Shown here piece by piece: positions 1 to 64,000 of a stretch of DNA of 64,000 bases (its first letter is position 1; each line of letters starts with the position of its first letter). This DNA is from Klebsormidium nitens (lineage: Eukaryota > Plantae > Klebsormidiophyceae): NCBI GenBank assembly GCA_000708835.1, contig DF237259.1:41873-105872 (forward strand), read 5' to 3'. The position numbers were made by a program, and so were the translations under genes. The notes beneath the pieces are model-generated. The model saw only the letters and a program-made list of their open reading frames with translations. It had not been told where the DNA came from and did not search any database.

Positions 1-230
1 ATCACTTGACACCCTGTATCTGAATCTTTCAAAAGCGTTTACGACCAAACAGATCCATTACGTACTAGTATTCCTGATCTCTTGCAACGCCTAACAACAT
101 GCTTATCATACTTCAAGACATGGCGCGGCAAGTGCGCACACTCCCTACGCCGGCATGATCCAACGAATTTTCAACTCAAAAAGCTATCAACTTCATGGGC
201 TCCCACCGAAGTCCCCGACTCCGCCCCCTG

Positions 231-3200
231 TTACCGCCACTTCTTTTCCTTGGCCTTCATCTCCTTCTCGCGCGCCCACTCTGCGCGGATCTGCCGGTTG
301 AGCTCCTTCTCCTTTTTGACGCTCTCTTGGAGCGCCTGACTCCGCTCAATCTCCTCGTGCAACTCCTTGAAGACCTGCGCGCTCAGGTCCTTCTCCTTTT
401 GCAGCTCCGACTCGAGCCCTTGCACCAGCTGGATCTCTTCTTGTAGCTCCGCGGCCCTGCAGGGAAATGCGCGTCTTGCTTCGAGCGTTTCGAGGCCTGG
501 TCGTGGTTGCTAGACAGTTAACTCCAGATCCCGGTGAGAAAGAACAGTCGTTCAAAAGCGTGTGGCCCAAGATCCGCTTCAACTTCCTTTGAATGCCTTT
601 CGAGAAAATATTCGCGCAGACTTTTGGTGGTTCGTCACAAGCCCTTGCAAGAACCGAATCCCCTTGCGGCTCAGACGCACTCAACGATCCGGGACTTTCG
701 GACGCTGCTGTAGCACCAATCTCTTCAAACTCGCCTACAGCACCGACACGGCCAAAAGCAAAGCAGCTCTCAGTCGACCAGACTTCCATGAGGAGACTTT
801 TACACAGAAGAAGGCTTTGCAAAGTGCCTTCCCTCGTTGCTCTGCTCTTAACGGTCTGCTAACGAAAGCGCCGAACCAAAACCGTCTCGGACACCCCAGC
901 TCTGCTTTCAGAATCAGGCAATGCTTAATGGGATCCACACCTGAACCAGGTTCCCTTTCGTAATCATATTGCCGCTCCAAAAGACCCGGCGCTTCGATGA
1001 CAGTAAATGTCTCAAGATCAGGAAGAAGGGCGTCAGCAGGCAAGAATGCTCCCATCATTTCGAAATTTCTCAGGAAAACGTCTTGTATCTTGACTAAAGC
1101 TGCGAGTTCTAACCTGAGCGCCTTCTCCTTCTTGATCGTCTCCTCTGCCGCTTCCCACGCTATCCTCTCCACCTCTAGTTCCCGCCCCAGCTTCTCCGAC
1201 CTCTCCTTTTCCTTTTCGAAGCTCGCCTGCGTTCGGTCCTTCACTTCCGTTTCGGCCTGTAGCCGCTTCTCCGTATCGGCGAGAGTCGCGCGCTCCTTTT
1301 GCAGCTCAGCAATCGCCTTCGCCTTCCATTCGCGCTCCTGGGATAGTTGAGCGGTGACCTCAGACCTGCAGAGCAGACATTAGTATGAACTCAACAACGA
1401 ACTCGTGAGAATATCAGTTTGTTGGCGACTTCGGAATGGAGCTCAACAATGGCCTTCGCCTTTTTCCGCTCCTGAGTTAGTTGGACTGTGACCCTCAGAC
1501 CTGCACGCGACATGTACAGGCAAATTCAGGATGAACTGTGGGGACTGTCGATTTCCTTAGCAACTTTTCTTTGTGCTCGTGGCTCAGGCGAGTGATGAGT
1601 CGGAGCTGGGCCAAACGTGTCACGGACAACTTTAGGAAGGGTTACACAGACATAGCAATGATCTAGCAGTTTTCGGACTGAAAGCGGCTTCGCCTTCGCG
1701 TTGCGCTCTTGCTTCAATTTCACGGAGACATCCGTCCGGCTGTGGATGGGCCACAAAAATCGATAACAAGCGTTTGCGGTGCTCTTCGGTCTCTTCCACA
1801 GACTTCACAAGAAACTTAAAAAATTCTGTAAGTCTCGAAATGGATAAGGATGGTCAGCACTCTACGTGAGGCCTTCTGGAATGTTCCCCTGACGAATAAA
1901 GTCCGACAGTCTACACGAGCGGGAGAACTTGCCATCCCTGCTTTTGAACGGAATGAGTAGCTTGTGAAGAGGTACACAGCTCTCTAGATTCCGGTCAACC
2001 TTGAGAGCTTGATACATCGAAACTAGTCCAAAAATGGAGGCCCAATCGCAAGCAAGGAGCGGCGGTTACACGTCGAAATAGGAGAACACATTTTTTGGGG
2101 GAGTTGTTCCTTTGACCTTCCCAAGAGACGTCCTTCCAGCTCTGAAACGTTTCGAAGGGAAATTACGATCGCCGGGAAGCTTTCCAAAAGGCTCAAGCAG
2201 ACCAGCACCTGGTTGTTAAAGCCACTCTTCTCAGACGCGCCTCCCTGGGCGTAAGCAGGACATTGAAACCCATGAGGCCGCCGAGACACGGTATGTAGGT
2301 AAAGCAGATACTCCAAAAGAAGCTACAATTACGAACAGGCTCAGAGGAGCGAGCGGCACCAACGCACCTCGCTTTCTGCTCCTCTTGCAGTGCCCCCGCC
2401 AGCTCCGCCGCCTTCGCCGCTTCCGCCTCGAACTTGCTCCCCCGCTGCGCGCTCTCGTTTCGCGCCACCTCTAAATCCTTCTTCAGATCTCTGACGTCGT
2501 TCTCTGCACTCTTTCTCAACTCCGTCTCGTCCGCCAGTTTCCCCTCCACCGACCCCCGCAACTCTTTCTCACTGTCGAGCTCGTTCTCGGTCTCCGCGAG
2601 CTTCTTCTCGACCGCGGCCCGCACGCTCGTCTCCTCGCTCAGTTTCTTCCGCAGCTCCGCGGCGCTTTTCCTCTCCGCCCCTAGTTCCTCCTGCGTCGTT
2701 TTCCGGACGGCCTCTTCGCTCGCCAGCCGCGCCGCGAGCTCTTCGGACCACGTCTCGAGCGCCTTTTTGGACGCCGTCTCCGCTTTCAGCTCCGTCCGAA
2801 CGCCGTCCAAACGCGCCTGCAGCTCGCTTCGCGCCGCTTTCTCCTTCGAGAAAAGTCCCTCCGTTTCTTTCCGCACACTCTCCTCTTGGCTGAACTTCTC
2901 ACCCAGCGCATCGTGCTCTGCTTGAAGCCCCTTTCTAGCGCCCTTCTCTTCCTCTAGCTTCGCTTTTACTGCTTTGTGGGCCTCGCTTATCTCCTTGAGC
3001 GCCGCTGTTTCTTTCTCTAGGCGTTCTTGGGTTTCTTTTCGTTCTTTCTCCTCGCTTGCTAGTCTGTCTGCCAAAGAATCGTGGTCCTCTTGTAACTTCT
3101 GCCTGGCCGCCTTGACCTCGCTCAGGGTGGCTTCCAAAGCGTGCTTTGCGTTGGTGGTGTCTTGGAATGCGGTGGCGAGCTCCAATCGGGCTTGTTTCTC

Positions 3201-4363
3201 TGGACGAATGAGATTTGTGTCAGCTGCTAAAAGTGAAACTAGAGGCCAGGACAGAATTGTCAGCCAAAATGCTCGTTCCATGTATCCTTATGGTATCAAG
3301 TTGGATGCAGTTCCTTCCGAAATGGTGCAAGGGAGTGGCTTGTTGTAAGCCGTTCTTTTCTTGTATTCTCTCTTCAAAAAGGAATCCTTCAGCCAGCTGT
3401 ATTCTTGGGAGAGTACTGCCAGAGGTGCAGGTGCCAGAATACTCGTTCAGAAAGAGTTCAGAGCTGCGGGGCTTTGACAGATACAAGGCGCGAGGAAACA
3501 CATACTCAGAACGAGCCCAATATCGCTCGAAATCTTCACACCAGGACCTAGGCCCCTTACGTCAAGCGAACCTGTTGGGTGGATTCGAATCGGGCCTGAC
3601 TCGCAAATAGCTTACTCTGCGAATCGGGCCTGACTCGCGAACAGCTTAGTTCCCCGTTTTGGACCTGACTTGCGGACAACTCAAATCGCTCACCTGCATC
3701 CAGCTTCTCCTTCAGTTGCCGTGCCTGCTCCTCCGACCCCTTCTTTCCGGCCTTCTCTTCCTCCAGCGCTTTTTCCAGTGCCTCGCCCCGGGCTTTCTCC
3801 TTTGCAAGCGCTTCCTCCACCCCCGCCAGATGTTTCTCTGTGTCCTCCAGACTCCCATGCAGCCCCTCAACCAACTCCTTCTCGTGCGCAACCTGCCTCC
3901 CCAGGTCAATGATCCTCTTTTCCGCTGCCTCTAGTTTCCCCTTGAGCTGTTTCGCGGTTTCCCGCTCCGTCGCCAGATGCTGCTCTGTAACACGAAGCTC
4001 CTCTTGAACTTGAGCCAATTCTCCCCTTGCCTCTCCCAACAGACTTTCATGCTCGGCAGTCAGTGTTTCAACCTCATTCTTATGACTGTCCGTCAGCGCA
4101 GAGAGCTCGCCCGCGTGCTGGCTCTTCAACGTGGCAACCTCCTGAGCGTGGTTGGACTTGACAGACACGAGCGTGCTGGCGTGCCGCTCGCTGACATCAG
4201 CGAGCGTCCCCAAATGCTCTTTTTTCAGGGCTTCTTGCGCCTCTCTGTGCTGGGTTCTCAGACGCTCTGCCTCGCTCTCGTGGGCCTGTTTGGCAAGCGC
4301 TAATTCGTTGGCGTGCTTGGCAGCGGCGGCCTCGAGGGCTCGCTGCTGCGCCGTTTTCTGCAC
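231..4363 (-). CDS. Long heptad coiled-coil protein (myosin-tail-like), multi-exon, ends uncertain
   Basis: E/K/A/L-rich coiled-coil ORFs on the minus strand. Exons about 3680-4360, 2368-~3225, 1114-1365 and 231-456. Phase-2 junctions KAR|gtgcgt..ctgcag|G-SEV and KALR|gttaga..ctgcag|G-AAELQ fit. 5' exons are unresolved (possible start 5241, MEIAGDTAG) and the gene may continue past 231. Confidence 0.7.
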
Positions 4364-5874
4364 GAGAGTGAGGGATAGGTTATGGTCAGAATATCCAATA
4401 TCCTATGGACAGGGGCTGTAGAGCTAAGTGTTGATTCAACACACGACACAAGCGTTGATGCGCGGACCCAAGAACTTTCGGTCTAATCTTCAGCGAGTGT
4501 AAAGGCTCTTGCTATCAGTGGCATTGCCTCTTGAATCTTGCAGTGGTTGCATTGGTTTAGAAGCAAACCCGGCATCCCCCGTTCAAGGCCCAGCTCAATG
4601 CAGCTCAATGCCTTCGCACCATGTGAAGCATGACCGATGAACGCGGTTGCACAAAGACTACCAAGCAGTGTCAATCAAGGCTCTTTCTCCTGACGGAGGC
4701 ACACAACTGCCCAACTCAGATGCTGTCTATACGTTTGCCTGCATCCATCCAAGTAGACCTGAGTTGGACAGGTCCTGAACTGCAAACTAGGCTGTTGTAC
4801 TTGGACCAGCTGCCAATTACCACGTTTTTTTCCGAAAGGTCTCCCTGGCATTGGGTCCTTGCCAGCATTGGCACAGGGAATGAAGCACGTTTCATGAAAG
4901 TGGAAAGTGGCAGAAGTTCCCACATGAAGTGCACTCACTCGAAAGGGCTTAAAAGTAAGGAATATCTATTAGATCTGCCCTCTTGGACGAAGCATCCCCC
5001 AGCATTGTCCTTCCTTTCAACCAAATACTTCGGCGCAAGTAGTGACACAGGGGAGAATATCTGAAGTCCAGTTTCGTTGATAAGCAACCATTCTGCGGCA
5101 TGTTGACTTTCCATTTGTGGTCATGCCTGCTTCAGAAGGAACTGAGGAGATGCGAATTACCTCTGTTTCATGGAGCTGGAGAAGCTGTGTGAGAGTAGCG
5201 TGAAAAGCCCCAGCCCCGGCAGTGTCGCCTGCAATCTCCATTATACAATGCAGCTACCAGCCCTTTGTTAATGCCAATCAATGCTAAGTGAGTACCAAAC
5301 GCCAGTGAGGTCCTCAAAGGCACAAATGCCAGTTGCTCAGAACTAGAAACAGGTAATCTATGATTATGGACTCTTCACGCACTGATGCTCTGCACAATTC
5401 TTTGTCCAACTAACCGTCTGCCCCTGATGGCCGCTTTTCTGCAACAAGCAATGCTGCATTGGGGGGAGAAGATGAAGAAGAACGGCTTCCTGCTTCCTAT
5501 GCTAAACAGTAACCAGTGAAAGCCCCATTTCAACGTAACTCATGGCAATCGGCACTCCATGACGCTGATCAAGAAAACCTTGCGCCACTTCGCACCTGAA
5601 GCCTGCAGCCTGGCCACCTGCACCAACTGCAAACTTCTGCAGGCCATGGCCAGCTAGACTCATGAGTCATGCATATTAGAGTCAGAGGCCCAGCTGGGCC
5701 CAGCAGGTTCACTGGAAAACCGATGGTTTAATTTGATAACCAGGCTTTGAATTCGGATTGCCCCACTCTCCGTATTTTTGAGCTGTCCAAAGTTGCTTTG
5801 AGGTTGAATGAGTGCCATCGGACGGTTCTCCGGCCTTGCTTGAAGAGAAAGTTTGTGAAGGCTAAATCCCCAAA

Positions 5875-8800
5875 ATGAACTGGCTAACCACCCTGCAGCC
5901 TATTATAATTACTAAACTTGTACATAGTTTACCTGCTAACCTAAATTTGCTGACAGTGAAGGCAATTGGGCTGATTCTTGTGAGAGATGATTGGAACTTG
6001 AACTTGAAGAGCAGAAGCGTAGCAATGGCGGCCAAAGAAGGGACTTACCAAGGGGCGGATCCTTTGAGGCCTGTGCTGGATGCAGTCCAAACTGATTCTG
6101 CCCGCTTGTCTGGCTCAGACGCCTTAAAATATGACGCCTTGTATCCGATCTCAGCTGGCTGGCCTCCAAGTAAACAAGACCCGTTCCAACCTCATGACAA
6201 CTGGGATGCGTTCTGCAGAAGGCAGAAACAGGAGTATGTCGAACTGGACAGCAACCTCCGAGAGTTCGAGGGGGTAGATGAGAAGTTGAGAGAATTGGAG
6301 GTGCGGTGGAATCAATGCAGCTGGTATCCAGCATCTCTTTCTTTGTGCACTCCTCCATACAATGAGCTACTGAAAACATATGGAATTTCTATATACAACC
6401 CCTATGCCTCCACTCCCCTGATTCTTAAGCTCGTCTTGTGGTGGTGCATATGTATGACTGGGGGATATTGCCTGGCCGCTGGAGCTGCTCAATTCTCTCT
6501 ACTGTCAGCTCTCTTCTTACCTGTAAGCACATGGTATGTCTTTGAGGTCTTGTTCAAGCCTTACAACCACTTCACAGGATACAAAGTCAGAAAGTTTCGA
6601 AGAAAAATTGAGAACTCTTTTGCACTCACACATTTGCTTGCTCTCAAAAAGCTTCATCTTACTCTCCTGGTCCCGAATCTCGTAAAGAAGGTCTGTGAAT
6701 TCAGAAGGACCTTTTCTTGCCCCTCTTTAGCTAGTCAGAATCTGATCACTTCTGCTAGCTTTCTCAAGATTCTGGTCAAGCCTGGTCAAAGTCCACTTTT
6801 TCTCAGTTCAAAGTACAGTTCTGCTTTCGTCAAAGGAGCTACCACTATCTGCAGGTCAGTAGCGGGGAGCTCACCGCAGTTCTAACTAAGTGGCAAATAG
6901 AAATTGGAGTGGCTCACACTTTTGTGACCCGAGCTGAGAAAGCTGCGGCGAAGGCAGGCAGCACATCTTGCTTCTGCTTCAGCAGCGGTGGATTAGAAGA
7001 GAAACGGGCAGCCGCAGAAGAGGAGCTGAGGATCGCTCGCGGAGCCCTTGACGCTGCTGAAAAGGAGGAGCGCTCCGCTCAAGCGAAGCTGGAAAGGCCG
7101 CTTGAAGAGCTTCATCGCTTGCAGGTTGGTTCCTTCAAGATTGGAATAGGATATCTTATATTATATTACGTTCAGATGCAGCATGTTCCAGCTTTGCAAA
7201 GGTCCACGAGTAGAAAATGGGGACTTCCCCGCTCAATGTTACTAGAGCACAGGATGTACCTTCCCTTGTCATTGATTTTTGTCCTGTTCTCTGCACTTGT
7301 TAGCAGAGGACTTTCTGGTCGGAGTGAAGAAGATTGTTGGCTTAAAGAAAGTTAGGGCCCGCCATGAGCTTAACATCTTCTGAAGCAGGGCTTTTGATCA
7401 AGCCACTTCAATGACGCTCTCAAAGTGCCTTAACCACTGTGTTGAACCAATGATTCTGACCAAGCGTTCTTCGTGCATCGTCCAACCCAGTGGAAGAGGG
7501 CCACTCTCTTTGACCTAGACGACAAGTTTGATTGGCAAACTTACTTGTTTCTGCCTCGCGGGTGCGTTTTGTCCTCCCTAGTATGAATTCGTTGTAAACC
7601 TCAGAAGGTTAAAGCCGTTTTCGAAGGTGTTTGGCCAGGGCGTCTTTGAAGAGAATCAGCTTGCTTAGCCAGTCGACTCACTCATGCAGATGGTCGATCC
7701 TGACGAATTCCGTGGCCAGATGATTTGCGTTTACCTCGCAGCCCTCTATCCAGGTCCTCCACATGCGAGGAACTGACCAGGACTAGTCCTTCGACTTGGT
7801 ATCGGGCCTCTGTTTTGTGCTCCCCACGTTTTGTTCAGACCGTATGTTTTCTTCCTGTCATGCCTCGCGTTTGGGAATAATGCTAGAGCGCGGTTGCCTA
7901 AGCTTCGGGGCAGGTGCGGGCTTTAGATACCCTCTTTACTCTTCTATCAGTAATTCCCTATGTTTGGCCTTTCTAGGGAAAACCTTGGTCTTCAAACAGT
8001 CTATCTGACTTGAACTCTTACCTCCAGATTCCTTGTGCCTGTTTTTGAGAAGGAGCGGATAAGCGCCGCCACGCGCTTTGGGCCGGGGTGAATTCTTGCA
8101 CAGCCTGTTCACGAACACCTCGAAGGCACGTATTCCCCTCGTATCTGAAGCCTCCGACATGAACCTTTTCTTCTCTCCTCCTCCACTCACAGGAACGACC
8201 TAAGAGCGCTGCTGCGCGGGCCGTCAGATCCGATGGAGATATTGGACAGCCAGTTTACGGACATTAGAACCACGTCAGACTGCAGAATCCCCGTTCTTCA
8301 CATTCAAACTCCGTAATGCAGTATCTGCCCTGCTCACAGGGACAACGCAAGAGCGCCGCTGCCCGTGCTCTGGCCAGATTGCGCTTCAGGTCGAAAGGTA
8401 CACTTAAAAACCTCAAAGCCTCCCATGCCCCTCGCAACTGAGGACTCCAAGATGAACGGTTCGTCAAACATTTCTCGTCGATTTCTTCCTCTGCTCACAG
8501 GAACAACGCAAGAGCGCCGCAGCGCGGGCTTCAGACCAGATGGAGATTTTGGACAGCCTGTTCACGGACACTTCGGACGCGGCAGAGCAAGTCGCGGAGG
8601 ACCAAGTCGCCCGGCTGCTGCAAACGGGAGCGCAGATCGAGGCTGCGCTGACGGCCCAAAAAGAGGCGCTGCGCCTGTTGCACACGGCGCTCCTGCATTT
8701 CGAGGGCGGGCAGGCGCGGTTGCGGGGGCAAGGGACCGGGGGACTGGCGGAAGAGGTGAGCGGGCGTTTGAGTTGTTCGTGCGGATTGGGTCGTGCTTTG

Positions 8801-9858
8801 CCGGCTCGTTGGGCCGTTTATTATGCTTGATGGCGTGATGGCATGTGTTTCGTAATCCTCGGGGCATTCGTCTCTGAAGGCAGCACTTTCCGGAACACTC
8901 TGCACCCACTTTTCAGCGGAACGCAGTGTTTCTTGAGGCCACTCGATATTGCAAAGCCACCAAACACAAGGCTCCATTGGGCACTCATTGTCGTGGGCAT
9001 TGAAGTCTCCTTCTTTTCAGGGTTCGACTAGCAAGCCAGTATATTGCGAGTTTTAGTCATCTCGTGCAGTTTTGGATTTGCAAAAAGTCTCAACAATAAG
9101 GAGCCGTTACGATGAGGCGCGTGGTTGGTCCATTGCTTCGGTTGAGTCAATTTTCCCGGGTGCTGGATTTCTGACCGGTCGGTTCGTAATCGAGTCGTTT
9201 CTCATGAGCTGCATTTATAATTAGTCCGTTTGCTTTCTTAGGCTCTGCATGCCTACGCGTACGTCTTCCGACTGTCTGCTCCATTTTTACTGAACACGTC
9301 CAATCAACAATTTCATGTGTGGCACAGTTGCCAACTTATCGAGCTACGTATTCACACTTGCGTCCCGTTGTGCAGCTGCGACTACATCAAGCCGCCGCGC
9401 TTCTGGCCAGCTCCACGTCAGCGATCCAGAAGGCCCTGTCCGCAGCGCCCTTTGCCCCGGGCGCTGCCCGGTTGAAAACAGACCCCGGGGGACCGCTCGG
9501 CGCCTTCCTAAATGCGGGGCTTCCAAACGTGTTGCACGGATCGGGTGGCCCGGCCGCTGCCGGGAAATTGAGGGGACTGTTCGACGGTGCGTACACGGAA
9601 GTGTTGGCTCTGTATCAGTGGCATGAAAAGTTCGTTGCGAACATCGTTGACGACTTGGAGACAAACGCGGCGTCTCTAGTTGTTGCGAAGAAGGCGTTGC
9701 TAGAGGAGAGGCTGAGGTTAGTCCGGCAGGTGAGCGTGCAGCGGCAGGTGACGAACACAGAGCGGCGTAGGAGCTCACGGATCTCAGACGGTGTTCCGGA
9801 GGCGTCGCGGCTAGATCAGTATGCAAATGGGGAGGAACCGGGGCGATTAGACTGGTAG
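5875..9858 (+). CDS. Orphan protein with hydrophobic (likely TM) segment and C-terminal helical/coiled-coil region, 4-exon model
   Basis: Exons 5875(ATG also at ~6025)-6854, 6986-7124, 8501-8755, 9376-9858. All junctions are GT-AG with phases 2,0,0 that join in frame. Hydrophobic stretch LILKLVLWWCICMTGGYCLAAGAAQFSLLSALFLPVSTWYVF. No family recognised. Confidence 0.5.
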
Positions 9859-11111
9859 GTAGGCACGGTGTAGTTATGTATGCATGTCGAGTTGCAGGCA
9901 GATGTTAGGCAGCTTAGCTTAGTCTCCTGTCAGTTTAGAATGAGGTGAAATGCTCCCGGCGCATGTCACTGTACTTTTGACGCCAACCAGGGCTGTACTA
10001 GACATGTAGACTTCAGGTTATATCGCAGTCTTCTGTAAGCTGGGGCTTACAATAAAAGACGATGCTGTAGTATATCTAAGATAGCACAAATAAACTTGCA
10101 GCAAACAGGAAACCTTGAGAGACTACGTCTTGAGCTGAAGTATTTTGCAGACTGCCACAATGTTTTGCTGCTCGGGTGTGCATGTGCGATTGCTAGCTTG
10201 CGTTTGGTTCAGATCTGGGCTGGGAGGCCATGTGGAAAGCAGCCACCATGCATTAGATCAACCAGATTCTTGATAAAAGCCTTTGCGCCGGCCGCCTCAT
10301 CAGTAAACGGCACCTGTATGGACGTCTCGCGTATAGACTGATACCCTGTACCTAATGTACTATAATGCATGTGAAGTCACTGCGCTAGGTCTGGCCCGGT
10401 ATGTGGCGATCCTGATAAGCACATTGTCGAGGCCCGATGCACCGGCGGCCAACAAAGCGCGCCTAGGGCTTGTCGCGATCGCGATCGATCGGTTCTAGGC
10501 GGCTCGTACGTTCGGACCAACGTGTTGCATGTGTGCATGCAAGTCCGCGATCGCTTTCAGGAATTTTCGTCTTTGCCATGTACGTATCCTAAGCACCAAT
10601 TATCATGCGGAAATTCAATCTCGTTGTGGCATACATCAATCTGCAGTCGTGCCAGGTGACCATACAATCATTACCATAGGCTTGTAGTCACGTACCGGTA
10701 ACTAACAGCTGGTGCGGCGGCACCAGTCTGATGGGTAGCTCCAAGCAACAATGACCTGCATGATCGAATGTAAGATTAACCGGTCTGTATAAGATGTCAT
10801 GGGCGCATGCCTTGCAAGTCGAGAAGGCCATGGTCGAGCCTTCATATGATGCCATGCTTGACCGCAACATAGGTGTTTCATCAATAGCTTAGACGGACTT
10901 GCATAGCACGGAATCGTAACCTTTTGAATGATGTGCCACTTGCACAACCTCCTGTAGCAGCAGTACAACGAACTCCAAGTACACCTTGGTTACCCTCAAA
11001 GAGCATTCTTCCAGACATCCTGTTACTTCTTCAAGCAACGGGTGACTGAGATGAATATTATCGAGCTCCAAGAAAGTAACTTTTACTCGTAAGCAAGGTA
11101 GCCTCGAAGAT

Positions 11112-14100
11112 TCAGTGCCACGCCGGAGCAGCCAGCTTCTTCTCGCGAAGGTCTCGGAGGAGCGCGCCCATCTCAACCTGAGTAGGAAGCAGCGAGAAGA
11201 ACATAACGAGACCAGAAAGACTTGCGACTTGCTTTCACCTCAGTTTGTAACGAGAGAACGCGCGGTACCGGATCATTGTGCATGCAAAAGGGTCCGTCCT
11301 CTGCAAGCAGGCGCGTCAACCCACAGCACGTTTGAAGAGCTTATCTGAAATCAGTGTCCTGGTTGTCGGCTTCAGAAGTAATAAACTATAATTGTACGAA
11401 TGCTTCACGAACAGCAAACCGTCTCTCGTCCCTCTCACGAACGCATGTGCCGCTCATGAAAACGTTGGCGAATGCCTTGATTCCGTGCACCGAAACATGG
11501 GACAAAGCATCCCCTCGAAATCCCATCTCACTGAAGAACTCTCTCTAGAAGGTAGAATCTCGACAAGAGGAAACCAGTCAGAAGCGAGGCAGAATTAGGT
11601 GACAGGTGAGAACACAGAAATAATCAACGGAACTGCAAAGCACACTCAGCACGACTAGAGGAGTGCATGGATTTACCGCAGTCGCTGCGCACTCGCCGCC
11701 TTTGTTTCCGGCCTTGCCACCCGCCCTATCGATCGCCTGCAAACCATGTCAAGTCAGTCGTTAGAAGCAGTTGAACAATCCAGGGTGATCTCGTAAACCT
11801 GCTACACCGTGAACACTGCAAGCAGAGAGCCAAGGATCCTTCTGACGCTTTCTGTTAAGTACGTCGGCATCGAAAGCTAACGCTGATTTGCGGGAAACTT
11901 TCACCTCAAAGCTTTCTCATGAGATCTGAGACTCCGAACGTCTGCAAATTGAGTTGCCCTCTTCGTGAGGGCTTGCGCAAAACACGAAAGGCCAGAGCGG
12001 GAGAACCAAAGGAAGGACGGCGAGCTTGAGCGGATTGTAAAGAAGCAAGTACGCTGCCAAAAAGCGTTCGTAAGTTGCTCAAGTATATCCTGCGCAGGCT
12101 CATGCTTGCAGGTCTAGAAGATTGTAGCAAAGGCCCTCGTCATGTTTAATTTGGACCAACGCTGGCTGTAGTTCTGAAAAGCAATGAATGTGCCTCTCTT
12201 GTCTCATCAGTCACTGTGGCTCCTGCGGGTCTCGAAGAAATAATTCAACGAATGAAGGAGTTGGAGGCACGTCACCTGCTCCATGGTGTCACATGTGAGT
12301 ACACCAAAGATGACTGGTACTCCTGCAAAGAAGCATCGAGAAGGAAAGCTGTGAACAGTCTGTGTCCAGAGAATGCTTGCTGGCTCGAAAAGCCTTCATG
12401 TCTTGTTGACAGGTTTCTGGAGAGTAGTGAGCAGTGCTCGTAAAGCAGATCGTTCGCCCCCATTACGTGGGCATCGTAACAAAGAAAGCTTTCGGCCTTC
12501 GTGCACCTGGGCGGCTGACCTGCTCGCTTAAATTCGGCTCCAGACACCAAACAACAGGTAGCAGAATACCCCGTGGTCGTCTGGCGCTCGTAGATAAGGT
12601 GCGCGTGTCTCAGCAGCGTCAACAGAGATCGATCCTAATCGCGTCTTTCTCACGTGCCCATTTTTATCAGGTCACGAACGGCCGTTCTCTGACATGCTTC
12701 CCTCTCTTGCTAACCCCCTCTGCACGACGCTCACCATAAAAGACAATTGGCTGCGGTCGTGACCCACTTGACGGACTGGTGAGTAGTCTAACCTGTGGCT
12801 GCAGACGCCCCTAGGATTCCGCTCGTCGCTCCGTTGACCACCGCTTCGTAGTGTGTCGTCGCCCCACGGATCTGCACGACAGTCCCAAATCGGTAAAAGA
12901 GGGCGTACTCATACGCATCTGAATGACGGCACAGAGCGACTGCCAGACGGTCGCTCTGCTCTCACGTTGCCGAAAGTCAAGTGTCTCGGTTTATGTCTCC
13001 AGGCGACACTGCTGAAATGGTCACCGGTGCTGACGTTGACGTCCGCCCCAGTGAACCGCCCTCTTTAAAAGGCGTCGACAAAGAACCACATCACTAGTCA
13101 GACCATTCTGAGCCTTGCTCATAAACTAGAACAAGATCTTCGGACCAATTTTAGCAAGGAAGAGCTTCAGAACGGAAGGTTGGGGTAATCATCAAGGTTC
13201 CAAGGTGATTGGTCCCCCCATAAGGTCCTCGCTTGGTGGAAATGCTCTCAGATTCTCTGGAACGGGCCCAAACAGAATCTCTCAAAATCATTATGTAATC
13301 TCTAGAAATCAGAATAAACTTCTCAAAAATCAGAACATAATCTCTAATAATCAGGACATCAGCGGCGACACTTACCACGGCTCCTATGCACAAAACCGCG
13401 TCAAACTTGCCGCTCTTGGCCATCGCCGTCGCGACCACCGGTAGCTCGAAACTGCCGGGGACCCACACGATCTAGAAAACGAACAAAGGAAAAGTGTCAG
13501 AGACTGAAGGAGCATTCATAGGCCGCAGAGAGTTCTGTGCCCTGGCTGAGCACTCTCCTTCGACACAAACGGTGAGAAATGGGGGTGAGATCAGAATCGT
13601 AAGTGAAGCTCACCCGTCGGAGAGCTCGAGACACATGCATAATACTAGTCTGGGCTATGGCTCACTTTGCGACTGGGACAGCAATGCAGAGTTACAGGAC
13701 AATGCAAACCTCGCATCAGAGAGGCGGAGCGTTTTTGTGCGCATTTGCGGTCAGCTGCACACGATTCGAAAGATTTCAGGTGTCCCTACAACTTTCTCCC
13801 TATCCGTACATAGTCAAGTGAAAAGACGTTCTGCTTAGCTGACCTGTAACCTGACTTCAGGTCAAGAAGACCACCATCAGTCTGCAAATTGTCTTTTGAG
13901 TCTGCTAGGCAAGTTCTTTTTTCGCATGGGCGTTTTAGCTTCTGTTCAAAGCTTTGCAAGTGATTCATGCCCAGCTGCATTCTCTTTTACCGTTTCAACT
14001 GGGTTTGTGACCCTTTGTACTCTCGGTTTGCACCAGGTTTGCTCTTATTCCAAGAGGTTTCTAGAGATAAGGTAAGGAAAAAATGGCCCATGCGACAACA

Positions 14101-15487
14101 AAGCAGTAACGAGAACCACCGGTTCTCTGATAAGCACACCCCCCTATTTGTTGACCACAACAAGGCTCCTGAAAGGGCTGGCCTTGCCAACAGATTCAAT
14201 CGTACCACTCTCTCATCAAAAACCAGCCTGAAAGTTGACCCTCAAAGGACCATGAGAGGTTACTTCAGGGGCACCCATTTCCTCCATGCCAAGACCTAGG
14301 AACATCTGGTGCCTAAATCTGCACAAATGTGATGAAGTCATCCTCCTTCGCAAGGTGACGGTTGGAGGACGCCCAAGATAACGTTCTCCAAATCTTGGCC
14401 CCAAGGATCAAGGGCTCTCACCTCGATGTCTTCATCTGCTGCGCCGTGCCTCCGGAACGTTTCCTTGGCGCCCTCTAGCAACAGCTTTGTGATAAAGTCA
14501 TTGAATCGAGCCACCACCTGCAACCAACGGACTTTTCTTTTTCTGTTCCATATTGACGCGTCCATTGCTGATGGTTTTTCCTTCTTCTCCGTTTGTCAAT
14601 TCCGGCGAAACATCTGAGAATCATCTGGACATCCCCCAAGCATGCAGTGATCAACACCACTCATTTCATCGGTGCCAGCAACGAGGCCTCGAGCCCCCAA
14701 GCCAAAGCAGGTCTGGGTCATTGAAGCAGGAAGTCGTCACCACTCTACCTGTGTTGCGGTCAACAACTGAGAGGAAAAGCGCCGAAATGATTTGCAAAAG
14801 CTACCACCGCCATCGAATCCTGTTGCAAGCTTACCACCGCAAATTTCAGGCCATCTGCAGACGCCTTGCCCGATGTTTCCCGAATGGCTTGACAAACTAC
14901 GCTTGATTGCTGCCCGCCCCTTCGATTGGCCGGTACTTCTAGAGCTTGCCGGCGCAGGTGACATTGACCTGTGTGGTGTGAAATCTTTTACTGAGGAAGG
15001 GTTTTGGTATGAAAGAGAAGCTAGCTTTTGGTGCACTTCAAAAGTGCCAATCTGGAGGAAAGTCTGCAATGTCTTAAAACCAATGGGATGATGATGGTCG
15101 AACATTGTTGACGCAAACACTCTTGGGTTCATTCAACATTCGACCAGAAGAAGGAGATGCCGGCAAAATGCGGTGGCAATGCGCATGATTTACCACCACC
15201 TTACAACTGTGAACACAAATGCAATTGAAGCAGACTCAAGTCTCCCTGCACTTATTCTGATACTCTTGGTGGTTTTGCACTCAATGATCATCACCTGCAG
15301 GCCCCGTCTGTGCTGCATTCTGACCCCTCAAAGCTCCAGAAAGCGCCTGCGTGTGGTGGTGTTTCCTGTTGCCAGCCAATGCAGGCGCGCTTTGTGATAG
15401 ACCCTGTTCTGCATTGCCACAGCGCTGCTTCAGGCGACCTAGAAAGACGGTGTGTAACGACTTCTGCGTGCAAGCAATGGCCTCCAT
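11112..15487 (-). CDS. ribH: 6,7-dimethyl-8-ribityllumazine synthase, probably plastid-targeted (256 aa)
   Basis: Exons 15295-15487, 14835-14968, 14422-14517, 13376-13471, 12793-12871, 12276-12322, 11677-11736, 11112-11177 splice in frame (771 nt). Motifs [70 protein letters not shown]-terminal extension looks like a transit peptide. Confidence 0.96.
13275..13358. repeat. ~21-bp degenerate AT-rich minisatellite (x4) in lumazine synthase intron
   Basis: aatctctcaaaatcattatgt / aatctctagaaatcagaata / aacttctcaaaaatcagaacat / aatctctaataatcaggacat. Confidence 0.75.
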
Positions 15488-15804
15488 GATCCAATTTGGA
15501 AAGCGCCCACACGTTGCAATTCCGCTTTGCTTTGAATTTATGTTCACCTTCCTTCAGACTGGTGCTCAAGTATTGGTGCTTTTGAGGTTTAGGAATTTGA
15601 GGTTTGAACAAACTTGTCCTCGCTCCGACTGTAAGTAGGGTAGCGCTGAAATGGGTTTGAACGGGGTTGAAGGGGAAACCCCAAAAGCCTTGAATCTCTC
15701 ATGGACAGCATGGGAACTTGTGCTGAGCAGCTTGCTGGCCTGCTGGAACAATTTCACTTTAATACTTAGTAGTAGTAATAGTAATAGGCGGAAAGACCAA
15801 CAAC
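15488..15804. promoter_or_regulatory. Short divergent intergenic region (candidate bidirectional promoter) between lumazine synthase and M23 peptidase
   Basis: Only 317 bp between opposing ATGs (15487 -, 15805 +). Contains an agtagtagtaatagtaatag microsatellite near 15768-15787. Confidence 0.5.
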
Positions 15805-18800
15805 ATGGCGCCCTGGGATGTAATGCACCAGGCAGAACGCAACGCCAGTTCTAACCCTCTGCACGCTCTGGTCACTTGCTGCGAGATCCAGCTCCACAAC
15901 CTTCACAACAGCATGCGCACCTGGCAAAAGAGCTGGCAAGCGGGGCAGCATCCATTTGCAAATTTAGAGTACAGCGATGATGCTCCAGGGGCCTCATGGA
16001 ACGCCACTGATCGATCTGTCTCTGGACGTTCAGCGGAGCCAGGAAGCCGTGTCAAGGAGGGGAAAAGCTCGGACGAGATCTCGCCTTGTTGCATGACGAG
16101 AGGGGGCGGAAGTAGCGGCCGATCAGATCATTCACTTCGGTGGCGAAGAGAAGAACGATCCGCTTCTTTGGGAGCAGTAGAAGAAAAAGGTCGAAAAGGT
16201 CAGGCAAGGGGCGTTTTGAAAGGCATTCGTGGTCACAATGGAGGGGATCAAAGAAAGGGCAATCTTGACAATCAGGATGGGCAGCAACTGCAACTTGGGG
16301 CCGCCCGCCTCTCGTTACTTCCCTTTGCTAGCATCAATGTCCCCAAGATCCTAAACCCGCACCTCCTTGGGGATCCCCTCGCCAGCTGTCGCCACGCGGC
16401 GCCGCCAGCAGCGCAGCTCATCGACAGAGTCAAACAAGTGGCCAGTTCCGCCCTGCTCAAGAGATCTGCGGTCTTACCCGAACCTGATGTGAAGCTGTCA
16501 CATTGGGAGCCTTTTCAGGGGGACACCGTGGCGGTTTTAGTCACAGTGCCCCGACCCCGGGGGCTGATCGACCACTTTCATCTAGCCATGAGAAGACAAT
16601 TCCCCGCCCTTGGGCCGTTAGTTTCGGTGGCAGTTGAGAAGGAGGATGTTCCGGCGTTTCCCAGGGGGGATGACGGCAGCTGGCGGGCGTTGATACCGAC
16701 CACCCCCCTGGACAAGTCGGGAACGAGGGAATTGCAGGTAGTGCACTTTTGCCAGGAAGGACCAGGGACATGGTTGGTGCTGTGTATATCTGCTTTGCAC
16801 ACCTGCAAGCTTGATGTCACAGTATTTTCATTGCTTGCTTTGATGCAGGAGAGGGCTTGGGAGGATCTTAAGAGGGGGAATGCAATTGGTTGTCATACAG
16901 CACCTCTATGCTCAACCTTATCTTCTTTGTCCAGCAACTGTAGCTCTCCTCCATGATTCCAAACACCAAGTGTGCGGCGGGACAAGCGGTTCGCAGCCTT
17001 CTTTCTCTCCTCAGGGAATAACACTGTGCTTTCAGAAGCTGGCATTAAAGCAGCAAAGCGCGTTCAGGTGCGCTTTGTTTGGCTTGTGTTCTATTCTTGA
17101 AAGAGAAACTTGTTGGAAGAACCTGTTGGCAGCATTACTTTCAGATCGTAAGAATGCATGGAAGATTGGAATCTCTTGTCCTGACAGGTGCTTGTGCGGG
17201 ATGGCCGCCACTCTTTGTACGACCGGGTGATCTACCTGAAGAACAGGGACTACATCATTGAGAAAATTCGGTTGCCGGAGCGCAAGTCTGGGCTGATAGG
17301 TGAGTGAATTGTCCCTCAAGCTCAGATCTAACGTAGTTGTTGCTTGCACATGGCAAGATAGGATGGGGAGTCTTGAACATGGAGAACTTGGAGCATTGTG
17401 GCAGCTTCAGTGGCGGATGGTTCCGGGCCCTTGTCCCGTTCCTACTTTTTCTCCGAAATATGCTGAGAACCAAAGAATCTGTCTAGAGCAACACCTATGT
17501 TGGTGCGCCCTTACGATTACGATTAGGATAGGGATTACTAGAGGACTTCATATAAGAATGACATCAAAGTTTTTACGAACCGGAACTTCCGGATATGAAA
17601 ACCTGGCTCGTTTCAAGACCAGCGTGCTTCACCAACCATATGCGTCTGAACGAGCAGCCAAGTCGGAAGCCAAGCGATTGCTGTTTGCTCGCTTCAGCAG
17701 TGGCATCCGTTGTGCTTACGACCCTGCTACCGGATTCGTCTACGCAACTCCTTCTCTATCTACGTAAGCCACGAATGGATGCAGCGAACCTTCCAGATCA
17801 TCAGGTTGGTGACTGCAAAACGCCCGCTACTCGGCTTGTTGCTTTGGCAGTGAAGGTCGAATTGACAAAAAGACGAAGCTTGCGAAAGTGAATAGTTCAG
17901 CTTCGTCTTCCCTCCAGGTGGCGCAACCTCAAAGGAGCTAGCTGCGATGGGCGCCCTCCGGACGGTTCGGACGCCACGTCAGCTGTGGAGCGGTCCGTTC
18001 CTGCGGCCGTCCGTTGGCCACGTGACCACGGACTACGGCGTGCAGCGGTACTTCAACGGCCAGTTCGCGGAGGGGTGAGCCGGCTGAACGTCAAAGCTTT
18101 CCTGGCCTTCTCGAACCCGTTGTCTGTCTCATTTTCAGATATCGAAAACCAGCCCTATTTTGAAGGAAATATCTCCAAGCCTTCGTTTCCAAACTAAGGT
18201 CCATGTTGCCTTGTAGCACGTTGCGTTTTAGCTTCCTTCTTCCGCTTGGATTGCAATGATGGTTGAGAGCTCGCTTGCATACATAAAAAGCGGTTGGATT
18301 GGGGTGAAAGAGGTCCGAAGGCAGCATTCGCTGTTATTGGGCTTCTGCAATAGCCTGCTCGATCTGCACACGTTACCCGCTTGATCCTCAGGCCTTAGAC
18401 CCCTAGGTCTTCGAAGACACGATCTACCCATTCGTTTATTTGACTTGGCCATCAATGGCTTGAAACAACTCGCATGAGGTCAAAAATCTGCTTCTCAGCT
18501 TTCGGGAAGAAACTGCTTCTTTGAGCTTCCACCCATCGTCTTTAGAGCAGGACGAGGTCTCAAAAGATGATCAGTTTCTTGCAAGCAAAAGGGGCCCAGT
18601 CTAGTTGCTGTCGAAGTTTCAGGCAGATCCCACAGCCCCCGCAAGCCATTCGCCAAATCCTTAAGAATCGATTCGACAGAGACGTTTTCGGAGAAAAAGC
18701 CGCCGAACGAGTTTCTCTGCCTATCCTGACAAATCCTTCCACTGATTCGTCTCGGCGCCATTGACTACGGCGCCAAGATGAGCCGTCTAATACGAACATC

Positions 18801-20026
18801 CAAGGAAGCCCCAATCTCTTTCTTGCTGTCCTGCAGATGTTGATTTGGGCCGCTTGTCTCGACTTCAGAAGGTGCAAAGTACACGAAAAGCCTCCCAACC
18901 TAGTTCTTCATCTTTCCCCAGGTACTACCACCGGGGCGTCGACTACGGCGCCGCGACGGGCTCCCCAGTTGTGTCTCCGGCCGGTGCGCGTGTGGCTCTC
19001 GTCGGTCGGGAGGAGGACGGGTTTCGGTTACACGGTAACTGCCTCGGGTTAGACCACGGTCAAGGGGTGGTTAGCACGATGCTTCACTTGGACAGAGTTC
19101 ACGTGAAAGAAGGGGACGTCGTGAAAGCGGGACAAGTCCTCGGGACGGTTGGGGAGACGGGGATCGCAACGGGGCCGCATCTGCACTGGTAAGAAGCACT
19201 GGGCTGGTTAGACACTGTTATCAGCATCCTGCTTGATGATGGTTTGCGAACCATGCGGGATACTGATTGGGAGCGATTCTCCTACTGACAGGCCGAAGCC
19301 ATTCAGAAAAGTACTCCTTGGAATCCTACTTGAAGTAGAAGGTGTTGTGGAAGGAAACGTATTCTCTGTTTTAGTTGTTAAGCTCTTCCAAAACGCTGCG
19401 AGGGGCTGTTCCGAAGGTAAGCGTTCGTCGGTTTTCTTTCTCCATCGTCCTGCCCCTTTTTCGCCCTCTCTGGCTTCCCCTTTCTGCTGTTTCGTCCCTC
19501 CGAACACCGGACCCTGATCCTTCCCTCCGTCGCTACTATCGTGTTTTCATATCCTTTTTCCCTCGTGCTTTTGAGTCCTCCTAGGGAGGTTCTTTACCCA
19601 ATCTGTGAATCCTAATGCGGGTCGCCACAAGGTTTGTTTTCTGCTGAGCTCTCATAACGAAAAGTAATCCGTTTCCGATTTCGACTTTTTGAAGACGACA
19701 GTTTTTGCAGATTAAGAAGACCCTCAATATGGAGAAAGGGAGAATCTTTTGAGACAGATTTCAGATTGGAAAAAGGGCACAACCAAGAGATAGACCTTTG
19801 TTTGCGGCGCCAACCCTGTCGTCTCGGTGAGAATTGGACGCGTAGTGCGACGAAGAGGAGACGAAGTTTCTCATCTGGTGCACGCTGCGGCAAACTTCGT
19901 AAAGCTTGGAACTAAAAAGTGTTGCTGGTTTTGCCAAGAAACGGCATCTGTTGCTACAGGGGTTTGTACGTGAACGGAGAGTGTATCGACCCAGAGCAGT
20001 GGATGCAACCTCAATCCTGGTTGTAG
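15805..20026 (+). CDS. Peptidase M23 (LytM) family zinc metallopeptidase, cyanobacterial-type peptidoglycan endopeptidase-like
   Basis: Exons 15805-16737, 17188-17299, 17918-18074, 18922-19188, 19960-20026 splice in frame. Catalytic motifs YYHRGVDY (HxxxD) and TGPHLHWGLYVNGECIDP (HxH), plus DHGQGVVSTMLHL and QLWSGPFLRP. Start codon uncertain. Confidence 0.9.
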
Positions 20027-20897
20027 GGGGAAAACGCGCTCGTTATGTGGATTCTTCATCGTTAAATGTAGAACGAAACGCATGCAGAGCAGATTGTGCG
20101 GCTCACAAAATAGTAAGATCTGTAATAAGGTTTCCAAAGTCTCAGATCCTAATAGGTGCCCGACTTTGTCGTAAAAGCAGCACGCGCTTGGGGCTCTGCA
20201 GAGGTGATTACTAAGGCGGCTACAGCACACAGCGCGTGCTGCGTGAATTACGCAATGTGCACCGCACAATTGATCTTGACTCCCATCAGCTGGCATGAAC
20301 TGGGGCATCCAACAGAAAAATGAATCGCGGTTTGGCCGCGATGGCTGACCCGCCTACTTTTCCTATAAACATTTCCAGGTGTACTCTTGCTGTATAAATA
20401 TGCAAATCAGTCCATAGCTGTATACGCAAGTATGCTCCCGATTCGTGGCTGCGCATTTCCGCACACGCACGCTAGCTGCAACTTAAGCAGAAGCTTCGAA
20501 ATCTGGCATGTACGATCGCCAGAGAGGTGTTGTATTTGAAAGGTCGGACGCAGCCGGGCCCTTTCTGCGTTATGAGGCCGGCGCAGCACTCCGAGGTTCA
20601 GCTTGTGAATATCACCTACCCATGATCGTGTTTGTTACGTACTCTTTCTTGCACACCATGAGGATATGGCCGGCCCCGCATGTAGCCCTCCATCAGTGCG
20701 ACATGGCGCAGCACAATTGTGGGTCCACCGTCATGTTGCATCACTTTTGGAAGTATATACCGCGTCAGGTGGTAATTGTGAATTATATACACTTCGGGCC
20801 GACCTGGACAATTGGGTATGCGTCTTATAGGCCATTTAATCTCTCTACAGCGTGCTTAATCTGCTGCAACCGATAGAATAAGTTAAGTTAAACCGTA

Positions 20898-22708
20898 CTA
20901 GGCCGCATGCCCTGCCTCAAGAGTCCCCTTGAGAAACTGTTGGGAAAGCGTTTGTTGAGACGCAAACAACTCCTCAGGCGTGCCCCTTTCCACGATCCGC
21001 CCCTTCACCAGCAGACACACCTCGTCCGCAACCCGACGTATCTGCTCCACGTCATGTGACACCATTACCACCGTCATCCCGGTCTCGTCTCGTAACCGCA
21101 AAATCGTTTCCTCCACCAGTCTAGTTGCCCCGGGGTCTAAAGCTGACGTCGGCTCATCCAACAACAAGCACTCTGGTTGGTTGGCTAACGTCCTGGCCAA
21201 AGAAACGCGTTGCGCCTGGCCCCCCGAGAGCTGGGAAGCGGGAACGGAAGCCATACCGGGCTCTAAACCCGCTTTCTGAAGCAGGTCTTCGACCTGGTTA
21301 TCTGTTGATCGTTCGCCCCGTAACCGGGGGCCGTATCGCACGTTATCGGCGACCGTACCTGCAAACGAGGAACGACTGACGCGTCATCTCGAAAGTTGCT
21401 AAGGGGACTACAGAAGGCGATGGGCAGTTCTGTTGACATCAGGGGAAGAAACGCATACCACTTTTCAAGTCCCGTACGGAAGACGTGCACTCCACAAATG
21501 AGGTTTGAGAAGTTGACCTCAATCTTTGTCAGAGCCAGAACAACACTTGTGCGAGTCGCCAAGACCAACCGAACGGATCCGAGCAAGGTTGTTTCAAAGA
21601 CGGCTGGGTAATGAGCAGGATGGCGTCGATGAAGACTCCCCGACAATCTTCGAGGTTTGAACCTCACTTCGGAGACTCTTGGTACGCGCCTCGTTTTTTA
21701 TTATGTTCAGCAGAATCGCGCAAAGCCGTCCTTCTTGTCAGACTGCACAAATCCGGTAGGGGGTCCCGCAGTCTTCTCTCCACTCATATCCGTTTCATCG
21801 TGAGAGCATGCATAAATTGATAGCTGATAGCTTTTCCGAAAAACAAACAGCCAGGTTAACCTTTATCTTTAAGCGAAACAGACTTCATACTTATTCCGAA
21901 ACGGTTTGAGGACCGGCCACGCCGAGCTTACCGTCAAACAGCGCCGCAGTTTGGAACGGCACCCCAACGCGGCGCCGTAGCTTGACCACGTCTAGCGTGG
22001 TGACATCAACCAAATCAACCCCTCGTTAATTCTTAGAGGAAAGTCCAAAGAAGCGGCCCGGCCGAGCTTACCGTCAAAGAGCGCCGCGGTTTGAAACAGC
22101 GCCCCTACGTGGCGCCGTGACTTGACCACGTCCAGCATCATGACATCACATCTAACCCCCCCCTCGCTAGTAAACTCTTAGCGCAAAGTCCAATGAAGCG
22201 GCCAGGCCGAGCTTACCGTCAAAGAGCGCCGCGGTTTGGAACAGCGCCCCTACGCGGCGCCAGGTTTGGCCACGTCTCGGGTGACATCAACCACATTCAA
22301 CCCCTCCCGGTAGTTACTTCTCAGCGGCAAGTCTAAAGCTTACCGTCAAAAAGCGCCGCCGTTTGGAACAGCGCCCCAACGCGGCGCCGCAGCTTGACCA
22401 CGTCTAGCGCAGTAATATCATTCCCGTCCAGCAGCACCGTCCCTTTCCCAGGCTCCCACAACCGATTCATCGCCCTAAGAAGAGTGGACTTTCCGCTTCC
22501 GCTCGGCCCGATGAGCCCGACGATCCGCCCGCGGGGCACCTCGAGGCTGACGTCATCGAGGATGCGCTCCTGGCTTGATGACGTCAGCGAGAGGTTGCGT
22601 AACTGCAGCCGAGGCGTTTCCGTTTGTGCTGTTGGGCTGGTGCTGTGGCGGTTGGCTTGAGTGGCTTCGCGCTTGAGAACGTTGGGCGTCTTCGGGGTGT
22701 CTTCGGGG
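20898..22708 (-). CDS. STAR1: ABC ATPase domain, STAR1/NAP3 (ABCI17)/FetA-like; C-terminal part of a fused gene
   Basis: Exons 22344-22708 and 20898-21358. Walker A GPSGSGKS, signature LSGGQAQRV, Walker B LLLDEPTSALD, H-loop VSHD. No ATG between the exon acceptor and Walker A. Confidence 0.9.
21900..22420 (-). repeat. Four tandem ~127-145 bp copies of exon 3' end plus donor (…FQTAALFD G|gtaagct)
   Basis: gcttaccgtcaaa…gcgccgc…tttggaacagcgcc… recurs with donor positions at 22344 (functional), 22217, 22072 and 21932. Confidence 0.92.
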
Positions 22709-23020
22709 CTGGCAAAAGCAGAAAGAGAAATGACTTCGTCAATGAGAAGCTTATTAATCTCTTCGTTGAGCCCTTCAAACGCTGCAGGGAATGTACGTTG
22801 GCACTTAGGTGAAAGTGCCTGCCTTTCAATCCCTCGATTTAGTAGTTCACGGGATCATGCATTACAGACTTTGTTTGATCAAGCCGACGCCCATGTTACA
22901 ACAGGTTTTCGTCAGAAAGCATTGCAGTTGACGCACCCAGTCTGGCGTTACAACGAACTGAAAACGGGCCTGCAAAAGAACAAAAGTAAAAACAGATTCT
23001 CCTCAGTTCATTCATCCCAC

Positions 23021-25347
23021 CTGCTTGCCGCCGGCCCGTCCGACATCAAAGACGGATCCAGCTGATACGCCGGGGTGAAGAATCTGCGCTGACTCAGATA
23101 CGCCGCAGCAAGCCCGCTAAACGTTGCGGCGCCCGTGAGCATATACAATACGACCATCTGTAATTGGACTGCTTCTAACGGCGACGCCCCGCCCATTATG
23201 AGACCGGTCATTGCGCCCGGGAGTGAGACCAGGCCGATTGTTTTCGCGGTGTCGATAATGGGGCTCATCCCGGTTCCGAGTGCGCGGCGCAGCTGTACGA
23301 GGCTCGCTTGGCGGGGGGTGGCCCCCTAGGGCCAGCGCAACTTCGACCTGTGTACCAAAAGACTCTTGCATAAAAAATGATGAGTTCTTTTGGTGGGGGG
23401 GTGTCTTTTAGACTAAAACGTTTTCGCCCCCAAAAGGAAACCAAATGGAGGTTTCAAACCAGCTGACGACAAGCGACGGTGATTGCCATGAGATGAAACG
23501 GGTGTTGACGAATGGTGTTGGCGATCAAACTTATTCGTCATCATAGGGAGCGGCTCATGAGGTTTACAAGTATTGAACTCTTTTGGAGTCGTCGATTGCA
23601 GTTGCACCTAGGTTGTCAAAATCCACACTTCCTGTCATATTCTGAAACCAAGTAGGAGGAGTTGTTCTGAAACTGAAGGAATCGTTGAATCTTCATGGTA
23701 TGATGTCCTTCCGAAAAGCATGTTTGTTATGGTGACCCTACGTGTCTGGGACACTCTTATCCAGGCTTGTGAGCCAGGCGACCAGCCAAAGTTCTTGCCA
23801 AACCCGGATTATTGATGCTACCAGACTCCCGCGTTCAATATCATCCTCGAGCAGTGATCTGCCGAGAAGCTCACCTCAAGACGCTGTAGGCGGAGGTCCT
23901 CTCGTAGGCGCTTCATAGTTACCCCCGTGACGCTCATTGCGTTTCCGGTGATGTTTCCAGCTATGGGGATAATATACCGCGGCTCAAAGGGAAAGACGCG
24001 GAGTAGAACCAGAGCTGTGGTCGTAAGGCTGGTGGCAACCAAGACGGCCAGGGTCGCAACCACGTGACTGCCGGGGACGGCGCGAGCGCGCTCGCCTGCG
24101 GTGTAGCCGGCAATCAGAACCTGGTCAAGGGGGGTCGAGTGTACAGTTTTGAGAAGGTGCTTACACAGAGGATGAGGCAGAAGTTGAAGGACGGAGAGGC
24201 AGCCTTCTTGCTTTGCATGAAGGCCTCTGAAGAAAAGGAGGTCTTTGTGTACAATAGGACGAAAGAGACAAGTTAATTGGGAGTGACTTGGGACCCAAAA
24301 GCTCTCTCCCAGCTCCCTAAAGTGGTTTTTTTCCACACACCGATATGCCAAATGACTGTCGAAGAGGCAATCAAAGAATGGACTCACATGGAGACCCAAC
24401 CCCACGATGTTTTGCTTGAAAGAGCAAGCCTGAAGGAAACGTGTACACATTCATCACAGGAGTGCAATCAGCCAAGATTCGAGAGATTTGGTTCGAATTT
24501 CAACGTCTCAAACCGTTTGAAACCTCTCACTAAGTCTAACACTCACCATAACGCTGATGGAGACCAGAATGAGAGCAGCCCCCTTCTGCGCAAACACGTA
24601 CTGCAGCGCGAATCCAATCCCAATGAGCTGCACAAAGGAGCGCACGACGGCCACCAGCATCTCCTTCTCTAGGCCGACGCCCTCGCGCCATGAGATCAGC
24701 ATTGCAGCCAGTACTAGCGCCATAGCAGCAATCGGGCGTAGCAATCCCCGTGCAAACTGGCTTTGATGCACATTAGTCAGGGCTTCAGAAATAGCTGAGG
24801 CAGGAGAGAAGGCAGACAGACGCGTCGATCGCCTGGGGCTAGTGGAAGGATGTGTTTGTAGACTTGCTAGCTGAATGTAGTTTTTTTGGGGAGTGCCTGA
24901 TCTCCAAAAAGCAGAGTGGCTTTGATGCACATTAGCTGCTGCTGAGCTCAGGTTTTCAGAACTTGCTGAAGGAGGGGAGAAGGCAGACAAATGTGCGGAG
25001 CGCCTTAGGGCAGGGGAATGATGAGTGTGTGTATCTGCTAGCAGCTGAGTGCGGTGATGTTTAAGAGTGCCTGAATGCAAGAAAGGGGTCTTTCTAAGGA
25101 TGAGGGGTGAGCCAAATTCTGTGACTAGTAACCGAGTGTGGTGGTGTTTAGGAGTGCCTGAGCTCAGAAAAGGAGTCTCTTTGAAGATGAGAGGTCGGGT
25201 AATTGGCGATGTACTGCCTATGCATCTTGGAGAAGGCATCTGTTGAATGCCGCTGTGTTGTGCAGGGGTGATCGAAGCGCGCTGTAATGGATTGCCGCTG
25301 AATTTGACAGCCAGCTCCATGGGGATCGAATAGATGCTGGTCACCAT
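23021..25347 (-). CDS. ALS3: UPF0014 permease ALS3/STAR2 (ABCI16)/FetB-like with long N-terminal extension; N-terminal part of a fused gene; contains a +1 frameshift
   Basis: Exons 24547-25347, 23875-24120, 23021-23347. Motifs EKEMLVAVVRSFVQLIGIGFALQYVF, PRYIIPIAGNITGNAM, ALGATPRQA (after frameshift correction), DTAKTIGLVSLPGAMTGLIMGGASPLEAVQLQ, FFTPAYQL. Confidence 0.9.
24750..25200 (-). repeat. Nested degenerate ~85-160 bp repeats in the ALS3-like N-terminal region
   Basis: tggctttgatgcacattag at ~24758 and ~24917; (g/a)gagtgcctga at ~24890, 25065, 25151; aagg(g/a)gtct..aagatgag at ~25083 and 25169. Confidence 0.75.
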
Positions 25348-26349
25348 GACTCTGGAGAGGAAGGGACTCTGATCACTATCCTTCAGCTTCCGTTACAAAA
25401 TCTTCCGTTTTCGCTTTACAATGTGGTCCACACCTGTAAGATTAAGTGCCCTGCATTGATCAACAATGCCGACGAGCCCCAGTCAGCAAGAAGCACCCTG
25501 TTCAGCAAACCATTCTTATGTCAAACCATTCCACCTAGGAACCATACCTCCTAAACTGTCGACCACTTTGTTCAGTCAAAAACAAAGTCTGTATCAGGAC
25601 TTCCTCCATGAGATCTGCAGCTGAGGTATGAATTGCGGGTCCTGACGTCATCAAGCACACAGAACCATTTTCGCGGCTCGGTAGTACTCGCCGGTCGATG
25701 ACCACGTTGCATCGTAGTCTAATCGAGCTGGAAAGTCTGACCCTTGGTTGATACCGCTTCATACATACTTGCACAGGCGATCCGAGAAGTTCTTAGCCTC
25801 CTTTCTGGGATTCTCAATCAGCCGACCGCCCCGGTTACTGAGCAGTGGCCGGGGTGCTAAAGATTCCGATTCTCCAAGAGGAGCTGTCGCAAGAGCACTC
25901 CCCCAACTCTGCTCCCCACCTCCGAGGTCCCTATTAATAAACGACCCGGGGCGCGAGCAGGCCGGGGAGGCAGACGTAGAACTGAAACTAGGAGTCTCCT
26001 AACTGTTCCAATTTCAACATGCACCAAGCGGCGTGGAGCAGCACTGCCAGCATGCAGGGACCAACGTCCCGGCCATGAGAAAATGTAGACAATTGTGCCA
26101 TGTAACTAGATATAATAATCATCGACAGTCTGGCCATGAAGTAATCCAACGCAAAATTTCCGTATAATCACATTTGCTTTTGCCATGATGGTGCAAAAGC
26201 GGCCGTATCCTACGTGCAGATGGGGCCTCGAGCACAACTAGGATTCGAAGCAGCTACTTTGAAACGAACCAAGTAGGAACCAATAATGTTATCACATAAG
26301 TTGCAAACACAGTCAAGAAACCACGGGCTGAACCTTTGACTATAAGTGA

Positions 26350-29300
26350 CTACCTTTCTGATCCATCAGGAAAGCCGTCAAGCGCACCCTTCTCTCCCTT
26401 CACATAATACCGCTCTACCGCCAACATCCTCTCGTACTTGTCAGGGTGGTAGTTCACGTGAACTGTCACTGGCTTTATCTTTTCCAACTCCCAGGACTTT
26501 CGTACTCGAGTAAACAGTACCTTGCTGTTCATGAAGAGAAGGTAATCTAGCACCCGTTTTGACGCGTGAAGCCCGTCGTACCCCGGACTCGACGGCCGGA
26601 AGAGCTCCTCGTTGAACACCGCCTGATCCCAAGCGTTCTCTTTACTCAACCGGTCCGCGACCCTATCCAGCAACTCAATCGACGCCGCCGTCGGGCGGAT
26701 GTAAAACAGCCCCGAATTGAAGACCCATATCCGCATCGTGTGCGCATACCGTGACCACCCCATCTTCGGATCATCAGACACGTCATCGAACCCGTACGAC
26801 GTAAAATTGTCATGCCCGTCGGTCATCCCCTCAACATCGCAGTCCCGATACAGAAACTTGAACGGATTTTGGAGGAATACAATATCAACATCCGATAATA
26901 GCACGCTGTATCCGAGCAGCATGAACTCCCGCAGGATGTGGAACTTGAGCCCCGAGATCGCGTGGTTCGACCCCGCGTTCTTCTGCGAGTCGGGGATCTC
27001 GAGCGTCTTCCGGTAGTACGGGACGCCGTTCTCCTCGCAAAACTCGGCAATCTCGTCGTCTAAGCACACGACGAGGTAATTGGTCGCCCCCGTGCGCCGC
27101 ACGTTCTCGAACCACGTCTGAAGCATTGGCCGGATGTTGTTGTTCGACACGGCGACAATGAGCTCCTTGCTGACCGCCACCTTTTCGAGGATCTGTAGAG
27201 AAGTTCAGTATTGCAAACGTTAGATTGCCAAACAGGCAGCAGAGGTATTGCGACCGCAAAGCCGATTGTGATAATTCTGCAAGGGAGAGAAGGCAGCCTT
27301 TTCGCTCTTCCTCATCGAAGGCTTATACAGCTCCTTGCACGCGTCTGCTTTCTAGAATCTGCAAAAGAAACCTTCTAGTTGGATATCCGGAATGTTTGAC
27401 TCCAACATAATAGTTGCAGCATTGGAGACGAGACTAATAGCAGAGGAGAGAGCAAGAGGCTCAGAACAGCGGAAGATGAATTCGCCCCTTGCTTGCAAAA
27501 CCGCCACTTCGTCCAATAGTGTCGAAGAAAGGCTGACAGAGAGACTCTTCGTCTGGTCATACGCTTTCACTGCGAAGCTGACGGCTCGTGCCGCTACAAG
27601 TTTCAAATTTTTAGCCACCAAACGGTCGCTTCGTTCTGAACGGACACACGAGAGAAGGACCATCGTCCAAAGGTCAAGGGTTTGATCCACTTGCGATTGC
27701 TAAAATGTACTTTGCAGACTTCGGATGCCCGTGTGTCATTCGGAGAGTGTGCGATGCGAACGGTCTGTCGTTCAGAAACACCACAGGGCGAGCTTCTGGT
27801 AGAGGCGAAGGATTGATAGCTTACAGTCCCGCACACTCCATTACATCGCCTGCAAAACTCTCCTTCGAAGTACTAATCAAATCATAGTAATCCTCGACTA
27901 AAAGTGCCGGGGCAACACAGGGAAACTTCCCGCATCCAAACTCCTTCGTTTTTTCCGATCTGGAATCATACCCAGCAGAGTTCGACAAAACTTGTCGGCT
28001 CTTAGGACTTCGTAACTGACAGTTGTAAGCAGAATGCGGTGCTGCTTCTCGTTCAATTGTCTGATCTGGCCCGTTTGTATCTTCTTCATAGTGCGCCAGA
28101 CGATCAATCCTTTAAACAACCGAACCTCTCAGAAGATGCTCTTCATCAGCAGCTTAGGGGAGCCCCAGTCGACTTCATTGCTGACCCAAACCAAGTTTCA
28201 GTCTAAGGTCGCAAGTGCCGGGAAGCAATTCCTCTGATCAATGGTTATTTCCATGGTCGCCCCGCTGCTAAGCGTCTTGCTTGCCATCCCCGAAATTCTA
28301 ATCCTGATTGCCTCAAGCCGCACAGTTCTCTATGGAAACCAGAGGAAAAGCCACAAACGGCATGTAAGGGGCCAAACCCACAAGAATCAGCAAGGGCCTC
28401 CTACCCTTCAAGAGCCCCAGGGGACGTAAGAACAGGTCGCAGTGACCTCAACCTGTTGAGCCCATAACCAAGGCTAGGGCGAAGAAACAAAGAGCAATGA
28501 GAGCAAATGTAAGGTAGCGAAAACGCAGATCTTATCACCTTTGCCAGCTCCGTGTTCACTTTCGGATCCGGCACAATTGTCGGGAATGTCCTCTCTGCCT
28601 TTATCGACCCCGGCGGCCCCGCCACCGGCCGCTCCTCCTTTTTCACCCGTGCCGGCTGCCGGTACGTCTCGCGAGCCTTCTCTAGTTGCTTCTTCAGACT
28701 GTCAATCTCAAGCTGCGGGTCGTTTCCCTCAGCAGCAGCTAAGGACACGCCTTCTTGCAGGGCGGCTTGTAGTTTCTTCCGAAGAACTGCGGCTTCGGCG
28801 GCAAGGTTTTCACGTTGCCGGACAGCCGCCTCATGCTTCTGCTCGAGTGCGTTTTTCTCCTCCTCTAGTTCTGCCAGCCGCTCCTCCAGATGTTGGGGGC
28901 CCAGTCCCTGCAAACAGGATCAAGTGATTTCGATTGATTCCCATCTCTTCGTCTGATGATTACAACCCCGATATGATATAATGCACTCAAGCTGAGAAAT
29001 GGCAGAAGAACAAGATCAACGAATGGAAGATAGAAAGAGAGAACAGATTGCTCATTGTTTGCAAGTTGAACGTCTTCAAATCTGATCAGGCAATATGTTG
29101 CCATCTAGCTGTCCATCCAAAAAGAATGCGGAAGCTGGGCGGAGAGAGGAGAGCTCGAAGGACTTTTTGGGCAACAAAGGGGCGAGGCGCTGATTGGGGG
29201 GAGCATGTGTATTTGAGGATTCTTCCTCCAATCCAATTTGATGAAAGTTACGAGTGTTTAGAGGTGTTTCGGCAATTGGTAAATCCACTCTGCGCAAGGT

Positions 29301-29903
29301 GCAGGGGATGTTGTCATTTCAAAGTAATGCCAACTTCTTCCCAAATGTTCCAAAAAGTACCTGTATTGATAGGCGGGACTTGTCCTCAGACCTGGAAATT
29401 AAGCTGCATCAAGTTCCAAATCTAGAATCTTTTCTCGTATACAGGCATTGAGCTGGGGGCACTGCCTTGAAGCATGAGAACTCCCTCGCACACAATGCAC
29501 TCACAACAGCCCAGTCTGCGATGAACCCTAGTTTCCCACTGCAAAAAGGATCTGACCTGTTTGCAAGACCGTCGCTCTTGCATCAATCCTTTCTGCTCAA
29601 ATTGTGCAGCTAGTGGTCAAAGCTTGACTCATACGTTGAGTTGCACATTACATCGGACTCAGAATCAAATTTTGAGGAGAAAAGAAGGCACCTTGCCACC
29701 TTGTGCTGCAACATTACCTGTCCTTCTCGTGCTAGATTTGCAGCGTCTGCGGTGGTTCTGAGCTGGCTCAGCCATTGGTTGCTGTCCCCGCCTAACTGGA
29801 GCAGAGACACCAGCACCCCAAGTGCCACGCCAACAAACACCGCTAAGCAAATCTTGCTGTCAGTGACGCCCCCACGGTTGGCGTCCAACCGAGGCCTTGC
29901 CAT
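26350..29903 (-). CDS. RRA: Extensin arabinosyltransferase RRA-like (GT77, nucleotide-diphospho-sugar transferase), type II membrane protein
   Basis: Exons 29718-29903 (TM anchor), 28539-28907 (coiled-coil stem), 26350-27192, all phase 0. Motifs [39 protein letters not shown] (DxD), [41 protein letters not shown]. Confidence 0.92.
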
Positions 29904-30531
29904 TGTGGCCCTCTGAGTCTCAAGGGCGGGAGACACAGCTGGCAGCTTCCTTTCGTCGGCGCTTTGCTGAAAGCTGCTCGAGCTCTACAACGGCTTCTTA
30001 CAGCACAGCAAAGTTCTGAAGTCTTCTCAAAATCTGGGTAAGGCGTCTCGAGCATCAAAGATTCGTGCTTGCCGGCTCAGAAGCTGCTTGGCCGCCGCAT
30101 CCGGAGCTCAGCTGCAGCCTGCATTGTAAGCGGACATCCCCATGCCAAAATTTCAATCCGTCATGGTGCAGTTGGCGCCTCCTCTATCCTAGATAGTCTA
30201 CCATGCAGCATGCTGCAATGCTCATGAGTACCGAGGTATTATGCGGATCTCGGGACTTGGAAGTCCGATTTCCTGAGACTAGTACAAGTTCAACTGTCAG
30301 AGTTTGAGAGAATCCGCTTGAACTTGAACTTGAAAGTCAGCTCCAGAATCTCCAGAATCAATTTTGTCTTCCAACCAGATCAGTATCCAAGTTTTGCATT
30401 CACCTTCTATCTCCCAGCTTCGTCATCCTGGAGCTTAGGTAGGACGAACACATCCAGCTTGTGTTCTGCATTTTTTCTCCTGGCGGGGGTGGTGACACCT
30501 TTTGTGCAGGAAGCGCAAACTTTGATCCACA

Positions 30532-33500
30532 ATGAGAAGGCCCTCGAGTGGTGCAGCTGCCAGCAGCAGGGGCGGGGGTGCCAGCGAGTTTGAGCTGGTA
30601 TGCAGGTTAGAGTGCGTGCAGGGGCTTGTGGACGCGCTTACAAGCATAAAGTGGAAGAAGCAGCAGGTGTGTGTTTGGCGCGCATATAACGTTTTGTGAC
30701 AACAAGCATTCTTCTTAGGAAACCTACTACTAGACAAATCAGCATTGATCGCCACCACTTCAGACTTCCCTTGCAGTAAGGGTAAGTTGGACATCACCAC
30801 TGCAGAAATGAAATGTAGCAATGCCAACAAGATGAGGAAGACCTTCCAATCATGGCTGATATGCCCAAGTGACGCTTGTATTTTACCTCGCAGGACGCTA
30901 TCTGCGAGCTGTCTGAGCATGGAATGCTGATCGTGGTGGAAGAATCCAGCTGCCTGCAAGGGAAGGTGTACTTCAGAAAAGAGGTCAGGGACTAATCTCA
31001 TGGTCGCATCTTTGTTCTTTTCTATCAGCAGTCACTATGAGATCATTCTTTTATTGCTGTTTGCCTGTAACATCTAGAAGAGCGTCGCTGAACAACAAAG
31101 GTCACTCCTTGACTCCTTGGGTGAAGTCTGAGAGAAGCCTTTGAAAGGACTTCTTAGATCAAGGATTGGGGAGACACATAAGAAAGTGAACCACAGTGAT
31201 GTGGCCTTTTAGTCTTGCCCAAACGTGTCCATTTCGCCACTCATTCTGCTGACTTTTGAGCATGTGCTTTGCAGCTTTTCAAAGAATATCAGTACCATGC
31301 AAACGTCCGGCCACGGTTCGGAGTCAGCCTGACCACTCTGGTCGATTGCCTGAACACGTTTGCCTCAACAGCGGGGACCACTGCCCTGGAGCTTCGGTAC
31401 CCTGGCACTGACATGGAACTAATACTAAGGTGACAAGCCTCACTCCGTCACCAGTGGTTTCAATGGTCTAGCGCTACAAAGTAGCACAAGGAGTGTCATA
31501 TGTTGGGAGGTTGTTGCATGTCAAAACAATGGTTGGGAGATCATTGCGTCTAGAAAGTTAACACGTTTGCCATGGCTTGGTGACACTGGCTCTATGTGAT
31601 CCACAAGCCAAAAGCTTGGGGATTTTCTGTGATTTGAGGAAAACAAGAAAGCAGCTCAAAGTACACGTTTCTTCAACATGAAGTGCCTTCCTTTATGGCC
31701 TGTTCATTGTGTTGCTTCATCGTAGAATGCATGTTCGTTCTCATGATTCACATGTCAGGAGACTCTATGCGAATGCGTCCACCTGGCATAACGAGACCTC
31801 GACCGCACTGCAATTGCAGGCTGACTGATGAGAGTAGGATGTGCACGGATGCAGAGATCCGGACGCGAATACCAGACAGCGTACCATACGACTTTTCGAT
31901 CGACGATGACGATGCCAATGAACCCCCAGTTTCATTTGCCGTGAAGGTGAGCGGGTCACTATCCAATCCTCGGAATTCTGAGATGACATGTAAGTCAATC
32001 TTTGAGATCGATTTGATGCAAGAAGGAAAAGGTGGACTGCTATCTGGGAGTCAGCTTGCTTTCTGAAGTTGTGAAGTCGCTTGTCTTTGAGCATGGCCCG
32101 CTTATATGGCAATCAGAAAACTCTCTCCTCAAAGGACTGAATGAGAGTGCGTCTGCAGTGAGGATGCATTCAGAACAAAAGAAGACCCGGATACCTTAAG
32201 CCCTTGTGTCGACCCTCTCTAATTTTCAATGATTCGTAGCACCAACCTAACAAAATCTTCGTTGACAAGAAAAGTACCTAATTCTCTGTCAAGCTCCCGA
32301 CTTGCTAGACTGAGATTCGGGTCTCAGATGATTATGTCCACGAAGGATCAGAAGCCCAATCGTTTTGTTTGCCTGGCTCGTTTGTAGGCCTCTCACACGC
32401 TTACTGTGAGCGTTTTATGTACCTTCCTGTAGTCATCCGCTCTGAAGGACGCTTTTGAGGATCTGGAGTGGCCTGGCTCCAGCATCCAAATTGCCTTGAA
32501 CCCCGAGCCTCCAGTAGTTACGTTCCGTGGAGAGGGACATGGCGACTTGCAAGTAAGCCTCGAGAGAGAATGCGGGTTTTATTGTCCGGGGTGCTTCGTA
32601 TCAAGCATTCTACAGACTGCTATTTAACACCGATAGCGAAAGGCTTCATGTGCTTTAATGTCTTAAGAGCCAGCGGCTGCTTCATTACACAACGATCAGC
32701 CGCAAGCGGCCACTGAGCAGGACACGATGTTGCTGGTTTTCCCTTCTTTTGAAACGGCGTAAACTCGTTTTCGTGTGTGGATAAGAGATGGCTACTCTCT
32801 CTCGGTCGGCCGATGTTCGAAAGCGAGGGAAACAGCAGCGAATGATCAGCAGAGACCCGTTGACAGGACACCGACTGCGCTGTTCGCAGATCGAGGGGTC
32901 ATCCAGAGTGTCGTGGATGCAAAGTTCAACTCGTTTCAGTTCGTGCGGAATGAAGAGGTCGCTGCTGTGGCTTGGTCGGCTGGTAGTCTTACAGAGATTT
33001 GGCAGTGGCAGACTTTAAGTGTTTCCTGCTTGCGCAGATTGACTTCTTCTACGACAGCCAGACGGACCTGTTCATTGCCTTCCAGTGCGACCGCGCCGCC
33101 TCCTTCTGGTATGCAATTTTCGTTTTTCACGAGAACCTCACACTGAGGTGTTTTCGCTCCAAACGAACCTGACCTTGAGATCGGCTATCGTTTGCTTCCG
33201 AATTCCCCCTTGTCCCGTCTCTCGAAAGTTCCAGTGGTTTCATCAAAATACATGAATTGACCATGTGCCAAAAGTCCCGTCAGCCTCTCGAAAGATTCTG
33301 CGTCATTCGGCGAAGCACAGCGGCTCGTACTCGTCCGAAGGCCAGCAGTAACGTTGAAGGACTTTCAAGGAGTAGAAAGCGTTTGTCCTGCTCCCTTTAC
33401 ACGTCTCTGATTACAGTGCTGTCAGTATCACCACATCCCTTCGTAGGCGTGTTATTGGACGGGGTCGTTTCAAATCAACCAGCTGGCGCTTTTCGTACGT

Positions 33501-34301
33501 GTTTCGGGTTGGATGCAGGTGCTCGTTTGGTTTACGTTCTCGTAACCAGCTCGGATTGCCACTCGCGCAGGTACAAGTACAAGTTTCTCCGAGCGACGAC
33601 CGCAAACATTCCGGGCAGCATTTTGAAGGACAACCGAGGGAGCAAGCTGACGATCGACAACCGCGGCCTTCTCAAGGTCAGAGCCGCCACTCCCTGATCT
33701 GCTCAGCATCTCTAATTTACATCTTTTTAATACGTTTAGCTGATGGCACAGCATTGACCACGAGCTTTTGCTTGTAGCTTCATCTTCCAACAGTCTGCGT
33801 GAAGCCTATGTCGGAACTGGAATCAGCTCAAAGAACGCATTTCGATGAACTCGTCTCTCATTTTATGCTTCTTAGAACGCCCTTATCTGCCGTTGATTCT
33901 GTCCGCCATAGCCTTAGGATATTAGTCCGACGTTCATAGTCCTTGAAACTCCACGTTGTGACAGAATTGAAGACCTTGTCGAGCGGGCAACTGATCATAA
34001 GAAAAAATGAACCAGATACATTCGTTGATGGATGCGAGAAGAGATAGCCAGCTCCTAGCGGCAGCAACGTGCAGTTTTTACGGCCGTGGGCGCTTCATGC
34101 TTAGAAGAGCTTCATGAGGGTATCTCACGCATTCTGTTCAATCTGCAGGTACAGCACATCATTTCTATCAGGCAAACAGCGGCGCAGGTCCAGCAGAATC
34201 AAGACAGCAGCCTCGACGGAAGAATGACGGATCAAAGTTCTCGAATATCGTACGTCGAGTTTTATGTGCTGCCGGATGAAGAACCAGTCGACGTCAACTG
34301 A
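30532..34301 (+). CDS. RAD1: RAD1 subunit of the 9-1-1 checkpoint clamp
   Basis: Exons 30532-30666, 30894-30983, 31275-31429, 31820-31946, 32433-32552, 33038-33108, 33571-33676, 34149-34301 splice in frame. Motifs LECVQGLVDAL, CELSEHG, RPRFGVSL..LVDCLNTF, ALKDAFEDLEWPGSSI, YKYKFLRAT, LLKVQH, ISYVEFYV. Confidence 0.93.
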
Positions 34302-35867
34302 TCTTCCTCGCTGAGCTTGAGCTCCTCACGCATGGCGTGGCCATGTGCGCATCCAAATTTACCCGCAATCTTCCGGTGGTGCCTGTCGGAAATGCTGGGC
34401 GGGCGAGTGGAGTTGCATAACAGTGTGCTCAACCAGGTAAAATGTTCACCGATTTCAGTTCAGTCATGTTGCAATATCATGTGCAGTCCAAATGGTCGGA
34501 CTTCTGCGTGAGTCACTCCATGACTAGCTGCTGGTCGGCCCCATGCAGCTGCATGTCGCACCCATTTAGATCGATGCGGCCAGCACGGCGGCCACTGAAA
34601 TAACTGTTTGCCAAGCCGTCTGAGTGTCTGTGCATGCCCCGAGACATTATGCAAATTGGATCAGCACATGCCGGCCGGCTGCCAGCGCTGCGCGGCCTTG
34701 GCCCGCGGCCGACCTCATGACCCGGGCCAGTGAACTTACTTACTCGGCAAACTGCAGCTGGGGGCCTGGGGCAGCCGCATCAACCCCGTCTCTACTCGAT
34801 CGATCAGTGCACCGCGGAGCATGTGCATTTCAACTGCATGGGCCCTGGATTGCCCTGAGCCGTAACTAGAGAGATAGCACATGTGCACGAACATCATGGA
34901 AACGTACGTAAATATGTCTGGCAAGCATCGAAGCAGATGCTCACTTTCTTGACTGAGTGCTCACCTTGACCGAGTGCCATGATCGGCTTAGCCGGAAAGT
35001 GGGGTACGAATTCGCTGTGAAGTGAGCTCTCAGCTGCATGCTCAAGAGCAAGTTCAAACTTGTATTTCGATCTGAGCATCCGAATCGACGGCCAGGCCAG
35101 AAACAACATGTATCATCCTGACAAGGCTGACGTGTATTATGGTTAAACCCTTCAAGCACCTGTTTGATTACATATACGAACCATCGTACATGTAATCAAA
35201 CCCGTGTGAAGCATTCTGAAGGAAGACGTGTTCGTGCAGAAGCTACAACATGGAAGCAGACTTGCATTCCAGCAGGTCAAGCGTCTACAACACGGCGTCT
35301 TCTGGTCCGGGCCTGGAAGGTGGGAGTCGAGGCGAGGACCTCAGAATGTCCACAAGCTCCTTTGCGTTCGCTTCTTCGCTCCATGCCATCGCTTTTCCAG
35401 CGGCAGCGGTACCGACTTCAGCTAGCTTCCTCCTGCAAAAAGTAAAACGCGTCCGTTTGTAATTCCCTCAAGAGTCTGGCGGCGTGGCCATCCCATGCTG
35501 AGTTCAGTTGACTCTGCCGCTTCATACGCGCAACTTGGAACAACGATTGCGGACTCAAACGAGAGGAAGCTGGTAACAGCGTGCAGGAAAAGCAAGATGT
35601 CAGCACAGGGGTTCAAATTTTGAACTTGACGCTCGACTTAAGAGAGTGGGTTCTATGAAGCGAGAACAAAGCCTTGTGATAACTGCCGTGTGGTGGACCT
35701 AAAGCTCATTCTTCCCCATCATTGCTGTCAGTTTGTGTGTCCGTTCACAATGACGTACAGGAGTCGGTGCACCGAAGCGAAGACAGCAAGCTCAAGATGA
35801 CAATAAGACTGTACGGTGATGCGCGCAAAGCCACTGTTTTTGCAAAGGACAAAGAAATATATAAGAC

Positions 35868-38800
35868 CTAGACCTCGTCGCCTTGCCTGTCCAAAAGCGC
35901 TTCTTTCACAGCCTCCGCGATTTGCGCCGGCTTCCGTTCCAGGTTGACCCCGATCGCCATCCCGTCCCTTATCCGCAGCAGATCCGCCGCGCCCACCGCC
36001 CCTGCTGTGCCTTTGTTGACGACGGACGGCACGCCGAACGCGGCTGCTTCGACGATAGTCATGCCGTATGCGTCATAGACGCACGGGTGGAAGTTAAGTA
36101 GAGTTCTAGAGAAGACCTGCGGGTCAAAGACGTTGGTTGAGCTAACCATGCGCCTTTGGTCACGACGGACGGCACGGCGACAGCCGTCGCTTCTACAATC
36201 GTCATGCCGTATGCGTCGTGTACGCACGGGTGGAAGTTGAGGAGGGTTTGAGCAAACACCTGCGGTTTAAAGCACAGGTTCAGCAAACCGTGTACACTTG
36301 GGGCGACGGACGGCACGGCGAAAGCCGCCGCTTCACGATTGTTATGCCGTATGCGTTGTATATGCATGGATGCAATTTACCGAGGGTGCGGGAAAAGACC
36401 TGGGGGGTTCAAGATACCTGGTTGAGCTAACCAAGTAAGGTCGAGTTAAGTACAGAAGTGAGGTGCACGGGTGGATGTTGAGGAGGGTTTAGGAGGAGAC
36501 CTGGGGGATCCAAATCATTGGTTGAGCTGACCAGGAAATACTGAGCTAACTCTAGAAGGCTTAACGGATGAAGGTTTACGAGAGTTCGGGAGAAGACCTG
36601 GCGGATTAAACGTGTCGACCTAACAAAGCGTTGTGTGATTCGTAACGCTGCAGGTACAAGCACTGGAAAGCAAGCCCGATCTGTGACCTCCAGCAAGACC
36701 TCCTTGCCCTCCATATTTGACTTACGAAAATAGCACACTGCCTGAAAGCCTCCGTAAACAACCTGCAAAAATGAGACTTTTCAAGCGCAAGTGAACCCAC
36801 CGAAAAGAGAGAAGAAGAAAGACTTACCTCGGCCAAGCCCTCGGGTGGCAAGAAGCCGTCTTTTAGCACGACACCTGGCGCCGCCTTGCTCACCCGCTCC
36901 TTCACGGCTTGCGCGTAAGACCCCTCCTCGGCTTTGGCGGCGCCTCCGCACAGAAGCGGCTGAATGCCGACCGTCTCGAGCCATGGAGCAAGCTCTTCAA
37001 GCACAGCAGCAAACAGCATCTGCAGGGTTAAGGGGAACCAGGTTTGCTCAAGGCTGTTCGGAATACGTACAGGGTAGACAGCAGGGAAAAATCCGGGTTA
37101 ACAGCACTCTGTGGCTAAAGGAGAGCGATGAGATACAGACAAGCTCGAGCCACACGGAGCAATCTCCTCAAGCACAGCAAACGGTTTCTGTAACCTGAGG
37201 CACAGAGGTTTCAGTCGGGTCGAGGCGAATCACTGTAGCTTTGAAAGGTAGCTTCTGTAGCTTTAGTAAAAGGTTTACGAAATGGGTTGGGAGAGCTGAG
37301 GGGGTTAAAGACGACGGTCCAATACCGACTATTACGAGTCATGGTGCGAGTTCGTCGACCACAGGGGCCATGGAATCTTGCGATGTTAGAAAGGATTGCA
37401 ACGCAAGAACGGACACAACATCTGATACGAAGCTGGGATTCGATAAGGGAGGGTAAGGAAGATGAATAAGAACGGCTTGGTGCCGGTCGGCTCGTGTTTT
37501 GTATGGCGGATGAGCAAAGCACCTGGATTGAAAGATGATTGAAATTTCAAAAGAGAAACAGGTATTATTTGGATGAACTAGGTTAAAAAGAGCATCCAAA
37601 AGCCGGCAACGTCGAGCACAGCCGCAACGAGCATCTGTGCGTGGCTCGGGTAGGAGCGGGTGGAAACACTGCGACGGCAGGTAAGAAGAAGATATCCTTG
37701 AACATCGCAAGAGCTAGTGTATCAGAGAGGTGGTGACTGTTCTAGATTGAGTTCGGCAAGTTGGAAGCTTCGTTATGGTTCTCTCCCTCAAGATTTTCCT
37801 ACTCCCAGCCCTGATCATTTTCCCAGCTTAGATCCAAGCAAGAACAACTCAATTAAAAAGGCGGGACCGAGTTGGTTAGCGCTACAGGAGACCAATCCAA
37901 TGCAAGCTTGGATACAAGCGGCGAAAGCGCAATGGCCCTGCGAACATGAACCAAGCAAGCACGGCGGATCTTGCAAGACTAACAGCCACGTAAGAACAAA
38001 CGCATCTCACCGCATTCTTTTCCTCCGACAGTCTCACGCAACACGTAAAGTACAAACGCCCTTTCTCCCATCCTTGATTGCTCCCCCCTTTATCTTTGGA
38101 CAGTGCTATCTGGCGGATATCCTCCCTTAGAGGTGGCAGCAGCGCCTTCGGAACAACCTCTTTGCGGCGCGCGTCGCCTAGATCGACTTCTAGATACCTG
38201 GGACGAAACGGGCGGTGCATCAGTGAGAACGTTTGTTTGTTTGCAGAGACAACAACGAAACCAACTAGTTGTACTATCGATTTCAGATTCAAAAATGTAA
38301 TGCTCAAACTATTTTCCTTTTGGTTCTCTCTGCACCTCAAACACACTGCAACCTGTTGATATACAGCATCTATTGTACCAAAAGCTGGCCTGTATGCTTG
38401 ACCAGCATTTGGTCCTCACCCCAGCAATGATTTACCGAGTATGAACTGGCAAATCAGTTTCACACACCCTTTACTCATAGAGAGAACGACGTTTCAGCAA
38501 TCTTGGTGGCATCTGATATCACACACCAATTTGAGTGCGCACAACTGAGATGAGAGACTTGAAGGTTAGCGTGCCAGATAAAGAGGAGAATAGGCCTTCC
38601 GCAACAGACACCTTATCAATTTCAAACCGGTACTGTATGTTCCCAGCTTGTTCCTGCCAGCGGACTGCCACACCTTTCCTTAATCAGAGATGAAGGGTAC
38701 AACAACTCTCACAAAAAAGGCTGGCTGTCCATGACAATTCTTAATTCACAGGCTCATGGCTCGCTAAGAACTTTTAAACCCAGGAAGGTAACCGAGCATG

Positions 38801-39604
38801 TAAGCTTTGAAGTCCAAGTGAAGAAAGGTTCATTCACCTTGCATCAGCTGTGCTCAACGCCGTGATCGCTGATGCCATCCCAACCGCCGAAGACTCCGCC
38901 ATCCGGTAGAACTCCTGATCTGCCTCCCGGTCCTCATCGTCCCGCCTCTTATATTCCGTCACAGCATATATCCTATAGTTCAAATAGGCCAGTGGGGGCT
39001 TATTCACACCCCCCTCACCCCAGCAGTCTGCATTTACAAGGCGCTTGTAGGTGCCGATCGCGGACCAGTCAACAACAAGGGCCCAATGAGGGGCGAATGA
39101 CACAACCTGCGTACAAATTGCCGGGGTGATCCCCTCGGAAAACTCGCGCCAGCCGGACTTGCGGTCCAATCGCCCCCATACGGGAACAGGGATCTCTATC
39201 AGAGCGTATTCGTCTGAGGTTTTGCTGGTTGAGGGGGACGCTTCTGGTGCTGCGCTGATGACAAACACCCGGTGCCCCAGTCTAGTTAGCGACCGCACCT
39301 GGGACTGCGCGTAGATGCCGTTCCCTGAGAACGTCCCCGCTTTGTATTCTAGGGTTAGGAAGACCAGACGGAGGGGGCCAGCTGCAGTTGCCATGTCTGT
39401 GCTCTTACTTGCTGGCAGGATTGGTAGCAAAAGAAACCAAAGGAGAGCAAATGCTGCTGTGAGAAGTAGGAAGGCTTTGAGCGTACGGCGCCAATCGGCG
39501 CGCCAATTGCGGCGGAGGAACTTGTGCGCCGATCGGAGCAGCAACACCATCTGAGTGTAGAAAGGCCCGCGCTTCCGTCCCCTTTTTGCATAAGATGTGT
39601 GCAT
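35868..39604 (-). CDS. GT-B fold glycosyltransferase (GT4/Glycos_transf_1-like) with N-terminal TM anchor
   Basis: Exons 38838-39604, 38011-38197, 36828-37019, and one starting at 36116. Motifs FSGNGIYAQSQVRSL, LYFTCCVRLSEEKNA, NFHPCVYDAYGMTIVEAAAFGVPSVV (E-x7 donor-binding region). 3' end uncertain; a further exon near 35420-35570 is possible. Confidence 0.85.
36050..36620 (-). repeat. Five tandem copies of acceptor plus exon 5' end (cag|VFSRTLLNFHP…)
   Basis: Exon-start positions 36597, 36500, 36399, 36259 and 36116 (intact). Similarity to the intact exon increases toward it. Confidence 0.9.
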
Positions 39605-40076
39605 AGCCTGGCAGACCTCTTCGCTCAGTTCTGAGGCGTTGAACACTTTTGAAAGCACAATTGACCTGAATCAGAGCGCTCCTTGCAACTAGCCGAATCC
39701 AATCAGCTGAACTCCATCAGGGTTCATTCACGCTCTTATGACCTCCTCGGAGGAAGCAAAAGACAGCATGCGTCACCTTCTCTTGGTCACCGTATGGTGT
39801 GCGTGCAGTAGATCGCCCCTGAGAGGTCTGGGTCGGACAGTCTGGGACAGAGATCCATTTTGGATTCATTTTCAATGGCCTTTTCAGTTGGGTTTTGAGG
39901 GACCCCCCAACTTTCACTGCGCCACGTCAGCTTAACAGGAGGACCAAGCACCGTCGATTGCTAAAAAGACCCCAATCGAAGGGCTGCGTGGCAGTAAATT
40001 GCAGTAGATTGAGAAACAAATCCCCTCTAGTTCTGCCCAATCCAGCTGGCAGGCCGTCTGCGAGGTGGCGCCCTTT

Positions 40077-42162
40077 ATGCCACTTTTCAGTTTTGCATGT
40101 CTGCATGGGCGCGCCGCCGGCTTCATGGCTTCCGCTGTGCTATCCACGCAGCCCTGTGCTTCAATCTGGCCAGCACTGGCAGCAGAGGGGGGAACAAGTG
40201 AAAACCTGCTCAACAGAGAGCATGCAGGCTGCAAGATAGGGATGGACTTTGTGTCGAAGAAAAAGATATGGAACCAGGAAAGCCAGTGCAGCTTCAGGAA
40301 TCTGAGGAGAGGAGTCTGGTGAGTTGCAAGTCTACCAACCGGCTTGTCTGAAGGGGCTTCATCAAGTGCAATTGCTAGCAGATTACGTAGGCTGGGGACT
40401 CGCGAATTCGAAAGATTGTTCTCAGCTGTTATGGGCTCGTAGAAAGTCAGGTTCATGAACAGGAGATGTACCGTAGCCTGCGAGTTGCTCTAAGGGGAAG
40501 TGTGTCAAAGTTGTGTGCAGTAAGCAGGTGCGCGAAGCAACCGACTGCTTCCGCTGCTCTCTGCATCCAGGAGAGGCGACGATACTGAGTACTGCTTATC
40601 CAGTCGCAAGTGCTAGTTACAAGTTTCTGATTATGAAGTCTTCTGAGCTTCTTATTGTTGGAAAGACTTGTGGCTGGTAATGCACCTTGACCTCCCATCT
40701 CTGAACAGGATTTCTTCCATTTGCAGGTTCACCACTTGTCCAACTGTTTGCTCCCACTTGCAAAGCCCTTTCACATCTACCACTCCGCTTGCACCAGCCT
40801 CTGGATTGAGTCAAAGGTGGCACGGCTTTGCAAAACATCCCATCCAGATTATGCACCCAGATTCGGTCGCCCGGTTCTACACAGCTCCTAGGGCAAAGAG
40901 TGTAGGGGTGCTGTCTCAGGCTGCCTCGCTTCTCAGTCTATCCACAAACAGCATGTCCCCAGAGGCGAGAAAGCTTGAAGAGGCGGCTGAGGCAACGCCG
41001 CTCTCGCCCGACTTGCCTCCCATCATATGCTTTCCAGGTACGTCACTCTTTGTTTGGTTTCTTTCTTTCCAGTACTTTAACAATGTGTATTTGAACTCAA
41101 GCCATGTTTGTGATATGTTGATTTGGCAGATGCCAGCAACTTCATGCTGCTGAGCAAAAGCCAAGGAAGGAGTAAAACCGCAATTGCCTCGAGGGTATTC
41201 TTTCAAGTTTCCCTACTACTAGCACTTCTTGGCAGTGCTGTTCTTAAAGAACGCAGCTTTGCTTGTCCCTTGTCCGTCTATCCCACTACCTACACAAACC
41301 TAGGAAGTGTTTAAAACGACGGTTAATCAGGGGAGCTGTAGGTAAAAATCAAAGCTCCAAAGTGGCCACATGTGGCAGCCTCCTGAGGATCGACAAGTGG
41401 ATCTTAGTCTAAGTCTTGCTTCCTTATTCAGGAGGCGGCATGTTCTTCTACTGGATGATTGGCGTTGTGAACATCCTCCAAGACGAGATTGACATGACCA
41501 CAGCGCACATGTCAGGGGCGAGCGCCGGCGCGCTTGCGTCTGTCCTAGCAGCTTGCGGAGTAGACATGCGGCGTGCGGCCGAACATGCTTTCCAACTTTC
41601 AATAGATGAGAAGCTTTGGGATCGGAAGCTCAAGCTAGCATTGGTTTGGGGGAGGCTGATACGGCAGTGGTTGTGGGACTTGCTTCCCGATAATGCGGCT
41701 GAGCTTTGCAATGGGAGGATCCATTTGTTTGTGCTCGAGTTGCCAGGGCTGCGGACGGGGCTTCATTGTAAGAGGGTCCCAGTCACGGACTTCAAAGACA
41801 AAGCGGATTTGATAGATTGCGCGCTAGCCTCGGTCCACATTCCAATCTTCATAAACGGCCACATTTGGACTGAGTACAGGGGCTCCCGTTGTGTAGACGG
41901 GTCGATCAATGCAGACCGGCTTGCGCTGAACATAGATCCTAGGAGGCATACATTGTACGTGGATCCCTACGAGGATCCGGAAATGAAGGAAAGAGGTAAC
42001 CGGTTTCTCGAGTTGTACGGGGACAACCCCGGGCCTGAAGGTACTTGGGAGTGGATTAACCACATGATGCAGCGAGGGGAGGAGCACGCGAGACGGATAA
42101 GCAGTGCTGGTCAATTGGAGCCTTGGACACATAGTTCATTGAAGATGGAAGCGGGGGGCTAA
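40077..42162 (+). CDS. Patatin-like phospholipase
   Basis: Exons 40077-40318, 40727-41037, 41432-42162 splice in frame. Oxyanion motif FPGGGMFFYW, nucleophile GASAG (GxSxG), ASVHIP and catalytic Asp in CVDGS. Long N-terminal extension, possibly targeting. Confidence 0.9.
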
Positions 42163-43790
42163 AGCCACTTGATGACTAATCTCGGTCGTTTAAGGTCCCC
42201 TGCTGCAGACATACATTAATAGAAGCCCTTGGTGACTGTTGCATGTCGAACTTCGAAGCACATGGGAGACTTGTTTATTGTACAACATTAGATTGGGTTG
42301 TTATCATTGTAGCTTGATTTGTTACAGAACGGTTGAAGGAACGCGTATTATGAGGCAACGATATCTTTCGATTGTAGCTCTTTAACAAGGGGACTGAAAT
42401 TGTTGCAGGCCCATTTGTCGGGATAGGATGTGTCCATCAGGTAATTACCTATCAAGGCGTTGTAGCATCTTGATTTTTGAATATTGTACTATTGAGATGG
42501 TTGAAAGCTGATCGGTCACGTTGCGTATTCCGACTCTAATTTTCAAAAGATTTGAACGTGATTGATGTGGATTGCTTTTGAGGTTTGTTTAGCGCACATA
42601 TGTTAAGGTGTGCTGACTATTTTGAACTAAAGCATATTGTATGCGAGCGAATATCCATGAGCCTGCACCTGTATGACATGAGCATGGCCATGCACAGCAG
42701 GATTCCATTGCTATATAATTGACGGCTGATACACTATACGTGGCATAGTACCCAGAAATCAGATCTTGGATGCAGACACGGATGCATACCATTCTTTCTG
42801 GCATTATGCACCGTGCATGATTCATATGTATACGCTGCGTTTGCATATCCAACATGACCGTCCGACTTGTTCACCTGGATATGTTGGAATTGCAGATCGT
42901 AGGGAAGACACCTGTGACATGCGGCCCAAAACTGCGATCGGGATCACAACAAAACTCGTTACCCCTTTCAGTCGCCTCACTCGATCTCATGTTAATCACA
43001 GCCTTATGGAGAGATGCAAGAAACTCCCCGTGTATGAACTTTGATCCGACCGAAAACTTCGCCCCTAAAGGTTGACCCTATTGAAGCCGACTTCTCGACT
43101 TGAACGTTTTCCAGGTATGCGTAGCCCGCCTATGGCCGCACTGGCAGAGACTTTGCAAAACGAGACTATAAATAAAGACTGAAACGTACGTTAGATTACA
43201 GACTTTCTTAACCCTACAACGGTCGGATCGACGTGATCGGACCATACCTGCATGCTTGACCGTCGTCCAATAAATGAAGTCTACAACGATTATGGCGGAG
43301 CTTGCCATGCTCAATGCATTTGCTTAGACAGCCTGCAACTATAGACGCTACTAAGAAAATATCCAAGGAGCCGTTTGCTGCCAGCTCACTTTCTCCAGCT
43401 CATCAGCGTATCGCGCGTTATTTTTTAGCCGCCCGACGTCCATCATCATCCCCAACACGACCTATATGTACGCCCCTCAAAACTTAGTTAGTCCTGACCA
43501 ATCGTGGTTAGTCATACTTATCCCGGGTGCTCTGCGAAAGTAATCGCTCTATCAACTCCTCCGTTTTCAAACTCGAAGGCCCCGTCGCGTCCTCACCGCA
43601 ATCAAACTTTCCGATCTCCAGCAGTCGTCCAGAATGAGCCGTTTGTCCCCACCAAAAACAAATGAAGGTGCCACTTTGTTAGATCCAGAACCGACCTTGA
43701 AAACAAATGGATTAGCCCACAACACGAGTCTTTGGGTGCTCCGTCACAGAGTTTTAGCCCTGGTCTTAGCTCCAAAAGTGATTGAAATCC

Positions 43791-46446
43791 TCAACCCCGC
43801 CCGGTAGATTGCCCCGGGGGCAACAGCCCCTCCCGCGAACTCTCCACCTTGTCCCAGTGCCTTTCTACCGACCGCCTGACCTCCCCACTGTCATAATCCC
43901 GGCTCACGTAAACCTCGCCCGCCGGGGTTCGCTTAACCCCGTCCAAATGATCCCGTAACTCGCCGTTACCCCGTACTGAGATTTTTTCAAACTCTTCGAT
44001 TTCGTGCACTTCACCGGATGGTGGGCGGGGGGGTCGGCCCGGGGAGAACCGCCGGGGGGGGCCCCGCCCGCCCAGCCTTTCGGGGGTGTAACTCCCCCCC
44101 CTCCCGCGAGAATTGACGGGCCCCCTGTCGGGCGTGCGATTGCCGGCCCGCCGGGGGGTGCTGAAACGGCCCCGTTCGAACTCGTAACGGTCCGCGGTGT
44201 TAACCGGCTCCTTGGCGGCGTAGATACGCTCCTGAGCTGGCTCCGGGGCAGTGTTAATTGGCTCCTGGGGGTGAAAGACTGGCTTACGGGTATTGTGGAT
44301 TATTTGCTCGACGGGGTAAGTGCGCCCCTCGCGAGAGTTACTCGGTCCTAGCGGAGAGTAAATCGGCCCTTCGGGAGTGTAAATCGGCCCCCGGCTGTAG
44401 CTGTCGGTGGCCGCGAGCGCTCCAACGTCGAAGCCGGGATGGACGTACTGGCTCTCCAGATCGCTGCTGTCATAGTCACGGCTGACGTAAACCTGCGAAG
44501 GATAACCAGGGTTTAGCGGCTCAGTGATTTGACGACGAAGGATTGTGATGTTGAAAACACCCCAAGCGAGCAGCAAGGCCGACGGCAGTGTTGGGAGTTT
44601 CCGAATTCGTGATATTGCGAAGATATACGAGGGTTTTAAAGGGTTGAGCTGAGAAGTGTCGTTCAAATGCTCGAGGATCAGGTATGTTGCAACCGCTCAA
44701 GCAAGCCGGACATTCGACCCTCGGTAGGTTCCTTTCTGCCTCACAGAGTCGTAAACAACTCTCAAAAGACTGCAGTTTGAAGTATCCAATGCACAAAACA
44801 CTCCCAAGAAATCTCTCGTATCAAACTCCTCAGTATCTTTGCTTCCAACAAAATGCACAATTGTTCCGAGTACAAACAAACAGTTTGAAGTGGGACCTTT
44901 CCGCCCTGCCCAGGCGAAGAAGCTAAGGTGGGCAGTTTTAAACAGATTTCTCGCAGCAGAAAAGGCGAAGACGGCGCATTCACACCTGGCCAGAAGGCGT
45001 CGATTTCCACCCGTCGTGCACCAGCGCCTTGCTGCGCTCCTCTGCCTCGGAGTCCTCCCCCGGTTGCTCTCTTCCACCCGGTGAGAAATTCTCAGAGCCG
45101 TTCCCTGAGGGCTGACGGCTGAGGGCGTCGTAGAAGTCGGTTCCCCGGGGGGATCCCCCGGGCTCCGAGCGCCCCTCGGACGCATCTCCAGTTGACACCT
45201 GGCGGGAAGAGAAGAGGCTTTCAGCGACTGGAGGGTGGAAAGAGCGAATACCTTTCGATTCCGGGATGCTCCGGGGCGTGCCAGCTGCTTGCACATGGAC
45301 TTGTATATCCCCTTCGATGCATTCTGTTTGAGCTTGCAATTAGCCATCCAGAGAAAGTGACTGGTTAATCAACATGAGTTAGAGGCCAGTGCAAACTGGC
45401 TTATCTCTCAGGAGACATGACGTGCCATTCGCGAAACGCGCAAAGGCCGGCTATACGGTTGGAATCTTGAAAATGACCGAGAATGGTCTACCGGTCAGAT
45501 GACTGACAACATATTCTGGCCGTCTGGTCTCCCAGTTGCATTGACGGGTCTCGAGCTTTCGCTCCAAAAAATCATTGAGAGGAAGAATTCACGCCATTCC
45601 GATCGGTTACAGCGGTTGACCGATCGTCGCATTAGATTCGTGAGCCACGATGTCACATCAGTTGCTTCAGGATAATCGGTCAGCTTGCAAACGCGACACA
45701 GATAGTTGACACTCAAGCGCAGCATGGGAAAAAGCGGGATCCTCCTAAATGTTTCTCGAGCGTTGCGGACTGCTTTGAAGATGCGTGAGCGTCCGGCATT
45801 GAGAAACGGTACTCACGTGATCCTCGTTCTCCCCCGCGGGAGGGGCTGATTCTCGATTGGCCGAATCGGGCCTGCCCTTGATGGAGCCCTGCAAATAGCC
45901 GGGGGAAAAGGTTGAGACACCTTCTCTGCAGAACGCGCAGACATGATAACTAGAACGAGCCACATCCGAACATTTACGAGCCACAGCTTCGTCATGGTTA
46001 AACCCAGTATGAGTCCCAAAAACCTCACTTTTGATCTCTTTTCCGTTTTCCGTTAAACCTTTCCGGGATCCGGTGTCCGTTTCGACGGCTCACCGGATAA
46101 CGGGCCTCCACCGCGTGCTGGAACTCTTGCGACGTGAACTCGCGGCTCTCAAAGTGCTCCTGCGATCCCAGCACGTATCAAGGGTCAGGGTTAAGATTCA
46201 ACCAAACACACCACTTGAGTCACAGCAACTGTATCTTGCAAGATGATATTCAGAGAAATCGAAACATAGGTAGTGCAGCGGAGCAGAGTCAGCTTCTAAA
46301 GCCCCTTCAAACGCGGAGATGGGAAAGCAAAGCTGAGCATTGATTGCAATGGTCGCGGATGCTGCCACGTGGCGCTCTATCGTCGCGCAATTGCTCACCG
46401 AATTGACTTGCTGCGGGTCCTGCTTGCGGACTTCGGCCTCGGCCAT
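43791..46446 (-). CDS. Orphan disordered Pro/Gly/Arg/Glu-rich protein with duplicated 21-aa motif
   Basis: Phase-0 exon chain 46399-46446, ~46090-46155, ~45817-45888, (possibly ~45250-45321), ~44989-45200, 43791-~44493. Motif HDGWKSTPSGQVYVSRDYDS / HLDGVKRTPAGEVYVSRDYDS. Confidence 0.6.
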
Positions 46447-46886
46447 GTGGGCGAGGAACAGCTGCGGGGCGGAAAACGGAACCGGATCAGATGGGCGGAA
46501 TCAGCACGCGATGCAAGGAGAATGCGAGATCAAATGCAATTTGAGGAGCAGCACATGGATCTAGAAAGCAAGCACGCGACCCACATGTTTGTTTCCGGGA
46601 GAGAAGGCCAAGCAGGGTAAAGATGTATACTGGTCCAGTAGTCTAAAAAAGACCAAGGTTTTGGACAAGAAAGACTTGATCTTCAGCAAGACGACCGCCT
46701 TGGCTTTAAAACCAACAGGACCGCATATCCTGTGTGCTCCTTGGATCGACTAACACCTCAGCAGGACCCGAATTTTACGCCCACCAAGACTGTACGAGTT
46801 TACAGACCCCAAAAGCCTATTCTCCAACCCCACGACCCTTTTCTCCAAACCCCAAAACCTGAATCTCAAAACCCCAAAACCCTATT

Positions 46887-49800
46887 CTACAAACCCACCT
46901 CCTCATTGTTTTTCCTCCGCTCCCCCGCGCTGCCCCCGCTGCCCCCCCCGGAGCTCGACCTAACCGAATTCATCACCAGGGGCAGCAGAGACTGCACCAC
47001 GTCGCGCATTAGCGGTCGGTAGTCCGCTTGGCCTTGCACGCACATCGCGGCAATTGCCGCCAGCTGGGTTAAGTCTTTGTTGGAGTACTGGCCGTCCAAA
47101 CGCGGGTCCACGATCTCTTGCAGCCGGTGTCGGTCGACGAGCATGGGCATCACCTGACACGGGAAATAATCTCGGTTTAGGGGTTTATAAACTAAGGGTA
47201 TCAGACTTGTAATCAGGGTTCTGAGCCTTGAAATGCTAAGGTCAAGTATTGGCTCTTTTACACGCGAGTCCACGATCTCTTGCAGCCGACGGCGGTCGGC
47301 GAGCAGAGGCATCACCTGCACGGAACAAATTCCGGGTTTAGAAAGTATGTAGGTTTTTTTAGATTTTGGGATTTTGAGACCATTTTAAGGTAACGTTGAG
47401 TACTGGCCCTCCATATGCGGGTCCACGATCTCTTGCAGCCGGTGACGGGCGACGAGCATGGGCATCACCTGAACCGAAAGAAATACTCGGTTTTTAGGGT
47501 TCTACAAACGGTTCAAGGTTTGTGGACAACGCAAGGCAAAGGTTTGGGTTAAGTAACAAGGTTAAGTACTGGCCCTCCATATGCGGGTCCACGATCTCTT
47601 GTAGCAGGTGACGGTCGACGAGCATGGGCATCACCTGAACCGGATAGAATACGGGTTTTGGGAACCAAGGGTTTCAGATTTGTAACCATGGTTTGAGCCT
47701 TGCGACGCTAAGGTTACTTAAGTAATGGCTCTCTAAACGCGAGTCCACAATCTCTTGCAGCCGATGGCGGTCACTGAGGACGGGCATCACCTGAATCACA
47801 AGCTTTTGGAGGGTTTGAGGCTTAGGGCTTGTTGATCAGTGTAGGGGGCGTTTGGGGCTCCGAGACCTTCGAGGCTAACGTTACTTATTGGCCGTCCAGG
47901 GTCCACAATATCTGGAGAGCACCAAGGTAACATATTAGAGTTACTGCCATGCGGTCAACAGAAACTGCCCCTTCCTGAGTTTTCTTCGATTTGCTTGCGG
48001 TCAGCAAGCAAGAAAAATGCCCACGCGCACGCATTTGGGGTTTGGCATTCAGAGTTCTAGGTTTGTAACGTCAGCACTCTAAGTGCAAGGTTACGCAATA
48101 GGGTCAAGGGCTGAATAACGACCCCTTGGACGTATTTGCAGTCAGGCGCCTGTAAGCAAGAGACAGATTGCCGGACCTTAAGTCAGCCGGGTTCATGATG
48201 AGCACGCAATCTCCTAACTTACACCAATGGAACGAGACCACTCAAAAAGCGTCGCCGGTCGCGGATCGAGCAACAAGAAGCTCCTTGCTTCCGTCAGCTG
48301 TAACGACGTCAGCAAAAGTGGCAAAGACTTCGTCAGCTAATAAAGCCACTCAGAGACGGTCAACCTGCTGTGAATCCAGAAATGATAATCAAGCCATGAC
48401 CAAGAACGAAAGCCAAGCGACGCAAACCATCATCAGAACTCGCTCGCCCATCGACTCTTCGGATGGGGGGTAGCGAGAATCAAAGCTCGAAGAACCAACG
48501 ATAGAAGAGCCACGCCAAACTCACCCACGGAACCAGGACAATCTCGCCCGACTTGCGCCGGGGATCTACTGGGGGCCGCCCGGTGATAAGCTCCAGCAGG
48601 ACAACCCCGTAACTGTACACGTCACTCTTGGTCGTCAGATGGCCGGTGAGGGCGTACTCGGGCGCTGCAAAAGAGGCCACGTGTCAGGCTGCACTCGTAC
48701 CGGGTTCGAAGTCTCCACATTCTGGAGCAAACGCTGAACGAAAATCTTCACACCGTAAATGCACAAGCAAATATCTTGATAGCGCGGATGCTTCGTTAGA
48801 GCGTACTCAGGTGCTGTTGAGTCACCAGGCTAGCAAAGAACACGACGTTGTATTGAAGTACTTTGGAGCGGTTTCACAACAGAGACGTTTGAGCGGAAGA
48901 TACAACGAGATCATGAAGGCTCCGCTGTTAAGGACCTTTCCTAGCAATTCGATCGATGATCTACAACAGTTTCGCAGTTCTTCAGCGCCGATGCGCACTG
49001 CTTACCGACGTAGCCTTGTGTGCCCAGCACACGTGTGCTGACGTATTCCCCTTTATCCGGGCTCAGCTTCGCGAGGCCGAAGTCGGACACCTTGGCCTGC
49101 GGACAGCGCGCAATGACGTCAGCTTCAAACAGCCAAAGGAGGACAGTGACGAACACGGCGAGATGTGGCCTTTCCTATGATCGTACTGATTGTCCGAGAT
49201 TGCAATCGGCGTAAGCATCTTAACGTCACAGATACTAAGAATCCTCTTCTCTTCTGTGAAGCTGCTTCCATCCCAAAAAGCTCCCAAACGGCGTTCTTAA
49301 AAGCATACCAAACGACCGAGAAGAGTCCGCGCTTTAGTTCCCCCTCACCCTGTAGTTGAAGTCCAGCAGCACGTTGCTCGACTTGAAGTCCCGGTGGATG
49401 ACCGTCGGTTGCGCCACTTCGTGGAGATACTCCAGACCCCGCGCGGCGTCGAGCGCAATCTGCAGTCTCGCAGCCCAGTCGAGCGGCTGAGGGCTCCCAG
49501 GTCGGCCTGCGAGTATTCACATTGGGTTACGTCTTTTTGGGTTTGCGCATGTTGGCTGATGTTAACCCAGGTTAGCATGGAACGGGAACGATCGACAGTC
49601 GAGCGCTTGTGGGCTCCCGGGTCGGCCAGAAAACCTTTCGACTAGTTGACGGAATCTATTGCTTTTGCTTCTCCTTCTTACGGCTGGCATTGAGCGCACT
49701 TACGTTGTCCGTCTCCGTTAAGGCTGCGCTCTTATTTGGCTGGCATTCACTTGTGCTCAAGTACTTTGTCTACGATATACTACGGCATCCAATTATTGTT

Positions 49801-52675
49801 ATTCAGGAGTTCAAAAGCTCAGTGGCTGAAGAAGACAAGAGCGACGTATCCAAGTTATCATTCAACGGTAACAGGGTCCAGCGTTCTCACTGTGCTCGTT
49901 GCGCCTTAACTTCATCATTGGAACAGGTAATGTCGGAGCATGTCGCCCAGTTTCCAGATTTGGAAACTTCAGCTCACCGTCCGTGAAAAGATGCTCTTGA
50001 AGGCTCCCGTTGGGCATGAAGCCGTAGACCAGCACTCGGTGCTCGCCATCCGCACAGTACCCCCACAGGCTCAGCAGAAAAGGGGACGCCAACCGGCTCA
50101 GCAAATCGACCTGGGCAGGACAGTCGTTCTTGTTAGAATGATGGTCAGTGAATCACAGTCGCGGCGATTATTATTACGCGGGGAGATCGTTTGACACGTG
50201 TTGGCCCCCAGTTGCCTAAAAATCCGAATGGTTCAGACGAGTTTTGGGGCTGTCAGATGTGTAGCCACATAACCGGCAGAGTTATTAGGCCCACAGTTGG
50301 TACCGTTGCTGCGTGCAGTTCATCAATGCCGGAATTACTTACACGTTTGATGCACACTTCGACAGTGCCTTGTCAGTGCCTTTCGACCTGTAAGCACGAA
50401 AGGCATGGCCAAGGAAAGAATCACAGATACTCGTCCCAGAAGGCCCATGTAAGTAGAGTTTGAAGGGCGAAACACAAAGCATCCATAACCTGACAATCTG
50501 CTGAAACTTCACCCCCCCAGAAAGTCAATTTGTCACGCACCTCGACCCGGAATTCCTTCTCGCCTTGCCGCCCTGCTCTGTCCAGTCGCTTCACGGCCGC
50601 CACACGCCCGTCCGAAAGTTTTGCGTAGTACACGCGCCCGAAGCCGCCCTCGCCAACTAGATGCTTGGGGCTGAAGTCGCGGGTGGCCAGCTGTAGCTCC
50701 TTGTAGCTGAAAATCTTGGCCACGTATTCCTGGTCGTTTTGGGCGTTGTATGGGTCCATTGCGGCATGCCAATCTGATAAGAAAAAAGCAGAGACGGATC
50801 AGCAACTCGTACATGAAGAAGCTGGGCGTGTGGTGTACGTCGAATTGAATGCCTTGTGGTTGCCTTGCTTGCAGTGGTCTGTGTTCGGATGGAAGCTTCG
50901 CCCTTGGAGCACTTCTGCATGAAGTCCCTCGTTCTGAATGCAAGTCTTTCGGGGGTCTCCAACCTTGGCTCTTTCAAGTAGAATAATCTAGTTCGGCGCA
51001 GTCTGGATCGGGCAATTCAATTGATGCGTGAAGTGCTGGCAGCAGCTATTGCTAACCTTCTCCATATTTACCGTCAGGTGTGCAACCAAAAACCTCTTGA
51101 TTTGCCTCTCAAACCCTTGCAGTATGATGAATGCTCTTTTGTCGTTGAGAAAGTCCACTATCAACTCACACAAAAGGACAGAAGAGAGACTGATTCAACA
51201 TTCACTCTTCAGTGTGCCCCAGCTTATAAAACCCAGCACCTTGAAATATCTTCAGACAGGAAAAGTGTGCAACAGATTGTTAAGAGAAAGAAGCAAAGCG
51301 GGCTGTAATCAAGGAGATAATACATTGGTAGCCTGCAGTTATCAAAAGGACTTGCACGTATGCCCGAGGCAGGAAGGATCCTTTGAAAGCTCACAGGGCC
51401 CGAAAGCCAGCATTTATGGTGGAGAGTTAACAAGGGTCATGTCAAGGTCCGAAACATGCATTGTTTTTCACAGAAGCAAAAGCTCTTTCTGTGGGCTGAC
51501 TTTCTAGACAAGACTGGCTTACTACCAAAGCCCTCCTCTGGATGCAAAGTCCCGAGTAAGAGTTGTCCACAAAGTCCTCAACATGAACAGACACCGAAAG
51601 AACATCAGCAGATGATGCGGCAATCTATCCACCTGAACGAGCACTCCAAGAGCATTTCGTTTGAGAAGCGGGACTTCTCTTGTGCATGCCCTCTGAGAAG
51701 AGAGCAGCACGCTTAATAGACTTTTCCCCTTCCTTTAAACAGCTGGCGCTCTGAAGATGGTCTTCCAATCTTTCTAGGAGCTCATGACTGAACCAACAAT
51801 TGGTTCAGTCAAGAGGATCAATAAAAGGGAGCCGCAAGACACTGGAGGCAAAGGAAAATCATAGTGCCCCTTTATGCCCAGGTTGAGAGTGCGCAAACTC
51901 TCCGGTCAACGGCGTGGGCAGCTAATGCATTGGGTTCAACTCCGAGGAAGCAATTGCAGGGCCCAGTCACATCAAAGATACCACACAGAACGCTATCCCT
52001 GGGGGTTTTTGTTAGCAGCAGTAAGAATCTGCCAGCTTGTGAGAAGAGGTGTCTTGAGCCAATCGCTGTTGAGAACCGGAGTCAAACTGTCGCCAAAAGG
52101 TAGAGTGGAGTCTGGAAAGGTAGACAGTCCATAGAGGCCGACCAAAAGGCTTGAGTACGACTAAGCAGATTTAGGAGAACATCCAACAAACTCGAGGGGA
52201 GACCCCCCCCAGATAGCATTTCATGCAATTCACAAAGCTGGGAAGAAGCTTTCATAGGAAGCCTTTAAGCCATACACAGAGCTGCCCACAAGAGTCTTAG
52301 GTGCAGGTCCCCCGACAGCTGTTAATGGACCCGACAGCTGTAGACAGGTGTCACCACACCTGTGCCGCAGTCACTAGCAGGTAAGCTGGACTTACCAGGC
52401 GCCACATGGTTGCTCTTGACGATGGGGGGGGCTTCGGTGTCCCCCTTCAGCTCCCCCCTTCTCCGGGAGCACACTAAGAACAGCCCCCCCAGAGCGCCAA
52501 TAATGATGATGCCCCCCCCCGCGCACACGATGATCATGATGATCAAGTTTGTGCTGAGACCGCCCCCGCTGCTGACAACTGAGACGGGGGGCTGGCTCGG
52601 TAGATCTTGCGCTTTCGCGTGGGGCATTGACATAGCAAGCAACAGGAGGGTCGCTAGCCAGCCGCAGCACCTCAT
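46887..52675 (-). CDS. RLK/Pelle receptor-like Ser/Thr kinase with signal peptide, very short ectodomain and single TM
   Basis: Exons 52396-52675 (SP + TM), ~50541-50770, 49978-50110, 49349-49506, 49006-49096, 48525-48664, 46887-47153. Motifs [71 protein letters not shown]. Juxtamembrane exons between 50770 and 52396 unresolved. Confidence 0.93.
46960..47950 (-). repeat. Five to six tandem ~153-166 bp copies of acceptor plus start of the kinase last exon (cag|[18 protein letters not shown])
   Basis: catcacctg at exon-start positions 47153 (intact), 47315, 47468, 47634, 47790, and a degenerate sixth copy near 47890-47930. Spacers are rich in ggttt/agggttt. Confidence 0.92.
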
Positions 52676-53204
52676 TTGACCCTCCATTGCTGCTTGCGCG
52701 TTATGATAAGAAGGCCGCTTTGACGATCCGATGGTCGTGCGCATTATGGGCTACAGCTGTGAGTGGCAAACCACCCCAGAATGCGAAGGAGTAGAGCACG
52801 TCTTGAGCAAATCTGCCTTCTTAACAAGTGTGAATGCTGGGGGAGGGAATGGTGGGGGAGGGGTTGGAGCCCTGAACTAGACTAAGGAGGGGTTGGTGTG
52901 CTGTCCCATCAGAGGCTATGCAGGGTCGCTGACCTGGCACTCCCTAGTGATGTGACCGCTTGACACAATCACAAGGGAAGCCCTTAAGTAAGGCTAGGTG
53001 TTGAAAACCCTGATCTGGACTCTGTTCTTAACGGCTCTGCCAATTACCTCTGCATTCCCTCTCTGTATCAGAATGCCACCACTCATGAAGTGGTTAAGAG
53101 TCTCCTACGCTTTCCCACACTACATCGACAAGCAACGCGGCATACTTTAGCGTAATTGGCGGTGTAGAACCCGTAGATCTCTGTGTAGAACCTGCAGCCA
53201 CAGC

Positions 53205-54271
53205 ATGTCCGACAACGCGCAGACGAATAAGCCTACTTGGACAACCAAGAGCAAGCGAATGCGCAAAGCGAACGCCCCAGTCCACCCCTAACTACGGTCC
53301 AAATGTCTTCGCTCATTGCCCTCCTCCCGCGTTCCACAATGTGGGGATTCTTCTTACAATGAAGATCTGCACCCAGCCAGCTCCAACAAACAGACCCAGC
53401 GCTCTGGGCCTGTGCAATACCAGTGTCAGATAAAAGCTGCTAGCTTGCTTAGCTGGCTTCAGAAGGTCCGCATTCCGCTCCAGACTTTCTCAATCACCTA
53501 TTCTCTCCGTTGCTGACACGGCTTGATGGAAGGCGCCAGCTTCAGAGTAGGGAGAGTGACCCAAACGAAAGATTCACCACACAGGATGTCGGTCAGAAGC
53601 TGTTTGCACCAGGGATTGTCATGATGAGAAGACACAGTCCTGACGCGCCATGGCGAATTTTCCCTGACATGCTGTGCAATGGTGGTACACCCTAGCAGGC
53701 TGTACCCCGCCAAAGTGCGTTCTCATTTCTGTGCACACTGTGCATGCCCAGCTCCGCACTGCGCAGTCATCGAGTGCTCGCCGCTCGGGAGTCCGAGTCG
53801 TGGAGAACCACGAGTGTTTCCACGTGGCTGGTACCGCACCGTACAAGGTCAGTACGTACTCAACCTTCTTGCAATTAATTCCTTACTAAATCCGTCTATA
53901 TTGGAGGGGCGGATCTCCAACGCCCGGGGCATTTGCTCGGGAAGCCGGAAAAAGAATGCAATACGATGGTATCTTTCAGCCGGCGACCGGATGCCTTTGC
54001 CCTCGGTGGATAGGACGTGGTTCGTCTTATTACAGCCTCCGGATTGCAGGTCAATCATATTCTGACACAGACAACGGGTGAAACTCGGGCGGATGACTAT
54101 GTTTATATTGGTCAGAATACCTCAATACAGATTAATTTACGACGTTGAATAAGGCGGGATGCAGACTCTGTCAGCATATTCAGGCCAGAGATCATCGAAT
54201 ACGCCAGAGACAAGCACAACTGCAAGCTTCCGAGATTTTCGTTCGAGGAAAGCCCCCCGTCCGTACACTGA
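53205..54271 (+). CDS. Putative small 4-exon gene (131 aa), unknown function
   Basis: ATG 53205. Exons 53205-53297, 53585-53684, 53752-53847, 54165-54271 give phases 0,1,1 and one continuous ORF. One intron is only 67 nt and the last acceptor is weak. No family recognised. Confidence 0.3.
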
Positions 54272-55190
54272 GTACAGAAAAGCTATCAAGTCCGCTTTTA
54301 TCGAAGAAACAAGTTTCACCAAGGTAGAATCGGTATCTTCTAGTCGAGTAGGGTCGCATTTCTGGCCTTACCAGAAGTCATCCCGCAAACAGAGCTCTGC
54401 TCTGTTTCTAAAACTGCTTTTACCATCCTGTTGTCAGAACATGTGCAATAATTGCAGGCCTTTCAGTTCCATAAATTTCGGAGCTGTCCCGGTCAAACTT
54501 GACATCAGCGTACTGTTCAGCGTGGTCGCTGCCCGAGGGTTCGGTTAACCGTCCGATCTCAAGAAGACACATCGACGGCAACCGCTCCCCCCAAGCTCAG
54601 ATCAGTTTGATATCGTCACCGAGTCCTGGCCGTTGATCTATTTGAGGTGGCAGGCAAGAGATCGGACTAGCTGGGCCGCGAAATGGTACAAAAAGAGACC
54701 AAAGTTGCTGGTCGCTCCCCGGGGAGGCCACTAAAACACGCAGCCTCAAGGCCCGCTCATGTGCAGGCATACGACAGCCACGAGGCTCCCGTTTCATAAT
54801 TGCATGCTGTCACCCGCAGCTTTGTCGGATTTTATACGTTGGATTGATATCAAAGCTGATGAACGAAACGCTGGCGCATGGACATTGATGGTGTCCAGAT
54901 ATATGGTGATGCATCTGAATAAGCATCATATATACGTCTTAGGAACGGTTTGGTTGTCGAACTGGCATGCATTGACAATCACAATGACGGTTGTGGATGC
55001 GCGAAACGATCCATATAACATTTCCACGCACCTAGTGGTCTTTGAATCCATATGGGTTGAGCAGAGATTGATCCTTAGCATTCACCGGATCCGGTCTACA
55101 AAAGATTGGCCGAATCTTATTCCGTGTAACACTATGTTAGAGAAACGCAAAGCCGCCTTATAAGGACGACTGGAAAGCAGGCGTGGACAT

Positions 55191-63225
<8,035 letters not shown>

Positions 63226-64000
63226 GATGGCAGCGGCAGTTGTTAGGGGAACTCACAAGTCAATCAGGATGCCTCGGCAATTGGTCTTCGCTAGTTTACC
63301 CTGCGCGCTTCAGCCAGCTCACCCGCCTCTAACCTTCTCATTCTCAGGCTCCTTCGAGGGCAACCCCGCCCTGACTCTGAACTTGCCAGGGGGCGGACGC
63401 GCCTAAAAGACTTTGAAAGGGGATCTAGACTGGGGGCGCAGATGAACGAGGGCCTCGGGTCCGACCGTCTCCTGGCAATGGTTCAGACCGTTTTGTTGGC
63501 GGTAACAGTTACGCTCTGCCGCTGGCGCGGGTCGCGGCCGCCGGCGCGGATACAGTTCGTTCTCTTGTTTGCTATTGCCAAACAAGCTTCGCATGCAATT
63601 CCAACGCAATTGAAAGGCGCAAAGAACAATTTCTTTGGGAAGCGCGAAGGGGAAGCACTGCAGAACGCTACGAGGGTAGCGGCCTGGGCCCCACGGTCAC
63701 GAATTTATTATTATGAGAGCATTAATGATGGCACAGCGTGCCCGTTCCGGAACGCGAAGTCAATAGGCTAAGCTAGCCTACGCGAACCAACGATTGTTAG
63801 AGTGTTACTCGACATGTCTCAGACCGTGGGGCCCTAAAGGCCGCTACGTACAGCTAAGTATGACTAAGGACAGCGTTTAACCGCTAAGAGTCTACCGCTA
63901 CCACTCAGTCAACTACAACTGTTGCAAATTGGTGCCCCGTCCGCCGCGCGCACCAGTAAAAACCCTCCGCCGGATCGGGCCGCTGGAGCGGAGCCACGTC

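What the first reader, a model, noticed from the sequence alone, without database searches (positions are those of the whole stretch)
20898..25347. ALS3/STAR2 permease and STAR1 ATPase encoded as one fused TMD-NBD gene
Seen: the permease frame ends …FFTPAYQLDPSLMSDGPAAS AG|gtggga (donor 23020). The ATPase exon starts after a strong tract tttctctttctgcttttgccag|C (22708), and AG+C restores frame through a ~45-aa linker (SPEDTPKTPNVLKREATQANRHSTSPTAQTETPR) into LQLRNLSL…GPSGSGKS. The ATPase exon has no ATG before Walker A. Predicted product about 732 aa. Established: in angiosperms STAR1 and STAR2/ALS3 are separate genes forming a bacterial-type ABC complex in Al tolerance and phosphate-starvation root responses; E. 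coli fetA/fetB are separate, ATPase first. Inference: a half-transporter architecture for this family that could homodimerise. I do not know whether it has been reported.
Basis: partly seen in the sequence, partly recalled or inferred. Interest (0 to 1): 0.85.

Follow-up and report, generated by a model that had tools for sequence, protein, structure and literature searches.

The report
Spliced permease-ATPase fusion gene, frame-broken
In this green alga a membrane permease gene and its partner ATPase gene are spliced into one messenger RNA, a layout I found nowhere else in this transporter family, but one extra G in the permease part breaks the reading frame, so the fused protein may no longer be made.

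Summary
Spliced RNA contigs from four studies carry that junction, and one 1991-nt contig runs from the 5'UTR through all permease exons into the last ATPase exon. No RNA contig lies in the joining intron, and the ATPase exon has no ATG of its own. The fused transcript is therefore real.

It puts the conserved permease sequence one base out of frame. The RNA contigs carry the same five G. As sequenced, the mRNA encodes a 425-aa truncated permease (stop 23119-23117), followed by a 376-codon open +1 frame (last permease helices, linker, intact ATPase). The 732-aa product needs one G to be skipped.

The alga (probably Klebsormidium nitens) also has an intact, unfused pair elsewhere, in the bacterial order ATPase then permease, 194 bp apart. 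The window gene is its faster-evolving duplicate, with the order swapped.

Substitution patterns show purifying selection on both sides of the frameshift, so the break is recent or bypassed. I found no other permease-to-ATPase fusion among relatives. Verdict: a new variant of a known transporter kind, of moderate interest, and whether it still works is unresolved.

The parts
24547..25587 (-). Exon 1. The 5'UTR reaches at least 25570-25587 and holds four tiny uORFs. The ATG is at 25347. It encodes a roughly 200-aa N-terminal extension rich in Ser, Thr, Pro, His and Arg, then the first ~62 residues of the UPF0014 permease domain (hydropathy: two helices and the start of a third).
   Evidence: UPF0014 profile 5-66; RNA contigs reach 25570-25587; uORFs, in-frame stop upstream of the ATG; composition and hydropathy.
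23875..24120 (-). Exon 2, the middle of the permease (UPF0014 profile 68-150).
   Evidence: Joints 24547/24120 and 23875/23347 are present in all four RNA runs.
23021..23347 (-). Exon 3, the C-terminal third of the permease. The frame changes inside it.
   Evidence: (UPF0014 profile 160-242 in the +1 frame).
23322..23326 (-). Run of five G: a 1-nt insertion relative to the conserved ALALG-ATPRQA motif. This is the +1 frameshift site.
   Evidence: paralogue has GGT GCC; motif conserved in Klebsormidium and embryophyte homologues; Chara has SLCLGATPKQA; RNA contigs identical, 0 gaps.
23117..23119 (-). TAG stop of the frame that starts at ATG 25347 (425-aa product). It lies 96 nt upstream of the exon 3/4 junction.
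   Evidence: and direct reading.
22709..23020 (-). The fusion intron (312 nt, GT-AG). It holds the old permease stop TGA at 23010-23008. It probably derives from the former intergenic spacer.
   Evidence: joint in 4 of 4 runs with side 255, and zero contig depth over 22753-22933; no in-frame ATG.
22344..22708 (-). Exon 4: a linker of about 33 aa (SPEDTPK...ETPR), then the N-terminal half of the ATPase domain with Walker A and the Q-loop.
   Evidence: (ABC_tran profile 1-71).
21359..22343 (-). Intron 4. It holds a tandem array (21914-22308, period 145) of degenerate copies of the 3' end of exon 4, each with its GGTAAG donor. RNA contigs cover part of this intron.
   Evidence: tblastn copies at 22259-22218, 22147-22073, 22019-21933; contigs 21330-22089 and 22060-22234.
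20898..21358 (-). Exon 5: the C-terminal half of the ATPase domain (LSGGQ signature, Walker B, H-loop) and the stop TAG at 20900-20898. The 3'UTR runs to about 20770.

Best explanation
This is a lineage-specific duplicate of a bacterial-type two-gene ABC module: a FetB/ALS3-type UPF0014 permease plus its FetA/STAR1-type ATPase. In this duplicate the gene order has been swapped to permease then ATPase. The former intergenic spacer has become a 312-nt intron, so that one mRNA carries both parts in one continuous frame across the junction.

Shown: the exon structure, the spliced single transcript, the in-frame junction, the lack of an independent start for the ATPase, the intact ATPase motifs, the existence of an intact unfused paralogous pair, and the 1-nt insertion.

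Inferred:
(1) The intact gene encoded a permease-ATPase half-transporter of about 732 aa. It would pair with a second copy of itself, giving the same make-up as two permease and two ATPase subunits.
(2) The permease-first order is the only one that topology allows. By hydropathy and the positive-inside rule the permease has an odd number of helices, with its N-terminus outside and its C-terminus in the cytoplasm, where the ATPase must sit.
(3) In the sequenced strain the extra G in exon 3 now ends translation after 425 aa. The gene is therefore most likely a recently disabled, still transcribed copy, and the intact split pair covers its loss.
(4) The break is recent, because the sequence after it is as constrained as the sequence before it and remains open for 376 codons.
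For: Spliced transcript: one search shows joints 24547/24120, 23875/23347, 23021/22708 and 22344/21358 in runs X1, X5, X6 and X7. The 1991-nt contigs (X6 record 16, X7 record 20) span 25570 to 21330, and there is no depth in 22753-22933. Domains. No own start. Frameshift. Paralogous pair: (L001: ATPase 8432-9807, permease 10001-11897, same intron positions). Selection: one search gives pN 0.10 against pS 0.62 before the frameshift, pN 0.10 against pS 0.77 after it, and pN 0.23 against pS 0.70 for the ATPase. One search shows window-only deviations at conserved columns of 5/96 before and 6/68 after the frameshift, mostly conservative. Sister relation with a long window branch: (95/86 support; branch 0.26 against 0). 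ATPase motifs intact. Topology. No frameshift-stimulating RNA fold: (z 0.02).
Against: A transcript with a stop 96 nt upstream of an exon junction should be degraded by nonsense-mediated decay, yet it assembles in every run laid. All four runs may be the same laboratory strain, so I cannot tell a strain-specific lesion from a species-wide state. Logan contigs drop rare variants, so a minority of frame-correct RNA (four G, or the alternative acceptor at 23325) cannot be excluded. No protein or ribosome data were available. The topology argument rests on hydropathy only, because the family has no solved structure.
Confidence: 0.6

Rival explanations
1. The full-length 732-aa fused half-transporter is still made, because ribosomes slip +1 on the G run. 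A glycine tRNA on GGG can re-pair perfectly on the next GGG, after which GCC ACC reads the conserved frame.
For: The run allows perfect re-pairing and the shifted frame gives exactly the conserved ALALG-ATPRQA motif. The 376 codons after it are open and as constrained as those before it. The mRNA is present in all four runs.
Against: The next zero-frame codon is GGC, which is neither a stop nor an obviously slow codon as in known +1 sites (established knowledge: antizyme, Ty1, prfB). There is no special downstream RNA fold (z 0.02). No conservation could be shown, because no orthologue was found. A recent mutation predicts the same open downstream frame.
Confidence: 0.1
2. A minor alternative 3' splice site, ccctag|GGGGCC (exon start 23325), restores the frame. 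It would yield a fused protein that lacks the seven residues VEVALAL.
For: Exon 2 ends in phase 0, and starting exon 3 at 23325 gives an open frame to the ATPase stop (and, with the exon 4 end corrected to 22344). An AG preceded by a moderately pyrimidine-rich stretch is present.
Against: No contig in four runs shows a 23875/23325 joint; all show 23875/23347. The deleted residues belong to the best conserved motif of the family, and Pfam profile positions 151-159 would be lost.
Confidence: 0.07
3. The five G are an error of the assembly and the real gene is intact.
For: Earlier notes on this genome mention several single-base frameshifts in other genes.
Against: RNA contigs from four independent studies match the window across 23021-23349 with 0 other letters and 0 gaps.
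Confidence: 0.03
4. The joint is incidental read-through splicing between two neighbouring genes, and the two proteins are made separately.
For: Neighbouring-gene chimeric transcripts are common in eukaryotes.
Against: The ATPase exon and its upstream extension have no in-frame ATG before Walker A. No RNA contig lies in the spacer in any run, although introns 2 and 4 are partly covered in all four runs and intron 1 in one. The junction preserves the frame and removes only about four codons of the permease and a few of the ATPase.
Confidence: 0.05

Closest known systems
Plant STAR1/ALS3 (STAR2) complex, i.e. ABCI17/ABCI16 (rice and Arabidopsis aluminium tolerance; restrains STOP1 under low phosphate)
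   Same: The permease is 59-64% identical between its K. nitens paralogue and land-plant ALS3/STAR2 proteins. It shares the motif E-x-ALALGATPRQA and the whole UPF0014 domain. Its partner is a soluble-type ABC ATPase with all catalytic motifs.
   Different: In land plants the two parts are separate, unlinked genes (established knowledge; PMC6852189 describes ALS3 and STAR1 as two proteins forming a complex). Here they are exons of one mRNA, permease first, with a ~200-aa N-terminal extension and a broken frame. The substrate and location in the alga are unknown.
Bacterial FetA/FetB (YbbL/YbbM) iron-export ABC transporter
   Same: Same permease family (NCBIfam TIGR00245 FetB is the only family hit), with a dedicated ATPase as partner.
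   Different: In 79 of 80 enterobacterial loci the ATPase gene lies directly upstream of the permease gene and the two are never in one frame. Metagenome relatives L115, L116, L119 and L120 have the same ATPase-first order. The window has the reverse order, introns and a fusion.
Paralogous locus in Klebsormidium nitens: KFL_000180460 and the ABC_tran gene upstream of it (GCA_000708835.1, DF236967.1)
   Same: Permease exons are 82-90% identical and ATPase exons 65-74% identical at the protein level, with the same intron positions. It is sister to the window gene in the tree.
   Different: It consists of two separate genes, ATPase (278 aa) then permease (300 aa), 194 bp apart, both with intact frames. 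Its permease has hardly changed since the duplication (branch about 0, against 0.26 for the window copy).
ABC half-transporters in general (one membrane domain and one ATPase domain in a chain, e.g. ABCB and ABCG half-size proteins)
   Same: A single chain with one membrane domain and one ATPase domain, expected to act as a dimer.
   Different: The membrane domain fold is unrelated (UPF0014, no solved structure). The fusion is young and confined to one lineage, not an ancient family trait.

Membership tests
UPF0014 / FetB / ALS3 permease family (PF03649, TIGR00245) | Match to the family profile over its whole length | tested here: met
   exons 1-3 cover profile positions 5-66, 68-150 and 160-242 of 242 (E 5e-12, 2e-13, 4e-26). 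Positions 151-159 correspond to LE+VEVALAL. FetB is the only NCBIfam hit. Each exon scores below the whole-protein cut-off because the exons were scanned separately.
UPF0014 / FetB / ALS3 permease family (PF03649, TIGR00245) | Conserved motif E-x-ALALGATPRQA in one reading frame | tested here: not met
   the motif is split by an extra G (23326-23322). VEVALALG is in frame 0 and ATPRQA is in frame +1.
UPF0014 / FetB / ALS3 permease family (PF03649, TIGR00245) | Groups with streptophyte ALS3-type proteins in a tree | tested here: met
   sister to K. nitens KFL_000180460 (95/86) and placed among the land-plant ALS3/STAR2 sequences. The Chara row is on a very long branch and uninformative.
ABC transporter ATPase (PF00005) | Walker A, Q-loop, LSGGQ signature, Walker B, H-loop all present | tested here: met
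   GPSGSGKS, FQTAALF, LSGGQAQR, LLLDEPTSALD and VSHD are all present, in an open frame of 376 codons.
STAR1 / FetA-type partner ATPase | Orthology to the ATPase that pairs with the UPF0014 permease | tested here: inconclusive
   It is 65-74% identical to the K. nitens ATPase that sits directly upstream of the ALS3-type gene. In NCBIfam, FetA hits the N-terminal half only moderately (65.6 bits) and PstB and ECF ATPases score higher on the C-terminal half. No authentic plant STAR1 sequence was available for comparison.
Single-chain ABC half-transporter | One uninterrupted open frame from membrane domain to ATPase domain | tested here: not met
   the frame from ATG 25347 stops at 23119-23117. Only the +1 frame (23325 to 20901) runs through the junction.
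Single-chain ABC half-transporter | Both domains on one mature mRNA, joined in frame | tested here: met
   1991-nt contigs span all junctions and the joint 23021/22708 is in 4 of 4 runs. AG+C keeps the frame.
Programmed +1 ribosomal frameshift site | Slippery site followed by a slow or stop codon, a stimulatory element, and conservation in relatives | tested here: inconclusive
   The G run allows re-pairing, but the next codon is GGC. The downstream fold is no better than shuffles. No orthologues were found to test conservation.

The most novel reading that the evidence does not exclude
The five-G run is read through by +1 ribosomal slippage. The alga would then make a 732-aa UPF0014-ATPase half-transporter, which would be the first single-chain form of the FetAB / STAR1-ALS3 family I could find, and a rare case of +1 frameshifting in a cellular gene of the green lineage. 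The amount of transporter would be set by the slippage rate.
Probability: 0.1. Interest if true: 0.8.

Novelty: new variant of a known kind. Interest (0 to 1): 0.45.

Why it matters
It is a clear example of how a two-gene bacterial-type ABC module can become a single-chain half-transporter in a eukaryote. The likely steps were duplication, a swap of order, conversion of the intergenic spacer into an intron, and loss of the second start codon. The unfused parent pair is still present in the same genome for comparison.

If the permease topology inferred here is right, it explains why the fused order had to be the reverse of the operon order. A fused version could also be a handy single-gene tool for studying the poorly understood STAR1/ALS3 transporter, whose substrate is disputed and whose structure is unsolved.

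The frameshift weakens all of this. In the sequenced strain the gene may be a recently dead duplicate.

Tried and rejected
1. Searching for fused relatives using the 658-aa Chara protein P0030 as a length proxy returned only itself. Low-complexity words probably filled the candidate list, so the result is uninformative.

2. The P0001 search lists only full-length matches in its top 120. It could not reveal a partial model of the window gene.

3. Exact look-ups of six window ORFs found nothing. I therefore could not see how the public annotation models this gene, nor prove directly that the window and L001 come from one assembly. The organism name rests on the 86%-identical K. nitens paralogue and on earlier agents' notes.

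4. The metagenome scan found no relative above 73% identity over any segment (67% over the full query), so there were no wild Klebsormidium copies in which to check the G run.

5. The genome-contig scan returned only Enterobacterales, which is a narrow sample.

6. Atlas searches gave only generic family names.

7. PDB sequence searches found no structure of the permease family and only generic ABC ATPases.

8. The fused protein could not be folded.

9. Paper searches found no report of a fused form.

Full report
THE OBSERVATION

The gene lies on the minus strand. Reading 25500 to 20700 and translating gives five exons: 25347-24547, 24120-23875, 23347-23021, 22708-22344 and 21358-20898. All introns are GT-AG.

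Pfam places UPF0014 (the FetB/ALS3 permease family) on the end of exon 1 and on exons 2 and 3. These cover profile positions 5-66, 68-150 and 160-242 of 242. ABC_tran falls on exons 4 and 5. NCBIfam's only hit for the permease exons is FetB.

- the donor AG|gtggga, with 23020 as the first intron base;
- the acceptor ttttgccag|C at 22708;
- AG+C restoring a Ser codon;
- the linker running into LQLRNLSL and GPSGSGKS;
- the RWDE* stop at 23010-23008 if the intron is not removed.

IS THE FUSION TRANSCRIBED?

Yes. I laid Logan contigs of four runs from four studies on 20400-25800. The tool only guesses that these runs are RNA. However, each carries four canonical intron-skipping joints, so they are spliced RNA.

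- The joint 23021/22708 is present in all four runs, with 255 nt on the shorter side.
- Two 1991-nt contigs (X6 record 16, X7 record 20) run from 25570 through every junction to 21330. The 5'UTR, the permease, the linker and the ATPase are therefore on one molecule.
- The fusion intron has no contig at all over 22753-22933 in any run. Introns 2 and 4 are partly covered in all four runs and intron 1 in one.
- Extending exon 4 upstream without splicing meets a stop at 22857-22855 with no in-frame ATG. The first Met of the ATPase part lies after Walker A.

The ATPase can therefore only be translated as a continuation of the permease frame.

From ATG 25347 the spliced mRNA reads ...LRLQRLE VEVALALG and then GHPPPSEPR..., stopping at 23119-23117. 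The conserved permease sequence GATPRQASLVQLRR... continues in the +1 frame. That frame is open from 23325 to the ATPase stop, a run of 376 codons.

The cause is a run of five G at 23326-23322. Klebsormidium and embryophyte homologues read E-x-ALALGATPRQA here, and Chara has the related SLCLGATPKQA. The closest paralogue has GGT GCC where the window has GGG G GCC. The Pfam gap of nine profile positions (151-159) is filled exactly by LE+VEVALAL.

The RNA contigs match the window over 23021-23349 with no gaps. The extra G is therefore in the RNA as well and is not an assembly error. The 732-aa product exists only if one G is skipped.

WHERE THE GENE CAME FROM

The nearest database protein is KFL_000180460 of Klebsormidium nitens. 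It is a 300-aa stand-alone permease, 86% identical over the exon 1 part.

At its locus (L001) an ABC_tran gene of 278 aa sits 194 bp upstream on the same strand. That is the bacterial order, ATPase first. I confirmed this order in 79 of 80 enterobacterial loci and in four metagenome contigs.

The window's exons are 82-90% (permease) and 65-74% (ATPase) identical in protein to that pair. DNA identity is 69-78% and the intron positions are the same. In a tree the two permeases are sisters (95/86), and nearly all change since the split lies on the window branch: 0.26 against about 0.

Earlier agents' notes name this genome K. nitens. I could not confirm that by an exact look-up.

The simplest history is a duplication of the ATPase-permease pair, with the permease of one unit fused to the ATPase of the next.
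- The donor lies four codons before the old permease stop.
- The acceptor lies about where the ATPase's own variable N-terminus began. The linker aligns weakly with residues 19-37 of the paralogous ATPase.
- The 312-nt intron is what remains of the spacer.
- The window holds no remnants of flanking copies.

IS IT STILL UNDER SELECTION?

Between the two loci, synonymous sites are saturated or nearly so (pS 0.62-0.77). Non-synonymous differences are few: pN 0.10 before the frameshift, pN 0.10 after it and pN 0.23 in the ATPase with its linker.

I also looked at columns conserved across embryophytes and Chara.
- The window deviates alone at 5 of 96 columns before the frameshift and 6 of 68 after it.
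- The paralogue deviates alone at 1 and 0.
- Most of the window's changes are conservative.

All ATPase motifs are intact. The fused copy has therefore evolved faster than its parent but under purifying selection. The part behind the frameshift shows no extra decay. The frameshift is either recent or somehow bypassed.

HOW IT WOULD WORK

All of this section is inferred. Hydropathy gives five clear helices and two weaker ones.
- The strongly basic loop between the two weak helices carries the conserved motif. It should be cytoplasmic, together with the RR-containing C-terminal tail.
- With an odd number of helices, the N-terminus is then on the other side of the membrane.
- Only a C-terminal ATPase fusion is topologically possible, which would explain the swapped order.
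- A tether of about 57 residues (24-aa tail plus 33-aa linker) separates the last helix from the ATPase.
- Two such chains would reproduce a complex of two permeases and two ATPases.

The ~200-aa N-terminal extension is rich in Ser, Thr, Pro, His and Arg, and has only six acidic residues. It looks like a targeting peptide, but I could not test that.

WHAT THE FRAMESHIFT MEANS

I weighed four readings.
- A recent disabling mutation in a redundant duplicate fits best. An intact split pair exists, the window copy evolves faster, and part of intron 4 is also covered by RNA contigs.
- +1 slippage on the G run is mechanically possible, since the tRNA can re-pair perfectly. But the next codon is GGC, not a stop or an obviously slow one, the downstream RNA folds no better than shuffles, and no orthologue was available to test conservation.
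- An alternative acceptor at 23325 would restore the frame, but it would delete seven residues of the best conserved motif. It is not seen in any contig.
- An assembly error is excluded by the RNA.

Because all four runs may be the same laboratory strain, and because contigs hide minor variants, I cannot separate these readings further.

IS THE ARCHITECTURE KNOWN?

I found no other permease-to-ATPase fusion.
- Among the 150 best of 1952 representatives matching exon 3, nearly all matches end at the protein's C-terminus. Of the proteins that are much longer or run on beyond the match, the nine scanned with Pfam carried no ABC_tran domain. These include Chara's 658-aa protein, a retroelement chimera and an HMA_2-UPF0014 protein. 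A few shorter proteins with some sequence beyond the match were not scanned.
- The 120 best homologues of the K. nitens paralogue all carry PF03649 alone.
- All 60 nearest Atlas clusters do too.
- None of the 39 metagenome loci has an ATPase downstream.
- Five paper searches found no report.

These samples are limited: the best 150 hits, clusters of 50 or more members, and the tools' length windows. Rarity is therefore suggested, not proven.

VERDICT

The interpretation, one fused gene, holds at the RNA level and probably held at the protein level until recently. In the sequenced strain the frame is broken, and the organism also keeps the ordinary split pair.

This is a new variant of a known transporter kind. 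It is of moderate interest as a caught-in-the-act domain fusion. It would be of higher interest only if the G run proves to be decoded.

Noticed in passing
L001:8432-11897 (K. nitens GCA_000708835.1, DF236967.1): An intron-bearing nuclear ATPase gene (278 aa) and a UPF0014 permease gene (300 aa) lie 194 bp apart on the same strand, in the order of the bacterial fetA-fetB operon. In land plants the two genes are unlinked. This looks like a retained operon-type linkage and hints at a single transfer of the pair. Whether the two genes are co-transcribed is unknown.
   Followed up: partly
window 21914-22308 (intron 4): A tandem array (period 145, about 2.5-2.8 copies) of degenerate copies of the last ~25-29 codons of exon 4, each with its GGTAAG donor. 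RNA contigs cover 21330-22089 and 22060-22234, so this intron is partly retained, or the decoy donors are used. Reading into the intron stops right after the donor (GKL*).
   Followed up: partly
window 24750-25347 (minus strand, exon 1): The ~200-aa N-terminal extension contains internal repeats (KETPFLSSGTPKHHHTRLL / RKTPFLHSGTLKHHRTQLL, and RRSAHLSAFSPPSAS... / RRSTRLSAFSPASAI...). It has 33 Ser, 18 Thr, 18 Pro, 15 His and 12 Arg, but only 6 acidic residues. It resembles an organelle-targeting peptide. The paralogue has only about 40 residues here.
   Followed up: partly
P0089 (485 aa) and P0023 (1489 aa): One representative carries a heavy-metal-associated HMA_2 domain in front of a UPF0014 permease, which fits a metal-related role for the family. 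Another is a retrotransposon polyprotein (protease, RT, RNase H) run into a UPF0014 domain, probably a gene-model chimera.
   Followed up: no
L082-L084, L097, L099, L100, L103, L117 (metagenome contigs): Several contigs encode intron-less permeases 61-73% identical to exon 3. No ABC ATPase lies within up to 5 kb on either side, where the contig reaches that far. This differs both from the bacterial operon type (L115, L116, L119, L120) and from the intron-bearing plant type. Their origin is undetermined.
   Followed up: no
window 26350-27180 (minus) and 18845-19189 (plus): Neighbouring exons encode a nucleotide-diphospho-sugar transferase (PF03407, E 2e-46) and a peptidase M23 domain (PF01551, E 3e-24). 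Neither resembles the neighbours of the paralogous locus, so the two loci are not in a duplicated block.
   Followed up: partly
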